A stretch of DNA of 64,000 nt from an uncultured Nitrososphaerota archaeon (GTDB taxonomy: Archaea > Korarchaeota > Korarchaeia > Korarchaeales > Korarchaeaceae). The notes under the pieces are model-generated. The model did not search any database and had not been told where the DNA came from. It saw only the letters and a list, made by a program, of their open reading frames with translations. How positions within the stretch are numbered: position 1 is the first letter of the stretch; each line of letters begins with the position of its first letter. Location of the stretch: the NCBI GenBank assembly GCA_964618805.1, contig CAZUBM010000001.1:127910-191909 (forward strand), given 5' to 3'. Of this stretch, positions 1 through 64,000 are shown piece after piece. The position numbers and the translations under genes are program-made.

Positions 1-1320
1 GGTCCTCTCTCTGGAGAATTTTCTCACGGAATTGCCCTTCGATTCACTTCTACGGCAAAAAATGCAATAGTTGAGGAGTTAAGGGCGGATAACATAACTA
101 ACATCTTGATCTTTGAAGATCGTTACTTCCCCTATCCCTGGCTTTTTGGAGAAGTTGCCTTATCAATGGGAGACGAATACGTCGAGATAGAATTCCCTAT
201 CTACGGCTATTTTGTTGCTGCATACCTTTTGTTTGACCCAAGAGGGGTTTACCTGAGCGATGCCCACATATTAGGCGATGTCAACGGGGATCAGATCCCA
301 GAATTGATTCTGGAAAGAGGCGAAAAGGAAGTCCTCGTTAAGAAAGAGGGAGGAGAGGTAGTCTGGGAGACGAATGGGTCCGCCTTTCTTGTCGTTGGAG
401 ACGTGGATCGGGACTCAATAAACGATGTTATCGTTTTTACCACATATCGTGAAGGGGCTTATCTCCTAAGCGGCAAAAACGGTCGGATTATGAGGAAGAT
501 CGACCTATCACGACGTGCCAGCGGAGAGTACTCTCCTCTTTGTTCGAAAAGGGTTGAGGACATAGATGGAGACGGAATTGCCGAAATTTCGCTTACAGTC
601 AAAGGACAAAGCGTTCTTCTAAGCGGAAGTGAAGTGATGCCCCTAGAAAAGGCGAGAATATGGGTAAACCTAAGTAAGGACCTCAAGCCAACGTTCTATT
701 TGTCTTTCCAATGGAACGGCGGAGAGTGGGAGGTAACCATACCCGAATTCCCTGAGTACCCTAAGCTCGTTGACCTAGTTGGAGATCTTAATGAGGATGG
801 GGTTGGAGATGTCCTATTGGCGAACTTCTCCCCGAAAGATCATGCCCTCTACCTAACGTGTTTTAGCGGGAAGAACGGAATAGAGCTTTGGAATACTTCC
901 CTAACATTACCTAAAGAAGCTCTGGATGTGGAGACGGCCATACTCTCGGTAATTGACTTGGACAAAGATGGACATGAGGACATACTCTTAGCATACAAGC
1001 TAACTCTGTGGGACGTAAAAAGGCCTGAAGACTGTCTTTATGCGATAAGTGCTAATGGAAGCCAGATGTGGACACTTTCCCTTCCTGAAATAACCTCCCT
1101 CATTTACGTTAAGGATTTGGGCCTTCTGATTGGAGAAGTTGGATCCATTGAGCTTGTATCCTTTGAAGGAGAGGTTTTGTGGGAGACGAATGTAGGACTT
1201 CAGAGAATTGTCTCATTAGATTACATTGAAGGGCTTGTCCTTGCATTCAGTTCGTCTGGAAGAATAATTACCCTAGATCCTCAAAACGGGGCCATCTTAG
1301 GAGAAAGAGGAGGTGTTTAA
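1..1320 (+). CDS. FG-GAP/VCBS-repeat beta-propeller surface protein, 5'-truncated by the window edge
   Basis: Frame 1 is open from base 1 into the 106..1320 ORF. Repeated Ca-binding DxD/NxDG motifs (GDVNGDQIPEL, GDVDRDSINDV, EDIDGDGIAEI, GDLNEDGVGDV, DLDKDGHEDI) and PQQ-like 'G..lW' blades. Confidence 0.8.
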   Translation, partial: GPLSGEFSHGIALRFTSTAKNAIVEELRADNITNILIFEDRYFPYPWLFGEVALSMGDEYVEIEFPIYGYFVAAYLLFDPRGVYLSDAHILGDVNGDQIPELILERGEKEVLVKKEGGEVVWETNGSAFLVVGDVDRDSINDVIVFTTYREGAYLLSGKNGRIMRKIDLSRRASGEYSPLCSKRVEDIDGDGIAEISLTVKGQSVLLSGSEVMPLEKARIWVNLSKDLKPTFYLSFQWNGGEWEVTIPEFPEYPKLVDLVGDLNEDGVGDVLLANFSPKDHALYLTCFSGKNGIELWNTSLTLPKEALDVETAILSVIDLDKDGHEDILLAYKLTLWDVKRPEDCLYAISANGSQMWTLSLPEITSLIYVKDLGLLIGEVGSIELVSFEGEVLWETNVGLQRIVSLDYIEGLVLAFSSSGRIITLDPQNGAILGERGGV

Positions 1321-1359
1321 GATCAGAAAAAGATACGAAGACCTCTATCTTTCATATCT

Positions 1360-1587
1360 TTGGTGATGCTTGCAATTGCATTGTTCTTACCCTCGCACTT
1401 TTACAGAGGACAAGGAGATAACTACCGCTGGATAGCTATCCTTGAATCCAAAACATGTAGCATTGAGACAATTACTTTAACTCCTTCAGCGCAGTTTATA
1501 GATAAATACCATTCTCTACTCTTGATTACATTGCTAATTTTGCTCTTTCTTTTCCTATTTTTACTCAAAATTAGAGGAATCAAGTAA
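1360..1587 (+). CDS. small membrane protein, possibly a gene remnant
   Basis: Hydrophobic N-terminus and a C-terminal hydrophobic stretch followed by a basic tail (LLLITLLILLFLFLFLLKIRGIK). Same frame as the upstream ORF. Confidence 0.35.
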   Translation: MVMLAIALFLPSHFYRGQGDNYRWIAILESKTCSIETITLTPSAQFIDKYHSLLLITLLILLFLFLFLLKIRGIK

Positions 1588-1615
1588 ACGAAGCTAGATC
1601 TTCTTAAATACAAGA

Positions 1616-1981
1616 TTAGGGGGAAATGTACATTAACTTGTCCTCAGAAATGTCGTACTCGTACTTAAGGCGGGCCCTATTTACTGTCTCGGCAAAGCTT
1701 CCAGAGAAAGAGACCCTTACCCCTATCAACTCACAAAGCCGGTTTATTATGGAACACACTATTACTCTCGCTCCATCATCTCCAAAAAGGAGTTTCAAAG
1801 AATCAGCTAGTGCCTCGGGAGATCTTAAGAGTTCTTTTGGGAGCATTCCCTTAAGATCACACATCAGGGAGACTATTGCTTCTTGAGCTACATTACCGAA
1901 TATATTCTTTAGAGTAGACTCTACTGCCTCGACGTATAGCACGTCAAAACCCTTCTTTTTGTCCCTAAGGAGTTCTGGCAC
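1616..1981 (-). CDS. small helical archaeal protein, DUF3227/NitrOD5-like
   Basis: Pattern EAVESTLKNIFG...PEALADSLKLLFGDDGARVI resembles this archaeal family. Confidence 0.6.
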   Translation of the reverse strand: MPELLRDKKKGFDVLYVEAVESTLKNIFGNVAQEAIVSLMCDLKGMLPKELLRSPEALADSLKLLFGDDGARVIVCSIINRLCELIGVRVSFSGSFAETVNRARLKYEYDISEDKLMYISP

Positions 1982-2257
1982 TGCATGTGCTTAATATATT
2001 TGGGAAATAGATGATTAACGTTTCAAAGCGTTTCATTTTCATTCAATTTTGTTTTAAACCTTTTCAAAGATGTGTATTTTAACATAATAAGCGATGTTTT
2101 GTAAAAATAAAACAGGATCTCAGCTTTTTGTTACTTTTTAGCTAAATAGAGTAATAACAATGTAATCGAAAGATTTTCGATTTAAGAGAAGAGAGTGCCT
2201 TCGATCTTAACCTAAAAGATATTAAGATATTATCGCCAAATCTGATGGGTCTCCTGG

Positions 2258-2767
2258 GTGTCTTCGAAGAAACTCTGGCTGGCTGCTCTGTTAAACCTGG
2301 TTCTACCCGGCTTGGGTTTCATATACGTAGGAGGTCTTGGGTGGATCGTTGTAGGAATAGTTCTGATCGTCTTCTTCTGGGGGCTGTCTCCAATAGCTTG
2401 GTTCTTGGTTACTGGCGCAGGCCTGAAAGAAATCTCTGGCTGGACTGTCTTGGCTTTAATAACAGGACCTCTAGGAGTTTATGCAGCCGGTCGAAAGAAT
2501 AAGAAGATGCAAGAGCTAATAAGTCCTCAGCTTCCAAGGCCTGAAACTTTACAATCTCTGCCTAGCAAAGGGTTAGAGCAAGACAGGGAGGAAAAGCTTC
2601 GAAAGCTTGAAGAAGCACTCTTAGACGGCAAGATTAGTGAGGAGACTTATTGGGAACTTAGAAGAAAATATGAGCAACCTCAAAAAGAAGTAGAGGCAGA
2701 GAAACTTTCCTTAGATCTTTCTGGTCCTAAAGAACTTAAGAAATGCAGAAAAAGGGCGATGAGGTGA
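2258..2767 (+). CDS. membrane protein with SHOCT-like C-terminal domain
   Basis: N-terminal LLNLVLPGLGFIYVG TM motif plus further TM segments, then KLRKLEEALLDGKISEETYWELRRK (SHOCT-like). Confidence 0.7.
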   Translation: MSSKKLWLAALLNLVLPGLGFIYVGGLGWIVVGIVLIVFFWGLSPIAWFLVTGAGLKEISGWTVLALITGPLGVYAAGRKNKKMQELISPQLPRPETLQSLPSKGLEQDREEKLRKLEEALLDGKISEETYWELRRKYEQPQKEVEAEKLSLDLSGPKELKKCRKRAMR

Positions 2768-3159
2768 GTATAGTCTGTCCATCTTGCCGCAAGACCACGA
2801 TTATTAAAACTTCTGCTTTTACAACAGATTTGGAAGAGAGATCAAGGATGAATCTTAAGGAAACTGGAGAAAGCATCACTCTAGGCCGAAATCTAGGCTG
2901 GCTGCTAGGTTTTATCACGGCGGTCTTTGTTGCAGGAGGAGCATATGTTTTTGTGGGGCTTTTAACCAACAATACTACCATAGCTTACGTTCTTGCAGTG
3001 TTTCTGGTGCTTGCTTTAGCTAGGCCAATTAGTTATTATATTACCTTCCAAATTTTCGGCAGAGAGGTTCCAGTATGGCTTTTCCAATGTAAGAATTGTG
3101 GAAAAAACATGATCTTGGTATCAAATGGGTCTGAAACTTATTTGCTCATGAGAAAGTGA
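2743..3159 (+). CDS. Zn-ribbon membrane protein, possibly the frameshifted C-terminal half of 2258..2767
   Basis: CPSC and CKNC pairs flank two TM helices. Overlaps the upstream ORF by 25 nt at an A run (2741-2743). Confidence 0.65.
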   Translation: MQKKGDEVSIVCPSCRKTTIIKTSAFTTDLEERSRMNLKETGESITLGRNLGWLLGFITAVFVAGGAYVFVGLLTNNTTIAYVLAVFLVLALARPISYYITFQIFGREVPVWLFQCKNCGKNMILVSNGSETYLLMRK

Positions 3160-3308
3160 ATTCAATGAGTGACCACTCAAGCTGGGTAGGGATACTTAAG
3201 ACAATATCCTCGAAAAGAGGAGATAAGGGCTCTGAACGCATATATGACATCAATAATCATCTATGACCAAGATCTTTATTTGAAAGTTCTTTATGATCAT
3301 CTTATCGA

Positions 3309-4901
3309 TTAATAAGACTTGAATTTCCCAATTACAAGTCTATCCGAAGCTACAGACAGTATTTCAGACCTAAAAACATCACCTACTTTTAAATCTCTCG
3401 GTACACTTCTAACTAGAACGGTAGGGCCTTCTCTGAAAGGATAGGCCACCCTAAGTCTTCTCCTTCGTCCTGGGGCCAAGACAACCTTCAAATCCTTGCC
3501 AATTAGTTCCTTTTTCCTTTCCAAATTGAATTTCCTAGCAGCCCTTTCAATTATCCTTGAGGCCGCATCCCTTGAAGAAGAAGGCCCTTCAGGCATGTTT
3601 TCAAATGCAGAGCACGGAAGAGGCTTAAATCTGTATACTGTAATTTTCTCTACTCCAATAAAGTACAACTTCTCCATCATGTTTGCTGTTTTTCTTGCAG
3701 TCTCCTTGGTCTGTCCCGGAAGACCGTGAATGAAGTAGACATAAACTCGCAATCCAGCTTTTATCGCAGATCTAATGGCCTCGACATCTTTAGATGGAGC
3801 AGAAGGCCTCCCTAACAGTGTTGCATGCCTATCATCTCCTGTTTCGATCCCCACATGTATTACTGCCCCAGGTAGATAGTTTGAAAGCAGAGATATTGCT
3901 TCTTCGGTCAAAAGGGACGCCTTAGCGTTCTCAACTCCGACGTACACCTCTCCTTTCCTCACCTCTGGTATTGATGTGACAGTAGAGAGAAGCTCTTCGA
4001 TGGCTTTTAGGTTCGGCTTAGGTTCTGATGGATGAGTTGGTACATCAACGATGTCCTCTCTCCCATATTCAAGGAAATCTGCTCCGCTAAGTATTATCCT
4101 TTTAGCTCCGTTTTTTATCAAACCCCTTATCTCCTCAATTAGCATTTTCAGATCTCTGGACTTTGGATATCCATAAACAGCAGGGATTGAACAATATCCA
4201 CATCCAGGAGGGATTCCTTGAGGGCAAATGAGTCTTAAAGGAAGGTTAGTACCAAAACAAGCCCTACAAGACTTACATTTTCTCATATCTGCCATGATTA
4301 AAGCTCTGTTGTAGTTAGAGCAGCCTCTTACGACCTCTACGTAAACTCTGGATGCCTTAAAATGGGGTATTGAGGTGTAGTGGCGTATTGCACGAAAGGA
4401 AGGCCTATACCTATTGAAATCCTCCTTTTTCAGTATTTTGTGGCCAGTTAAGTAGATTTTACCGTCCATAACGAGAATTAGATTAGAAATATCCCTCAAT
4501 TCCTCTAACTTTGCCTCATCCAAGCCAAGGCCTAGCAGAGAATCGACGGCAACCTCTCCTTCCCCAAATATCCCAATATCATACCCTAATTTGGCTATGA
4601 CAGATGGATCACACGTGATGGGCCCCCCTAATACCTTGAATGAGGTTTTAAAGGCTCTTGATATCCTTTTAGCGGCCTTAAAGTCCATAGTCATAGCGCT
4701 AACCATCACTACATTGCTTTTCGAGAATTTAGAGGGTTTTCTAAGGACATCCTCTACCCTTACAATTCTATAAGGGAGGCCGTGCTTCTCAAGTATTCCA
4801 GCTATGGTTCTAGGACCCGCTCCTATGACATCAAGTGCAGACCTTCTTGTCCCCTCTCCTGCTGCTAGAGCATCAATTAAAAGGACTTCTGACTCAAGCA
4901 C
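3309..4901 (-). CDS. archaeal radical SAM protein with B12-binding-like N-terminus and TRAM-like C-terminus
   Basis: VLGGP...GEGE N-domain. YVEVVRGC...GCGYC split Fe-S motif. GIETGD and YFIHGLPGQT core motifs. Beta-rich C-terminus. Confidence 0.85.
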   Translation of the reverse strand: MLESEVLLIDALAAGEGTRRSALDVIGAGPRTIAGILEKHGLPYRIVRVEDVLRKPSKFSKSNVVMVSAMTMDFKAAKRISRAFKTSFKVLGGPITCDPSVIAKLGYDIGIFGEGEVAVDSLLGLGLDEAKLEELRDISNLILVMDGKIYLTGHKILKKEDFNRYRPSFRAIRHYTSIPHFKASRVYVEVVRGCSNYNRALIMADMRKCKSCRACFGTNLPLRLICPQGIPPGCGYCSIPAVYGYPKSRDLKMLIEEIRGLIKNGAKRIILSGADFLEYGREDIVDVPTHPSEPKPNLKAIEELLSTVTSIPEVRKGEVYVGVENAKASLLTEEAISLLSNYLPGAVIHVGIETGDDRHATLLGRPSAPSKDVEAIRSAIKAGLRVYVYFIHGLPGQTKETARKTANMMEKLYFIGVEKITVYRFKPLPCSAFENMPEGPSSSRDAASRIIERAARKFNLERKKELIGKDLKVVLAPGRRRRLRVAYPFREGPTVLVRSVPRDLKVGDVFRSEILSVASDRLVIGKFKSY

Positions 4902-4920
4902 TCCTTAACCTCCCCCCACC

Positions 4921-5802
4921 CTATCTGATCCTCCACAGAATTCCGGATTCGGTAGCTATCGGTTCGACTTCTCCCTCATCAAACATATAGGAAAGGAGGG
5001 ATTTTATCGTGACGCTAGAAATCAACAGAGACCAAACGCTTATGTTAGCACCTCCCTCCACCAAAATGTGAGCCGTTAAGCCCTCGGCTGAGATCGGGCC
5101 CCTTTCAAGGATACTCTCTGCCTTCTTTGGCAGCATTTCTAAAGCAACCAAGTTAGCCCTTAATATGTCTTCTGCCCTCTTACCCTCACAAACTGGCCCG
5201 TGAGACGGGACTATCTTTCTGTAATCTCTGACATTATCTAACAGATCTCGTATGGTTTCTAAAGAGGCCTCGTAATCGATGAAATAGGGAACTACAACTG
5301 TTCTAAGCAACTTATCCCCGAAGAAGGCATCTCCGGCATAGAGTAGGCCGTCTTCCGTTAAATAACCGACATGACCAAAGGAATGGCCAGGAAGAGGTAT
5401 GGACTCAAAAGGACCAAGCTTACAAGGAGGGTTAAAGCTCTCATCTATCCTTATTGGCAAAGCTGGAGCAATCTTTGTGAGCTTATCACTTCTTTTAGCT
5501 CCAAAATCTAGTGCCTTCCTTATCTCTACGTTCCTAGCTGAACATGACTCGAGATATGGACAGGCTACGACTGCGTTTGTAAGCTCTACTAGCTTAGGTA
5601 TTGCAGCCAAGTGATCGGAGTGGCTGTGGGTTATCAATACTATTTTCCTCTTCCCTTTATCTAAGCTTCTTGCCAGTTCTTCTCCTCTCTCTGGATATGC
5701 TCCTGGATCCACTATCCACATCTCTCCATCGAAAGGTATAACAAGCGTGCATGGCGAACCTGGAGCCAAGAACGCGCCTTTCCCTAACTTCCTAAGTTCC
5801 AT
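4921..5802 (-). CDS. MBL-fold metallo-hydrolase
   Basis: THSHSDH, PGHSFGH, AGDA and PSHG motifs. Confidence 0.9.
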   Translation of the reverse strand: MELRKLGKGAFLAPGSPCTLVIPFDGEMWIVDPGAYPERGEELARSLDKGKRKIVLITHSHSDHLAAIPKLVELTNAVVACPYLESCSARNVEIRKALDFGAKRSDKLTKIAPALPIRIDESFNPPCKLGPFESIPLPGHSFGHVGYLTEDGLLYAGDAFFGDKLLRTVVVPYFIDYEASLETIRDLLDNVRDYRKIVPSHGPVCEGKRAEDILRANLVALEMLPKKAESILERGPISAEGLTAHILVEGGANISVWSLLISSVTIKSLLSYMFDEGEVEPIATESGILWRIR

Positions 5803-5842
5803 AGGTTTTTTCTAGAGGTGTTTTTGAATAAAAAGAAGTGAA

Positions 5843-6100
5843 TTAGCCTCCTCCAACTGGAGGGATAAAGGATACAACATCTTTATCCTTAATTATCGCA
5901 GAGAGACCTCCAAATTCTTCCACAGGCTTGTTATTGATCAGTACTATAATGTTTACCTTTCCCTCTTTACATATCAACCTTCTTGCTTCCTCAGGAAAGC
6001 TTTCGATAAGCCTCTTAAGGGTAATTGAGGTCTCGAACTCTATCTCCCTGCTTAGGATCTCCCTAAGCCTTCCTATGAACTTTGCTCTTGCCTTTGGCAC
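5843..6100 (-). CDS. MoaD/ThiS/SAMP ubiquitin-like protein
   Basis: 85 aa beta-grasp pattern ending D.VSFIPPVGGG. Confidence 0.9.
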   Translation of the reverse strand: MPKARAKFIGRLREILSREIEFETSITLKRLIESFPEEARRLICKEGKVNIIVLINNKPVEEFGGLSAIIKDKDVVSFIPPVGGG

Positions 6101-6112
6101 CTTAACTCACCC

Positions 6113-7396
6113 CTAAGCCCCTGGCTCCTTAACAAATTTGATGAAAACCAGGAGCGTAATAAGACCTATGACTGCGCTTATGAAAAATGGTATTGCCGCC
6201 CCAGGAAGGGAGATTTTCCAAAATTTAAGGAATTTCGGTGCATAAAGCTGGTAGAGATGTCCTCCTATAAGGGGACCTATTACGGCCCCTATGTTGAAGG
6301 CTGCTTGCACCGTACCAAAGATCTTTCCTCTAACCTCCCTTGGGACTATGTCTGCTTGAAGAGCCCTGAAAGATGGCATCGAAAAGTTAAATGCAATCGA
6401 TCTGATGCTAGATAGTGCTCCAAAAAGTTTCAAGCTCTTGGAAAAAGGTATTAACATTGTCGTAAGCCTCGAGAGGAAGGTACCAGATATTATGACTGGG
6501 CGTCTTCCCATGGAGTCAGAAATTCTGCCTGCAGGATATGTCACCATCAATCCTAGCAATCCCGCTATCGTTGTGACTGTTGCGACTGCTGCTGGATCCG
6601 CTTTTATGAACTCTATTATGAAGATGCTGTAGAGGGGTGCCGTGAGACCCATTCCAACGCCGTTTGCTATTGCCATGGCATATATTGCTTTTATGCTCCT
6701 CTTAGTCTCCTCAGATATCTTAATTTGAATGTTTGGGTTTGATAGAGTCTGAGAACCCACGTTTCTTTGGGGATTTTCCTCAAGTAAAAGGGTTGCTGGA
6801 ATGGCTAAGGATGAAAATAGTGCAAGGCCATAAAAGGGGAATTTAAGGGCTGAACCCACATCCTTTATCCCTAACACAATTACTCCAAACTTGTAGATCG
6901 CTGCGCCAATGGCCGGGCCGGAAGTCATAGCAAGGTTGTTTGCTATCATGTAAACCGCCATTGCTCTCCCCCTGTAGCTCGGATCTGTCGTGTCCATTAG
7001 CAATGCTTCAGCAACAGGCCATACCATTGCTGAAGCGATCCCTTGAAAGCCCCTTATCAAGTAAAGATGGATCGTTGAGGAAGACGCTATGTATGCTAGG
7101 GCCATTAGGACGTAGAACAATGTCCCAACAAGTATTATCTTCTTCCTCCCAACTCTATCGCTTAAAGTCCCGAAATATCGGGCCATTATTGCTCTAGTCA
7201 GCATAAATGCCGACATCAGAGCAGTGTACTCTAGAGCATAGCTTGATGCCCCTGAAATCCTCTCAAATGTCTCAGGCAGTCTATCGAGTTTCCCTGCAAG
7301 GTAAAGTATATAGTATGGTAGAACCGCTGATATGGATCCAAAGCCCAAACTGACCATAAAGTCAAGCCAAGAAAGGAGCACTAGGTTCTTCTTCAA
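6113..7396 (-). CDS. MFS transporter
   Basis: About 12 TM segments. Motif A GTLSDRVGRK, repeated as GRISDSMGRR. Confidence 0.92.
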   Translation of the reverse strand: MKKNLVLLSWLDFMVSLGFGSISAVLPYYILYLAGKLDRLPETFERISGASSYALEYTALMSAFMLTRAIMARYFGTLSDRVGRKKIILVGTLFYVLMALAYIASSSTIHLYLIRGFQGIASAMVWPVAEALLMDTTDPSYRGRAMAVYMIANNLAMTSGPAIGAAIYKFGVIVLGIKDVGSALKFPFYGLALFSSLAIPATLLLEENPQRNVGSQTLSNPNIQIKISEETKRSIKAIYAMAIANGVGMGLTAPLYSIFIIEFIKADPAAVATVTTIAGLLGLMVTYPAGRISDSMGRRPVIISGTFLSRLTTMLIPFSKSLKLFGALSSIRSIAFNFSMPSFRALQADIVPREVRGKIFGTVQAAFNIGAVIGPLIGGHLYQLYAPKFLKFWKISLPGAAIPFFISAVIGLITLLVFIKFVKEPGA

Positions 7397-7528
7397 TCTT
7401 TAACCCTTCTTAATCCTCCAAGGATCTATAAAAGAATTAATCGCTGCCAGAACTGACTCATGACAAAATCTCCTCCTCTTGGAGGATTTATCAGTGAGAA
7501 GTTGGGCTCGACGCTAAAGAAACCTTCT

Positions 7529-8800
7529 TCAAATATTGAGAAGGGACAAAAACGGGAATTTTCTTAAAGATCTGGCTTTTTGCCATGCTTTCAGTTCTTC
7601 TTCCGAGAAAGAGAGCTTTTCAATAAGATACATTGGAAGACAATAGTCTGTGAGCACAACCTCCTTTTTCTTCATTTCTGCAGCAAAGGACGCAGCTTTC
7701 GAGCCTCCTTTCTTCAAACCTTCTTCATATGCAGCCATAACTTCTGATTTGTAGTATCCAACTATGCCTTCCCCTTGTAGTTGAGGGAATAGTGTGGGGA
7801 ATATTCCGGCATTCGAAATAGATGTAAATGTCCTTACCCATAGTTCCTCGGCCCAAACCTCCCTATCAAGGAACTCCTTCCTATCTTTTTCATTCATAAG
7901 GACGTTTCTACGAACGAAATTAAACGAAATCACCGCAGCTCCTAGATAAGGATTGGCCAAATAAAGAAGGCGATAGAAATCGTTCAAGTTTGGAGCATTC
8001 TTTGCTTTCTCAAGCCCTTCTTCACCTATCTTCAACAACGTAGGACCTGTAATGACCAAAGCCCCTATTTGGTCCCTTTCGATCAATTCATCGATGAACT
8101 TGTTGCGGAATTTCATTGGATCAAAATTCCCTATGTTTTGAACTACCCATTTGAGGAAGTAGCTCGAATCTTGCCTTGAAACGAGTCCTCTCTCCCATAC
8201 CTCTCCTAAGCTGATGAGTGTGGAAAGAACTAAGAGATAGTCTATGAAGTATTGATTGGGAAGTGTAAAGCGATCAATTAGTCCATATAGCTCCTGAGAG
8301 AAGTTAATTGAGAATTTTCGGACTTTTTCGAGCAAGTCCATAGTCTTATCTCGCGTCAAGTACTCTTTCATCATCCTTGCAAGCCCTTGACGTAAGACCC
8401 CCGTATAGGTATGTTCGAAAAGACTCCTTATGACTCCTATCACGGTATCCAAATTTAGAACCCGATAAAGGTCAGGATCCTTTCCCTTCAGCTCTGACGA
8501 TAGTTTCAGTAGTCTTGAGAAAAGCCTTCTATCTTTAGGATCATACTTAATGGCAATCCTTTCCCTTCTTCCATCAGGTCTACTTAGCAAAGCATATTCT
8601 TCGTGCTCCAAGAAAGATTCTTGAGATGATCTAAAGTCAGTTTCAGGGACCGGCTTATATCCCTTAGAAATGTAATTCAACACTCGCTCGGTTTTTTGTA
8701 ACAACTTCTCAGCGTCCTCTGGTGTTAGGATCATCAAGCAACGGCAAACTCTTGCTATTTCATCGCGCAGTTCGACGATATGAGGAGGCATCACATGCAC
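7529..8800 (-). CDS. hypothetical protein (423 aa, mostly helical)
   Basis: Long uninterrupted ORF, 4 nt downstream of 8805..9305. No recognised motif. Confidence 0.75.
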   Translation of the reverse strand: MHVMPPHIVELRDEIARVCRCLMILTPEDAEKLLQKTERVLNYISKGYKPVPETDFRSSQESFLEHEEYALLSRPDGRRERIAIKYDPKDRRLFSRLLKLSSELKGKDPDLYRVLNLDTVIGVIRSLFEHTYTGVLRQGLARMMKEYLTRDKTMDLLEKVRKFSINFSQELYGLIDRFTLPNQYFIDYLLVLSTLISLGEVWERGLVSRQDSSYFLKWVVQNIGNFDPMKFRNKFIDELIERDQIGALVITGPTLLKIGEEGLEKAKNAPNLNDFYRLLYLANPYLGAAVISFNFVRRNVLMNEKDRKEFLDREVWAEELWVRTFTSISNAGIFPTLFPQLQGEGIVGYYKSEVMAAYEEGLKKGGSKAASFAAEMKKKEVVLTDYCLPMYLIEKLSFSEEELKAWQKARSLRKFPFLSLLNI

Positions 8801-8804
8801 AGCA

Positions 8805-9305
8805 TTATTTACCTCCGCTTGTGAATACGATAGTCAGAGCCCCTGCTATTCTTTCAGCACGGTCTTTTGCTTTGTCCTCCGGAAAATTATGAGACTTCAA
8901 GGCATTAAAAACCATCTTTGTGCCTTCTTCTATGGCTTCTTTGAGGTCTGCTTCAGATGACCCCTTAACGACCACAACAACGGAGTTCATCAACTGGTGA
9001 AGTTCTTCCTGCTGCTCAACAGAATCTGTCTTGAGAGCCTTCTGGGTGAAATCTGAGAGCTCTTCGAGGGTCTTTTCAACTAAATGTTCAAACAACTTCT
9101 CCTTTAACGCATTAACGAACCCAGACAAAAAAGAGCCTATCAAGAGCCCAGAAAAAGTGATGAGCAGTTCAGATCCCACATGATAGCGAACATCTTCTTC
9201 AACCCTGATGAGAGGCAAATCTGCTGCTATCACGTCAGATACGTCGAGATAGGCTCTTTGTGTCTCTTCAAGAGAGATCTGATCTTCACTAACAGAAGGA
9301 TTCAT
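8805..9305 (-). CDS. hypothetical protein with one Gly-rich hydrophobic helix
   Basis: ORF with LLITFSGLLIGSFLSGFVNAL. Its 3' end holds a GGAGG RBS for the next gene. Confidence 0.7.
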   Translation of the reverse strand: MNPSVSEDQISLEETQRAYLDVSDVIAADLPLIRVEEDVRYHVGSELLITFSGLLIGSFLSGFVNALKEKLFEHLVEKTLEELSDFTQKALKTDSVEQQEELHQLMNSVVVVVKGSSEADLKEAIEEGTKMVFNALKSHNFPEDKAKDRAERIAGALTIVFTSGGK

Positions 9306-9451
9306 TACGTTAATGTCTAGATCATATTAAAAAACAATCTCATATTGCCTGATGTTCCCTAACTTTTGCGCAAGAGATGTCCATTATATGATTGAAGATC
9401 GCTACCACCGCTTTTTAACTAGTTCTTTGACCACTCATCAATTTTCTTCAA

Positions 9452-9480
9452 GATGATTTCTCAGCCCATGAGAAATCATC
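9452..9480. repeat. perfect 12-bp inverted repeat (terminator hairpin or operator)
   Basis: GATGATTTCTCA-gccca-TGAGAAATCATC, just downstream of the GNAT stop at 9497. Confidence 0.7.
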
Positions 9481-9496
9481 ATACGAGCTAAGGGCT

Positions 9497-10399
9497 TTAC
9501 AACAGGTCCCTTTCAAGCTGAACGTACTCGGCTTCTATCTTTCCTCCAGACTTAAGGTATAACACGGCTCCTGGCGCTAAGTGATCGAGATAAGCCAACG
9601 TGTAGACCGTAAGCCTCTCTAACCCGAACTCTAGAGCTTTTCTTAATGCTGCCTTCATTAGCTCCCACCCAACACCTTTAAGCCTGTGGTCTGGCAGTAC
9701 CATGACCCCGAAGAACGTGCCCTCACGACCCTTAACATGAAATCCAGTGAGCCCAACCACCCTTCCGTCTTTCCTTGCAACAAGCCACAAAAGGCCCCCT
9801 GAAGGCTCAAACCAGGATCTTGAAATTTCCTTAAGCCTCTCTACTCCCCCATAGTCCTCTATCCACCAATCCCAATAGGGCCTCAAGCTCTCTACGAAGA
9901 CGTTTGGTAGCGTGTCGAGGTCTCCAGGCCTTAGTTCACCCACTTGAGCTATGTCCTCTGCAGGAGGTCCTATTTCTACCCGCTCAGGCTCCCAAAAGAT
10001 CCGAAGTATTCTCCTTACGGGTTTGAAGCCGTGCCTTTTGTAGGCAGATACGTAGTACTCCATTGAGTGGGTGTGAGCCCTGACAAGCCTGGCTCCCTTC
10101 TCAGACAACCACTCAAGGGCCTTATCTATTAGTATGTCCTCCACGCCTAATCCCCAAAGCTCCTTAAGGACAGCAAGATCCCAGAGTTCATATCGATCCT
10201 TCTCGAGCAAACCCTTTATCCATATGCATCCAGCTGGCTTCCCATCAACTTTGGCTAAGAGAAGTCTGCTAGGATCGAAATGAAGGGATTCCGTAATAGC
10301 CCTCAGATCCTCAAGTGTTCTCCTCTCCAGCCTTCCGAAGCACTGCTTAAGAATGCTGTGCCATAATTCAGCTTCTCTACAACCTTTTACCTTAATCAT
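9497..10399 (-). CDS. tandem GNAT-domain acetyltransferase
   Basis: Two acetyl-CoA binding motifs: AVLKELWGLGV...YKRHGF and VLPDHRLKGVG...YLKSGG. Confidence 0.88.
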   Translation of the reverse strand: MIKVKGCREAELWHSILKQCFGRLERRTLEDLRAITESLHFDPSRLLLAKVDGKPAGCIWIKGLLEKDRYELWDLAVLKELWGLGVEDILIDKALEWLSEKGARLVRAHTHSMEYYVSAYKRHGFKPVRRILRIFWEPERVEIGPPAEDIAQVGELRPGDLDTLPNVFVESLRPYWDWWIEDYGGVERLKEISRSWFEPSGGLLWLVARKDGRVVGLTGFHVKGREGTFFGVMVLPDHRLKGVGWELMKAALRKALEFGLERLTVYTLAYLDHLAPGAVLYLKSGGKIEAEYVQLERDLL

Positions 10400-10469
10400 A
10401 TGAAATCAGGATTAGAACCAATTTTTTGCTTTTAATTCCTGATTCGCATACGCCTGCTCGCTAGTTATT

Positions 10470-11651
10470 ATGTTTAAAAACAAAGATATAAAACGAAAAC
10501 GCTTGAAATCATTTCAGAACTCTTCAATTTCAGAAGTAGGTGAAGAGAAATTGGTTCTTGATCGATTAGTTCCGAGTGTCGATAAGCATGAGATTGACAC
10601 TCCTGCCTTGCTTCTGGATCTGAAACTCCTTGAGCACAACATCAAGGTCATGTCTGACTTCATATCGGGGGTGAAAGCAGAACTCAGGCCTCATGTTAAG
10701 GCTCACAGAACGCCCATGATAGCTCATAAGCAGATAGAAGCTGGAGCTAAAGGCATTACATGCGCAAAGGTAAGCGAAGCCGAAGTTATGGTTGAGTCGG
10801 GCATAGAGGACGTTTTCATCGCCAACCAAATCGTTGGAGTGAAGAAGATAGCAAGATTGATTAGCCTTGCCAAGAAAGGCAGAGTTTCGGTGGCTGTTGA
10901 TAGCATAAAGAATGCTAAGAGCATTTCCAGACTCGCATCCGAGAAAGGGTTAAGGATTGAGGTTCTGATAGAGGTCGACATCGGAACTCATAGATGCGGT
11001 CTAGAGCCAGGAAAGCCCGTTCTTGAGTTTGCAAGAGAAATTCAAAACCTTGATGGCATAAGATTGAAAGGATTGATGGGATATGAGGGCTTTGCTGGTT
11101 CAATCGTCGACTTTGAGGAGAGGAAGAGTGCTTGCACAAAGGCTTTGGAATCAATTATGGAGTCAAGGGATCTACTCGAAGATTCTGGGATAGATGTTGA
11201 GGTAGTAAGCTTGGGAAGCACTGGAACCTATAAAATTAGCGGAAGCTATCCCGGGGTGACTGAGATCAGAGCGGGCTCGTACGTGCTCTCGAGCGCAAAA
11301 CATAAGAGGATAGTCCCCGAGTTTGAAGTAGCCTTTACTCTTCTCTCAACAGTGATAAGTAGGCCTTCAGAAGATAGAGCTATCATAGATGCTGGAAGAA
11401 ATGCCATAAGCTACGACCAAGGACTTCCATTAGTGAAAGGACTAGAAGGAGTTAAACTCGTTAAGCTGTACGATGAGCACGGAGTGCTGGAAATCAAGAA
11501 CAAGGGCGTTAAACTGGAAGTTGGTGACAAAGTAGATCTCATCCCGACCCATCCCTGCACAACGGTCGCGTTGCATGAGAAGATGTTTTGTGTGGATGAA
11601 GGGGTACTAGAGGATGTCTGGGACATATCTACAAGGGGAAAGTTCTTCTAG
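10470..11651 (+). CDS. DSD1/D-threonine aldolase family PLP enzyme (alanine racemase fold); true start probably near 10551
   Basis: DTPALLLD, RPHVKAH (PLP Lys), RCG, GLMGYEG, EIRAGSY, DEHG and PTHPCTT motifs. Confidence 0.9.
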   Translation: MFKNKDIKRKRLKSFQNSSISEVGEEKLVLDRLVPSVDKHEIDTPALLLDLKLLEHNIKVMSDFISGVKAELRPHVKAHRTPMIAHKQIEAGAKGITCAKVSEAEVMVESGIEDVFIANQIVGVKKIARLISLAKKGRVSVAVDSIKNAKSISRLASEKGLRIEVLIEVDIGTHRCGLEPGKPVLEFAREIQNLDGIRLKGLMGYEGFAGSIVDFEERKSACTKALESIMESRDLLEDSGIDVEVVSLGSTGTYKISGSYPGVTEIRAGSYVLSSAKHKRIVPEFEVAFTLLSTVISRPSEDRAIIDAGRNAISYDQGLPLVKGLEGVKLVKLYDEHGVLEIKNKGVKLEVGDKVDLIPTHPCTTVALHEKMFCVDEGVLEDVWDISTRGKFF

Positions 11652-11706
11652 ACTAAAGAGGAATTGATCTGAGGACATACATAGAGAAAAAGGGAGAAAG
11701 AAGGCC

Positions 11707-12469
11707 CTATGGAAGGGACCAAGAAACGAGCTGTATGAGTATTTCCGTTTCGCTATCGCGATAGAAGCCTTTGATTACATACCCGTTTAGCGGGCCTTCC
11801 TCAGCAGAAAACCAGTAACGAGCTGGTTCAGGAAGATCTGAAGCCACTAAGTCGTATACATTGCATTTAAACGTGCCAGCAGGAACCGTTATTGTTTCCT
11901 GACCTCTGTCAATTGTTTCAACATATTCAGATGTTTCGCGGGCACATAGACTTGGAAACTGCTCAAAAGATACATTTTGTTTATGAGACGGACCTTGTGG
12001 CACCTCTATTTGAACGTATGCCTCGATAAAATCAAGATCGTCCTTTGTGTAGTAACCTACGAAAGTTGCTTTGGCAAGGCTAAGACCCGTAATGGGATTC
12101 ATCTCTACCGTAAGAGCGTACTTGTCTCCCAAATCCTCTGCCCAGTAAGTGTATCTAACTACAATGGTCTCAGTGCTCCCGTTTTCGAAGAACCTCTTTA
12201 TGGTTACTTCATACTCGGTTTTTAAGCCAGAAATTACCATTCTTTCCATCTTCAGAAGCTCACAGCACTTTATTTCTTTCTCTGTTTGCGGAGCTTCCGT
12301 TGGAGTCGGAGTTGGCGAGGGCGATGGTGTTGGCGAAGAAGTAGTTCCTGGCTCAGCTCCCGGAGAGGGGACAGCTTCCCCTCCAAGACCTCCTTTTATG
12401 AGGAAAATATGCACCAACCACTCCTCCAATTATAACCACAAGGAGGATCAGAGCAAACAGCTTTCCCAT
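11707..12469 (-). pseudogene. exported/membrane-anchored protein with Pro/Thr linker and VPAGTF-type domain, frameshifted near the N-terminus
   Basis: ATG at 12469 reads MGKLFALILLVVIIGGVVGAYF. One extra T (plus-strand AAAA 12404-12407) shifts away from the frame continuing LIKGGLGG...PTPSPSPTPTPTE...ETITVPAGTFKC. Confidence 0.7.
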
Positions 12470-12785
12470 GCCTTTCAACTTACCCTTATTTGGATGAGGG
12501 GAAACCTATTTCCCGCTAAAAAGTTTCACGCTTGACGCGAAATTTTTCGTGACGCGCTGTATTTTTCATTCACAGACTTTGGTATAGCGAATTTAACTGA
12601 TGTGGAAGGGTAAACTCTCCTTCTATACTTAAATCTTGAGAAAGTTTTTAAAGGAGTAAGAAAGGCACATGTTCAGTGATAGAAGTGAGGGTTTTCGTTC
12701 CACATACCTGAATTCCTCTTTTTTGTGAATTATCAGTCAGAAAACTCTGTTTCACACACTCATCTTAGAAATAAAAGACAAGGGA

Positions 12786-14237
12786 GTGGTGAAAATGTCT
12801 GATTTAGGTGTTACTGTCAAGAAGTCGGAAAACTTCTCTGAATGGTACACTCAAGTGGTTTTGAAATCAGAGCTGGCAGATTATGCACCTACAAAGGGCT
12901 GTATAATCTTCAGAGAATACTCCTATGCTATATGGGAGAAAATACGGCAAGTGATGGACAGAAGAATTAAAGAAAAGGGACATAAAAACGCATATTTCCC
13001 CCTTTTTATCCCCGAAAGCCTCCTAAAGAAAGAAGCAGAGCACTTTGAAGGTTTTGTTCCCGAATGCGCATGGGTCACGATAGGAGGAGACAGGAAGTTA
13101 GAGGAAAGACTTGCAATAAGGCCCACATCCGAAACAATCATCTATTCTATGTACGCAAAGTGGATTAGAAGCTGGAGGGACCTTCCTGTAAAACTAAATC
13201 AGTGGTGCAACATCGTAAGATGGGAAACAAAGGCAACAAAGCCTTTCATTAGGACTAGGGAATTCCTCTGGCAAGAAGGACACACTGCCCATGCCACTAA
13301 GGAGGAGGCGGATCAGGAGGTAATGGAGATACTCGAAATGTACAAGGATCTAATGGAAAATTATCTTGCAATCCCTGTTCTAGCTGGAAGGAAAAGTGAG
13401 AGGGAGAAATTTGCAGGAGCTCTCTATACGACAACCTTAGAAGCCCTGATGCCCGACGGAAAGGCCTTACAAATGGGGACTTCCCACAACTTGGGGCAGA
13501 ATTTCGCGAAGGTCTTTGAAATAAAGTTCGTCGGGAGGGATGAAAAGGAGCATTACGTCTGGCAGACCTCATGGGGGATATCGACGAGGCTTATAGGAGC
13601 GGTGGTTATGGTTCATGGAGACGATAGAGGATTGGTCCTCCCTCCCAGAATAGCTCCAATACAAGTAGTCATAATTCCTATATTTTACAAGGAAGTTGAA
13701 AGGAAAGAAATCCTGAAGAAAGCTAGAGAAATTCTTGAAAACTTGCAGAAGAACGGGATAAGTGCTCTGCTTGACGACAGAACGGAGTACACTCCTGGGT
13801 GGAAGTTCAATCACTGGGAGCTTAAAGGAGTCCCGCTGAGGATAGAAATAGGTCCGAAAGACTTGGAAAAGGGAGAGATAACCTTGGCCAGGAGGGATAC
13901 TTTCGAGAGAATTGTTGTAAAGGATGAGAAGGTGCTTGAAGAGGTTAATCAGATTCTTGAAGATATTCAGGAAAACCTATTCAAGAGGGCAAAGGAGTTC
14001 TTAGAGACGCACATAACAGAGGTGAAGAGCTATGAGGAATTTAAAGAGGTGCTAAGAACAAAGGGAGGCTTTATCAAAGCGTGCTGGTGCTTAAGCTCTG
14101 AGTGCGAGGAGAAGATAAAGGAGGAAACAGGTGCAACAATAAGGCTAATTCCATTTGAAAAGGAAAAGCCGTTTTCAAACTGCATTTATTGCGGTAAAGA
14201 GGCAAAGGAAGTAGTTTATTTTGCCAAGGCATATTGA
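12786..14237 (+). CDS. proS: proline--tRNA ligase, archaeal/eukaryotic type
   Basis: FSEWY, RPTSET, FIRTREFLWQEGHT, QMGTSHNLGQNF, SWGISTR, PGWKF..WELKGVP, C-terminal Zn site and FAKAY end. Confidence 0.98.
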   Translation: MVKMSDLGVTVKKSENFSEWYTQVVLKSELADYAPTKGCIIFREYSYAIWEKIRQVMDRRIKEKGHKNAYFPLFIPESLLKKEAEHFEGFVPECAWVTIGGDRKLEERLAIRPTSETIIYSMYAKWIRSWRDLPVKLNQWCNIVRWETKATKPFIRTREFLWQEGHTAHATKEEADQEVMEILEMYKDLMENYLAIPVLAGRKSEREKFAGALYTTTLEALMPDGKALQMGTSHNLGQNFAKVFEIKFVGRDEKEHYVWQTSWGISTRLIGAVVMVHGDDRGLVLPPRIAPIQVVIIPIFYKEVERKEILKKAREILENLQKNGISALLDDRTEYTPGWKFNHWELKGVPLRIEIGPKDLEKGEITLARRDTFERIVVKDEKVLEEVNQILEDIQENLFKRAKEFLETHITEVKSYEEFKEVLRTKGGFIKACWCLSSECEEKIKEETGATIRLIPFEKEKPFSNCIYCGKEAKEVVYFAKAY

Positions 14238-14270
14238 TGTGCAAAACCTGTAATTCATCCATTCTTGCCC

Positions 14271-15548
14271 TTAAGCAGATTCTTTGATCATGCTGGCTGC
14301 TATTAGAGATAAGAAGGTTAGAGGAAGAGCTAGAAGGAATGGAGCACGCCAACCAAAATGTCTGAATAGAAATCCGCCCAGGAATGGGAATGGTAGGCCA
14401 ATTAAGGAACTTAAGAAATCTATTTTTGTCATCTCAGTGACTCTGCTCTTCATTGGGATTCTCTCTGCAAGTAAAGCGCTGTAGGGAGAGGACCACGTTG
14501 CTATTATTCCTGAAATCAAAATAGGATAGTATATCCTTATAGCGTTAGGATCAGGGAGCAAAACAAATGCAAGCAAGGTTAAGATTCCAAAAGCTTCGCT
14601 TACTACTAGAAGCTCCCTCCGCCCTATCCTATCCGAAAGCCATCCAGCGAGAGGACCCATTGTAGCACTTAGGGCGTTTCTAAGGGAACTAAGAGTTCCT
14701 AGATAGGAAGATGTAACTTGAAACGCATCTACCATGAACATGAAAAGGACTCCCCTCATCCATATTCCATATGATATCGAGTCTATTGATTTTAGCAAAT
14801 AGATGTCCTTTAGATCCTTATTTGGCTTTAATAGTTCTCTTAGAGAGTTCTTTAACTCCAAGGACTCTTGCTCAAACTTATAGGTCTCCCTTATTATGAT
14901 CCAAGCTGTGACTATTCCTATAGCTGCTGTCCCAGCAGCTATCCAGATTACTGCTCTCTCTCCAATAGATTCAGCAAGGACTCCAGCGATGTAAGGCAGG
15001 AAAAATCCGGGGATTGTCCAGCCAAGGGATAAGAGACTCATTACCAGAGCTCTGCTCTTTTTTAGCGTGGATTCTGCTCCGATCGTTGCCGAAAGGGGCC
15101 TGTATGTCCTAAAACTAATGGATCCTATGATTGAAGCAGGGATGAAATGAATCCAGTTAGTTGAGAGCGCATACATTGCCCTGCTAAGCGAGGTTAGGAC
15201 CATCGATGCTGTGAACATGATCTTTCTACCGAACTTGTCAGCTATCCTACCAAGGAAGAGACTCGATGGCAGGGCTACCAAGGTTGAGATGGACTGAATC
15301 ATCCCCATTTTCTCGCTGTCTGCTCCCAGAGATGAAGCAAAAGTTGGTAAGACCGGTCTCTGAAGGTTCATAGAACAAGATCTGAGGAACCTGGCAAGGA
15401 AGAGACCAGCCACATTTCTTTTATCCATCTTTTCGGTTTCTTCTTCCGATGTAAGCTCATCCAAGTCCATATATTGTTTATCTTTCTCACCCATCTCCGC
15501 TTCTGGTATGGCTAGGATCATAAAAACCCGACTTTTAGAAGGATCCAA
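14271..15548 (-). CDS. MFS transporter (true start probably downstream of 15548)
   Basis: GRIADKFGRK and GWLSDRIGRR motifs, multiple TM segments. Confidence 0.9.
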   Translation of the reverse strand: MDPSKSRVFMILAIPEAEMGEKDKQYMDLDELTSEEETEKMDKRNVAGLFLARFLRSCSMNLQRPVLPTFASSLGADSEKMGMIQSISTLVALPSSLFLGRIADKFGRKIMFTASMVLTSLSRAMYALSTNWIHFIPASIIGSISFRTYRPLSATIGAESTLKKSRALVMSLLSLGWTIPGFFLPYIAGVLAESIGERAVIWIAAGTAAIGIVTAWIIIRETYKFEQESLELKNSLRELLKPNKDLKDIYLLKSIDSISYGIWMRGVLFMFMVDAFQVTSSYLGTLSSLRNALSATMGPLAGWLSDRIGRRELLVVSEAFGILTLLAFVLLPDPNAIRIYYPILISGIIATWSSPYSALLAERIPMKSRVTEMTKIDFLSSLIGLPFPFLGGFLFRHFGWRAPFLLALPLTFLSLIAASMIKESA

Positions 15549-16060
15549 TAACCCCTAAAAATAAAAGTATTGAGCCCTTCTAGCTATCATTTGTCATTTT
15601 TTTAAACGATAAAAGAGCTGCATAACTCAGAATTAGAACTGAGATCACGAGTAATTATAGGTAAATTCCCGCAAAAATACTTATTTTTCAGCCTTTGTCA
15701 TCAAATAGAGGGGTTCTATGTTTCTAACTTTATTCCTTTTAGTTCATGCTTTTTGAGGACTCAGATGCTTTAGTTAGAGCATCTTAGTCCTAGATATTAT
15801 GAAATTAAACAAGACAAGATCTTCGAATATGAGTTTTCTTCATCTAATTACGCTTGATAGATCTCCAATACTTCTCCACCTTACTAGCCTCTTCTCATCA
15901 TATCTTGTCAGGTAATTTGCATGTCCTTCGAATGAGGTTATAAAATTTATTAGATTATCCCACTTGGAGGCTCCAAATGAGTACTTGGCAGGTATGGCTG
16001 ATCATTTTGCTATCATTCTCAATAGGTTTAACTGTCAGCCAGTAATATTGCAGCCAGAGC

Positions 16061-16525
16061 TTGGATATGGACCCATTTTATATGAACAATAATATTCTGA
16101 GGATGGTAAAGAGCTTGTTGCAAATCTATCAGTTCCCCACCATATTTTTGGCAGGGACTCATATCTGGGATGCGGAGGGTGGAGGAAAGCTAATGCGAGT
16201 TTTCCTTGGAATTAACGCCATCATAGGGAAAAGGGACGGATCCTTTATGAATCTGCGGTTTAGAAGTAAGGAGATGTATACTCGCATTCTTCCAAACGAC
16301 TCAAACTTTCCAGCTCCTGTTGTTGGCGCAACTGTCTTTTCAATTGCCTCAATACCACTGCTTCCTCTTTTTTCCTTCTCTATAATAAGGTACATTATGA
16401 GGAGAAAGAAAACTTACTTGGCAACTGCCTTGATATCGATCTTGATCCTTGTTTTGGTAGCATATGAAGCAATTCTTTTACAAAAAGTCAACATGAAGAT
16501 TCTCAAGCTTTTTGATGAGATTTGA
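16061..16525 (+). pseudogene. probable remnant of a membrane protein gene
   Basis: C-terminal TM helices. Upstream 15718-16060 reads as interrupted hydrophobic/coding-like sequence with several stops. Confidence 0.35.
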
Positions 16526-16711
16526 TGTGGTAACAATGAAAGATCTAGGAAACAGGACTCTAAAGCAAGTTCTGCAAGCTGGCTGAACCTATCACTCTCA
16601 AGCTTAGAAGGGGGCAGCTTTGTCCAATCCTCTTATCCTTTCACCTGCTGAACAGATATGACTCCTATTTTGCTCATTTGCCAAAAAGCTGCACAGTATT
16701 GAGGTTGAAAT

Positions 16712-17551
16712 CTATCTCCTGATGCCAGTGGCAACCACAACTTTTGCTCCTTCATACTTTTTGGATATGTATAGGGCAAGAGAAACAGCTGGGTCAAATT
16801 TAGAGTATTTTTTACATAGATCGGTTACTTCTTTCAAGCTAAGAGTTGAATCGATTCTTACGAAGGGAAATTTCAAAAACTCTTTTCTAATGCTTTTTCC
16901 ATCTCCGCCAAAAGTGTATATCGAGTTAAATATTTTCTTGTACTTCTCTTCTATTTCCTCTGTCAGTTTGATGAAAGGATGGTTTGGTAAAACGCACGAT
17001 ATAATCATTGGAACTTTGTCAATTAACCCTTTGCTTTTTATCTCATGAAATCCATAGGCAACTCCTAGGGCAAGCGTGTGATTTGCGGAAGGTACAAAAA
17101 CATAGTCTGGTTTTAGATTTTTCAATTCATAGCTTATGGCGATATCCCCACGCCATCTATCGACAAAACCAGGAGAGATGTTGATCAAACCTTGATTTTT
17201 AGCTATCTTATCAACAAGCATGTAAGATTCGTAATAATACTTTCCCTTTATGATTACTTTTGCCCCAAACCTCTTAATATTCTCTATTTTCTCTTTAGGC
17301 GTTATTTCTGGGACAAGAACAACTGCTTTTTCTTTCATCCAGCAGGCCAAGGAAATTCCCGCGTTACCACTCGAAATTATTATGTATCTCTTATCCCAGC
17401 CAAACTTATCCAGCAGATACAGAGTTTCTCTATCCTTGTGACTTCCTGAGGGATTCTCACACTCAAGCTTTAGAAAGCAAGATGCATGTTTATCGTAAAC
17501 CACTGGAGTCCGGCCAACTCCTCTCCTCAAATCATTCACCCATAGATGCAT
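16712..17551 (-). CDS. PLP-dependent fold-type II enzyme (threonine synthase/cysteine synthase-like)
   Basis: GRTPV, LKLECENPSGSHKDR (PLP Lys), SSGNAGISLA and VVVATG motifs. Confidence 0.88.
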   Translation of the reverse strand: MHLWVNDLRRGVGRTPVVYDKHASCFLKLECENPSGSHKDRETLYLLDKFGWDKRYIIISSGNAGISLACWMKEKAVVLVPEITPKEKIENIKRFGAKVIIKGKYYYESYMLVDKIAKNQGLINISPGFVDRWRGDIAISYELKNLKPDYVFVPSANHTLALGVAYGFHEIKSKGLIDKVPMIISCVLPNHPFIKLTEEIEEKYKKIFNSIYTFGGDGKSIRKEFLKFPFVRIDSTLSLKEVTDLCKKYSKFDPAVSLALYISKKYEGAKVVVATGIRR

Positions 17552-18027
17552 CAGCTACTCCTAGTAAGCTTGGATGAAACCTTAAAGAACTTCATTAGAT
17601 CGAAGTTTATCAAACCAATCTCGAGTCGAAAATAAGCATATAAGCATGTAGCACTTGATAGGAATACTAAAAAGCATAGCCCACCTTTATCGTTGAAAAA
17701 AGGTAAGCAAGATTGAAAGAATCAATTTAATGATGATGCATGAAGACCATGAATTCAAGAGCCAAAATTTCCGTCTTAGAGGCCAAGAAAATTTGAAAAA
17801 TACATCCGAGGGCAATCAGCTTAGAATTGGTTCGATTTAATCGAGCTCCTTTTCTCATTTATTGAAATATCATTAGGCCAGGCCATCCTATGGGCTCTTC
17901 TAGGAATTCCATGTCAGATTCTGGTACTTTTAAGGTTTTTCCTCCCTACAGTAACCTCTTTTTCTTATATCGCCGTAGTTTTCATTTTATTTATTGTTTT
18001 GTTCTTACTTCAACTCTAAAATCTAAA

Positions 18028-19890
18028 TCATGGGCTTAATGAGATCTCCAAAGCTTCAAGCCCGTCTATCACATAATCAAGGCCAGATTTCTTTAGCGTA
18101 GATTTTCTAGGAATCCCTCTTTCATCCCAACCCCTAATCTCGTAGTACCAACTTAGAAGCTTGTCATAAGCTCCTCTATCAAGCTTTGCTCCCTTCGAAG
18201 GCCCCTTGGTCAGCGGCTCCTCGAACCATCTTACTGGAGGATAATCAAGCTCCCTGCTCCATCCCCCGTACTCCCTAACCCAGAAAGCCCTTATCAGATT
18301 GTATATCCTGTCTGCTATTAACCAGAGATCCTCTAGAGTGTAATCTAGGCCTGTAGCTGCCTTTAGAAACTTTGGATACCATTCCAAGTTGAATCCGAGC
18401 TCAATCCAAGGCAATCTGCAGGTTACGGCTGATTCAAAGAAGCCACCCCTTATTCTTTGCATCTCTATCAGGCGCTCCACCTTCTCCTTTGTTATCAGGT
18501 CCCTTCCTAACTTCAGTTCCCACGCGATAAACCAGGCATCCTTATGATGAGCTCCTATTGGCGAGGTTCCGAAGGCTAGAGCCATGCCTGGAGCTGCATG
18601 ACAGTCATAAGCTGTTATCTCTAGGCCTTTCACATGCATTGCAAATTTCTCAGATCCATTCCCCACTTTTGCAGAGAACCTCTTAACTCCCTCAGCCATC
18701 TGATCTCCTATGCCCTTTCTTGAAGCGACCATTTCTGCAAGCTCAAACATAGCTTGACCGTCTCCCCACTTCAAGTCAACGCCAACTTCCTCCTTGGAAA
18801 GGAGACCTTTCTCCATGCATTCTGTAGCAAATCCAAGAATGCTTCCCAACGTTATGGTGTCTATGCCCTCCTTATCCGCGAGAAGGTTTAGGTTTAGAGC
18901 CCAGTTGAAATCTCCTATTCCAAGATTAGAACCAAGCATTCCGATGTTCTCGTAATCTACTTCACAGATTTCTCCCTTATAGGGACCATCCCTTATCTCA
19001 CACTGCATACCGCATTGCATGTTGCAGAAGGGACAACCTTTCTGCGAAACCTTGTATTCCTCCATCTTTGAACCGCTTATCCCCTTCCATTCGTCGAAAA
19101 CCCCTTCCCTAAAGTTGTATGTCGGCAAGACGCTGTTGGTTTGGGACCATTCAATCGTCGCCATCGTCCCCTGTCTTACCCAGAAATCGTAGTTCTCCGC
19201 TGCCTTTATTTCAGCGTATCCCTCCTTTGCCATTTCCTTCAAACCTTCGGAATTTATGGCAGGGATCTCCTTTGTTCCCTTTATCACAACGGCTTTCAGG
19301 TTCTTACTACTCATAACAGCCCCCATACCAGTTCTGCCGCCAGCTCTACCTTTTTCAGAAACGATAACAGCAAACCTAACTAGCTTTTCACCACCCGGGC
19401 CTATTACAAGGATACCAGCCATTCCATACTCCTCTTCCAGCAAATCCTGGACTTCGTAGGCGTTTCTACCCCATAGATCCGTAGCAGACTTTATCTCAAC
19501 AGAATCATCTTCCACATAAAGCAGTGATGGCTCCTTTGCCTTTCCCTGTACTACAATTAGATCGTAACCAGCCTTTCTCAGCTGAACAGAAGCTCTTGTC
19601 CCAATGTTTCCGTCACCATACCCTCCTGTTAGCGGGGACTTGGCTGCGATAACAAGCTTACCGCTACTTGGGAGTGAAAAACCTGTTAGGGGCCCGGTTG
19701 CAAAAATAAGCCTGTTCTCAGGAGAAAAGGGATCAGTACCAGGCTTAAGTTCATCCCACAAAATTTTTACTGCCAGCCCCCTTCCTCCCAAGAGGTCAAC
19801 TGCGTCCTTAGCGTCCAGGTTTTGAACGGTGTGCTTTCCGCTCGACAGGTCAACTCTAAGGATTCTACCTGTCCAGCCACCTCTAATCAT
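18028..19890 (-). CDS. for: tungsten-dependent aldehyde:ferredoxin oxidoreductase, FOR-like
   Basis: GWTGRILRVDLS, GGRGLA, AKSPLTGGYGDGN, GRTGMGAVM, CPFCNMQC Fe-S motif, GAHHKDAW, YY..RGWD..GIP. Closely recalls Pyrococcus formaldehyde ferredoxin oxidoreductase. Confidence 0.92.
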   Translation of the reverse strand: MIRGGWTGRILRVDLSSGKHTVQNLDAKDAVDLLGGRGLAVKILWDELKPGTDPFSPENRLIFATGPLTGFSLPSSGKLVIAAKSPLTGGYGDGNIGTRASVQLRKAGYDLIVVQGKAKEPSLLYVEDDSVEIKSATDLWGRNAYEVQDLLEEEYGMAGILVIGPGGEKLVRFAVIVSEKGRAGGRTGMGAVMSSKNLKAVVIKGTKEIPAINSEGLKEMAKEGYAEIKAAENYDFWVRQGTMATIEWSQTNSVLPTYNFREGVFDEWKGISGSKMEEYKVSQKGCPFCNMQCGMQCEIRDGPYKGEICEVDYENIGMLGSNLGIGDFNWALNLNLLADKEGIDTITLGSILGFATECMEKGLLSKEEVGVDLKWGDGQAMFELAEMVASRKGIGDQMAEGVKRFSAKVGNGSEKFAMHVKGLEITAYDCHAAPGMALAFGTSPIGAHHKDAWFIAWELKLGRDLITKEKVERLIEMQRIRGGFFESAVTCRLPWIELGFNLEWYPKFLKAATGLDYTLEDLWLIADRIYNLIRAFWVREYGGWSRELDYPPVRWFEEPLTKGPSKGAKLDRGAYDKLLSWYYEIRGWDERGIPRKSTLKKSGLDYVIDGLEALEISLSP

Positions 19891-20048
19891 CTTAGGTCTG
19901 GCTTCTTTTTCAGAGATAAAATATAAACAATCTTGGATTCTTAAGCTCCCCCTTTCCTCTAAGTAATCCCCGGCCTTACTGTTAACGAAGACAAACCATT
20001 TCTCTTTCTACTCTTGGCTCACATCTGAAGATTTATCGGATTTCACCT

Positions 20049-20975
20049 CTAACTGGATCCTTTTTCGCGAGAACAAATTTTCCTAAGGAATCTTACATAT
20101 GCTTCCATCCTATTGATAATGAGGATCGCTTTAGATGGTTTAACAACCCCTTGCTCTGTTATAATTGCTGTTATTAGTTCGGGAGGAACCAGGTCAAAAC
20201 CCCTCTCAATTTCAGGCTTTTCTCCAAGATAGCTAAGGACGTTAAACTTAGCAGTTTCACAAAGGACATAAAACGGTAAATTGAGCCTTTTAGAGGCCTG
20301 AGCTAGCTTGTACGTTGGAGTTCCATTGATGAGGGATCCATCAAACAGAATGCTGTCAGCACCAACAAAGACCTTCTTCACTCTCTTTGCATAAACGTTA
20401 ATTGCGCTATCTGGAAAGACTTCTACTCGGATCCCATGACCTTCTAGCTTCTTTGCCATAAGTTGACCGTATGATCTGCCGGAGACATTTGATTCCGCAA
20501 CCATTAGGCTGAAGTCCTTTCCATCTCTTTTAGCTGCTTTGAATGTTTCACACAGGGTTGAGCTATAGCTGCAGGTCATAATCACGTCAAAATCCTCAAT
20601 TAAGCTAGCCCCATGCTTGGAAACTTTTCTAACGGCAAGTTCAGAGTTAAGAAGCAACTCCTCGATTTTTGAAGTGGCAACCTCCTTTAGAGAAGCTATA
20701 TCTTCCCTTTCTCTTCCACTTTCCTCCCACCATTTGTTAATTTCATAAACAGCTCTAGCAATCAAATTCTGGATTGGTGACATGTTGGGCCTGGCCATAA
20801 AGAGCCTCCTACTGATCTCATTTATGCCTTCTAAAAAGACCTCAACCCTTTCCTCCTTGCTTACTTCTACAGCAAACTTGAGCACTAGCAGTGCTTCCCT
20901 AGCAAGTTCGCTTGCTCCTCTCCATCTATCAAGCCTTATTTGCTCTATTTTCTCAAGAATTTCTTTGTCTATCAT
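20049..20975 (-). CDS. eIF-2B alpha/beta/delta family protein (ribose-1,5-bisphosphate isomerase-like)
   Basis: GASELA, ARPNM, TCSYSST, VAES, VGADSI..DG.LING, ETAKF, FDLVPPELITAIITEQG. Confidence 0.88.
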   Translation of the reverse strand: MIDKEILEKIEQIRLDRWRGASELAREALLVLKFAVEVSKEERVEVFLEGINEISRRLFMARPNMSPIQNLIARAVYEINKWWEESGREREDIASLKEVATSKIEELLLNSELAVRKVSKHGASLIEDFDVIMTCSYSSTLCETFKAAKRDGKDFSLMVAESNVSGRSYGQLMAKKLEGHGIRVEVFPDSAINVYAKRVKKVFVGADSILFDGSLINGTPTYKLAQASKRLNLPFYVLCETAKFNVLSYLGEKPEIERGFDLVPPELITAIITEQGVVKPSKAILIINRMEAYVRFLRKICSREKGSS

Positions 20976-21273
20976 GGTTCGACATCATAAATTAATGGGA
21001 AACTAAAAGCATTCAATTTAAGCCATATATCATCCCCTTCTTCTCAAACGACCATTAAGAACCCCTTCCTCTTGAATCTCGATGCAAATTCCTTGGCTAT
21101 GGTTAAAGCTCTTGAAACCTCACCTGACGTGAAGTCATTGAACTTCATGGTCTGAATATCCAATTTAGACTCTAAATAAAATGAGTGTGAGGATCTGAAA
21201 AATCTTAGGTATTTCAACGTGCTGAGTTTAAATTTCCCTACGGTATTGTTATCAAGGGATTTTCCTGCGTATA

Positions 21274-21495
21274 TTGCCTGATGGGTGTCCAATCTGCAGG
21301 AGAAAGATGGAGAAGGGATATGTGGTAACCTCGGACCCATCAATTTATTGGAGCGAGAAGCCTGTAAGGTTTGCATTTTGGAAGGCAGAGGTCATTGTTG
21401 CTGGGCGTTTTAGGCTGCTTCCTGCAAATGCCGAAGCTTATAGGTGTAGGAATTGTAAGATAGTTTTGTTCAGTTACGGGAAGAAGGAATTTTGA
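21274..21495 (+). CDS. small Zn-ribbon protein (PF20097/DUF6487-like)
   Basis: CPICRRKMEKGYV ... AEAYRCRNCKIVLFSY. Confidence 0.75.
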   Translation: MPDGCPICRRKMEKGYVVTSDPSIYWSEKPVRFAFWKAEVIVAGRFRLLPANAEAYRCRNCKIVLFSYGKKEF

Positions 21496-21536
21496 GCCTT
21501 GTAAGCACATTTGGTGAATCATGCTTGAATCAGCTC

Positions 21537-22313
21537 TCATGGATGGCTGGGTTTTGATCGCAACACACGGTACCAGTAGGTGTAGATTGTCTTGAATCCA
21601 AGAGATCTGTAAAGTGCGAGTGCTGGCTTGTTTTCTACTTGGACCTGTAAGAATGCTCTACGAGCTCCGAGGCTTTTTGCCCAGGAGCCAAGTGCTTGGC
21701 TTATAGCCGTTCCAACGCCTCTTCTACGAAATCGGGGGATTGTCCAGATTGCAAACAAACCCAACCAATCGTTCTCTAGCACACCAAGACCTACTCCTAC
21801 TACGTTATCACCAATTATTGCCCTAGCGAACCCCTTCTTGGCCCTAATTCGTTTCATGATACTGATTCTTAATCGAAGTTCTCGCTCTGAAAACCTGCCA
21901 CCAGCGTTATAAGCCTCTACCCATCCGGGTGTGAGCGCCTCATCAACTACAACATCTACTCTTGGGTTTATTGAGGAAAGGGCTTCGATGGGAGCAGTCA
22001 TGACGTATGTGTCCTTTTCCCTAGTAAAGCCAACCTTCTCCAAGGTTCTGTCTAGCTCAGGAGGCCTGCTTGCTTGAGTTAGCTTGAATATTGGGAGCAG
22101 CCTCCTCCGCTCGTAAAATCGTATCGCAACCCCAATGGCCTCACTCAACATAACCCTGCCCTTCCAATAAAGAGGAAGAACGCTGTTTGCTCTCCAAGTA
22201 ACACCTTCGTTTGCCCTCAGGATCCAACCATTGAGCTCTTCGCTTTCACGAGCAGGCCACATGTGGCTGGAAATAACCTCAAGGCTAGTCACGACCGAAG
22301 GGCAACCTCGCAA
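21537..22313 (-). CDS. GNAT acetyltransferase
   Basis: WPA...GW.LRA..G.T.RANSV N-domain. RFRRRGVG, FLQV..EN..ALALYRSLGF. Confidence 0.9.
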   Translation of the reverse strand: MRGCPSVVTSLEVISSHMWPARESEELNGWILRANEGVTWRANSVLPLYWKGRVMLSEAIGVAIRFYERRRLLPIFKLTQASRPPELDRTLEKVGFTREKDTYVMTAPIEALSSINPRVDVVVDEALTPGWVEAYNAGGRFSERELRLRISIMKRIRAKKGFARAIIGDNVVGVGLGVLENDWLGLFAIWTIPRFRRRGVGTAISQALGSWAKSLGARRAFLQVQVENKPALALYRSLGFKTIYTYWYRVLRSKPSHP

Positions 22314-22317
22314 TACT

Positions 22318-23064
22318 TCAAGCCCCCTTAAATAGGATCCTCCTGAGGTTATCTCCCAAGATCTTCCTCAGGACCTCCGGCTCTAAGCCAGCCAACTCTA
22401 TCCTCCTTAGTTCGATTTGTGCAACATCAATTGGGGAGTCTGACGCAAAGATGAGCCTATCTAGATCGAACTCCTCTGCAAATCCTAGCTTGAAGAACAG
22501 AGTTGGAAAGGGTCGCGTCAACAGGTAAAGGTTGTTGCGTTCCCGAGCAGCTCTAGGCGCTCTGATGCTCATTGAAGTGATGAAATTGACGCTCTCAAAC
22601 TTAGAGGCGAGGTCTGCCACGTACTCTGGTGGACAGAAGATGGAGTCACCAGAATGGACGTATACTGGACGGCCTAATTCCTCAGCTACCTTCACAACTG
22701 GTTCAACAACCTGGCTCCTCAGGAAGTATCCATCGTTGGTTGGATCCAGCTGAATACCAACGAAACCCTCAACATCTAAAGCATCCCTAGCCCTTTCCTC
22801 TTCCTTCTCAAGTTGTGGGTTGGCATGATAAAGGGGTATTAGCCTATTTGGATGCTTCTTTGCTGCTTCCATCACGAACTCGTTTGCATCTTCGTAGAAA
22901 GGACCTGGGGGCGGTGCAACGATAACTGATGCCTCAATTCCTAGCTTGTCCATCTCAGCAAGAAGATCATCAACCTTTTGCTCCATGAAAATCGACTTTC
23001 CTACGAACACATGACCATCTATGATCCTCATTTCCTTCCTGGCTGCTGCATTTGCTTCCTTCAT
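22318..23064 (-). CDS. amidohydrolase-family (amidohydro_2) protein with degenerate metal site
   Basis: IIDGHVF, QLDP, VHSG, FASDSP, ILGDNL. Paralogue of the adjacent gene. Confidence 0.8.
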   Translation of the reverse strand: MKEANAAARKEMRIIDGHVFVGKSIFMEQKVDDLLAEMDKLGIEASVIVAPPPGPFYEDANEFVMEAAKKHPNRLIPLYHANPQLEKEEERARDALDVEGFVGIQLDPTNDGYFLRSQVVEPVVKVAEELGRPVYVHSGDSIFCPPEYVADLASKFESVNFITSMSIRAPRAARERNNLYLLTRPFPTLFFKLGFAEEFDLDRLIFASDSPIDVAQIELRRIELAGLEPEVLRKILGDNLRRILFKGA

Positions 23065-23071
23065 TTTCTCA

Positions 23072-23833
23072 TCAACCCCCTTTAATTCCCAAGATACGGG
23101 CCATGTTTAGGCCCAAAATCAATTCCTTCTCTTTTTCAGAGATCTTACACAGTCTAACGCTCATTATTGAGATCTCTGGAATGCCAAATGGCATATCTGA
23201 CCCATAAACAACCCTATCAGCCCCTACCCGCTCGACTGCCCTCCTTATCTCCCTTGGGGTGTGGAAAGAAGTCTCCAGAATGACGTTGTCAAACCACCTT
23301 GCAACCAAGATGGCGTCTTCATACAGCCTCTTTCCCATGTGTCCTACAATGATTGTGACCTCCGGAAAGGTGTCAGCGAGGTCTCCAACTAACGTGGGCT
23401 GTGCAAAGCCGTACGTGTCCGGATCTCCTGTGTGAAAGAGTAAAGGTACCTTTAGCTTGCTTGTCAGCTCTGCTATCGGAAAGACAAGCTTCTCACTGTT
23501 AATTGGAAAAGCCTCGTTTCTGGGATGGAGTTTTATTCCTTTGAACCCCTTATGCTTGACGCCATCTTCAATACTTCTTAAAGCATGCTCTAAGAAGTGC
23601 GGGTTCACCCTTATGAACCCAAATATCCTATTTGGCGCTTTTTTCATAGCCTCTGAGATGAAAGCATTTGCCTCATCGTATTTTCTGTCTGCCCCAATTG
23701 AGGATAAGGGAGGTGTAGTGACAACAGCGTCAATACCATTTGCATCCATCACAGAAAGAAGTTCCTCCACGCTATTTGGAGGTAGACCTTTCTCAGGGCC
23801 TGCAAAATGGGTGTGCCCATCGATTATTACCAT
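23072..23833 (-). CDS. amidohydrolase-family (amidohydro_2) TIM-barrel metallohydrolase
   Basis: IIDGHTH, GIKLHP, FHTG, GHMG, YGSDMP, ILGLNMAR. Confidence 0.9.
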   Translation of the reverse strand: MVIIDGHTHFAGPEKGLPPNSVEELLSVMDANGIDAVVTTPPLSSIGADRKYDEANAFISEAMKKAPNRIFGFIRVNPHFLEHALRSIEDGVKHKGFKGIKLHPRNEAFPINSEKLVFPIAELTSKLKVPLLFHTGDPDTYGFAQPTLVGDLADTFPEVTIIVGHMGKRLYEDAILVARWFDNVILETSFHTPREIRRAVERVGADRVVYGSDMPFGIPEISIMSVRLCKISEKEKELILGLNMARILGIKGG

Positions 23834-23929
23834 AACAACCCTTAAACCTCAAATAAATGATTTATTTTAAATGACGTGGAACTAGGGTTCTTTTCAAGAA
23901 AACAGGTCTAACGAAGGTTTAATTCACCT

Positions 23930-24739
23930 ATGAAATATACAATCTATTGGTGCCTCTATATGCGGCATAACGAGATGGCATCCAAACGCAGATTGCCAAC
24001 AAGTTATAGAATAGTGATGTGCGACAAAAATAAAGCTCTAGACGCCTTCCCCAGGTTATTATCAGAGACTGGGTTTGAACCTGAGGAATATGACCTCGTC
24101 CTAATAAAGCCGAACTTATGCGGTATGTACTATCCTGAAACCTCACTTGTAGAGAAAACTATAGAGTTTTTTGAGCCTAGGGCTAGAAAGATCGTCATCG
24201 GAGAGACTAAAAGCATGATCCACACCCCAGAAAGGCAGTTTAAACGCTTCGGAATATATGACATGATTAAACGATTTGGTGAAAAGGTCATAGCCATGGA
24301 TCTCATGGAAGACGATATCCTGGATTTAGAAATCCCTTTTCCGCATGCAGTCAGCAAGCTACCGATACCAAAGCTAGTAAAAGAATGCGATCTTCTCATA
24401 AACATACCAGAAGTGGGAAAACACTCTGACACACTGCTTACATGCGCTTTGAAGAACCTTTTCGGTTTGCTGGCAGAGGGCAATAAGTACGGAGTCTATC
24501 ATCCGTTAGGGGTCGACAATGTAATTGCGGACTTGATGAAGGTAGTGAGATGTGACCTGAACATAGTTGACGCTGGGGAAAAGGTGATAGTTGGAGTTGA
24601 TCCCCTTCCAGTAGATGTATTGGCGTGTCGCTTCGTGGGCTTGAATCCGTTGAAAGTCAGGCACTTAAGGCTTATCTCTAAAGATAGAAATCTGAGACTT
24701 GAAGACGTTTTAAATCGATTGCAAATAATTGAATTGTAA
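23930..24739 (+). CDS. DUF362 domain protein (true start probably near 23975 or 24017)
   Basis: VLIKPN, IGET, INIP..GKH..T.LTCALKNLFG, DPLPVD, GLNP..V.HL. Confidence 0.85.
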   Translation: MKYTIYWCLYMRHNEMASKRRLPTSYRIVMCDKNKALDAFPRLLSETGFEPEEYDLVLIKPNLCGMYYPETSLVEKTIEFFEPRARKIVIGETKSMIHTPERQFKRFGIYDMIKRFGEKVIAMDLMEDDILDLEIPFPHAVSKLPIPKLVKECDLLINIPEVGKHSDTLLTCALKNLFGLLAEGNKYGVYHPLGVDNVIADLMKVVRCDLNIVDAGEKVIVGVDPLPVDVLACRFVGLNPLKVRHLRLISKDRNLRLEDVLNRLQIIEL

Positions 24740-24825
24740 CTTAACTCTGAAAGGCTGTCATCATATAAGACATAGAATAATAACTAGAATGGTCCTAGCC
24801 TTCAGGTTTGCGATTTAATATCAAG

Positions 24826-25840
24826 TTATCCATTACCTTTCTCTTTACGCTTCTTCTTTCCCTTCTCCCAGCCTTTTCCCCTCTTTTTACCTTTTCCCTT
24901 CCATCCTTCCTCATCTTCAGGTAGACCTTCACTTCCTTCAATCTGTTTCTCCTTGCCTCTTATTTTGTCCCAATGTTTCTCATGGGCAACTGCTTTTTTC
25001 ATCTCCCTTAAGATCTCCTTAATCTTCCTCACATCACCTTTAGCCTTAGCCTCGTTGAATTCCTTAGTGAGGTTTGTGATCTCTGACGCAACATCCTCCG
25101 GTATAGCACTAAGATTCATCCTCGAAAGAGTCCTATTGAGCATTTTCTCAGCTTTAGCTATCTGGCAGCACTTCACAATTTCCTTTCTCATCTCGGCTCT
25201 AATTCTATTAGCTTCTGCCAGCATCCTTGCAGCTTCGCTGGCATTATAGAAAGCAATGATGGAAGCGTTCTCCAGTATCATCGATGCGTTTTGGTAAAGC
25301 TGCTTGAATAAGCTTAGGTTTAGATTGGTCTCATTTAGGTACTTTATCTTCTGAATGCTAAGATTTAACTTATAGAGCAGCCTCTTGTGCCTTTCAAACG
25401 CTATCTGAAGCCTTCTTATGGATCCAACAGGAGTAGAGGTTAAGTTTGAGGAAATCTCGCATTTATGAACCTCTTTTAAGACAATTTTGAGCAGATTTAA
25501 TGCCTTTTTAGTTGTAAACGAGATCTGAGAGCAATTCGCTTCCCCTAGAGACGAGTTTGCCTTTAATGCCATGGAATAACTCAAGTTTAGAATGTCTCCA
25601 ATGCTCATGGTCTTGCTTAGGTTCATTTCTAAACCATGGATGCCGGGAACTGAAATGTTTTCCTCCAGGCTCAGATTAGACGATTCTACTTTGCTTAATA
25701 CGAAATCATAGGCTCTAAATTGATAACAACTCCTGTGCAATTTCACATTGGTTACTTGCTTCATCCTCAGCTACAGGATGTGAGATTGGAACGAGGAGTA
25801 GAACCATTGCAAAGGCCAAGGACACCTTCCTTGCATCCAT
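24826..25840 (-). pseudogene. exported alpha-helical protein with Lys/Gly-rich tail, frameshifted after the signal peptide
   Basis: ATG at 25840 reads MDARKVSLAFAMVLLLVPISHPVAEDEASNQCEIAQELLSI and shifts at about 25718 into RAYDFVLSKV... of the 24826..25764 ORF. Many NxS/T sequons. GKGKKRGKG tail. Confidence 0.7.
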
Positions 25841-25875
25841 CTTAGATCCTCATACATATCTTATGGATTCATCGC

Positions 25876-25892
25876 ATTTAAGGGAAGGTTCC
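25876..25892 (-). promoter_or_regulatory. GGAAnnnTTCC-like box fused to TATA element
   Basis: Minus strand GGAACCTTCCCTTAAAT, 35 nt upstream of ATG 25840. Confidence 0.5.
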
Positions 25893-26174
25893 GGGAGGAA
25901 ATGGGATGAAAATGGAAGAGATTGGGAGAAAATGCAAGGAAATGAGACCATTTGAAACACAAAGAAATCTTAGCATTAGTTAAGGGTATATTATATCTCT
26001 AGCTTCTTATCTTAAGAATGCTCTCTGTAAGCACGTGATTACATGGCTTCACAGGATGAGGAAAGAAATTATTAAGGCAAGATTTCTTCCTATTTGAAGG
26101 AAGATCTCATAAGAAGATCTGATGTTGTTAAGGGAGCTAATATCACTAATATTAGGTTAATATTGTATGTTCTC

Positions 26175-26876
26175 TCATTCTCGTTTTCTCTCTTCTATTC
26201 TCTCAATCCTCCCATCTCGCATGTAGACCACTCGATCGCTCACTCCAATCATCTTAAGGTCGTGAGTGGCAGCAATTATGGTTACACCACGCTTCCTGTT
26301 TAATTCTCGAAGGAGGTTTATGATCTCCCTTCCAGTTTTGAAGTCCAGATTTCCAGTAGGTTCATCTGCCAGTATGATGGCAGGATCGTTGACCATTGCC
26401 CTAGCAATAGCTACCCTTTGCTGCTGACCGGCTGAGAGCTCAGATGGTTTATGATCTAACCTGTCTCCTAAGCCAACCGACCTAAGGATAATCTCAGCCT
26501 TCCTCCTGCCTTCATCCCTTGGAAGCCCTGCAAAGATCGTAGGTAGTGCCACATTCTCTAGGGCTGTCAGGGTTGGTATTAGGTTAAACGTCTGGAAGAT
26601 ATACCCTATCTTCCTACAACGAAGCCAAGCTAGCTCATAGGCGTCAAGCTGGGATATATCAACATCATCTATGATGACCTTTCCTCTCGTTGGCCTGTCC
26701 AGGCCGCCTATCATGTTGAAGAGAGTTGTCTTTCCAACTCCAGAAGGACCTACGATCGAGAGGTACTCACCCCTGCGAACCTCAAGATCCACGCCATCTA
26801 GTGCCTTAATTATCTCTCCTCCTAGCTCATAATAGCGAGCCAAATCTATTGTTTTGATTATGATGTCAGATCTCAT
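26175..26876 (-). CDS. ABC transporter ATP-binding protein (LolD/MacB family)
   Basis: GPSGVGKT, LSAGQQQRVAIARA, ILADEPTGNLD, ATHD. Confidence 0.95.
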   Translation of the reverse strand: MRSDIIIKTIDLARYYELGGEIIKALDGVDLEVRRGEYLSIVGPSGVGKTTLFNMIGGLDRPTRGKVIIDDVDISQLDAYELAWLRCRKIGYIFQTFNLIPTLTALENVALPTIFAGLPRDEGRRKAEIILRSVGLGDRLDHKPSELSAGQQQRVAIARAMVNDPAIILADEPTGNLDFKTGREIINLLRELNRKRGVTIIAATHDLKMIGVSDRVVYMRDGRIERIEERKRE

Positions 26877-27474
26877 ATCTCAAAGCCTCCACGGGGTCCA
26901 ATTTTGCTGCTTTGTAGGCAGGATAAATCGTAGCAATCGCACTTAAGGTAATGGAGAGGAGGATAACCTTACCTAATAGGATGAGGAGAACGGTCATAGG
27001 AAGTTCAAGCACTACGTGAAAGCCCATTGATAAGCCGCAAGCTAAAATTGAAGCTACTATACCAATTCCAAAGCCAAAAGTTCCACCTAGGATTGCTAAA
27101 ATGATTGATTCCACGAGAAAGAGCTTTAGTACGTGCTGATCGAGGGCTCCTAGACATTTCATCGTCCCTATTTCCCTATATCTCTCGTATACGGCTATGA
27201 GCATTGAGTTTGTTATACTTATGGTGCATACGGCAAGTGAAACGAGGACAAGCCCATATTGATAGCCCTCAACCCCTAAGGCTCCTCCCCCAGCTTGAGC
27301 ATGAAGCTTAAAGAAGACGTCCATGAGAGAAAGCGTGGAGAAGAAGGCTATGCCCAGCATTATGGCTGCGATGCTTAGAACTGCTCTGTTGAAGCGCCTT
27401 TTCACATTATCATATCCTAGCCTTAAGGCATCTGCTAGGCTGAAGGTTATCCTCCCCTCTTCCTTTATACTCAT
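26866..27474 (-). CDS. FtsX-like ABC permease
   Basis: ERYREIGTMKCLGA, FLVES, YPAYKAAKLDPVEALRYE. Confidence 0.92.
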   Translation of the reverse strand: MSIKEEGRITFSLADALRLGYDNVKRRFNRAVLSIAAIMLGIAFFSTLSLMDVFFKLHAQAGGGALGVEGYQYGLVLVSLAVCTISITNSMLIAVYERYREIGTMKCLGALDQHVLKLFLVESIILAILGGTFGFGIGIVASILACGLSMGFHVVLELPMTVLLILLGKVILLSITLSAIATIYPAYKAAKLDPVEALRYEI

Positions 27475-27518
27475 CTAAACACCCTCCCATTTCAAATTCA
27501 AATGCACGAACAAATTGA

Positions 27519-30516
27519 TCATCTTCCTCCAAGTTTTCCTCTTTTAACGTTCCACTCGAGAATTATCTTACGAACGAAGGATCCAGTTTTTTGGGCTGCC
27601 TCAGGAAGCCCGTCGCTTATGAGCACAACGTCATATACTTCTCTATCATCCTCTTTTCTCAGAATAAGTTTGTTTCTAGTGTGAATTGGGCTCATCTGAC
27701 CTCCAGATGCATAGAAAAACTCTATGGTTCTGATGGATAAGCCCTTTCTGTCCTCTCTGCTTACCTTTATCACATAAGTATGCTCTTCATAATCGTCCAT
27801 GTGGGATCTAAGTGCATTCAAAACGAACTCCGTAAACTCTTCCACTTCATCCTCTGTAATCCAGATAGGCAGGGCCAGTTTAAAGGGTTCAGCAATCTTG
27901 TACGCGCGCGCATCTATCTTCCACCTCCTCTTAAGCGAGGGGGTGATGACTACGGATCCTTTCAGAGCTGTTAGGCCTCCCACAATAACAGCTGCTAGCG
28001 ACACAGCCATTGCAGCAAGGGTCCAGAGAGCCGAGACCTTCTGCCTAACTTGTAGGCCAACTTCCATAAGCGAGAGGGCTTTATACCATCCAAAACCAAG
28101 AACATAACCTATTCCTCCTCCTATGATCCCGATTATCCCGGCCTCAGCTAGAAATATGCTAGCTATTTGACTAGGATTGATCCCTACGGAAGAGTAGATC
28201 AAGATCTCCCTCTTCCTCTCATAAAGGGAGTTAAGCATTGTTATGATGACGTTAAGGACTACTATGAGCCAAGGAATTGCTATAGAAAGGCCTTTTCCTT
28301 CAAAATAAGAGGATAAACGAGCTAGGTAAACTCCTCCTTCGGTAGAAGCCCAAACCCTGAGGCCTTTGTTAAGAGCTATCATCTTGGCACGCTCAATTAG
28401 ATCACTTCCTTCCTCTAACAGGATATCTATTCGAGAGAGCTGTATCTCAGGGATCCTTGAAGCAATCTTCCACGTAGTTACAATGGTTTCGCTGGCTGAA
28501 CAAGGAGTCAAACCCTCCGTTATGATGTCAAAGCCCTCTTCCACAGGAGCCCTTCGGACTTCCACGATCTTCATTGGGAGAAGGGGCAACCCGTCTAGGT
28601 CTCTAATGTTCTCAAACTTTTGGTCTTCAAACACTCCGACAACCTTTAGTGTAAGCCTCTTCCCAGATATCTGGAAAGTTACTTTCTCTCCAACTGTTAA
28701 ATTCAATTTTTTCTTAAGTTTCTCACTAATCAGGATGCCGTCCTCATCCTCATCTTTCAAATATCTCCCTTCTACTATCGTCTCATTCAGGGACAGGATT
28801 TCTGCCTCTGCGCTAGGGACGATGCCAACCATACCAAATATGGGGTGCCCCTTCACATATCCTAAGGGATTGTATGATCCTCTGTAGTTGTACTGGCGGT
28901 GTGGTACGTTCTCATACTTCGGTGCCACGAGGCTTACATATGAGCGGGACTCAAACCACTCAACAGAGGAATTTCCGAGGGGTGAGAACCAGAATACTCC
29001 TTTTCCTCCGCTTACCCGGCGCATAAGCCTCCATCACTGGGGATTTTAGTGTCCTTACCATTATTCCCAAGGAGGATCCTGGGTACTTGGAGACCCTGCT
29101 AATGATTAGACCGTAGCCCGTTGTGAAGGATGTCAGGACTATGAAACTTGAAACAAGTATCGTAACAGAGATTAGGGTTAGGACTGATCTCAGCTTTCTC
29201 CTCCTAAGATTCCTCTTAGCTATGGAGAAGATGGGAACTACTATGTTCCTCAGAGGAACTCGACCCCTAAACTCCCTACCTTTTAAGAACTTTGGAAACA
29301 GAATGAAGAAGCCTAGAATCGAGATTAATGGGATAAAAGAAGCCCTGATGAACAAAGATGGAGCTATAATCTTGCTTCCTGGATATAGATAATATGTTAA
29401 CAGCAGGAATAACGAATAGAGGACCGCCGATGCGCAGATCTTAAGCTTTTTCCCTTCAAAGTATAGGAAAGAGACAGAAGTTGCTGTGAAAGCTAGGAAT
29501 GGGATCAGAAGAAATGCTGATCTTAAGGCTTTGATGTACATCCTGTTGAGCCAGTCTTGGAGGTTCGAGATTTCTGCATAGGCCTCACGAAGCCTTGCAA
29601 AGGACGATTCATAGGCCCCTTGATCAAAAAGATCCTCTGCCTCCAGGATCAGGGAATTTATGCGCGTCAATCTCTGCGTCTCAACTGCTACGTAAAACCC
29701 TTCCCTCTCCCTCTCCTTTATCATTAAGTCTACCTCAGATGCCCTTTCTTTAACCGCTGATAAGCTGTTGCGGACCGAGAATTTAGTCAGATCGATGTGA
29801 AAGGCCTCTCCTTTTTCAAGAATGAAGTGATTTTGCCTGTCTACGATGAAACTAAGTGTGAAAGTCTCTTTGCCTTGATACCACACAGCATGAATCTCTT
29901 TCGAAAACTCTACATTCGAATGCACCTTAATAATGAAGGGAATGCCTGCCGGGACTATTATGAGATCCGGACTTAGTCCTAAGTATTTATTTGGGAAGTT
30001 CGAGGGCTCTCCGAATCTGAGCTTGTATCCATCGAACTCCATAACCTTTCCTGACTCCGGGCTTATCACCGAAAACACAGGTTTCAAGGACTTCGTTGTC
30101 TCAACAAAGAGAACTTCCCCTTCTAAAAAGATTGAGGCCCCATCCCAAAGCTCAAAGGTGATGTTCAATTTTCCTCCAGGCTCTGTCTGGATCCTCTTCA
30201 TGGACGGTACATAATCAAATCCAGAAGTCAGAGGATCGTCGTAGTATACACAAATTGTGTAGTTGGAGCCAGCAGGGAGTTCTATATTGAAACTACCATT
30301 TAGATCCGTCTTTCCTTCAAAAACCTTTCGAGAATATGTTCCCCATGGTCCCATCAAGACTAAAACATTTGCGTTTGGAACGGGCTTTCCGGTCCTGACC
30401 TCCTTGACAAATCCTGTAATAGTTACGTTACCGTCGCCCAGCAAGGGAGAAAGCGGTAAGGTCAATGACAAGGCAAAGAACGCTGAGAGGAGAAGAAATG
30501 TCCTCTTTTCGGGCAT
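27519..30516 (-). pseudogene. large FtsX/MacB-type ABC permease with carboxypeptidase-regulatory-like N-domain, split by one frameshift
   Basis: 28960..30516 has a signal peptide, ITGFVKE..TGKPVPNA.V and RNLRRRKLRSVLT. 27519..29024 has ERKREI..YSSVG.NP. Removing one G (plus-strand CCC 29015-29017) joins EAYAP to VSGGKG. Confidence 0.8.
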
Positions 30517-30793
30517 TGGATGTCACTTATTCAATGCATGCAAAGCTAAATATAAATCAAAGGGAATAGCTAAGAGAAGATAGGCAAGAGAACAACCCGT
30601 ATCTTTCCATCCATAAAAATAGATGCAATTGCTTGAATTTTGAATGGAATCGAATTAGTTTGGAAAGATAAAGAACCCATTCATCGACTCCCTAGCTTCT
30701 AAACTTCTTTTAAAGGATTATTCTCTTTTTTCTCTAATATCTCCTCTATAAAGTTCGAATTAATGATTTTTCAAGGTTAAAGAGTTGGGATAA

Positions 30794-31843
30794 ATGCTGC
30801 ATCGGTTGTTCCAACTCATTACGCAACGATTACGTAACGATTCCTTATTACTTCACGCCACAGCATTTAGAGCGGTGAATGATGTGATTAAGATGAAAAT
30901 GAAACCTAGCAACGTAAGGATCGTCCTAGCTTTATCAGTCTTGGCACTCATGTTCTCCGGTCCAATACTTAACATAGCAGCTCAACCAGAGAGTCAAGGA
31001 GCTTTGGTTGAGAAGATACTACAGATCTACGAGCAAGCCAGAGAGCTAGCTCTTCGATGGGCCGCAAGGGCAGAACAAGCGGGTTCTAAGGATGTAGCTG
31101 ACGAGCTAAAGAGAGCTGTTGAAAATGCTGACAACTTAATCGATCAGGCAAGGGATAAACTAGCATCAGGAGATAGGAAGGAGGCTGCTGAATTAGCGAG
31201 AAGGGCTATAAATACGTTAAGAGAGGCATTACTTAACGCAAAGGAGGAGTACGCTCCCTCAAGCAACGTAACTAGGGCAAAGGGCCTTCTGCTATCTGCG
31301 ATCAGAAGGCTGAATGATCTGATTCAGAAGCTTGAGACCTCCTTAAGGGCACTTGAGAGCAGGGGTGTAGATGTTAAAGAACCGAGACAAAAGCTGGAAA
31401 GAGCTAAGGAGATGCTAGAGGACGCAACAGGATTGATGAGCGAAGAAAAGCTTATAGAGGCCAAGAAAAAAGTAGAAGGAGCTGCTGAACTGATTAGAGA
31501 AGCTTACTCTTGGATTAGAGAACACATTAAGGAGATCAAGGAGGGCATGTTGGAGAAAAGAGTTCAGCGCATTGTATCTGCAACTGAAAGAACTATCGAA
31601 AGACTCCAGAAGTTGGAGGAATGGCTGATACAACACAATAGGACTGAGGCAGCAGCTAAAGTTTCAGAGGCCAAAAATGCCCTAACCCAAGCTTTAAGGA
31701 AGTTTAATGATGCTGTAGAAAAGCAGAACTATGCTGCTGCTAGAGAAGCCCTAAGAGAGATGCTTGGAATCCTTAGAAGGATAAGGCAGTACGTCTTAGA
31801 ATACAGATCCATGAGAGGGGTTCCAACAGGAGCAGGGGGTTAG
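30794..31843 (+). CDS. exported alpha-helical/coiled-coil protein (true start probably 30884 or 30893)
   Basis: Signal peptide MKMKPSNVRIVLALSVLALMFSG, followed by Ala/Glu/Arg-rich helical repeats. Confidence 0.8.
   Translation: MLHRLFQLITQRLRNDSLLLHATAFRAVNDVIKMKMKPSNVRIVLALSVLALMFSGPILNIAAQPESQGALVEKILQIYEQARELALRWAARAEQAGSKDVADELKRAVENADNLIDQARDKLASGDRKEAAELARRAINTLREALLNAKEEYAPSSNVTRAKGLLLSAIRRLNDLIQKLETSLRALESRGVDVKEPRQKLERAKEMLEDATGLMSEEKLIEAKKKVEGAAELIREAYSWIREHIKEIKEGMLEKRVQRIVSATERTIERLQKLEEWLIQHNRTEAAAKVSEAKNALTQALRKFNDAVEKQNYAAAREALREMLGILRRIRQYVLEYRSMRGVPTGAGG
30834..30850 (+). promoter_or_regulatory. GGAAnnnTTCC-like box fused to TATA element, preceded by a second 11-bp unit
   Basis: GCAACGATTAC GTAACGATTCC TTATTA (30823-30850) upstream of the likely start at 30884/30893. 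Confidence 0.55.
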
Positions 31844-31884
31844 ACCTCCTCTTTTTATTTGATTTTCTCCTAAATGAGAGAGAG

Positions 31885-32739
31885 TTGAAGGCCATAAGCA
31901 GGATAGCCGTACTCATAGTGCTTTTGATCTCTCCAACTCTAACAGTTTCTCAAGAACTTCCAGAATTAGTAGAACTGGAAGTATACGAAGACGGTTGGGT
32001 AAACGTAAGTTATAGCATTAGCTTTTCGGATCCTGAGCTCGTTGCATATCTGCCCCTTTATGCTTCCCCAACTTTCCTAGTTGTTTTGGATGAAGAAGGC
32101 CTACCTCTCAACGCTTCTGTTGTTGACAAGCTTATTGAAGTCCAACTTCTTGGAGCAAAGGAAGCTAGGGTCTCATATTTTACTCAAGATCTTGCGGAGA
32201 AAAAAGGAGCAGTGTGGACCATAAACCTAAGCGAAATCCATGCAAAAGTGCTTATTACTCTACCTAAGGGGGCAAGAATAGTTGGTCTTTCTGACCTCCC
32301 TGAAACAATAATTACCGGTGAGGAAGAAGAGGGTATTACGCTGCTTATGCCTTCTGAAGCAAAATGGGTTAGCTATATTCAAATATTCCCATCAGCCATA
32401 GAAAAGGAGCGTGGCAGCAAATACATGAAATTCATATGGCTTCTACTGCCTTTAAGCCTTGGAATAGTATCTGCCCCCCTTCTCCTTTTTCAAAGAAAGA
32501 AGGCCAGAGAGAAGAAGAAATTGGATTCTGTAGACAAGAGAATACTAAAGGAGTTGTCTTCCGGCGGTCTTTACCTTAAAGAACTTGCTCAAAAAATCGG
32601 AAGGTCGAAAACAACGGCATGGAGACGTTGTCGCGCTCTCGAGAATGCCGGTTTGCTTAAAGTAATTAAGAGGGCGGATGGAAACTTCATAAAACTAACG
32701 AATTCAGGTCAGACTTTAGCCAAAAAGCTGGAAGAATAG
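31885..32739 (+). CDS. membrane-anchored wHTH transcriptional regulator (COG2512-like)
   Basis: Signal peptide, extracellular beta-rich domain, TM helix, then LDSVDKRILKEL..GG..LKELAQKIGRSKTTAWRRCRALENAGLL wHTH. Confidence 0.85.
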   Translation: MKAISRIAVLIVLLISPTLTVSQELPELVELEVYEDGWVNVSYSISFSDPELVAYLPLYASPTFLVVLDEEGLPLNASVVDKLIEVQLLGAKEARVSYFTQDLAEKKGAVWTINLSEIHAKVLITLPKGARIVGLSDLPETIITGEEEEGITLLMPSEAKWVSYIQIFPSAIEKERGSKYMKFIWLLLPLSLGIVSAPLLLFQRKKAREKKKLDSVDKRILKELSSGGLYLKELAQKIGRSKTTAWRRCRALENAGLLKVIKRADGNFIKLTNSGQTLAKKLEE

Positions 32740-32833
32740 CTTAACAAAAACATTTCAGAAGCACAGCTCATTTTTAATTTTCAGAGATCTGGGCATCCCA
32801 TTTAGCTTTTAAATAAAGTCATTTTGAGAAAGG

Positions 32834-33352
32834 GTGATGTCTGAAGAGCTACTCCCCATCAGTCTAAGATCAGGTGAAAGGGTACTTTGGAGTGAGAGCC
32901 CGAAAAAGGCCCCTTTCATAATGAAATCCTTGATCTTTACGCTAGTAGGACTTTTCCTAGCTTTACCTGCAACAGCCGTGCTTCTAGAGATAGCAGGAGC
33001 CCCATTACTTCTCTTGGTGTTTCCTGGATTAATAGCAATAATTGGCTACCTGATTGCAATAATACCTCCATTGAGAAACATACTTTCACTTAGAAGGATC
33101 AAATACATCGTCACAAACGAGAGAATCGTGATTTTAGGAGGAGCTTTAGGTCTATCGGTTAGAACAATCGAATTTCCTGAGATAGAGGCAGTAGTCGTTA
33201 GAAAAGGTTTCTGGGATAAGAGGTTTGGGACTTCAACCCTTTACCTTATCATAAAAGGGATCTTCATCCTCCCATCCTTTTCCTCAATAACAAATGCCAA
33301 CAGCGCTAAGAGACTAATTGAAAGACTGCTTGCAGAACATAAATCTGTGTAA
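32834..33352 (+). CDS. membrane protein with bacterial PH (bPH) domain
   Basis: GERVLW...P, two TM helices, YIVTNERIV, FG..T motif. Confidence 0.8.
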   Translation: MMSEELLPISLRSGERVLWSESPKKAPFIMKSLIFTLVGLFLALPATAVLLEIAGAPLLLLVFPGLIAIIGYLIAIIPPLRNILSLRRIKYIVTNERIVILGGALGLSVRTIEFPEIEAVVVRKGFWDKRFGTSTLYLIIKGIFILPSFSSITNANSAKRLIERLLAEHKSV

Positions 33353-33376
33353 TTAGGTATCTTTTTCGGTGATTTC

Positions 33377-33769
33377 TTGAAGTGCATCCCAGGCTGCCAT
33401 CTTTGCTGCATCGAGACAGACATGATCCTTACAAAAGAGGATGTCAAGGCAATTTTGGCCCTGGGATACAAGCTAGAGGATTTCTCTGAGTACAGAGATG
33501 GATACCTCAGGCTTAAAAACTTGGATGGGAGGTGTTTCTTCTTAAACGAGAGAGGACATTGCAAGATTTATGAGAGGAGGCCAATCGGGTGTAGGGCATA
33601 TCCAGTTGTTTACGATGTTGAAAGAAAGAGGTGTAAGATAGACGAGGAATGCCCCGCAAGAAATACTGTTGAGCCAGAAGAGTTCTCAGAAAAATGCAGG
33701 TTAGTTCTTAGAGCCTTACCTCAGCTATTAAGAGAGGAAAATGCGATTGATTTCTTGGAAAAGGCTTGA
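33377..33769 (+). CDS. YkgJ/CxxCxxCC Fe-S or Zn cluster protein
   Basis: CIPGCHLCC...CFFL...CKIYERRP.GCRAYP. Confidence 0.88.
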   Translation: MKCIPGCHLCCIETDMILTKEDVKAILALGYKLEDFSEYRDGYLRLKNLDGRCFFLNERGHCKIYERRPIGCRAYPVVYDVERKRCKIDEECPARNTVEPEEFSEKCRLVLRALPQLLREENAIDFLEKA

Positions 33770-33784
33770 GAGGAGGAGGACTTC

Positions 33785-34693
33785 TTGACGAAAAATTGTA
33801 AGTACTGCAACAAGGTTGCTAAGCACTTCGTTCCAAATCTTGGAGCTTCTCTCTGCGACGAACATTTTCTAGCTTACTTTTACAAAAGAGTGAGAAGGGT
33901 TCTTAGAAGGGTTGGTAGGGGAAAGAGGATATTAATAGGGGTTTCCGGAGGGAAGGACTCAATATCGGTGCTATATGCACTCTCTGCCCTTTTGGAAGAG
34001 TTTGATCTAGAAATTGGTTCCCTGCACATAGATCTTGGCTTTCCTCATATGGAGGAGTGTGCAGAAGTATTCAAACGGGCCTGCGAAAGGACTGGAGCAA
34101 AGATGTATGAGATCTCTCTGAAAGAGGAGTACGGTTTTACCGTTCCAGATCTGGCTGAAAAGGTCAAAACACTTTGTCAGGCATGTGGAGTTATCAGGAG
34201 ATACTTGTTAAACAAGCTAGCATGGGAAGAAGGATATGACTTCGTTGCAACTGGCCATAACTTGGATGACATGGTTTACTTCGCATTTAACAACCTAATT
34301 ACCTCTAACATATCTTTTCTAAACACATTGGATTCCGTCCTGCCTCCAATCCCAAATCTAAAGCTGGTTGGGAGAATTAGACCCCTCTTTTGGCTAAATG
34401 ATGCCGATTCACTCACTTATCTGAAGGTAATAGGCGCAGAATATTGCACCAAAAAGTGCCCTTACTACAAGGAGACCAAGCAGATATTAATTAAGCCGCT
34501 GTTTGATGATATTCAGAAGAGATGGCCCCAAAGCAAGGTGAACTTTGTCACATCCTTGAGAAAGCTTGTAAGACTATCACCTATCACAAAGGAAAGGGAG
34601 GAGAGAATGAAACCCTGCTCAAGATGCGGATACCCGAGCATATTGGAAGTTTGCTCATTCTGCAGGCTTGTAGAGATCTCAAATAAGCCATAA
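33785..34693 (+). CDS. TtuA/Ncs6-family PP-loop tRNA thiolation enzyme
   Basis: N- and C-terminal Zn fingers, VSGGKDS PP-loop, CQACG..RRY, ATGHNLDD, RPL, CPY. Confidence 0.88.
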   Translation: MTKNCKYCNKVAKHFVPNLGASLCDEHFLAYFYKRVRRVLRRVGRGKRILIGVSGGKDSISVLYALSALLEEFDLEIGSLHIDLGFPHMEECAEVFKRACERTGAKMYEISLKEEYGFTVPDLAEKVKTLCQACGVIRRYLLNKLAWEEGYDFVATGHNLDDMVYFAFNNLITSNISFLNTLDSVLPPIPNLKLVGRIRPLFWLNDADSLTYLKVIGAEYCTKKCPYYKETKQILIKPLFDDIQKRWPQSKVNFVTSLRKLVRLSPITKEREERMKPCSRCGYPSILEVCSFCRLVEISNKP

Positions 34694-34752
34694 TCAAAGA
34701 TTCCATCGATGAAAGAGTTATTTTATTTCGCGGTCCATAAGAACGGATTTAA

Positions 34753-35097
34753 ATGGGCAGTTTGCAATCCAGGGAAGAGGAACCCATTCTGGTATTCAGT
34801 ACGGCTCCAGACATGGAAAGTGCTAAGGAAATCGCTAGATTGCTGGTTATAGAGAGGCTCACAGCTTGCGTTAATTTAGTTCCAGGCATAACTAGCTACT
34901 ATTGGTGGGAGGAAGAGGTAAAGGCTGAAGAAGAAGTTCTCATGATAATGAAGACATCCAGAGCTAAGTTCAAGGATCTGGAGCTTAGGATAAAGGAAAT
35001 TCATCCTTATGACATACCAGAAATAATTGCCTGTCCCATTAAGGAGATAAGCGAGGACTATCTGAAATGGCTTCTATCAGAGGTAGAGCTTAGATAA
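34753..35097 (+). CDS. cutA: divalent-cation tolerance protein CutA
   Basis: A..IA..LV.ERL.ACVN, SYYWW, HPYDIPEII, Y.KWL. Confidence 0.95.
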   Translation: MGSLQSREEEPILVFSTAPDMESAKEIARLLVIERLTACVNLVPGITSYYWWEEEVKAEEEVLMIMKTSRAKFKDLELRIKEIHPYDIPEIIACPIKEISEDYLKWLLSEVELR

Positions 35098-35369
35098 AGA
35101 ACCTCCATCGATACGCTTGGATCCAAAGACTTCACCTTTGAGACTATTTTCTCAACGAATTCGCCGCCAGATACAAAAATCCTTAGCTCAGCCCTGTTAG
35201 TCCAAGGTTCCAAGAAAAGAAGGGCCAATATCCTCTTATCATCAGCTATCAGATATTCATATCCGTGCATCCTCACATAAAGCCCAAGACCCTTTATCTT
35301 ATGGTATAGCTTCTCCCTGACTTTGGGGAAGACGAATTTAGATTTGGACTTAGATGAATTAACCACCAT
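35058..35369 (-). CDS. hypothetical protein
   Basis: Start overlaps the stop of the upstream MFS gene. Plausible composition, no motif recognised. Confidence 0.55.
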   Translation of the reverse strand: MVVNSSKSKSKFVFPKVREKLYHKIKGLGLYVRMHGYEYLIADDKRILALLFLEPWTNRAELRIFVSGGEFVEKIVSKVKSLDPSVSMEVLYLSSTSDRSHFR

Positions 35370-36576
35370 CTTCAGGCCTCTCCTGGCTTAATTCCATTAA
35401 AATAGCCTTTGAAGGTAAGAGGACAAATGAAATAACGGCCATTGCTGCCATTAGAACCACAGAAATTAGGATGGTGAAGCTAGGCGATACCTCATAGAGC
35501 TTTCCACCTGCAACGTTGCTTGCTGATAGCATCAGGTTCGATATAAGCCTGCTTATGGCATCAACTCTCCCTCTGACCTCTGAGACCGTTACATCGGCGC
35601 GTAAAGCGAATATAGCTGGAAACCTTGGCATGATGGATGCTACCAGGAGGGAGGCTAAGACGAAGTTTTTTGATCCCTTGGGTGAAAAGAACAGGATTAG
35701 GTATCCAAGAGAGGTTGAAAGGAAGGATAGGGATACGACCTCCCTCCTCCCAACCTTATCAGTAAGATAACCGGATAGTGGCTGACTAAATAGTCCTGCA
35801 AGTGAAGCGATGAGGTTAGCAAAACCCCAATAAGCTGGATCTATCTGCAGGTTTTCCACGGCATATATCTGTATAAAAGGACCTATTAAGCCAGAAAATG
35901 CAAATCCCATCGCGCTGATGAGGGCAACCCTTCCTACCTCCTTTTTGAAGAGAGGAAGGACTCTTACGTAATCTCTTAGCATTCCCCTCAATGAAGGCTT
36001 TGTCCTGCTAGGTATCGTCTCTATCAGAAAGGACCTGACAACGGAGCCGCACATCAAACCAATTGCGGATAGAAGGTAAAGGAGTCTTACCCCGCTTTCT
36101 ATCCCTCTAACTTTTACCATCCACGCTGCAATAGCAGGACCAAGCATCCCAAAGATCCCGCTTATCGTGTTGGAAAGAGCCATGTACCTGCCTCTTTCAC
36201 CTTCTGGGAGGCTATCGGCCATCAAAGCCCAAAGTGCTGGCTGATATAAGAGGGCTATGGAAGCTATTACTCTGGCAACTAGCAACCAGGTCCAATCCTT
36301 AGCGATTGAAAAGAGAAGCCTTGTTATAGCCAAGGTAAAGGTCATTTGGACGATTAGCCTTTTCCTTCCGATAACATCACATAAGTAACCCCCAAAGAGC
36401 CTTGAAAAACCCAAAACTAGGGAAGAAATGGAAGATATTAGACCAACTTGAAGATTGGTTGCTCCAAGCGACCTCGCATATAACGAGAAGTAGATGCCAG
36501 CTGCCCTTGTGAATGGGGTCATTATTGCCCAGCTTATGGTCATAACAGCGACGTTTCTCTTACCTTCTTCCTTCAT
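35359..36576 (-). CDS. MFS transporter
   Basis: GGYLCDVIGRK and GYLTDKVGRR motifs, about 12 TM segments. Confidence 0.92.
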   Translation of the reverse strand: MKEEGKRNVAVMTISWAIMTPFTRAAGIYFSLYARSLGATNLQVGLISSISSLVLGFSRLFGGYLCDVIGRKRLIVQMTFTLAITRLLFSIAKDWTWLLVARVIASIALLYQPALWALMADSLPEGERGRYMALSNTISGIFGMLGPAIAAWMVKVRGIESGVRLLYLLSAIGLMCGSVVRSFLIETIPSRTKPSLRGMLRDYVRVLPLFKKEVGRVALISAMGFAFSGLIGPFIQIYAVENLQIDPAYWGFANLIASLAGLFSQPLSGYLTDKVGRREVVSLSFLSTSLGYLILFFSPKGSKNFVLASLLVASIMPRFPAIFALRADVTVSEVRGRVDAISRLISNLMLSASNVAGGKLYEVSPSFTILISVVLMAAMAVISFVLLPSKAILMELSQERPEDGG

Positions 36577-36603
36577 AGCATTACTTTCCTCCCAACTCCA
36601 TTG

Positions 36604-37212
36604 CTAGGACATCTTAACCATCTTAATTGCATTAGGAACCTGACTAAAAAGCATAAAAGCCCCAGATATAAGAAAAAGATCGGATCCATGGCTTGAAAAA
36701 GAAAGTTCTGCTCCCAATGATGCCATTAAACTTAAGAAATCGCTCAAAGCCTCTTTCCCTATGTTTATAGAAAGAAATTTCATCTCCAGCGCGATAAGAG
36801 TTATAAGAACCGCGGAAATGATGGCTTGCTTGTGATAGGGCTTTTTCCTGAATAACTTCATTAGAGGCCACAGGCCTACGATTGTTCCTATAAGGGGTGA
36901 CCAGAAGAGGGGATGGACGTATGCAAGTATCGTCTCTTTTGAAGCAACAGCTCCAGCAAAAGTACCAGGTAGCCCTTCTATTGAAATCCTCATCCTGCTA
37001 AATAGGAAGAAATCATAGGTACCGTTCATCTGAAGACCCATAAGCGGGATTGACATCTTAATAGAGAACCAGGGAAGGAAAAGAGAACCTATGGATAGGA
37101 GTTCTGCTAAGATTAAGGAAACTCCACAAAATATCTCCTCCTTGGAGGAAAAGATCCCATGTTCCACCTCTTGGGAACTTGAACTCGGTCTCTCTGGCTC
37201 GACTTCTGCCAT
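36604..37212 (-). CDS. membrane protein, unknown function
   Basis: About 4 TM helices, including an SLFLPWF motif. Confidence 0.7.
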   Translation of the reverse strand: MAEVEPERPSSSSQEVEHGIFSSKEEIFCGVSLILAELLSIGSLFLPWFSIKMSIPLMGLQMNGTYDFFLFSRMRISIEGLPGTFAGAVASKETILAYVHPLFWSPLIGTIVGLWPLMKLFRKKPYHKQAIISAVLITLIALEMKFLSINIGKEALSDFLSLMASLGAELSFSSHGSDLFLISGAFMLFSQVPNAIKMVKMS

Positions 37213-37302
37213 ACAGCCCTTTATCCATCGTAATATAATTAAAATGTACGAAGTAATCTATCTGCCCCTAGCTCATGCAAATCCCCTCGAGGACTGAGAC
37301 AA

Positions 37303-38142
37303 TTGAAAAGAGAAAGCTTGAAAGGAAAATTCCTTCTTGTCTTAGTGGCTGCAGCCTGGGGAGGGACATTTCCAATAATGAAAATTGCCATATTGGACTT
37401 GGAAGTTTTCTTCTTTCTCTCACTAAGGTTTGCGGTTGCCATCCTCTCATTCGTTCCCCTCCTAATCATAACTGATAGGAACCTGATTCCAGATATTAGG
37501 GGCATTTGGTTGGGAATTGTAGTCTTTTCAGGCTTTCTCTTCCAAGTTTTTGGCCTTAAGTATACGAGCGCCATAAACTCTGCCTTCATAACTAGCCTTA
37601 ATGCCCCTTTAGTCCCAATTCTAGGATTCCTATTGTTCAGGAAGAGACCTAGTTTAAGGGCCGTGCTCGGAATCATGCTAGGAATGATTGGCCTAGCTTT
37701 GCTAACAGGCGTGTACAAGGGAATAGCTTTCTCGTTGGGAGATTTCTTGACGTTCTTATGCGCAATTTCATGGGCTATGCAGATAATCCTAATCGATAGG
37801 GTGAGTAAAGAGATAGAAGCCTTAGAGCTAGCCTACTCTGAATCTATATCAGCTCTTTTCCTCTCAATTCTTTCCTCGCTTGCAATAAGGGAGAGATGGA
37901 GCATTCCAAGGAGCAGTGGAATATTTGCAGTGATGTACACGGGAGTTATAGCCACAACTTTTGCCTTCTTTGCCCAAGCTTTGGCTCAAAAAAGGGTTTC
38001 TCCTGAGATTACTGGCTTAATGCTGTTATTAGAGCCAGTATTCGCATCCGTTTTTTCTTTCTTCATCCTTAGGGAAACTTTGGGTGTGATAGAGGCTATT
38101 GGAGCCTTTCTTATTCTTCTAGGAGTTAAAATTTCTGAATGA
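37303..38142 (+). CDS. DMT/EamA family transporter
   Basis: AAWGGTF, LRF, two EamA repeats, LLEPVFA. Confidence 0.92.
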   Translation: MKRESLKGKFLLVLVAAAWGGTFPIMKIAILDLEVFFFLSLRFAVAILSFVPLLIITDRNLIPDIRGIWLGIVVFSGFLFQVFGLKYTSAINSAFITSLNAPLVPILGFLLFRKRPSLRAVLGIMLGMIGLALLTGVYKGIAFSLGDFLTFLCAISWAMQIILIDRVSKEIEALELAYSESISALFLSILSSLAIRERWSIPRSSGIFAVMYTGVIATTFAFFAQALAQKRVSPEITGLMLLLEPVFASVFSFFILRETLGVIEAIGAFLILLGVKISE

Positions 38143-38149
38143 GCGACTC

Positions 38150-40513
38150 TTATAAGAAGGCCATAAGACCCTCTCTTTCCGATAAAAGATCCTCCTCCCT
38201 CACACCAAACACGGATAGGATCCTTAGAGCAGCAGGAAGGACCTGATTTCTCATGTAATACCCTAAATCAACATCTTCTAGTGAAGCCATGAAGTAGGGG
38301 GCCGCTCTTTGGTATAGCTTGCCCTCTCCCTTAAGGATGACGAAGCCCACCTTATCTCCTGGCTCTAACTCCCATCCGGCCTCGATCATCATCCTTGCAG
38401 CTTCTATGTGAGCCCCTCTTGCCTTATATTCTTCGAGAGGCCTCGTGATTTCCTTCCAAATTATTAGATCATCGTACTCAACTTTCCCCTCCCTTAGATC
38501 AGATATGAAACCTCTAACGTAATCAATTGCGTCCTTCTTTGCCTGCTCCAAATTCTCCTCCCTTAACATTATCTCAAGAACCCTTTTCTGTACTCTTCTA
38601 GCTACATCGGGCCAATCCCCCCTAACAACCTCAAGTCCAACAATGTCGAGCCTTCCATCAGGAAGAAGGCCAGCGTACCTCTTCTTAGCCTCCGTGAAGA
38701 TTACTCTTTCGTAGATCTTGTCTATCTTTATCTCCAATCTCAACTTATTTTCTACAACTCTCAAAAATGATTCAACCTTTTCAGGATCATACCTTACGAA
38801 TATGCTGTCAGTATCACCATAAATAAGCTCTAGGCCGCTTTCTTCAGCTATCGAAATTGTTTTCCTTATCGTGGCCCTTCCCCAAGCAGTAGTTGCCTCC
38901 GCAACAGGTTTTATGTACCATCTGGCCCCTATCCAACCACTGTACCCGTAGCTTGCGTTTGCTATGACCTTTAGGGCCTTCTGCCTTGCATCCAAAGCCC
39001 TGTATTCAGGGCTCTCCGGGTCCAACGACCTAAGTTTTTCCTTGATCTCGCTTCTGGCTTCAAGCAACTTCGAAAGAACTTCCTTATAGAAACCAGGAGG
39101 CTCTTTTCTGAATGCATGATTGACCTCTGGTGCAAAGTAGTAATCATCGCCATCCTTTACAGCATCTGGAGGTACGTATGTGTCTGGAGATATGTTATAG
39201 GCTATCATCAGGCTTGGGTACATGCTCTTGAAGTCAAGCACCGCTATCTTTTCGTGCCTTCCTGGCTTCGGCTCAAGCACTATGGCACCAGGGTAAGGTC
39301 TATATGGTCTCTCTACCCTTTCTGGAACGAGTTCTCCCATCTTATGGGCTTCCTTTATTAGATACCATTCTACCTTAAATCCCACTGCTGCGGTCCCTAT
39401 GTGATCTAGGGGGATTCCTACCAACTTTGAAAGCTGGATTGCAAAGTCTAGAATGGAGGATGATATTCCCATAATGCTCCTTGAGCATTCTATCGCATAT
39501 TCCTCCAGATCAGATCTCTTTTCGGGATCTTCCCAGTATGAGGGGATTTCATATTCCCTTATCATCCTTGGCTTCTGTACTCCGAAATATTCAGCCATGT
39601 TTTCCAACGTCTTCAACTTGATGGCCGCTATTTCCTCTATGAAGTCGAAGAGATCCACGTTCGCCCTTCCAGTTACGGATATGTGGCCATATGCGCTAGT
39701 ATGAACCTCGGTTTCGGTTCTAGTTATGGAGAATTTCAAACCAAGGATGTTGGCCCTTTCGTTTAGGTAAGGAAGATGCCTCTGGTTTGATTCAAATCCA
39801 ATCAATATATCTGGATCATACTCCTTAACATACTCTAAGAAGCCCTTTATCACTTCAGAATCATCCTCTTTATCAGAAACAAAAAGCTTAGCCTCGTTTG
39901 AGCTGTTAAGCGTTGCTATCATTATGATCGGATCCCTTTCTGGCTTAGGAGAGCCTTTTTTGCTATAATATATTGGGTAGAAGGCTAGGATCCTTAGATC
40001 TGGTGTACCTTCCTTCTCTATCCTTTTAGGAGTCTCCTTAGCTAGATAAACAGCATCTACTTTGACATCAGACCTTTTATCTGTTCTTTCAACCTCTAGC
40101 TCGTGCCAACTACATGGAGAAACATCGTTGTCTATCATGTACTTCATCGTATACCTTATGTCTTGCTCTAAGCACATTTCAACGTGCTCCATCTTACAGA
40201 TCTTCTTGGCATAATCATCTACGACAGCAGGATCCCTACATATTACCTTAATGACCTTCGTAGGCTTCCCAAAGTACTTCCTATCAGCAATTTCTGTTCC
40301 AATGATCTGAGGAAATTTCTCCTTCATTCCATTTATCCTCTCAATCACCTGAGCTTCCTTTCCTCCTTCTGGAACCACGTAGAAATAGCTATAGAACCCC
40401 TTTTGGATTACTAATACCCTTTTTCCCTCTTCAGATATTCCCCAAAGCCATATTTCAGGCTCATGATCTACGATTTCATGATTTATGTCCAAGAGCCAGA
40501 AAACTAGCTTCAT
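38150..40513 (-). CDS. polB: family B DNA polymerase (PolB3-like) with degenerate 3'-5' exonuclease motifs
   Basis: DFKSMYPS, KVIANASYGY, YGDTDS, KKRYAG, VRGDW, C-terminal PIP-like GLMAFL. Confidence 0.95.
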   Translation of the reverse strand: MKLVFWLLDINHEIVDHEPEIWLWGISEEGKRVLVIQKGFYSYFYVVPEGGKEAQVIERINGMKEKFPQIIGTEIADRKYFGKPTKVIKVICRDPAVVDDYAKKICKMEHVEMCLEQDIRYTMKYMIDNDVSPCSWHELEVERTDKRSDVKVDAVYLAKETPKRIEKEGTPDLRILAFYPIYYSKKGSPKPERDPIIMIATLNSSNEAKLFVSDKEDDSEVIKGFLEYVKEYDPDILIGFESNQRHLPYLNERANILGLKFSITRTETEVHTSAYGHISVTGRANVDLFDFIEEIAAIKLKTLENMAEYFGVQKPRMIREYEIPSYWEDPEKRSDLEEYAIECSRSIMGISSSILDFAIQLSKLVGIPLDHIGTAAVGFKVEWYLIKEAHKMGELVPERVERPYRPYPGAIVLEPKPGRHEKIAVLDFKSMYPSLMIAYNISPDTYVPPDAVKDGDDYYFAPEVNHAFRKEPPGFYKEVLSKLLEARSEIKEKLRSLDPESPEYRALDARQKALKVIANASYGYSGWIGARWYIKPVAEATTAWGRATIRKTISIAEESGLELIYGDTDSIFVRYDPEKVESFLRVVENKLRLEIKIDKIYERVIFTEAKKRYAGLLPDGRLDIVGLEVVRGDWPDVARRVQKRVLEIMLREENLEQAKKDAIDYVRGFISDLREGKVEYDDLIIWKEITRPLEEYKARGAHIEAARMMIEAGWELEPGDKVGFVILKGEGKLYQRAAPYFMASLEDVDLGYYMRNQVLPAALRILSVFGVREEDLLSEREGLMAFL

Positions 40514-40667
40514 CTAGTGAACAAACACTTATCCTCCTTTAAATGGTTGCGTTTTAGAGCTAGAACGTTTCAACTTTTCTCGTGTTAAAAGAAGATCTCT
40601 TCGTAGTTAATAGCCCGTATAGGAACATGAATGCCTTCTTCAATGATAAGGGCCAAAAAGGGTCAAA

Positions 40668-40973
40668 TTAGGAGTACTTTGACAGTACAATGAATATGTG
40701 CTCATCTCTTTCTATACCATAACCCAGAACTTTTAGGCCCATTTCCTTGGCAATATCCATCATATCCCCTACCAGTCGCCAAAGTGAAGACCTTTCTATT
40801 GATGTCAGGGAATCAGCTCCCCCTTCAATTGAGCCGATGTAAAAAAGCTCGATGGTTGATGGATGCTCTATAAAGCCTTTAATTCTTTCTAAGAATTGCC
40901 TTTTCGGTATGATCTTGATGATCCATTCTAATTCTTTTTCAAGATCTTGATGCTGCGCGTCTTGAGAGGTCAT
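40668..40973 (-). CDS. uncharacterised 101-aa protein, paralogue of 41175..41483
   Basis: Colinear similarity with its neighbour (IKI...LE.I.GF...PS..E....G..EG..DSLT..E....W...G...D.A..MGLKVL..GI..D..IF.VL.K). Confidence 0.8.
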   Translation of the reverse strand: MTSQDAQHQDLEKELEWIIKIIPKRQFLERIKGFIEHPSTIELFYIGSIEGGADSLTSIERSSLWRLVGDMMDIAKEMGLKVLGYGIERDEHIFIVLSKYS

Positions 40974-40986
40974 TCCCCGATGTTCT

Positions 40987-41010
40987 AAATAGAAATCATT
41001 TCTAAATAAA
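40987..41010 (-). promoter_or_regulatory. conserved promoter/operator copy 1
   Basis: Minus strand TTTATTTAGAAATGATTTCTATTT. 21/24 identical to 41499-41522. Contains the palindrome TAGAAAT-n-ATTTCTA. Confidence 0.65.
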
Positions 41011-41174
41011 GGTTGCTCTTTTTATATACCCTTATATGGCAACACTTTCTAAGGCTACATGATTCTTTTCCTCAATAAGAAGTAAAAACAGTATCTAGCT
41101 GCCATACCCTCATCTATAGAGGGTTAGAACACATTTATCTTGAGCATCTTCCTTTATAAGGAGATATTCTAACC

Positions 41175-41483
41175 TTACTTTGCTAAAACTAAGAATATGC
41201 GTCCATCTCCTGTTATGCCATGGTTTAATACCTTTAAACCCATTTTCCTAGCTTCGTCAATTATCTCACCTATCTTCTGCCAGATTGCAAATTTCTCTGG
41301 TAGCGTCAGTGAATCTACCCTTCCTTCAACTAAACCCAAAAACAAAAACTCGAAATTAGACGGTTGACTCGCAAATCCCCTGATTTTCTCCAAGAGATAG
41401 TCTCTTTGTACGATTTTAATGGTACTACCCTTACTCACTGTGTTTGGCCTAGAAAACCGATTTGATAAGAACCTCGAGAGCAT
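41175..41483 (-). CDS. uncharacterised 102-aa protein, paralogue of 40668..40973
   Basis: Colinear similarity with 40668..40973. Confidence 0.8.
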   Translation of the reverse strand: MLSRFLSNRFSRPNTVSKGSTIKIVQRDYLLEKIRGFASQPSNFEFLFLGLVEGRVDSLTLPEKFAIWQKIGEIIDEARKMGLKVLNHGITGDGRIFLVLAK

Positions 41484-41498
41484 TTTGTGTCTAATTTA

Positions 41499-41522
41499 AA
41501 ATAGAAATTTTTTGTAAATAAA
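41499..41522 (-). promoter_or_regulatory. conserved promoter/operator copy 2
   Basis: Minus strand TTTATTTACAAAAAATTTCTATTT, 15 nt upstream of ATG 41483. Confidence 0.65.
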
Positions 41523-41690
41523 AATTTCCATAATCTATAACGCGTTCATACTTCTCAGTCTGCTCTCTGAATGCTTTTCATAACTTATCATTACCTCTGA
41601 AAACAGACTGGTTCTTCTAGATTGATTTCTTGATATATCTCATCGAAAGCATTGCTCTATTCATCTATTGATGGTTAAGCATTCTTAAAC

Positions 41691-42632
41691 TTGAGGAACA
41701 TCTATCGAAACCTGATGTCACAAAAAACTAAAGGAGATTTTTTGTCCAGAAGCAAAGGATCCAAAAGACTAATCTCTTTCCATATCTCAGAGAATAGACA
41801 CGTACTTCATGCAATTATCGCTTCACTCGCGTTTATGGCTGTATGGACTCCGTACAGATACGTTACTCCCATCTTAATCTCAAAGGGAATTTCGATGCGG
41901 GAGGTTGATTTGTTCGTTAAACCCCTTGTTAAGTCAGGCATAGTGTTTCTGTGCCTAAAGTTCCTAGACAGAATCCCAAAGAACCTATATCTGCAAGAAC
42001 TGGGCATAAAAAGAGATGGCTTGTTTAAAGGAATATTCCTAGGAGCCTTTATCTGGTTCCTCTACACGATAGTTTGGCAATATGCCATTCTTTGTCTTTC
42101 CGAGGGCGAGCTTTTCTATCCTAATCTAAGAATAGCGATCTCAAATCCTTTAGAATATCTCCTGAATTTAAGCTATTATGTGCTGATCGTTGGCCTCTTC
42201 GAGGAGATGTTCGCTAGGGGATACATTCTTAAGGAGCTATGTCTTGGAATCGGCCGAAAACTGAGTTTAATTGTAGCAATTCTAGCCTCAGCATGTCTAT
42301 TTTCGCTATTTCATCTTCCAATAGACATCTTTGTCATGAGATACGGGCTAATCCAAATTCAGTACCACCTATTCTTTACTTTCTTATTCTCCATCCTAGC
42401 AGGGCACCTTTTCATCAGATCTGGATGGCAGATATCGGGTGTAGTCGTTTTACACGGCCTAATTGACACAAGCCCTTTCTTCTCCTTGATTTCTCTCGAC
42501 GTTAAGTTGCAGTTCATGGGAAGGGGATCAATTATTGCTTACCTGCTATCCTTTTCAATCTCAGTGCTCGTAATAGAGACATTGTATAGAGCGACAAAAA
42601 GGAAAAGGAAAGGTTTTCTCCATCCTTACTAG
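41691..42632 (+). CDS. CPBP (Abi/CAAX) intramembrane glutamic endopeptidase
   Basis: FEEMFARG, FSLFHLP and LHGLID motifs in a multi-TM protein. Confidence 0.9.
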   Translation: MRNIYRNLMSQKTKGDFLSRSKGSKRLISFHISENRHVLHAIIASLAFMAVWTPYRYVTPILISKGISMREVDLFVKPLVKSGIVFLCLKFLDRIPKNLYLQELGIKRDGLFKGIFLGAFIWFLYTIVWQYAILCLSEGELFYPNLRIAISNPLEYLLNLSYYVLIVGLFEEMFARGYILKELCLGIGRKLSLIVAILASACLFSLFHLPIDIFVMRYGLIQIQYHLFFTFLFSILAGHLFIRSGWQISGVVVLHGLIDTSPFFSLISLDVKLQFMGRGSIIAYLLSFSISVLVIETLYRATKRKRKGFLHPY

Positions 42633-43588
42633 CCAGAGCCAGCTCTCATCCATCCTACTAGGTTGCTTATTCCCTCTCTGATTGCTTGAAATTGGAGCTC
42701 TTTATACCTTTCCCAATCGCTGGTGACATATACTGCAACTGAATACTTTCCGGAGCAGCCGTCTGAATTTATCTGGGGCTCGATGTAGAGATAACCCTGC
42801 TCATCCCCGGAGAATGTTGGGCTAATTTGTAAGAATGCTAGTCCGGTGATTCCATTTTCCCTGCCTGATAGGTAGAAGATTTCGTTCTCTAGGGAGTCGA
42901 ATTCTGTCGCATAAAATGGTTCGAAGTTTATGTATGTTCCTTCCACGATATCGAAGTCCCCATCCACTGCAAAATCCATTGTAAAGTTATAGATTTCAGG
43001 CTGTAGGTTTAGAAGCAGGAGTCTGATGATATTAGGTTCATTTGTGAAGTTCCCAACTTAGGACCCCTCTTCATAATCGCCATCAGAGCCCTCAAGAGAC
43101 CCTGAATAGAGAACTATGAATCCTGGAAATGATTTAATTGGCACACACTCGATATCTTCTTCATCAAAGGAGGATCCACCAAAGAAGGACCCTACCCCTT
43201 CCCGAAGATCCGAAAGGTTTGTCGCAAGCAATCCTAAAAAATAGGAGCTCCCCTTCGACGGGGTATAGAGGACAACAACGTTATCGCCTCCTTCCTCCAA
43301 ACGCATTGTAAAGTTGGTATACGTGAGAAATATTCCCTTTTCCAATAAAGACATGCCTAAGGAGACGAATGAACGATCTATAAAAGCTGCCTTCTCATCT
43401 GAGCCACCGGGTAGTTTAGATGCCATATTTACGATAGAGGTCATGTACAGCAATGTATCCACGAAGTTTTCGTGGACCTCCTTTTGCACCTCAATTTGAG
43501 GAGGTGCCATATAAGCGATTATGGTCAGCATGATGATCATTATAGCAAATCCTATCGGTAAAATCGTCCCTGCACCTTTTCTTGTCAC
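42629..43588 (-). pseudogene. membrane-anchored exported protein interrupted by an in-frame TAA
   Basis: 43058..43588 and 42629..42979 are in the same frame. The 78 nt between them are open (VGNFTNEPNIIRLLLLNLQPEIYNFT) after TAA at 43058-43060. N-terminus RKG|A + hydrophobic helix is class III signal-like. Confidence 0.65.
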
Positions 43589-43635
43589 TTCTTACTCATT
43601 TTCCTCCTCTTCTTTAGCAAAAAAGATGCAAAGAG

Positions 43636-43674
43636 TATTAAGGAACCATTCCGGAACGATCCATCAACGATTTG
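43636..43674 (-). promoter_or_regulatory. three 11-bp units abutting a TATA element
   Basis: Plus strand TATTAA GGAACCATTCC GGAACGATCCA TCAACGATTTG. Minus strand reads GGAATGGTTCCTTAATA upstream of 43588. Confidence 0.55.
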
Positions 43675-43916
43675 AAACATCTGAAAACTCATTTTAATGA
43701 ATTTTTACGTAGGAGGGGGATAAATGGTCCACAAACTCGGATTTTGCGCTTAAGACCCTTCTTATTTTACACATTCTCCAGGAAAAGGGACGATAAACCG
43801 CATAACTGTGGCCGAAGAATTCTTAAAGATGTTAGATAAATTCAGAACGTTACTAATTTACATCCACTCAAGCTTTTGAATTGTATGCAATACCTTATTG
43901 ATTTCTCCCGTCAAAA

Positions 43917-45548
43917 ATGATCCTAATGAGCGACGAAAAATTTGACTCCTTGGTTCGAGAGTACTTTTCTGAGCTCTTAAGGATGGAGCCAGTATATGCA
44001 ACGTACCTAGGTATTCATGAGTACGATGGGCAGCTGCCTAAAGGCACGAAAAGCCACTTTGAGAGAAAAGTAGCTCTAATTCAAGAATTTAGGGAAAAGT
44101 TGGATGAAATAAAACCTGAGGAGCTTTCAAGAGAGAAGAGGATGGATTGGAGGCTAGCAAAACATATGGCTGAGCTTGAGCTTTTCAAGCTTGAAGAACT
44201 GCGAATGTGGGAAAAAATGACCCAAGTCCCCGATACAGTTGGAGAGGGATTGTTCCTCCTTCTAGTTCGGGATTTCGCTCCGCTAGAGAAGAGGCTAGAG
44301 AGCATAGCATCAAGGTTAGAACAAGTTCCCAGGTACGAATCTGAGTATAGGGAAACTCTTTCATCCCCAGTTAAGCTGTGGAACGAAATACAGGCAGAAT
44401 CAGCTTCAAGATTACCTACTCTCTTTAAGATAATCGAATCTGTAGCGATAAACTCTAATTTAACAGCATTGGAGAAAGAGAACATAAAGGAAGTTTCAGA
44501 AGCTGCTTCAGAAGCTATTAGAGGGCATGCAAAGTGGCTCTACGAAGAGATCATATCTAAAAGCGATCAAGATTTTGCAATAGGAAGGGAAAAGCTAGAA
44601 AGGCTTCTTAAGCTAAGGGGAATAGAGTTAACATCAGATCAGATACTAGAAATAGGGGAAAGTTATCTAAGGAGATTAAAGAAGGTAAGGGAGGAGCTTG
44701 CAAGAAAGATAGATCCAAACATGACCGCAGATGAAGTCCTTCAGAAAATAAAGAAATTTCATCCAAAGGACTTCAGAGAGGCTATTGAGAGGTATCAAAG
44801 GGCTGTCAAAGAGGCTAAGAGATTTGTTGTGGAAAAGGGCCTGGCAACTATACCAGAAGGGGAGAAGTTACTAGTCGTTGAAACGCCCCCTTATCTCAGG
44901 CATCTTTTCCCATTCGCTCTTTACATGCCTCCAGCGAAATTTGATCCGATAAAAACAGGAATTTACATGGTAACTCCTCCAGAGAAGAAGGAATTGTTGA
45001 GGGAACACAACTTCCCCGCAATAGAGAACAAAACGATCCATGAGGGGTATCCAGGTCACCACCTTCAGATGACTTGCGCCTCCCTTAACCCCTCCCCTAT
45101 AAGAGGTCTGATCGAGGCTCCTGAATTCATTGAGGGCTGGGCCTTTTACTGCGAGGAGCTAGTAAAGGATCTAGGGTTTCACGACGACCCAGTTCACAGG
45201 CTGATAATGGTAAACGATCTGATATGGAGGGCTGCCAGGATAATAGTAGATGTAAGACTTCAGAGGAATGAGATGACGTTCGAAGAAGCCGTTGAATTCC
45301 TGATGAGGCACACTGGTATGGAAAGGGATGCGGCAATATCCGAGGTTCGGTGGTATACCATGAGGCCCTCATATCCCCTATCCTATTTGCTGGGAAAGCA
45401 CCTGATACTTGAGCTGAAAAAGGAGCTCATGGATAAACTAGGTGAGAAATTCGATCTGAAGGAGTTCCATGACATAATGCTATATGCAGGAAGTTTGCCC
45501 TTTAAGTACATGAGGGAGCTCGTTATAGAAAGATTAGCTTCTGGCTAG
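43917..45548 (+). CDS. DUF885 family protein (putative metallopeptidase)
   Basis: P..ATYLG.HEYD, HEGYPGHHLQ, EGWAFYCE, RAARI.VD, P.YPLSYLLG, FHD.ML..G. Confidence 0.92.
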   Translation: MILMSDEKFDSLVREYFSELLRMEPVYATYLGIHEYDGQLPKGTKSHFERKVALIQEFREKLDEIKPEELSREKRMDWRLAKHMAELELFKLEELRMWEKMTQVPDTVGEGLFLLLVRDFAPLEKRLESIASRLEQVPRYESEYRETLSSPVKLWNEIQAESASRLPTLFKIIESVAINSNLTALEKENIKEVSEAASEAIRGHAKWLYEEIISKSDQDFAIGREKLERLLKLRGIELTSDQILEIGESYLRRLKKVREELARKIDPNMTADEVLQKIKKFHPKDFREAIERYQRAVKEAKRFVVEKGLATIPEGEKLLVVETPPYLRHLFPFALYMPPAKFDPIKTGIYMVTPPEKKELLREHNFPAIENKTIHEGYPGHHLQMTCASLNPSPIRGLIEAPEFIEGWAFYCEELVKDLGFHDDPVHRLIMVNDLIWRAARIIVDVRLQRNEMTFEEAVEFLMRHTGMERDAAISEVRWYTMRPSYPLSYLLGKHLILELKKELMDKLGEKFDLKEFHDIMLYAGSLPFKYMRELVIERLASG

Positions 45549-45556
45549 GATAGCTA

Positions 45557-47329
45557 TTACCTAACCATTCTCTCCCTCAACATGTTAGCTAGCAACTCAA
45601 GGGTCCGATTAACCTCTATTAGTGTTTCTTCCATGGACTTGCTGTTATCTTCGGTGAAAGTGCTTCCTTCCAGCGAACTTATCAGCCTCTTAACATGCTC
45701 TAGCCCTCTTCTCTCTTCACTAAGCTTCGTTCCTAAGAACTCCTCTAACCCCCTCAAGACTTCCTCAAAGGCAGCTGCTTTCTGCCTTGCTACCTCAATG
45801 CTAACTCCTACTGGAGTTAGGGCTCCAGCGATGACTAATCTATCTCCAGATAGGCTTATGTCCCCAACTTCCTTCACGATCCTGTCTACAACCCACTTCC
45901 TCCACCTTGGAGGGACAAATTTGAGCTCCTGCAAAGAAACTGAGCCTCTTTCCCTTACCAAAGAAAGAATTCTCCTTCTCCATATTGGATAGAGCCTCAA
46001 AAGATCCTGAAGAACTTCTTCTGATGCCCTTGCTTCCTTTACAAGCTCCTTTGCTAGTTTTGTTATCTTAGAAACCTTTTCTTCCAGCGAAATGTCCGAC
46101 TCCAAGATCTCTGCAAGCTTCTTTATTTGGCGCTTCACCCTCTGAGAACTCCTAGTCTCTGGAGGTATCTTCTCAATCTCCTTGACAGCCTTACTTAGCT
46201 CTACCACTAACTCTATTTCACTTAAAATCGACTCCGCCTTTTGAACGAGTTTATCAAGTTCAGTGCTTTCAAGTATCGATTCAATCCCGGAAACTGAACT
46301 CAAATCCTTCTTCAGGGATTCTACGGTAGTGGAGAAGAAGTCAGAACCTACTAGCGAATCAAGGGTTGAAGCCTCTTTTTCAACCTCTCTCAAGGCATTA
46401 AAAAGCTCTATTCTTTTTTGTAATAGAGAACTTATGCTCGCTGATTGATTTAGTAACTGAGAAAGTTCCTCATCTAATTCCTTTGCTGATACAATGGCCT
46501 CATCGTAGCACTCAGGTCCAGCCTTCTTGCACTTATCCCTAATCCTAGATATCAACACGTCCTTCCAGCTGATATATTCATCAATGAAAGAAAGCTTCAA
46601 TCCTGCCTCAGAAGCTCGTTTAGAGACCTTCTCTAACTCCTTAAACGTTTGATTTATCCTCCCTAGATGATCCTCAAGCTCTTCTTTCTTTTGGAATAAG
46701 AGGTTGCATCTAGATTCTAATTCGTCTAATCTTGAAGTTAGTCTCGGAAGATTTTCTATGTAAAAAGAAAGGCTTTCTGGTGTAATCTCTCCACTAACAA
46801 TGGAATCTAACCCTTTTTCAATTCTTAAGAGCTCCTGTCTCAGTTCCATCGGTTCTATGCCCATCCTATCCATTTTGTCAAGTAGATAACTGCATTTTTC
46901 CCTCATTTCCTTTGTTTTATCCCTCAAAGCCGCGATTGCTGAGGAAGAAACTTCTTTCATTGCGCTATCTATTTCTTCCATCAATTTCCTGAATTTCTGC
47001 TCGTATTGTTGGATCGTTGAGCTCAAGAACATCCTTCTATTGAACAAGAACCTCTTGTTGTAGTACTCATCTTCGACCATTGAGCCAAGGAGATGTTGAA
47101 ACATCAACTCTAGTCTGGAAGCAGGATCTTCGTACTCAAAAAGGGATGGATCAAGAAGTCTTATTGTATGAACAAATTTCTTCAAGTAATTGCAAGCGGA
47201 CATGACCTCTTGCACTAGCTCAAATAAGCCATCTCTCTTAAGGTTTCTCAGAAAGGATTTTACCCTCTTTTCGTCGTGTCCACGTTCGACTAAGTATTTA
47301 GTTAGATCCATCTCAGGTAGTTCGTTCAA
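45557..47329 (-). CDS. long coiled-coil protein with a probable winged-helix insert near the C-terminus
   Basis: Extended Glu/Lys/Leu heptads. RILSLVRERGSVSLQELKFVP...ISLSGDRL wH-like segment. No Walker A motif. Confidence 0.8.
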   Translation of the reverse strand: MNELPEMDLTKYLVERGHDEKRVKSFLRNLKRDGLFELVQEVMSACNYLKKFVHTIRLLDPSLFEYEDPASRLELMFQHLLGSMVEDEYYNKRFLFNRRMFLSSTIQQYEQKFRKLMEEIDSAMKEVSSSAIAALRDKTKEMREKCSYLLDKMDRMGIEPMELRQELLRIEKGLDSIVSGEITPESLSFYIENLPRLTSRLDELESRCNLLFQKKEELEDHLGRINQTFKELEKVSKRASEAGLKLSFIDEYISWKDVLISRIRDKCKKAGPECYDEAIVSAKELDEELSQLLNQSASISSLLQKRIELFNALREVEKEASTLDSLVGSDFFSTTVESLKKDLSSVSGIESILESTELDKLVQKAESILSEIELVVELSKAVKEIEKIPPETRSSQRVKRQIKKLAEILESDISLEEKVSKITKLAKELVKEARASEEVLQDLLRLYPIWRRRILSLVRERGSVSLQELKFVPPRWRKWVVDRIVKEVGDISLSGDRLVIAGALTPVGVSIEVARQKAAAFEEVLRGLEEFLGTKLSEERRGLEHVKRLISSLEGSTFTEDNSKSMEETLIEVNRTLELLANMLRERMVR

Positions 47330-47492
47330 TCTGAATAGATGGATGTATGCCAGGATAAAAAATTATAGTTGAAAAATGTGTGGGAAAGGTGTTAACACAG
47401 AAATACTAACTTAATGTAACCATCATCAAAGCAACCTTTAATTTTGGATAGGCATCTTAGTTTTTGTCCCTTATAGGGCTAGGGAAGACTAA

Positions 47493-48119
47493 ATGAAAAA
47501 GGTAAAGATATACGTAACAGGACCATTTCAAGCGGGAAAAAGCTCTATAATCCACAGGCTTGATCCAGAATCTCTAAGCATAGATTATGAGAAAAGAGAG
47601 TTTTCTACAACTGTCGGATTTGATCTAGGAGTGCTTTTTTGGAACGTGGATAGAGGAGAATTACTAACGAGATCAGAATATCAATCTAAATTCTCTGAAT
47701 ATGCTTACGATGAGGTTTGGGAGATAGTTCTGATGGGAACTCCTGGACAGAAGAGGTTTGCTCCAGTAAGGGAGATATTGGCAAGAGGAGCTGCTGGGGT
47801 TCTACTTGTAATTGATAGTACTAAGATAGGTCAAGTGGGTGTTGCTCTGGCGATTTATGAAGAAGTTCGGGCATTTTTAGGCGATGATGCTCCAATGGTA
47901 ATACTTGCTAACAAGCAGGACATGGATTCTGCAGCAGATATAGGGCTAATAAGGAGCATTTTAAGGATAAACCCATCCCAGCTATACGGAACCTCGGCTG
48001 TTGATGGGACTAACGTGAAAGAAGCCTTAATGTCTCTTTTATCAATGATAAGAAAGAGGGAATTTGAGAAGGCACTCAAAACTAGGGAAGAATTGAGTCC
48101 AGATAGATCCTTTTCATAG
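47493..48119 (+). CDS. small Ras-like GTPase, MglA/CvnD (COG2229) type
   Basis: G1 GPFQAGKS, G2 TTVGFDLG, G3 GTPGQKRF, G4 NKQD, G5 SAV. Confidence 0.92.
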   Translation: MKKVKIYVTGPFQAGKSSIIHRLDPESLSIDYEKREFSTTVGFDLGVLFWNVDRGELLTRSEYQSKFSEYAYDEVWEIVLMGTPGQKRFAPVREILARGAAGVLLVIDSTKIGQVGVALAIYEEVRAFLGDDAPMVILANKQDMDSAADIGLIRSILRINPSQLYGTSAVDGTNVKEALMSLLSMIRKREFEKALKTREELSPDRSFS

Positions 48120-48241
48120 AATCTCTGAAATCCTCATTTGGATCGATATTTTTCCTTAGAGGATTCTTCTTGATCTTATAATGAGCTTCTTTGAGATAAA
48201 ACTTAAAATATTGCGTCTACTTTTGAAATTGAGGTGATTGA

Positions 48242-48619
48242 GTGTCTACTAGATTAGAAAAAATCGAAGAAAAGCTGAGAGAACTTGAAGTGGCCGTTCC
48301 AAATATAGAAGGAAGCGCTGTTATCAGTCTTGATGGACTCGTCATGGCTAGCAGATTTAGATCCGATGTATCAGAGGAAAGGGTGGCAGCGATGAGTTCA
48401 GCTTTGCTTAGCATTGCTGAGAGGATAAATGAGGAGCTTGGAAGGGGGGATTTTCAGAGAGCCCTTGTAACTGGCAGCAACGGATTCATAGTACTTAACC
48501 CAGCAGGTCCAGATGCCTTGGTAGCATGCATATGTTCCAAAGAAGCTAAGCTTGGTATGGTCTTCTATGAGCTCGATAAGCTCTCCAAGGATTTGGCTCA
48601 AATAATATCAGGACCATAA
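48242..48619 (+). CDS. Roadblock/LC7 (MglB-like) protein
   Basis: GSAVISLDGLVMAS...ERVAAMSSALLSIAERI..ELGRG...AKLGMV. Confidence 0.93.
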   Translation: MSTRLEKIEEKLRELEVAVPNIEGSAVISLDGLVMASRFRSDVSEERVAAMSSALLSIAERINEELGRGDFQRALVTGSNGFIVLNPAGPDALVACICSKEAKLGMVFYELDKLSKDLAQIISGP

Positions 48620-48666
48620 GTTCCTAAATTTCCCGAGGTCTTGCTCCTATTGAAGAGGGGTTATAG

Positions 48667-48927
48667 TTGCTTTTTGTCCCCTTTATCTCCTCTAACTTGA
48701 TATTTATCGATTTTTTAAAAAATCAGGGCTCAAACTATGATCTCATTTTGGATCCTTACTTATTTGTTGCCTTTACAATAATATCAATTGTTTTCTTAGT
48801 AAGGGCTGTAGCGATCAGAAAATATGGGAGAAAAGGGGTGGAACAGTTGCGATGGGCTAGATTGGCTGCTTGGATAGGAATCATTTGTGGCTATATGCTT
48901 CTTATAGCACACCTTTTGCTCAGATAA
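48667..48927 (+). CDS. small two-TM membrane protein (start uncertain)
   Basis: Two hydrophobic helices separated by a basic loop. Confidence 0.55.
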   Translation: MLFVPFISSNLIFIDFLKNQGSNYDLILDPYLFVAFTIISIVFLVRAVAIRKYGRKGVEQLRWARLAAWIGIICGYMLLIAHLLLR

Positions 48928-48958
48928 TTATGTTATGTTTTAAAAACTAGAAAAATTT

Positions 48959-49414
48959 TTGAGTAAACGAGAAAGCCTACATCACATGTCATCCAAAGGA
49001 GTGGTAAGAACGGGTATCTCTTTACCCAAGAAACTTCTTGACAGGCTCGACGAACTTAGGCATAGCCTAGGGATAGAAAGTAGATCCAAGGCAATCCAAG
49101 AAGCTATAAACTCCTTTATTTCGGAGAGAATCTGGTTGTTAGGGAAAGAGGAAGCCATAGTAGCAGGTAGCGTCACAATATTCTTCACCCACGGCAAAGG
49201 GGACATAGAAAGGAAGCTTGTCGAGCTTCAACATCACTTCTTGGACCTTATCAGGTCCACAACTCATGTCCACCTGACTGAGGATAAGTGTATGGAGGTC
49301 ATCTTGGTTGTTGGAAGCGTTAAGAGGCTCAGAGATCTTGTTTCTTACATAGAATCGCTCAAAGGGGTTGAGCACGTTAGAGCCTCCTTTCACTCATTGA
49401 CACTCTCTCGTTAA
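48959..49414 (+). CDS. nikR: nickel-responsive regulator NikR (start probably ATG 48986)
   Basis: RHH N-terminus (RTGISLP..LL..LD...SRSKAI) and metal site QHHF...HVHL...CMEV. Confidence 0.9.
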   Translation: MSKRESLHHMSSKGVVRTGISLPKKLLDRLDELRHSLGIESRSKAIQEAINSFISERIWLLGKEEAIVAGSVTIFFTHGKGDIERKLVELQHHFLDLIRSTTHVHLTEDKCMEVILVVGSVKRLRDLVSYIESLKGVEHVRASFHSLTLSR

Positions 49415-49463
49415 GCCTTTTGACCTGAAGCTCTAAGAAAAGAGGAGAAGGGGAAAGAGGAGA

Positions 49464-49523
49464 ATGGTGGAGGTGGATCGAGCTTTCTTCCGGCCCTTTC
49501 GATCCGCTCCAGGGTCGCTTCCC
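49464..49523 (-). ncRNA. candidate small structured RNA
   Basis: GC-rich stem GGAG-c-GGATCGA ... TCGATCC-ac-CTCC, about 20 nt downstream of TTTTATAA (49551-49544) and followed by a pyrimidine tract. Confidence 0.35.
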
Positions 49524-49631
49524 AGGGGCAGTCCTCTTTCCAGTTATAAAACCTTATCTCCTGATCAGGGATTCGTGATTCCAATCAGCCTTCAGGTAAG
49601 TTTATGAAGAGGACTGGCTTCTACAAACTGC

Positions 49632-51302
49632 ATGTTTGGAGGGAGGAAGGAGAGGGAAGAGCTCTCTAAAGACATCAAAGGGGCTTTTAGCCTTAACTTC
49701 TTGGAGATGCTCTTTCTTCTTGGAGTTTACGTCGTAGGGTTGCTCCTGAGGCTCCTTCCAAGGCTTGAAATCGACAGTCACATGCTTACGTTTCAGGGAG
49801 ACGTTTGGTATAGGGTTTGCATGGCCCAATATATAAAGGACCATAAGGCTCTTCCTGAGCCAGACATAAGGTACAGGCCCTATGGATACGTTCCAATGTG
49901 GTATCCGCTCCTTTCCCCCATTCTCCTTGCGCTTGGAAGCTGGATAACTGGCTTGGACATACCGACCGTATGTTCTAGAGTCTTGCCATTCTTCGAGGCT
50001 CTCTCGCCCCTTACAATGTACTTCTTAGGAAGGATCCTTTACGACAGGCTTACAGGAGCCGTCTCAACTTTAATGTTGGCTTTAACACCTTCATTCGTCT
50101 ACTTCACTGGTATAGCGGATCCTCAATCCTTTACAGCCTTCTTGATTCCAGTAATCATGGTGATATGGCTTCTTCAGGCAAAGAGCCCAGATTTGAAGAA
50201 GCTAATCATTACGAGCCTGATCCTAACAATTGACTTCCTAATGCACCTATCGTATTTCCTTGTAATCTGGGAGATGTTTATGATAAGCTTAGCCCTTTTT
50301 TTACAAGGGCAGGCTCAGAGAAGGATTTTTAAAGATCTTTTATTCGCCGTTGGCACATCACAACTCCTTACATCTCCTTGGTGGCTTCCTAGGAACCTTT
50401 ACTGGTGGTGGATAAAGGTACTGGTTACATCCAGCGGGCTTTATCCCTTAGTCTCTCACATAAGTTACTACGGTCTTTTTGCATGGATTGTGGGAGCCTT
50501 CTCGCTCCTACTTTTGGCAATTAAAAACCCAAAAAGGCACCTATTCGTTTTGTTGTGGTCAATTCCAACCCTTATAGAGTCAAACAACGAGCTTATCCTC
50601 TCAGCCCTTGGTCTTGGAAGCCTTGCATGGGAAACTCTAGCCAAACCCTTGGAAGGCTTCAGGTTCTTTCCCTTCCTAGCCCAACCTTTCTCTTTAGCAA
50701 CAGCAGTTGCTTCTGTTGGGCCTGTAAAGGGTAAGAGTGTACATGATAGGAAGATACTTTGTTTAATAACTGCTGTGCTGATGCTGGGGCAAGGAACCAA
50801 CCTGTATTACTACAACTTGCCTCTAAGGTTTCAACTTTCTGGGCTGATAGTAGAGGAGTATGAGGCAGCTCTCTGGTTTAGAAACAATACTGGGCCAAAT
50901 GCAAGGATAGCTGCCGATTACTACAGAGCTCAGATGTTTGCAGGAGTATGTGGAGGTAAGGCATTAATAGGAGGAGTCTTTCCCCTAAGGAACGTTGATT
51001 ATCCCTACATAAAAGCCCCAGGAAGGGTCCAAAACGATCTGTACATTTTATACAGCACAAACAGCCCTCTAGTAGCATACAACATAGCTAAGCGCTATAA
51101 CATCACCCACATCTTTTATTCGACTAACATGGAGCTTTATGGCAACCTTCTTTCTTCATACAAGCCAGCTCACGAATTTGGGGTCGATATAAACAGGGAG
51201 AAATTTAAGGACAAAGAGTTCTTCGAAATAGTATACAGGAGGAAGGCGAAGTTCGGAGAAGTATGGATAATAAGGGTCCGTGGAATTCCGGAGGGCCCTT
51301 AA
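49632..51302 (+). CDS. GT-C-type polytopic membrane glycosyltransferase (PMT/STT3-like)
   Basis: First luminal loop FQGDVWY, YP.L.P, many TM helices, RFF.F, C-terminal A.WFR.NT...IAADY...YNITHI soluble domain. Confidence 0.75.
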   Translation: MFGGRKEREELSKDIKGAFSLNFLEMLFLLGVYVVGLLLRLLPRLEIDSHMLTFQGDVWYRVCMAQYIKDHKALPEPDIRYRPYGYVPMWYPLLSPILLALGSWITGLDIPTVCSRVLPFFEALSPLTMYFLGRILYDRLTGAVSTLMLALTPSFVYFTGIADPQSFTAFLIPVIMVIWLLQAKSPDLKKLIITSLILTIDFLMHLSYFLVIWEMFMISLALFLQGQAQRRIFKDLLFAVGTSQLLTSPWWLPRNLYWWWIKVLVTSSGLYPLVSHISYYGLFAWIVGAFSLLLLAIKNPKRHLFVLLWSIPTLIESNNELILSALGLGSLAWETLAKPLEGFRFFPFLAQPFSLATAVASVGPVKGKSVHDRKILCLITAVLMLGQGTNLYYYNLPLRFQLSGLIVEEYEAALWFRNNTGPNARIAADYYRAQMFAGVCGGKALIGGVFPLRNVDYPYIKAPGRVQNDLYILYSTNSPLVAYNIAKRYNITHIFYSTNMELYGNLLSSYKPAHEFGVDINREKFKDKEFFEIVYRRKAKFGEVWIIRVRGIPEGP

Positions 51303-51440
51303 AACGGTTTTCAATTACTCCTATTCAAAGAGCGTTTTAGTCGATTAATCCGAAAATCAGAGGCAACAAGATGTGCATATCATGAACACATGTAACCTTT
51401 ATCTAGGAGAAATCTAATAGTCTGGAAGCCTAGTAGATGG

Positions 51441-51899
51441 GTGTCTATAATGACGGCAAGTGAGAAGCAATCGATGTCTGCTTTCTTGGACAAAAGGAAC
51501 GTAATAGCGGTTGTAGGTGCGACGATAAATAAAGAGAAGTATGGATACAAGGTTTACAAGGCTGTGAAAGGTTCTGGTTTCACCGTTTACCCGGTTAATC
51601 CAAAATATAGTTCAATAGAAGGAGAAAAATGCTATGCTTCGCTAAAGGACCTTCCTCAAAAGCCAGATGTCGTGATAACCATTGTTCCTCCAAAAGTTAC
51701 TGAAGAGATAGTCAAGCAATGCAAAGGATTGAAGATAAGTAGGGTATGGATGCAACCTGGATCTGAATCAGAAGAGGCAATCTCCTATTGCAAGAGAGAT
51801 GGCATAGAAGTAATTCATCATGCATGCTTCGTTGTTGATGGTCTAAAAGGGTCATTTGACGAGAAAATTGCTGCTCCTAAGTGGGAAATCCCAAAATAA
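51441..51899 (+). CDS. CoA-binding protein (YccU-like)
   Basis: IAVVGAT...KYG.KV, VYPVNP, VWMQPG.ES.EA, AC. Confidence 0.92.
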   Translation: MSIMTASEKQSMSAFLDKRNVIAVVGATINKEKYGYKVYKAVKGSGFTVYPVNPKYSSIEGEKCYASLKDLPQKPDVVITIVPPKVTEEIVKQCKGLKISRVWMQPGSESEEAISYCKRDGIEVIHHACFVVDGLKGSFDEKIAAPKWEIPK

Positions 51900-51905
51900 A
51901 GGGCT

Positions 51906-54900
51906 TCACTCCTTTATCGAGGATCTTATCTCTCGATAAACCTCTTCTATCGTCTCCTGATATTCAGCTCTTCCTTCCTCCACCATCGACATCTTCTCTT
52001 CGAGGATTTTTGTCCTCTCCTCGCTGATCAATTTTGGATAATTCTTTGTGAGGAAGTCATAGACCATGATCCCTAACTTAGTGGGAATCAACTTTCCCCC
52101 TTTCTCCACCACATACCTTCTCATAAGGAGTTTCTGTAGTATGATAGCATAGGTGGATGGCCTTCCTATTCCCTTTTCCCTCATGACTGCAATAACTTCC
52201 CCTTGAGTGTAGAGGGGGACCTTTGAGATCTTTCTATGCTCAATTCTTACCAAAACTTCTTCCTTGAGGGGCTTTTCTATTCTAACTTTGTATGGGTAGA
52301 TAAAAGTCCAGCCCGGGACTATGGCCTCGACATATCTCTCCAAATCAACTGATGCTCCTTCTATGAAGATTCTTACCTTCTGCTTCCTTAGCCTAGCTTC
52401 CTCGCTCATTGAAGCCATGAACCTTCTGAATATCAGATCGTAGAGCCTTAAATGGCCCCTTGTGAGATTTACTTGAGGCCTCAGAATGCCTTCCTCGACG
52501 TATCTAATCAGATCATCTAAGGCCATAGGCTTAGTCGGACGAATGCACTCATGAGCTCCCCCTTTCTCCCATACTCTTGGCCTAAACTTCTCCCCAAGAA
52601 ACATCCTTGCAACCCTAAGGCCTGCATCAGATACCCTGTGGCTGTCAGTTCTATGATAGGTAATGAGACCGGCCTCAAATAGGTTTTGAGCAAGATCCAT
52701 GGTTTCAGAGGTCCCCAACTTAAGAATCCTGTTGGCTTCCCTCAACATTTCATCGGTTGTAAATGGAGGTGGAGGAGATCAACGATCTCCTCAGCAACGA
52801 CTTTCACCTTAGCGCTGGTTTTTCCAGGCTTGCCTATCCTTCCTTCTATCCTTAGACTTATTCCATCCCCCTCAATAAGCGTCATATCCTTTTTCTCAAG
52901 ATGTTCCTTAAATCTCTGGATTACCCAACCAAGAGCAGGTGTTTGGACTCTCCCAGCAGAGAGATTTCTGTTCCTAAATACTCTTTGGAGAATTTGACTT
53001 AACTCAAATCCTATCCATCTATCCTCTATTCTCCTAACTATCTGAGCCTTTACCCTATCCTCTGATATATCCTTAAGTTCAGATAAGGCCCTAATTATTG
53101 CAGATTTAGTGACTTCGTGAAATTCAGCCCTGAATACTTCCTTGGAAAATGGTTTTATGAGAGCTGCTATATCCCAAGCTATTTTCTCTCCCTCCACGTC
53201 GGGATCTGTGCCTATGATAACCCTCTCATTCTCAAATGCGAGCCTCCTAAGTATACGTAAAGTGCGCTTTGAGTCAAGGATATCGCTTGAGCCACAAATT
53301 GGACATTTCTCTCCTTCCGTAAACTGATAACCGCAAACCTGGCATCTCTTCAAAGTACAGTAAACTGGCACGAAGAGGTCGTCCTCAACTAACACTCCAT
53401 GATATCCCTCCTTAGTTGATAGATCTACAACGTGCCCTCCTGTCGCGACTATCGTCACAAGCTGGTTCCCTGTAGAGAACTCATAGGCCGGTAAGCCCTC
53501 AATGTTCCGTCTGCTTGGCCTTCCAAAGAAGTTTGCAATCGTTCTAGCCTTATTTGGGCTCTCTACTATGAAAAGAAGGGTTTTAGGCATCATCTCAGCT
53601 GGAACCCTCTTTTCTCTTAGTTCACGGATCATCTTCCTATGCGCATCTATCTCCTCTCTAAGAGACCTCAAATCAACTTGGTCAATTTGCTTAAACTCCA
53701 CGTCAAAAACGCTAGCTCTCTTGACAAATGCGTTTAAGAGAGATCCTTCCTCAATCAAAAAAGCTGCTCCCTTAGATAGACCACCCGGGAATAGTCTGGA
53801 AGTCCTTCCTGAGCCTTGAATGTAGGTCCTTACGTCAGGCAGAAGTAGCTTGAGGCCATCCTCATACTTTATCACCACATCCCTTAATCTCGAGAGTTTC
53901 TCCAGGAGTTCGCTGTTGGAAAGAACTTGAAGCAGAAGATCTCTTGCCTTAACGAGATCTTTCTCAACAAAACGGCCACTTCTAAGTTTAAGTGATAGAA
54001 GCTTGAATTTCTTGCCTAACAAAGGAGAGATTGTTGAAAGGATTGTGCCGACAGCTCCTGGACTTGCTTCATCTAAGTTCTCTAAAGAAAACTCGAAATA
54101 AGGAGCTCCATAGAATATAGCGTATCTTATCCTCTCAGGAAGGTCTAACCCTCTGACCAACACTCCATACGGTTTAGCAGCTCCTACAAGAGCATCTAAC
54201 TCACCAGAAGCAAATGCCCGTATGCTGGCCTCTCTTGAACCCGAAATTCCCTCAACTCTAAGCCCAACAGACTCTAGGGCATCGATAACTTCATCTACTA
54301 ACTCTAACCTCGGAACATAGACGAGGGCTCCCCCTCCCATCTCCTCAACTATCTTGGATAGAACTTCCTTGCTTTTCTCTGGGACCTCTATGTCCTCTAC
54401 GTTCCTAAGAATTCCTTCCCTCAATACCCCTATATCGAATCCAAGAAGCCTTCTGGACAAAATGGCTCTTCTGCCAGGCCTGGCAGTTGCTGATGATAGC
54501 ATTATAACGCCCTTAGGTCTATCTATCCCATCCAAATCCACAGTTCTTAGGGCCGATTCCACAACATCCTTGGGAAAACCAAGCAAGACTAGAACTCTGT
54601 CGACGTTCCTTGAGTTCTTTAAGAGAGAATCGACATCATCTACAAAAATGAATGAGAACTTGTTGTTTGCCAAAATTTCAAATCTTCTCGCTAAAAACTG
54701 AGATGTTATTATAAGTACGTCAAAATCTCCTCCTTCTATCTTCTTTAGAAGTCTTTCCCTTTCCTTCAACTTCTTAACTCCACCGTAAGCTATTATTCTG
54801 AGTTCAAGGATCTCCCCTCTTAGCGTACGTGATGGCCCTCTCCTCTGCCTGCCTAACAAGGAGGACCGTCGGAACAACCACTAAGCTCTTTCCCAAACCT

Positions 54901-55182
54901 TTACTTGAGCAAAAAATGGACATGACTATGCCAAAAACCGTTTTTCCGATGCCTGTTGGAGCAATTGCAGCAAAACTTTGCTGTTGTAGTACTCTTTTTG
55001 CCCAGGAACGTTGTGCTTCCCACAGTTCAAATCCTGTGCATTTTTCAAAAGGAACAAAATTCGTCAAACAAACTTATGAGGCTACCAAGCTCATTTTCAG
55101 GCGAGCACCTTCTATCTAGCTTGTGAGTAATTAAGTCGAGCTCGTAGCCTGGGCAAAGCTTCTTGTAGACTGCTGGTATCAT
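51906..55182 (-). pseudogene. rgy: reverse gyrase, interrupted by three frameshifts
   Basis: ATG 55182 MIPAVYKKLCP; APTGIGKT, DDVD, SSAT, QGSGRTSR helicase motifs; VESPNKA Toprim; CQVC/CPIC Zn finger; ITYHRTDS active site. Frame breaks near 55048, 54810 and 52775. Confidence 0.92.
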
Positions 55183-55232
55183 CGCTCGTAAGTATATCTA
55201 TGTCCTTAAAATTTGAACTTCATTGCTGCATC

Positions 55233-57299
55233 TCAGGACAACGAAATTCTCTCTATGATCCCATCTCTCATTTCTACCCTTGTGTCAGCATATTTGAGCA
55301 CATCTTCTTGGTGACTAATCACAATCACCTGCTTAAAAGACTTCTTCAGGTTCCTTGCCATGAGTTCCATGATTTTCTCCCTTCTCTCCGAATCGCTAGA
55401 TGCAAGCACTTCGTCTAGAAATAGGAATTCTGGATGAGCTCCTCTAACGCTTGGGACTAGGGAAAGTGTGAAAGCAAGGCGCATTGCAAGTAGAATCTGA
55501 TCCTGAGTCCCCCCACTGAAGTAGCGAAGCTCCTTATATTCACCAGCGCTGGAATCGTATACAAACACCTCATAACTCTCGTTTACGGCAACAGCAAGGT
55601 ATCTGTTTATCGTTATTACCGGAAGGATTGTCGACATCCCCTCACTAACAGCAGGAATAACAGCCTTTCTTGAGGCTTCGGCAGACTCTTTTAGGAGTTT
55701 AATCGCATATTTTACGATGTTAAGCTTTCTTTCAAGCTCTTCAACCTTTTTCCGCTGCTCCTCAATTTTCTCCTCTAATCCAACGTTTTTCTCAAGATAC
55801 TCCCTAATACTACCTACTCTCTCCTCTAACTGCTTTAATTGACCTCTTCTATTCCCTAATTCTTGTGTCCATTTCCTTGATTCCCTCTCAATTTCTACTA
55901 AGACTTCTGAAGAGAATTCAGGGACCTCTGGAGGCAATTCAGGTCTAATTAACGATTCTAAAGAGGTTTTGATCCCATCAATTTCCTCCACAAGCTCATT
56001 CCTCTCTTCCTCAAGCTGTTCTATCTCTGAAACTATCCTCTTCTCCTCCTCAAGAAATTTATTGATCTCACGATATTTTTCAGCAGCCGCTCCAAGCTCT
56101 CTTGCCTCTTCTAGCAAATCTGCCCTTTCTTTTCTCAGCTGTCCAGCCCTTGCATGCATTTGTACGCCGTAAAGGGCTATAACTAACCCTATTGATAGGA
56201 TTGTAAGATACTTTATTCCTGAAATTATTGCCAATGGAATCCCAACTAAAGTTATGATTATTCCAATGAGTTCGAAGGGTCTTGCCTTTCTTTCTGACTT
56301 TTGTGCTTCTTTCTCCTTTGAATCTGCTAAATCTCTGATCTCCCTTAGCCTCAAGGAAGCATCCTCAAACCTTTTTCTAAGTTCTATCTCGCCCCTAATT
56401 TCGGACAATCTAAGCCTTTTTTCCTCAATTCTATGATCTATCGTTTCTAATCTTTTCAAGTTGGATTTTAACTCAGTTTCTAATTGTTGTTTGCTGCTAA
56501 CATACTCTTGAAACTTCCTAAGCGAGGCTAGTTTGGAGTTAAGGCTTCTTACCTTGCTCTCTGCGTAAGCTATCGAATTTTCCTGATCTTCAGATCCTTT
56601 TAACATCTGAATTTTGAGAAGGACTTCTTCTAACTCTTTCTCTCTGCTTTTATACTCCTCTAACTTTGTCCTTAGGCGTTCTAGTTCTTCTCTAGCTCTT
56701 CTAAGCTCGCCTGGTGTTTTAACAGTCCCTTCAAGGCGCTTTCTCTCTTCATTAAGCTCTTCAATGGCCTTATCGAAGCTTTCTCTCATCATTATCCTAT
56801 CTATAAGCTCTCTCCTATCCCTCCTCGTCTTCTCCTTTATTCTTGCCAAATCCTTTTGCATAACGAAAATTGTGCTTCTTGCCTCCTCTGGACCCATTCC
56901 TCCAAGCATGTTTGAAATTTCGACGTCAACAGCCTTCTTTCCGCTTGCTATAAGCTCTCTCCTATCCCCTCTTAGCCTAAAAAGCCTTGCAGTGCTCTTT
57001 ACTCCTCGCGCATCCTTCTCAATCGTTCTTAATACCTCGTATTTTCCGTCCTCTGATTCAAATCCAAGCCTAAGAAAAGCTCTGGTCCTTCCATATGAGA
57101 GATAATCTTCCAGCTTAGATTCTGTTTCCATAGGTCTACCGAAGAGAGAAAAGAATGCAGCCTCCATAACGCTAGTCTTACCGCTTTCGTTTGGACCCCT
57201 TATCCCTATGATGCCATTGGGAAATTCTAGCCTGAAAGGACCTTGGCTACCTCTCAAGTGTTTAAAACCGCTTGCCTCTAAGTAGATCAGCTTCACCAT
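55233..57299 (-). CDS. rad50: Rad50/SbcC/SbcE-like SMC ATPase with a central transmembrane hairpin and no zinc hook
   Basis: Walker A GPNESGKTS, Q-loop FVMQ, signature FSGGTQDQ, Walker B FLDE, ISH. Two coiled-coil arms flank a ~40-aa hydrophobic segment. Confidence 0.88.
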   Translation of the reverse strand: MVKLIYLEASGFKHLRGSQGPFRLEFPNGIIGIRGPNESGKTSVMEAAFFSLFGRPMETESKLEDYLSYGRTRAFLRLGFESEDGKYEVLRTIEKDARGVKSTARLFRLRGDRRELIASGKKAVDVEISNMLGGMGPEEARSTIFVMQKDLARIKEKTRRDRRELIDRIMMRESFDKAIEELNEERKRLEGTVKTPGELRRAREELERLRTKLEEYKSREKELEEVLLKIQMLKGSEDQENSIAYAESKVRSLNSKLASLRKFQEYVSSKQQLETELKSNLKRLETIDHRIEEKRLRLSEIRGEIELRKRFEDASLRLREIRDLADSKEKEAQKSERKARPFELIGIIITLVGIPLAIISGIKYLTILSIGLVIALYGVQMHARAGQLRKERADLLEEARELGAAAEKYREINKFLEEEKRIVSEIEQLEEERNELVEEIDGIKTSLESLIRPELPPEVPEFSSEVLVEIERESRKWTQELGNRRGQLKQLEERVGSIREYLEKNVGLEEKIEEQRKKVEELERKLNIVKYAIKLLKESAEASRKAVIPAVSEGMSTILPVITINRYLAVAVNESYEVFVYDSSAGEYKELRYFSGGTQDQILLAMRLAFTLSLVPSVRGAHPEFLFLDEVLASSDSERREKIMELMARNLKKSFKQVIVISHQEDVLKYADTRVEMRDGIIERISLS

Positions 57300-58453
57300 C
57301 CACCAGCCTCCCTGAGGGCATTAACAGCTAGTCTGTAGGCCTCATCAATGAGCTTTCTCTTATCCTCAGATTCCTCTTTAGCAATAATTTCCTCATAAAT
57401 CTTGCTTAGCATCTTAATTGGGCTTGCAAGACTTATTTGAGGCGCTGAGAAAGCATCCGGATACTGAAACTCCTCCTCAAACTTGAGATCGAAGAAGAGT
57501 TCTCTTGCCCTTGCTAGAATCTGATCCTTCGCATAAGTAGTCCTTATCTCAGGAAGCATGGCTCCCCTGATCCTTAGCCTAACAATCGCTTCCTTTGGGA
57601 CTTTCGAGGATGCTTCTTCAAGCAAGGATATTATCTTCTCAGTTAGGTTCTCCTTACCCGAGATCCCATATTCGATCGTCACCATGGGCTTTGTTGGAAG
57701 TTCAACCTGTTCTATCCTTTTTACCCCATTTTCATCTGCTTCTATTACTGTGAACCCTTTTTTCTCCTTTTCCTCGGAGAAAGAAAGCCTTTCTATGGTC
57801 CCAACGTAGCATATGGTTGGATCTCCCCACTGAACCGTGTGGACGTGCAAGTGGCCTGCTATTACAAGATCAACTTCCTTAGGTATGCTTGTCCTTCTTA
57901 TGACGTGCCTTTCCCTGCCTGGCGGGGCAAATCCCTCGATGACGTCATGAATCATAAGTATGTTCAAATCAGCATCAAATTCTCCCAATATCCTGACGTT
58001 TTTCAAGGGATCAGCTCCTTCCTCTATGATAAAGGGATTGAAGCCAATTCCACCTAATGCTACGGAGACTCCATTAACTTCGAACTTTTCCACCTCTATC
58101 ACATCTATTCTATCAAACAACCTTAGAAGGCCTGCTCTAGAGTAGACGTGAAGAGGAGTAGGCATTCTTCTGGTCTTAGGTCTGTCGTGATGACCTGGTA
58201 CAGCGTAAACCCTGACTCCAGCCCTGTTTAAGGTCCTCAATTCCTCTGCAAACTTTACTAAAGTTAAAATCCTTGGCCTCACTCCATCAAAAACATCTCC
58301 TGGCAGCAGAAAGAGATCAGCTTCCTTTTCTAATGCATATTCGACGGCCTTTCTAAAGTTCTCGTGAAAGTCCTTCCTTCGCTCTTCCTGAGAGCTAGGA
58401 GCCATCCAACTGAAAACGGGGTCTAGATGGGACTCTAAGGCGACTATTAGCAT
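57293..58453 (-). CDS. mre11: Mre11/SbcD-family metallophosphoesterase nuclease
   Basis: ESHLD, PGDVFD, PGHHD, MIH, AGHLH, Y.GTIER.SFSE..EKKG motifs. Confidence 0.9.
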   Translation of the reverse strand: MLIVALESHLDPVFSWMAPSSQEERRKDFHENFRKAVEYALEKEADLFLLPGDVFDGVRPRILTLVKFAEELRTLNRAGVRVYAVPGHHDRPKTRRMPTPLHVYSRAGLLRLFDRIDVIEVEKFEVNGVSVALGGIGFNPFIIEEGADPLKNVRILGEFDADLNILMIHDVIEGFAPPGRERHVIRRTSIPKEVDLVIAGHLHVHTVQWGDPTICYVGTIERLSFSEEKEKKGFTVIEADENGVKRIEQVELPTKPMVTIEYGISGKENLTEKIISLLEEASSKVPKEAIVRLRIRGAMLPEIRTTYAKDQILARARELFFDLKFEEEFQYPDAFSAPQISLASPIKMLSKIYEEIIAKEESEDKRKLIDEAYRLAVNALREAGGW

Positions 58454-58464
58454 GTGATAATCAC

Positions 58465-60075
58465 CTATCTTTTAGTATCCCAATCGTCCCCTCTAGGCAT
58501 GTCAACATCTCCGAGGCTTTCTATCTCTGCTTCCTCCCTCGCTGCCCTAAGCCTCTGTATCACATCGATGTCTGCTCCTCCCTCCTTAGATCTCCTTCTC
58601 TTTATCTTCACAGTAACGGGTACTCTAGTGAATTCACCAACTAAAACAGCTTCACCGACGTTTAATCCTGGAAGATCCCTTAGGAGTTCCTCACTTACTC
58701 TCTCAGCAGCTGCTCTGACAGCTTCTTGATCTCTAGGGTTTACCATTGAAAGGATTATTTGGTTCTGACACATGCTAAGGCTATCAGGATCTATCTTGCA
58801 TGGTCTCTGACTTATCAGCACTAAGTAAATTCCAAATTTCCTCCCTTCACTAGCTATGACATTCACTATCCTTTTAGAATGGGTTTGTCTATCTGCTGGA
58901 ACGATCTTATGGGCCTCTTCTAACACCAGAAATACGGGATATCTGAATTTACCGCTGGAAACAGCCCAGTAAATGTCAGAAAGCACTTTAGTTGCGGTAA
59001 AATCAAATGCATACCCAGTAACGCCTGAAAGGTCGATGACGGAAACGTGCCAAGGCCTTAGGATGTCATGCCAGGGTGTTGTGCTTTCTCCAAATATAGG
59101 CAAACCTAGGAGCCTTTGTCTAACCCTTTCTGCAGCAGATGAGGCCGCTAAACGTAGTCTGTTATCTTTTTCCTCTTCAGCCATTACGTTCAGCCTTTGT
59201 ATGAGGTCAGAGGCAGTATAACTCCCCTTGTTTTCTTTGAGAAAATCAAGTGCTTTGGAAATAGCTCTCCTTATATGAACGGATGACTGAGGTATGTCTA
59301 ACATGCCAAACAAGTCCTCAGGTTCCAGATCTGCGAACCTAATCGTGAACTCATTTACCTCGGCTAATATTTGTGATGGTGAATATCTGCCAGTGCTTCC
59401 GGGATTTCTAAATATGGTAACTCTCTCAACGTACTCCATCGGTCTACCATCTTGAGTCTGGCCGAGGAAGACGTAATCAGCATGAGGATCAAGTATCACG
59501 ATAGTTGCTCCCTTCCTCATCAAACCCTCAACTAGAACGGCTGCAGTATTGCTCTTTCCAGCACCAGTTGCTGCCAATATCGCGAGATGTCTCCTCAAAC
59601 CCTGAACAGAAATCGAGACAGGAACTTCTGGCCTAGTTATCAAGCAACCAAGCTCTATACTTGCCTCTCCATATGAAAAGAACTCTTTTAGCAGGCTGGA
59701 GGGAGCTCTATATACTACCTTTCCAGGAACAATCGCCCTCCTTGGTATTCTTACGTTTCCGTCCTTTGATAGATATCCTAAGACCCTTGCCTGAGCATAT
59801 GCTACCCTTCTATCAACCCCCATGTCAGCAATTCTCTCAACTGCTTGGTGATCTGTCGTAGGTTGAAGCACCATGCTGGCACTAACCGGCTTTTCTACCT
59901 GAGCGAGGACGAAAACTCTCTCCATACCTCGAGACGTCCTCTCATAGGATTCAACTATAACATATTCCCATCTCTCTGGAGGGCCAGAAGAAGGATCGCA
60001 GGAGAATATGAAGCTAGTAGGGGTGGCCTCCCCCACTATCCTTCCTAGAACATCGAGCTCAGATAATCGAAACAC
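58465..60075 (-). CDS. herA: HerA bipolar DNA translocase/ATPase
   Basis: HAS-barrel N-terminus, RHLAILAATGAGKS, DPHADY, LEEAH, EGRKFG, SQRP. GTG start at 60075 after a GAGGTGA RBS (the ORF track starts at 60147). Confidence 0.93.
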   Translation of the reverse strand: MFRLSELDVLGRIVGEATPTSFIFSCDPSSGPPERWEYVIVESYERTSRGMERVFVLAQVEKPVSASMVLQPTTDHQAVERIADMGVDRRVAYAQARVLGYLSKDGNVRIPRRAIVPGKVVYRAPSSLLKEFFSYGEASIELGCLITRPEVPVSISVQGLRRHLAILAATGAGKSNTAAVLVEGLMRKGATIVILDPHADYVFLGQTQDGRPMEYVERVTIFRNPGSTGRYSPSQILAEVNEFTIRFADLEPEDLFGMLDIPQSSVHIRRAISKALDFLKENKGSYTASDLIQRLNVMAEEEKDNRLRLAASSAAERVRQRLLGLPIFGESTTPWHDILRPWHVSVIDLSGVTGYAFDFTATKVLSDIYWAVSSGKFRYPVFLVLEEAHKIVPADRQTHSKRIVNVIASEGRKFGIYLVLISQRPCKIDPDSLSMCQNQIILSMVNPRDQEAVRAAAERVSEELLRDLPGLNVGEAVLVGEFTRVPVTVKIKRRRSKEGGADIDVIQRLRAAREEAEIESLGDVDMPRGDDWDTKR

Positions 60076-61414
60076 GCCTCTCACCTCTTGTGTGCAACTC
60101 CATCCACCCCAACCTGCTCCACAACAGGGGCTCGTAGATCTCAGCAAAAGCCTTTCTACTTATTTTTACCATCCTATCAACATCTGCTAGCCAAACGTTA
60201 TGATTTTCCGGGTTTGCATAACCCTTAATCAGGGTAGCCATTATTTTTGAGAAGAGGGATTTCTCATAATCATAGGTTCTAAGCGCGTGAACCCTCTCGA
60301 AGTCACCGATCATAAAATCTAGGCCAAAAACCCAAGCTGGAATATCAATTCTAACTGGCTGATCCATTTCAGAGAACTTACAACAAGTCGTTACAATTGC
60401 TGGCAGCTCTAAAATGAGATCTATCGCTTTTCTCACCTCTTTTTCAGCCTTAATAGGGTTCTTTGCGCTTCTTGTGGCTCTTCTTGCGATATCATCTGGT
60501 CTGGCTTGGAGTTCTAGGAACAAGGCCCTGCTTGTGGATGTGTAAGGTCCAACCAATAACGGTTCTGATAGTCCTTTCTCCTCCATGCAGCTCATAATAA
60601 CCGCAAAATCGCTTCTCTCTATCAATATTTCGGAAGCTATATCTAAGATCTTCCTGAGAATCCCTCTATATCTCTCATTTATTTCCAAGAGCTGGGTCAT
60701 GGAAACTTTTGGATCTGATTCAAGGGCTCCAGCGGCTGTGCTTATGATTATCTGATCCTCTTCATTTATTAAGCCTGAAATTCGCTCTAACTCCTCGTCT
60801 AAAAGTTGAAACAGGACCATCCTTCTGAGAGGGTAAGCCCTGCTGTCCTTTGATACCCCAACTATAGGTATTTTCCTCTCCCTGCACGCCTCAAGCAGCT
60901 GAAAAAGTGCATCTGCATATTGTATGGCCAAATCTGAAGGGATCCTACCCAAGTTGTAGACGGAGGCCAGCTCTCTGGCTATCAAGGATCCATCTACTAG
61001 GACTAGAAATTCACCGCTGGTTTCTTCTATGACCTTTCTCAGAACTTCATGTTCCAAAGTTTCTCCCATTCTCGAAATCACGTCTCTAACTTCCATAGAA
61101 CCTAAAAGAGGTCTGAGATCAAGAACTCTCTCCTCTTTTTGCCTGCCATCCGGCCCATAGAGAACAGCAGCAGCTCTTGCGAGAAGTATTGAGATGCCAG
61201 GAGCGTATTCTCTGCTTAGAAAGCTGGAATCGGACGCTAAAACTTTTTTAAACGGTTCTATGGGTTGAAAACTGTCAAAATCTAGCCAAAGAGACTTGAA
61301 TCTCTCCTCAACCTCTCTGTTTATAGCTTTTAATTCTCCTCTACCAAAAGCAGCTTCAATCTCTCTTCTTCTTCTCTCGACTGCTTCAGCAAATAAATCC
61401 AAAAATCTTGGCAA
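60059..61414 (-). CDS. nurA: NurA 5'-3' nuclease
   Basis: LASDSS, E.LE, LVDGSL, GVSKDS, GY...WLA.VD..VK. Overlaps the herA start. Confidence 0.88.
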   Translation of the reverse strand: MPRFLDLFAEAVERRRREIEAAFGRGELKAINREVEERFKSLWLDFDSFQPIEPFKKVLASDSSFLSREYAPGISILLARAAAVLYGPDGRQKEERVLDLRPLLGSMEVRDVISRMGETLEHEVLRKVIEETSGEFLVLVDGSLIARELASVYNLGRIPSDLAIQYADALFQLLEACRERKIPIVGVSKDSRAYPLRRMVLFQLLDEELERISGLINEEDQIIISTAAGALESDPKVSMTQLLEINERYRGILRKILDIASEILIERSDFAVIMSCMEEKGLSEPLLVGPYTSTSRALFLELQARPDDIARRATRSAKNPIKAEKEVRKAIDLILELPAIVTTCCKFSEMDQPVRIDIPAWVFGLDFMIGDFERVHALRTYDYEKSLFSKIMATLIKGYANPENHNVWLADVDRMVKISRKAFAEIYEPLLWSRLGWMELHTRGERRVSII

Positions 61415-61489
61415 CTTTCTCTTTATTATGTTGTAAAGCCTCTTAATAATATCCCCCAGTAGGTATGCTCCTCCGATCGGTGAGAGAAC

Positions 61490-62253
61490 TCAAGTGCTCC
61501 CAGCCTTCTTAAAAATGAACTCGCAGTAGGGATCTCCCATAGCAGCACATTTTACCTCCTTGGACTCCAATTCAACTCCCAAGAATTCAGAGAAAAGTCC
61601 TCCAAGTATCCTCTTACAAAATGACATCTAGGCCTACTACTCCTTCCTTCAAAAGCCGCTGACTCATATAAATCATAGATGCAAATTCTTATGAACTTTC
61701 TATCCAAATCTGCTTCTAAAAGCTCAGCTATTCCCCAGCCTGCAGCTTGAAGAGATCTTAGGTCTTCTTCCAGGAATTCTTTTGTTATTTTCTGAGAACC
61801 AAATATTTTTCCACTTATTTCTCCTCTGGTTTTTCCTAGGAAGTAAAGGAAGGCTTCTCCACCGGTACCATATTTTTCATGGATCTCCTTAACATAGAAA
61901 GATAGGCCATTTCTGTCATCTAAGATCATCCTTTGTCCTCCTGAGTCTACAGTAATTGGATAGCACAAGTTGTTGAAGATTTTATCTTTTATTGGGCTTT
62001 TACGAACTCTATATCCCTCAATTTCTCCTTTTTCTTTCAAAGATGAAAGTAACTTTTCAAGATTTTCATAAGCATTGCCGATTTTCAAAAAGCAAGCTAA
62101 ATAGACTACATCCTCGCGCAAAGTTAGGTTAAGCGACACGGGTTCGAAGCCCTTATCTGAAAACTATGTCATGATTAAGGCAAGTCTTCTAGCAAGTTCC
62201 TTTCTTTTTAGCTTGATTGCTGTCTCTACGACTTTCTCGGCAGGAGATTGCAT
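61490..62253 (-). pseudogene. ACT-like + V4R domain protein with an in-frame TAG and a frameshift
   Basis: ATG 62253, TAG at 62166-62164, then the open frame LQAAGWG...CHFVRGYL. A missing G near 61600 would restore EVKCAAMGDPYCEF to a TGA at 61490. Confidence 0.75.
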
Positions 62254-62332
62254 AAAAAAATCTATAGGGTAAAAATCCTTATTCTCCTTGTTAATCTCTT
62301 CCTTCAAAAAATCTTAACTCTTAAAGGATAAA

Positions 62333-62845
62333 TTAGCGTGACCTCATCAACTCAATTAGTTGCTCGAGGACTTCTATTCTGCTCTTCCTTCCATCAGCCA
62401 TGGACTTTAGAACCTGACCTATACCTTTTCTATTCTTGAGAATGAATGAGAATGCCATTAAGTTCACCATCATCAGGTACTCGGGCCCAGAAAAGTTTAC
62501 ATGCCACTTAATTAGATCAAGAATATCTTCCTTCTTTGCAGCTCCTTGTTCCACCCTTGAGATCATATAATCATATTTTCTCAAAGCCTCAATCAACTTG
62601 GATCCAACCAAATTTTCACAGTTTTTGATGGTCTCATCCGTAAGCGACGGATAGAGCAACTTAGCAATGCGGCGCAAGAAGTCTCTTCTCATCCTAGAAT
62701 CCATTGAGAGATAGTTAAAAGCAAGCTTCACTTCTTCTTTTTCTGAAACTCTGGAGAGAACTGAATAAAACCCCCCTATTTTTTCTTCTAAATAGCTAAT
62801 GCACAGTATTGTCTTGGCTAACTCAAGTGAGCTTTGTTCTTCCAT
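62333..62845 (-). CDS. ferritin/rubrerythrin-like four-helix protein with degenerate metal ligands
   Basis: LEEKIGGFY..L....E.KLAF.YLS.DS and LKSMADG..S.IEVL pattern, with no ExxH. Confidence 0.6.
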   Translation of the reverse strand: MEEQSSLELAKTILCISYLEEKIGGFYSVLSRVSEKEEVKLAFNYLSMDSRMRRDFLRRIAKLLYPSLTDETIKNCENLVGSKLIEALRKYDYMISRVEQGAAKKEDILDLIKWHVNFSGPEYLMMVNLMAFSFILKNRKGIGQVLKSMADGRKSRIEVLEQLIELMRSR

Positions 62846-63043
62846 ACAATCAAACTAATCCTAGACTAGCCTAATTTAAAAATGAAATGTAGGCAAACGA
62901 ACGCTATTTCGTGCTTCTTCATCTGAGTATGAGGGAGTTGTTTTTAAGCTAGATCAAGAACATGCATGCAATCTGTCCTTCACCTAGGATGGCGGATACA
63001 ACGATGACTTGCGTCCTAGGTTCAGGAAAGGAGGTGGCTCCAA

Positions 63044-63325
63044 GTGATTGCTGCGTGTGGTACAGATTGTAGGAAATATGTCGAAGATGAGAGAGAATTG
63101 TGAGGGATGCGGACCAGGAAATTCGGAATGGCTGAAAACAGGCTTAAGATGCTTGAAAAGAGGGGAAAAATCTGTCCAGTATTGGAATGTGCAGTGAAGA
63201 GAGGAGTAGCTCATTGCAACGTCGATTGCGAATCACATCCTTGCAGAATTCACCGAGAGATCTTTACTTACTCTCAAGAGTACGTCGATTTGTTGAGAGA
63301 AAGGATGAAGCGAACCCGAATTTGA
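63044..63325 (+). pseudogene. DUF3795-like Cys-rich protein, frameshifted
   Basis: GGAGG RBS, then GTG: IAACGTDC, then ENCEGCGPG in a second frame, then CPVLECA..RGVAHC..DC..HPC in the 63107..63325 frame. Confidence 0.65.
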
Positions 63326-63377
63326 GGTAGCATATCTGTTTATATCATGTTCATCTCTAGATGGTGGATGGGTCAAG

Positions 63378-63821
63378 ATGTCTGAGGATAACCTGACGTT
63401 AATTGCAAAAGAAAATCCTAGCGAATTTGTACTATTGGCCGTTTCGCTTTCCTTGAAAAATACTTGGGGACCAGCTGCAAACGTTACTTTATACAGTTCA
63501 GGCAAGGAACTTGGCAAATCTTTGAAGCTAAACATTGAAAAGTGTAGCAGCTTAGAGGAAGCCTTAAAGGAAATAGAAAGGACCCTTGGAAACGCATGGA
63601 AAGGTCGATTAGATGGAGATAAGCTAATTTTCGAAGAATGTGTCCTTAGAGATCTCTACAGAAGAGGAGGAGCTAAGCTTAGTGAGCCTTTACCTACTTG
63701 CTACTTTCACATGGGATTTTGCGCAGGAATCCTGGAAAGGATAATGAGAAAGAAGGTAAACATGAAGGTTTTATCAAAAGGTCCCCTTTCTTGCGTAGAA
63801 CAAATTATAATTGAAGAATAA
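63378..63821 (+). CDS. V4R domain protein
   Basis: LY.SGKELG, EC, CYFHMGFCAGILE, C-terminal C. Confidence 0.8.
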   Translation: MSEDNLTLIAKENPSEFVLLAVSLSLKNTWGPAANVTLYSSGKELGKSLKLNIEKCSSLEEALKEIERTLGNAWKGRLDGDKLIFEECVLRDLYRRGGAKLSEPLPTCYFHMGFCAGILERIMRKKVNMKVLSKGPLSCVEQIIIEE

Positions 63822-64000
63822 GCTTATTTAAGGGAGTGAGCTAGTTTGACAAGCGATTTAACCATCAAAATAACACCTAGGATTCTCTCACTTGGAATCA
63901 GAATAGTACATGCTGTAGCAGAGGACGTATCTGTGCTCAAAGATAATCAAGAGATGAAACGATATGTATCGGAGGTAGTTTCGCGTATTAGAGAGAAATA

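Follow-up and report, generated by a model that had tools for sequence, protein, structure and literature searches.

The zinc hook at the coiled-coil apex of Rad50 is a dimerisation module; to our knowledge, it has been regarded as universal and as indispensable to function. E. coli-type SbcCD is a two-gene pair of a nuclease and an SMC-like ATPase that processes DNA ends and hairpins, and SLATT domains are 2TM effector domains of conflict systems. In archaea, nurA, herA, mre11 and rad50 form a canonical operon (Constantinesco et al. 2004, as discussed in PMC9905601). PMC9905601 also cites HerA-NurA and Mre11-Rad50 as essential in those hyperthermophiles that have been investigated, and reports rad50 and herA-like genes adjoining DNA-import (Ted) loci in Thermoproteales. 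According to a 2009 paper (PMC2811018), SbcE (YhaN) of Bacillus subtilis is an SMC/SbcC-like ATPase without a CxxC motif, whose partner is the SbcD/Mre11-like nuclease SbcF (YhaO) encoded by the adjacent gene. Its central domain is described there as hydrophobic, with a conserved Pro, and as insoluble when over-expressed, both SbcE and its central domain being completely insoluble on expression; the paper terms the centre a “unique central domain”, and not a membrane anchor or membrane protein. Deletion of sbcE was reported to affect double-strand-break repair and transformation. In competent cells SbcE gathered at the poles, which depended on ComK, and an SbcE-YFP fusion gave dynamic foci, “usually on the nucleoids”, which travelled between the poles within a minute (PMC2811018).

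The window analysed here, a stretch of 64,000 nucleotides of archaeal DNA, carries the same four gene families in one operon (Table 1). The first-pass annotation had described four coupled genes, nurA-herA-mre11-SMC ATPase, and this was borne out by the ORF listing and by Pfam and NCBIfam searches: all four lie on the minus strand, with the nurA and herA reading frames overlapping, herA and mre11 separated by 11 nt, and mre11 and the ATPase gene overlapping by 7 nt. None of the four proteins reached an NCBIfam equivalog cut-off; the NCBIfam search gave no match for NurA, and HerA matched helicase_HerA with 234 bits (cut-off 970). The true herA start may be located slightly downstream of the first TTG, because homologues align from residue ~14-35 in tblastn. 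The A/T-rich stretch upstream of nurA is a possible candidate for an archaeal TATA-type promoter. Neither defence nor import genes turned up beside the operon among the window ORFs and their Pfam matches, and the PADLOC matches at the operon were generic SMC or HerA models that scored below repair models. The reverse gyrase gene neighbouring the operon is frame-broken in the window.

Table 1. Features of the NurA-HerA-Mre11-ATPase operon, in window coordinates.
Feature	Coordinates	Strand	Details
A/T-rich stretch	61415..61460	-	ATTATTAAGA, CATAATAAAG; immediately upstream of nurA
nurA paralogue, first in module	60059..61414	-	451 aa; Pfam NurA PF09376, 54.7 bits, E 1.4e-14
herA paralogue	58465..60147	-	560-aa ORF from first TTG; Pfam HerA central domain PF01935, 137.5 bits, E 9e-40
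mre11/sbcD-type nuclease partner	57293..58453	-	386 aa; Pfam Metallophos; best NCBIfam match Mre11_Sulfo, 76.6 bits
Hook-less Rad50/SbcC-like ATPase, hairpin-apex clade	55233..57299	-	688 aa, 0 Cys
Walker A GPNESGKT, residues 35-42	57174..57197	-	translation; family alignment
Predicted apex hydrophobic helical hairpin, residues 342-383	56151..56276	-	hydropathy, charge, AF2
Signature motif FSGGTQDQ, residues 594-601	55497..55520	-	clade-specific SGGTxDQ form

The ATPase is a member of the Rad50/SbcC family and belongs to a distinct, single-origin clade with a hairpin apex. It shows the split ABC head of Rad50 and SbcC, with Walker A at the N-terminus (G35, N37, E38, G40 and K41 being invariant or nearly so across the family) and with the signature (FSGGTQDQILLAMRLA, residues 594-609) and Walker B (FLFLDE, residues 625-630) at the C-terminus. 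It is matched by SMC_N, AAA_23 and SbcC_Walker_B in Pfam, its best NCBIfam match being Rad50 PRK03918 (119.8 bits, cut-off 700), and the sbcc model reaches 40.4 bits (cut-off 478.5). The AF2 model has a Rad50-like fold (mean pLDDT 87.1) with two long antiparallel coiled-coil arms (helices ~198-562, reversal at residue 361), and the top Foldseek matches are all Rad50 (best 7zr1_D, E 1.7e-19). Among solved structures, too, Rad50 heads are the best matches, those of archaeal Rad50 being the closest. The nuclease/ATPase gene pair and the head fold (7yzp_C) are also shared with E. coli-type SbcCD; SbcC, however, retains the CxxC hook. In comparison with canonical archaeal Rad50, with which it shares the ABC head, its motifs and the antiparallel arms, the window protein has neither a CxxC hook nor any Cys (the count of zero agrees with what had been noticed on first reading), carries a hydrophobic hairpin instead, has shorter arms (~175 aa each within 688 aa) and has SGGTxDQ rather than SGGE as its signature. 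In the sister genera Rad50 is ~900 aa long, with a midpoint CxxC in 13 of the 13 loci examined.

A phylogenetic tree was built on head columns only (73 rows, 370 columns), including 42 hairpin-type proteins and 26 hook-bearing Rad50/SbcC proteins. All 42 hairpin-type rows fell into one clade apart from the 26 hook rows (UFBoot 99 / SH-aLRT 94), and the branch uniting them was present in 99% of 200 bootstrap trees. The window ATPase is located in an archaeal subclade together with P0005, P0006 and P0008, and bacterial proteins of YhaN size fall inside the same hairpin clade, in line with the SbcE/YhaN-type signature recognised from the sequence at the outset. B. subtilis SbcE is not in the tree, in which Bacillota are represented only by Veillonella proteins of SbcE size (954-962 aa) that show an S-x-G-x-x-DQ signature. 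The SGGTxDQ form is well conserved among the hairpin-type rows (T in 35/42, D in 39/42, Q in 38/42), whereas 24 of the 26 hook-type rows have E at the position of the T (SGGE). Pfam AAA_27 (PF13514), which we take to stand for YhaN, matches 42 of 57 archaeal-type family members (E <= 1e-3) and reaches 18.3 bits with the window protein itself, below the cut-off of 22. Like the window ATPase, SbcE combines the lack of CxxC with a hydrophobic centre and an adjoining SbcD/Mre11-like nuclease gene, but the window protein is much shorter, belongs to the archaeal subclade and has a dedicated HerA and NurA.

The hairpin ATPase is no singular oddity, since it belongs to a very large and almost unstudied family with one studied bacterial member; B. 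subtilis SbcE is the only studied relative identified. Among the best 150 cluster representatives, 141 were full-length proteins; a central hydrophobic hairpin is present in 138 of these, and a hook without the hairpin in none. This recurrence makes the midpoint hydrophobic segment more than a chance feature. A word search gave a similar picture (31 of 48 matches with the hydrophobic segment and without CxxC; a midpoint CxxC in 15 of 48, these being the most distant matches), and 24 of the 25 locus ATPases examined, from a total of 46 loci, carry the segment. A search of the main texts of openly accessible papers identified no paper on the archaeal module or on a membrane reading of the apex.

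The pair of hydrophobic helices that the first-pass annotation had placed at the midpoint, at about nt 56160-56280, corresponds to the peptide FELIG...LYGV (residues 342-379, nt 56163-56276), which is part of an uncharged span of 40 aa. Kyte-Doolittle means over 19 residues peak here at 2.58 (residues 339-383) and exceed 1.4 in all windows starting at residues 339-365; elsewhere in the protein just two isolated windows do so, both in the C-terminal head. In the AF2 model, helices 312-360 and 362-410 are separated by a single one-residue break at 361, so that hairpin helices of ~343-360 and ~362-381 with a turn at S360-G361 are predicted; this helix-turn-helix carries the lowest confidence in the model (pLDDT 74-80). 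KSERKAR precedes the hairpin and HARAGQLRKER follows it. Among 149 hook-less relatives the low-charge span (<=1 charge) has a median length of 43 aa (IQR 40-47), and its middle third contains Pro in 99 cases and Pro or Gly in 142. The 12-residue flanks of 165 relatives hold 2.7 and 2.3 K/R and 0.76 and 0.78 D/E, compared to 2.36 K/R and 2.57 D/E in the coiled-coil background; being acid-depleted and basic against this background, both flanks conform to the positive-inside rule. Across relatives of 570-1440 aa the span stays at two membrane-helix lengths. An integral membrane helical hairpin is marked by two hydrophobic helices of ~18-20 aa joined through a short turn and by positively charged flanks on the cytoplasmic side, and span length, Pro/Gly turn, flanks and AF2 helix-turn-helix fit a predicted membrane hairpin with both ends inside (N-in/C-in), although hydropathy, charge bias and AF2 cannot by themselves separate such a hairpin from a buried hydrophobic bundle.

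The closest solved structures to the window Mre11 are those of archaeal Mre11. Its motif I is ESHLD in comparison with the canonical DxHLG, Glu replacing the first metal-binding Asp, and its motif III is GHHD in comparison with GNHD, His replacing Asn. According to a motif comparison, these deviations are common to the Mre11 partners of hairpin-type ATPases; given such motifs, nuclease activity is an uncertain assumption.

In tblastn searches all four genes were found together at nine of the 46 loci, in records of Bathyarchaeia, Thermofilaceae, Thor- and Promethearchaeota, while HerA and NurA are absent from the bacterial hairpin-ATPase loci. NurA, HerA, Mre11 and the hairpin ATPase represent a paralogous module and are distinct from the canonical hook operon nurA-herA-mre11-rad50: a related genome of a sister genus (G009) holds the canonical hook operon (L102) and, in addition, a second NurA-HerA-Mre11-hairpin ATPase module (L103/L104), whose proteins are 31% (NurA), 43% (HerA), 48% (Mre11) and 44-50% (ATPase) identical to those of the window. 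The window's genus, on the other hand, shows the hairpin module only, with orthologues in three congeners that are 74-84% identical and carry the same hairpin. No second Rad50 was found in the window's genome (G000, 93.7% complete), which bears on the earlier suggestion to look for a separate hook-containing copy, nor did the zinc hook domain PF04423 match there above its cut-off; a search for Mre11 returned one clear match and a second, weak one (E 1.1e-5). The hairpin module thus seems to be the only Mre11-Rad50 system of the cell in this genus, a statement that rests on draft genomes, and one congener (G004, 78% complete) has a 3.7-kb contig with Mre11 and a 697-aa hook Rad50. In the window's phylum, hairpin-type matches are patchy (6 of 32 genomes at least 80% complete).

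Taken together, it is probable that this is a hairpin-clade Rad50 module for membrane-tethered resection, where membrane insertion, complex formation and cellular role are what we infer, while the analysis itself demonstrates the gene content, the family assignment, the missing hook, and the sequence, charge pattern and conservation of the hairpin. A ~40-residue hydrophobic helix-turn-helix would replace the zinc hook, at the end of two ~175-residue arms running antiparallel from a cytoplasmic ABC head; inserted in the cytoplasmic membrane so that both of its ends face the cytoplasm, it would tether the complex at a distance of ~25 nm. The co-translated Mre11-type nuclease would pair with the head, and the HerA helicase and NurA nuclease of the module would then resect DNA ends. 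The reading of the locus as a membrane-tethered resection machine, already offered in the first-pass annotation, is in this way supported by all the computational checks suggested there: sequence patterns and structure prediction of the apex, the grouping with SbcE/YhaN-sized proteins, the search of the genome for a hook-containing rad50, and the recurrence of the variant beside nurA-herA-mre11. Since only the hairpin module was found in the window's genus, its role there would most likely be that of a housekeeping system for the processing of double-strand breaks, acting at the membrane or close to it.

The hydrophobic apex could instead be a cytosolic dimerisation or oligomerisation module, in which a hydrophobic four-helix bundle of two hairpins substitutes for the hook, with the complex acting on the nucleoid as canonical Mre11-Rad50 does. 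That the hook it replaces is itself a dimerisation module would agree with this, as would the modest AF2 confidence at the apex and the mobile, mostly nucleoid-associated foci of SbcE-YFP (PMC2811018). A near-chargeless stretch of 40-47 aa (0.18 K/R and 0.08 D/E per span) with acid-depleted basic flanks is, however, the pattern of a membrane hairpin and not of a soluble bundle, the span does not depart from two membrane-helix lengths whatever the protein size, and PMC2811018 reports the insolubility of SbcE and its central domain, which leaves the cytosolic bundle decidedly unlikely. An origin of the hook-less gene in mis-assembly, chimerism or decay might be suspected in a draft metagenome bin with a frame-broken reverse gyrase gene nearby, but is effectively excluded: the ATPase ORF is intact and without indels against independent contigs of the same sample, the congeners have the same hairpin, and the architecture is common to hundreds of relatives.

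A different role for a membrane-tethered module would be that of a conflict or DNA-entry system, resecting linear DNA that crosses the envelope (imported, viral or plasmid) or, in an abortive-infection version, using the hairpin as a membrane-perturbing effector. The patchy distribution in the phylum and the presence of a full canonical module alongside it in G009 are compatible with such a role, and so are the Ted-associated rad50 and herA-like genes (PMC9905601) and the ComK-dependent recruitment of SbcE to the competence pole (PMC2811018). The window apex also resembles SLATT in being a two-helix hydrophobic hairpin between flanking helices, and SLATT_1 (Pfam PF18181) matches residues 324-428 weakly (E 1.4e-4); this match is, however, below the cut-off (22.3 vs 26.3 bits), is found in just two of 57 family members, and SMODS/SLOG partner genes are absent at the window operon. 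Neither the gene neighbourhood nor the PADLOC scores described above point to defence or import, and a purely accessory role is improbable here, as the module provides the one Mre11-Rad50 pair identified for the genus and such systems are cited as essential in hyperthermophiles. We therefore regard a primary conflict or entry function as unlikely and retain membrane-tethered end resection as the preferred reading.

The family represents a single-origin alternative to the zinc hook, with a membrane-type hairpin and a spread over thousands of archaeal and bacterial protein clusters, and its archaeal ATPase has acquired a HerA, NurA and Mre11 of its own, apparently as the only Mre11-Rad50 system in one genus. 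We tentatively propose, as a possibility that still falls short of an even chance, that archaea have a second complete resection machine (NurA, HerA, Mre11 and a Rad50 paralogue), which the tip of its coiled coil anchors in the cytoplasmic membrane, and that in at least one thermophilic genus this machine has fully taken the place of the canonical zinc-hook Rad50. If true, cellular life could do without the zinc hook, otherwise seen as defining Rad50, where a membrane-embedded hairpin tethers the apex, and double-strand-break processing, or the processing of incoming DNA, would be located at the membrane. The finding also casts the 2009 observations on SbcE (polar, competence-dependent localization and an insoluble central domain; PMC2811018) in a new light, and offers B. 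subtilis as a tractable model for the hairpin family. It would make testable whether the task of the apex is to dimerise, to tether or to localise, whether prokaryotic DNA-end processing is spatially organised at the envelope, and how DNA import or virus entry is coupled to resection.

Four genes arranged head to tail on the minus strand were identified by ORF calling in the window and assigned by Pfam to nurA, herA, mre11 and an SMC-like ATPase (table below). The herA and mre11 genes are spaced by 11 nt, the mre11 and ATPase genes overlap by 7 nt, and the nurA and herA ORFs overlap as well, bearing out the first-pass annotation, which had described the four genes as coupled. The top NCBIfam models were Rad50 (PRK03918) for the ATPase (119.8 bits vs a cut-off of 700), HerA for the herA product (234 vs 970 bits) and Mre11_Sulfo for the mre11 product (76.6 vs 500 bits), and the nurA product had no match in NCBIfam. 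As these scores fall far under the curated cut-offs, or are lacking in the case of NurA, all four proteins have diverged from their textbook counterparts. The nearest solved proteins by sequence were archaeal Rad50 heads for the ATPase and archaeal Mre11 for its putative partner. The ATPase gene is free of indels relative to independent contigs of the same sample, and the window DNA is present in hydrothermal-vent metagenome runs, with no RNA data set among its listed carriers.

Location of the module and of other features mentioned in the text (positions without a prefix refer to the window; G000, the window's own genome; G002, a congener; G008, a relative carrying canonical Rad50; C, contig; L, locus)
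Feature	Location	Strand	Remarks
nurA	61414..60059	-	451 aa; Pfam NurA
herA	60147..58465	-	560-aa ORF; Pfam HerA central domain
mre11	58453..57293	-	386 aa; Pfam Metallophos
SMC-like ATPase	57299..55233	-	688 aa; Pfam SMC_N/AAA_23/SbcC_Walker_B
Hydrophobic peptide of the ATPase	56163-56276	-	residues 342-379
ORF upstream of nurA	61552-62139	-	195 aa; no Pfam match; 81% identity in G002
ORF upstream of nurA	62333-62845	-	170 aa; no Pfam match; 60% identity in G002
Reverse gyrase gene	51906-55067	-	immediately follows the operon; broken into three frames (87 + 711 + 280 aa)
Reverse gyrase gene of G002	L108 4653..7949		same position; intact, single 1098-aa ORF
SMC-like ATPase without hook or hairpin	G000:C1, L002 1486..3300		604 aa; ~33 kb past the operon, outside the window
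HerA-NurA pair	G000:C17:14380-16291		no adjacent Mre11/Rad50
HerA-NurA pair	G000:C22:3834-5327		no adjacent Mre11/Rad50
HerA-NurA pair	G000:C11:34132-35360		no adjacent Mre11/Rad50
Rad50-like ORF of G002	G002:C14, L131 1615..1815		66 aa; Walker B, D-loop, H-loop end
Hairpin-type ATPase copy of G008	L090, G008:C36:5177-6307		in-frame TGA

The two ORFs upstream of nurA are kept in congener G002. The reverse gyrase gene downstream is broken in the window and intact in G002, and single-base deletions at 52214 and 54217 distinguish independent contigs of the same sample from the window; because of these single-base differences and the intact ORF of G002, the frame breaks may stem from indels in the assembly, and the gene need not be a true pseudogene.

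The 688-aa translation of the ATPase contains no cysteine, as had been noted earlier, and its sole strongly hydrophobic stretch (residues 339-383; Kyte-Doolittle 19-residue mean up to 2.58) lies in the exact middle of the protein, which places the hydrophobic peptide quoted by the first-pass annotation at the coiled-coil midpoint, as proposed. With 57 relatives as input, AlphaFold2 (mean pLDDT 87.1) predicted a split ABC head with long helices running out and back, and a helix-turn-helix at the apex: the helices 312-360 and 362-410 are parted by a single non-helical residue, 361, in an S360-G361 turn. Since the two helices meet there, the hydrophobic residues would make up the final ~18-20 positions of either arm, bordering a tight turn, in a region where pLDDT (74-80) reaches the minimum of the whole model. 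The top Foldseek matches of the model were Rad50 chains throughout (7zr1, 5dny, 3av0, 3qku and others).

This architecture, a central hydrophobic segment in place of the CxxC zinc hook (hereafter hairpin type, as opposed to the hook type of canonical Rad50/SbcC), was found to be a family trait. Among the 48 matches of a word-based search, 31 carry the segment without CxxC, 15, the most distant ones, carry a midpoint CxxC without the segment, and two have neither feature, one of them being a fragment. An exhaustive search of representative sequences returned 6169 clusters at E <= 1e-3, of which 171 reached E <= 1e-30. After nine proteins under 550 aa had been left out of the best 150 representatives, the segment alone was present in 137 of the 141 scored, together with an off-centre CxxC in one, and neither feature was present in three; none of these 141 had the hook alone. 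The window protein belongs to a large family that is not so much unknown as overlooked. No NCBIfam model names this family, four further archaeal and bacterial members also falling under all cut-offs; Pfam AAA_27 is matched at E <= 1e-3 by 42 of 57 hairpin-type members, with the window ATPase itself just under the cut-off.

The span with at most one charged residue, measured in 149 hook-less relatives, has a median length of 43 aa (IQR 40-47), and its middle third contains proline in 99 and proline or glycine in 142 of them. In the 12 residues on either side of the hydrophobic core, 165 relatives average 2.70 Lys/Arg before and 2.33 after the core, and 0.76 and 0.78 Asp/Glu, respectively, compared to a coiled-coil background of 2.36 Lys/Arg and 2.57 Asp/Glu per 12 residues. 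At the level of sequence, a span long enough for two membrane helices, interrupted by a helix-breaking turn and bordered on both sides by basic flanks poor in acidic residues, is the signature of a helical hairpin with both ends predicted to be cytoplasmic, in agreement with where the ABC heads must be.

The phylogeny of the heads was reconstructed from the N-terminal 185 and C-terminal 190 residues of 73 proteins, comprising 42 archaeal and bacterial hairpin types, 26 hook types (including canonical Rad50 from the window's own family) and five apex-less SMC-related proteins as outgroup. In the careful IQ-TREE analysis (370 columns) all 42 hairpin types, the window ATPase included, fell on one side of a single branch (UFBoot 99, SH-aLRT 94), apart from hook Rad50; the split was recovered in 99% of 200 bootstrap trees, and a quick tree agreed. 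This clade holds Veillonella proteins of 954-962 aa, adjoining an SbcD-like gene, as well as Desulfuromonadales, Planctomycetota, Bathyarchaeia, Nitrososphaeria, Thermofilaceae, and Thor- and Promethearchaeota records. Changes in the signature motif go along with the type of apex: it is SGGTxDQ in hairpin types (T in 35, D in 39 and Q in 38 of 42) and SGGE in hook types (E in 24 of 26), so that the resemblance to the SbcE/YhaN signature pointed out earlier was upheld. On this sequence evidence, hairpin-type proteins have one origin, distinct from that of hook Rad50.

The association with nurA, herA and mre11 also recurs outside the window. Partner genes were sought by tblastn with the window proteins in 46 public loci collected with the family alignment, and nine of them (L011, L013, L014, L016, L018, L020, L021, L023 and L026) carry all four genes together. 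One locus (L022) has HerA-Mre11-ATPase without NurA, and six archaeal loci have only Mre11-ATPase, though several kb upstream were present. The hairpin was found in 24 of the 25 locus ATPases examined, and CxxC in none. A comparison of 19 hairpin-associated and eight hook-associated Mre11 proteins revealed that motif I ends in HLD/HLN in 17 of the former and in HLG/HIG in all of the latter; motif III reads GHHD in nine and GNH(D/E) in six of the 19, and GNH(D/E) in seven of the eight. In the window Mre11 motif I is ESHLD, with Glu replacing the first metal-binding Asp, a substitution common only to the window, congener G002 and the sister-genus relative G009, and motif III is GHHD, with the His for Asn that is common among hairpin-associated Mre11.

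The window's genome (2.18 Mb) is 93.7% complete, and in this draft no zinc-hook match above the cut-off was found when a separate rad50 was sought; besides the hairpin ATPase, its sole Rad50-like match is the 604-aa apex-less protein. That protein resembles archaea-specific SMC-related proteins, is kept in congeners (L079, L080) and served in the outgroup of the tree. Mre11 has one clear and one weak match (E 1.1e-5), and three further HerA-NurA pairs are encoded elsewhere in the genome. Orthologues of the hairpin ATPase, 74-84% identical, are present in three of the four congeners; the fourth, G001 (71% complete), yielded none. In sister genera within the family, canonical Rad50 of ~895-1036 aa adjoins HerA and Mre11, with a midpoint CxxC in all 13 loci examined. 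G009 contains both a canonical HerA-Mre11-Rad50 operon (L102) and a NurA-HerA-Mre11-hairpin ATPase module, complete but split over two contig ends (L103, then L104), whose products are 31, 43, 48 and 44-50% identical to those of the window. Fragments of the hairpin module occur in G012 and G005, a full module in G019 (another family of the same order), and the copy in G008, whose genome carries canonical Rad50 as well, may be decaying. With the family profile, hairpin-level matches were obtained in 6 of 32 phylum genomes at least 80% complete. Further SMC-like frames were discarded as candidates: those of ~758-814 aa examined in G013 and G012 lack both hook and hairpin, and that of G014:C4, on a 5.5-kb contig, is a hook Rad50.

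One congener, G004 (78% complete), carries Mre11 and a 697-aa hook Rad50 on a 3.7-kb contig (C98; L070/L130). In the tree this Rad50 sits on short branches beside a protein of the distantly related genome G027, and the search found no such protein in G000-G003; contamination or recent horizontal transfer is the likely explanation. The contig nonetheless makes it uncertain that the hairpin module is the genus's only Mre11-Rad50 system. The hairpin operon lies elsewhere than the canonical one, and replacement in situ is unsupported, as the genes next to it in the window (reverse gyrase and upstream ORFs) share synteny with G002 alone and are located away from the canonical operons in sister genera. 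The 66-aa ORF of G002, which has no counterpart in the window's genome, may be what is left of a canonical rad50 that was lost.

The only characterised relative found in the full-text literature is SbcE (YhaN) of B. subtilis. The passages on SbcE in PMC2811018 describe a protein that lacks CxxC and is encoded next to the gene for the SbcD-like nuclease SbcF. Its "unique central domain" contains many hydrophobic residues and a conserved proline, and over-production left this domain completely insoluble. The same passages do not term SbcE a membrane protein. A cytosolic dimerisation bundle at the apex is a live alternative to the membrane reading proposed here; the predicted hairpin signature favours the membrane reading, and a dimer prediction for two copies of residues 295-430 (score 0.03) weighs neither for nor against. 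Regarding function, a second live alternative is that the module primarily acts on incoming DNA, whether imported or met in defence. According to PMC2811018, loss of SbcE affects both double-strand-break repair and transformation, and SbcE depends on ComK for its accumulation at the poles of competent cells and, in growing cells, forms mobile foci, usually on nucleoids. Neither the weak SLATT_1 similarity nor the PADLOC matches, which were only generic (LmuB, mad3, PbeC, HerA), lend support to an effector role.

Most likely, the window encodes an Mre11-Rad50-type complex that is tethered to the membrane and has a resection motor of its own, HerA-NurA; in this genus it would serve as the housekeeping end-processing system. 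The earlier interpretation holds up in silico, and the finding is real. In the main texts of open-access papers, no account turned up of a Rad50 from archaea that lacks the hook or is anchored in the membrane, nor do the passages found of a review (PMC7752040) mention such variants. What is new is the reading of the apex as a predicted membrane-type hairpin, the single origin of the hairpin clade, a dedicated archaeal four-gene module and, in one genus, the apparent displacement of canonical Rad50 by this module.
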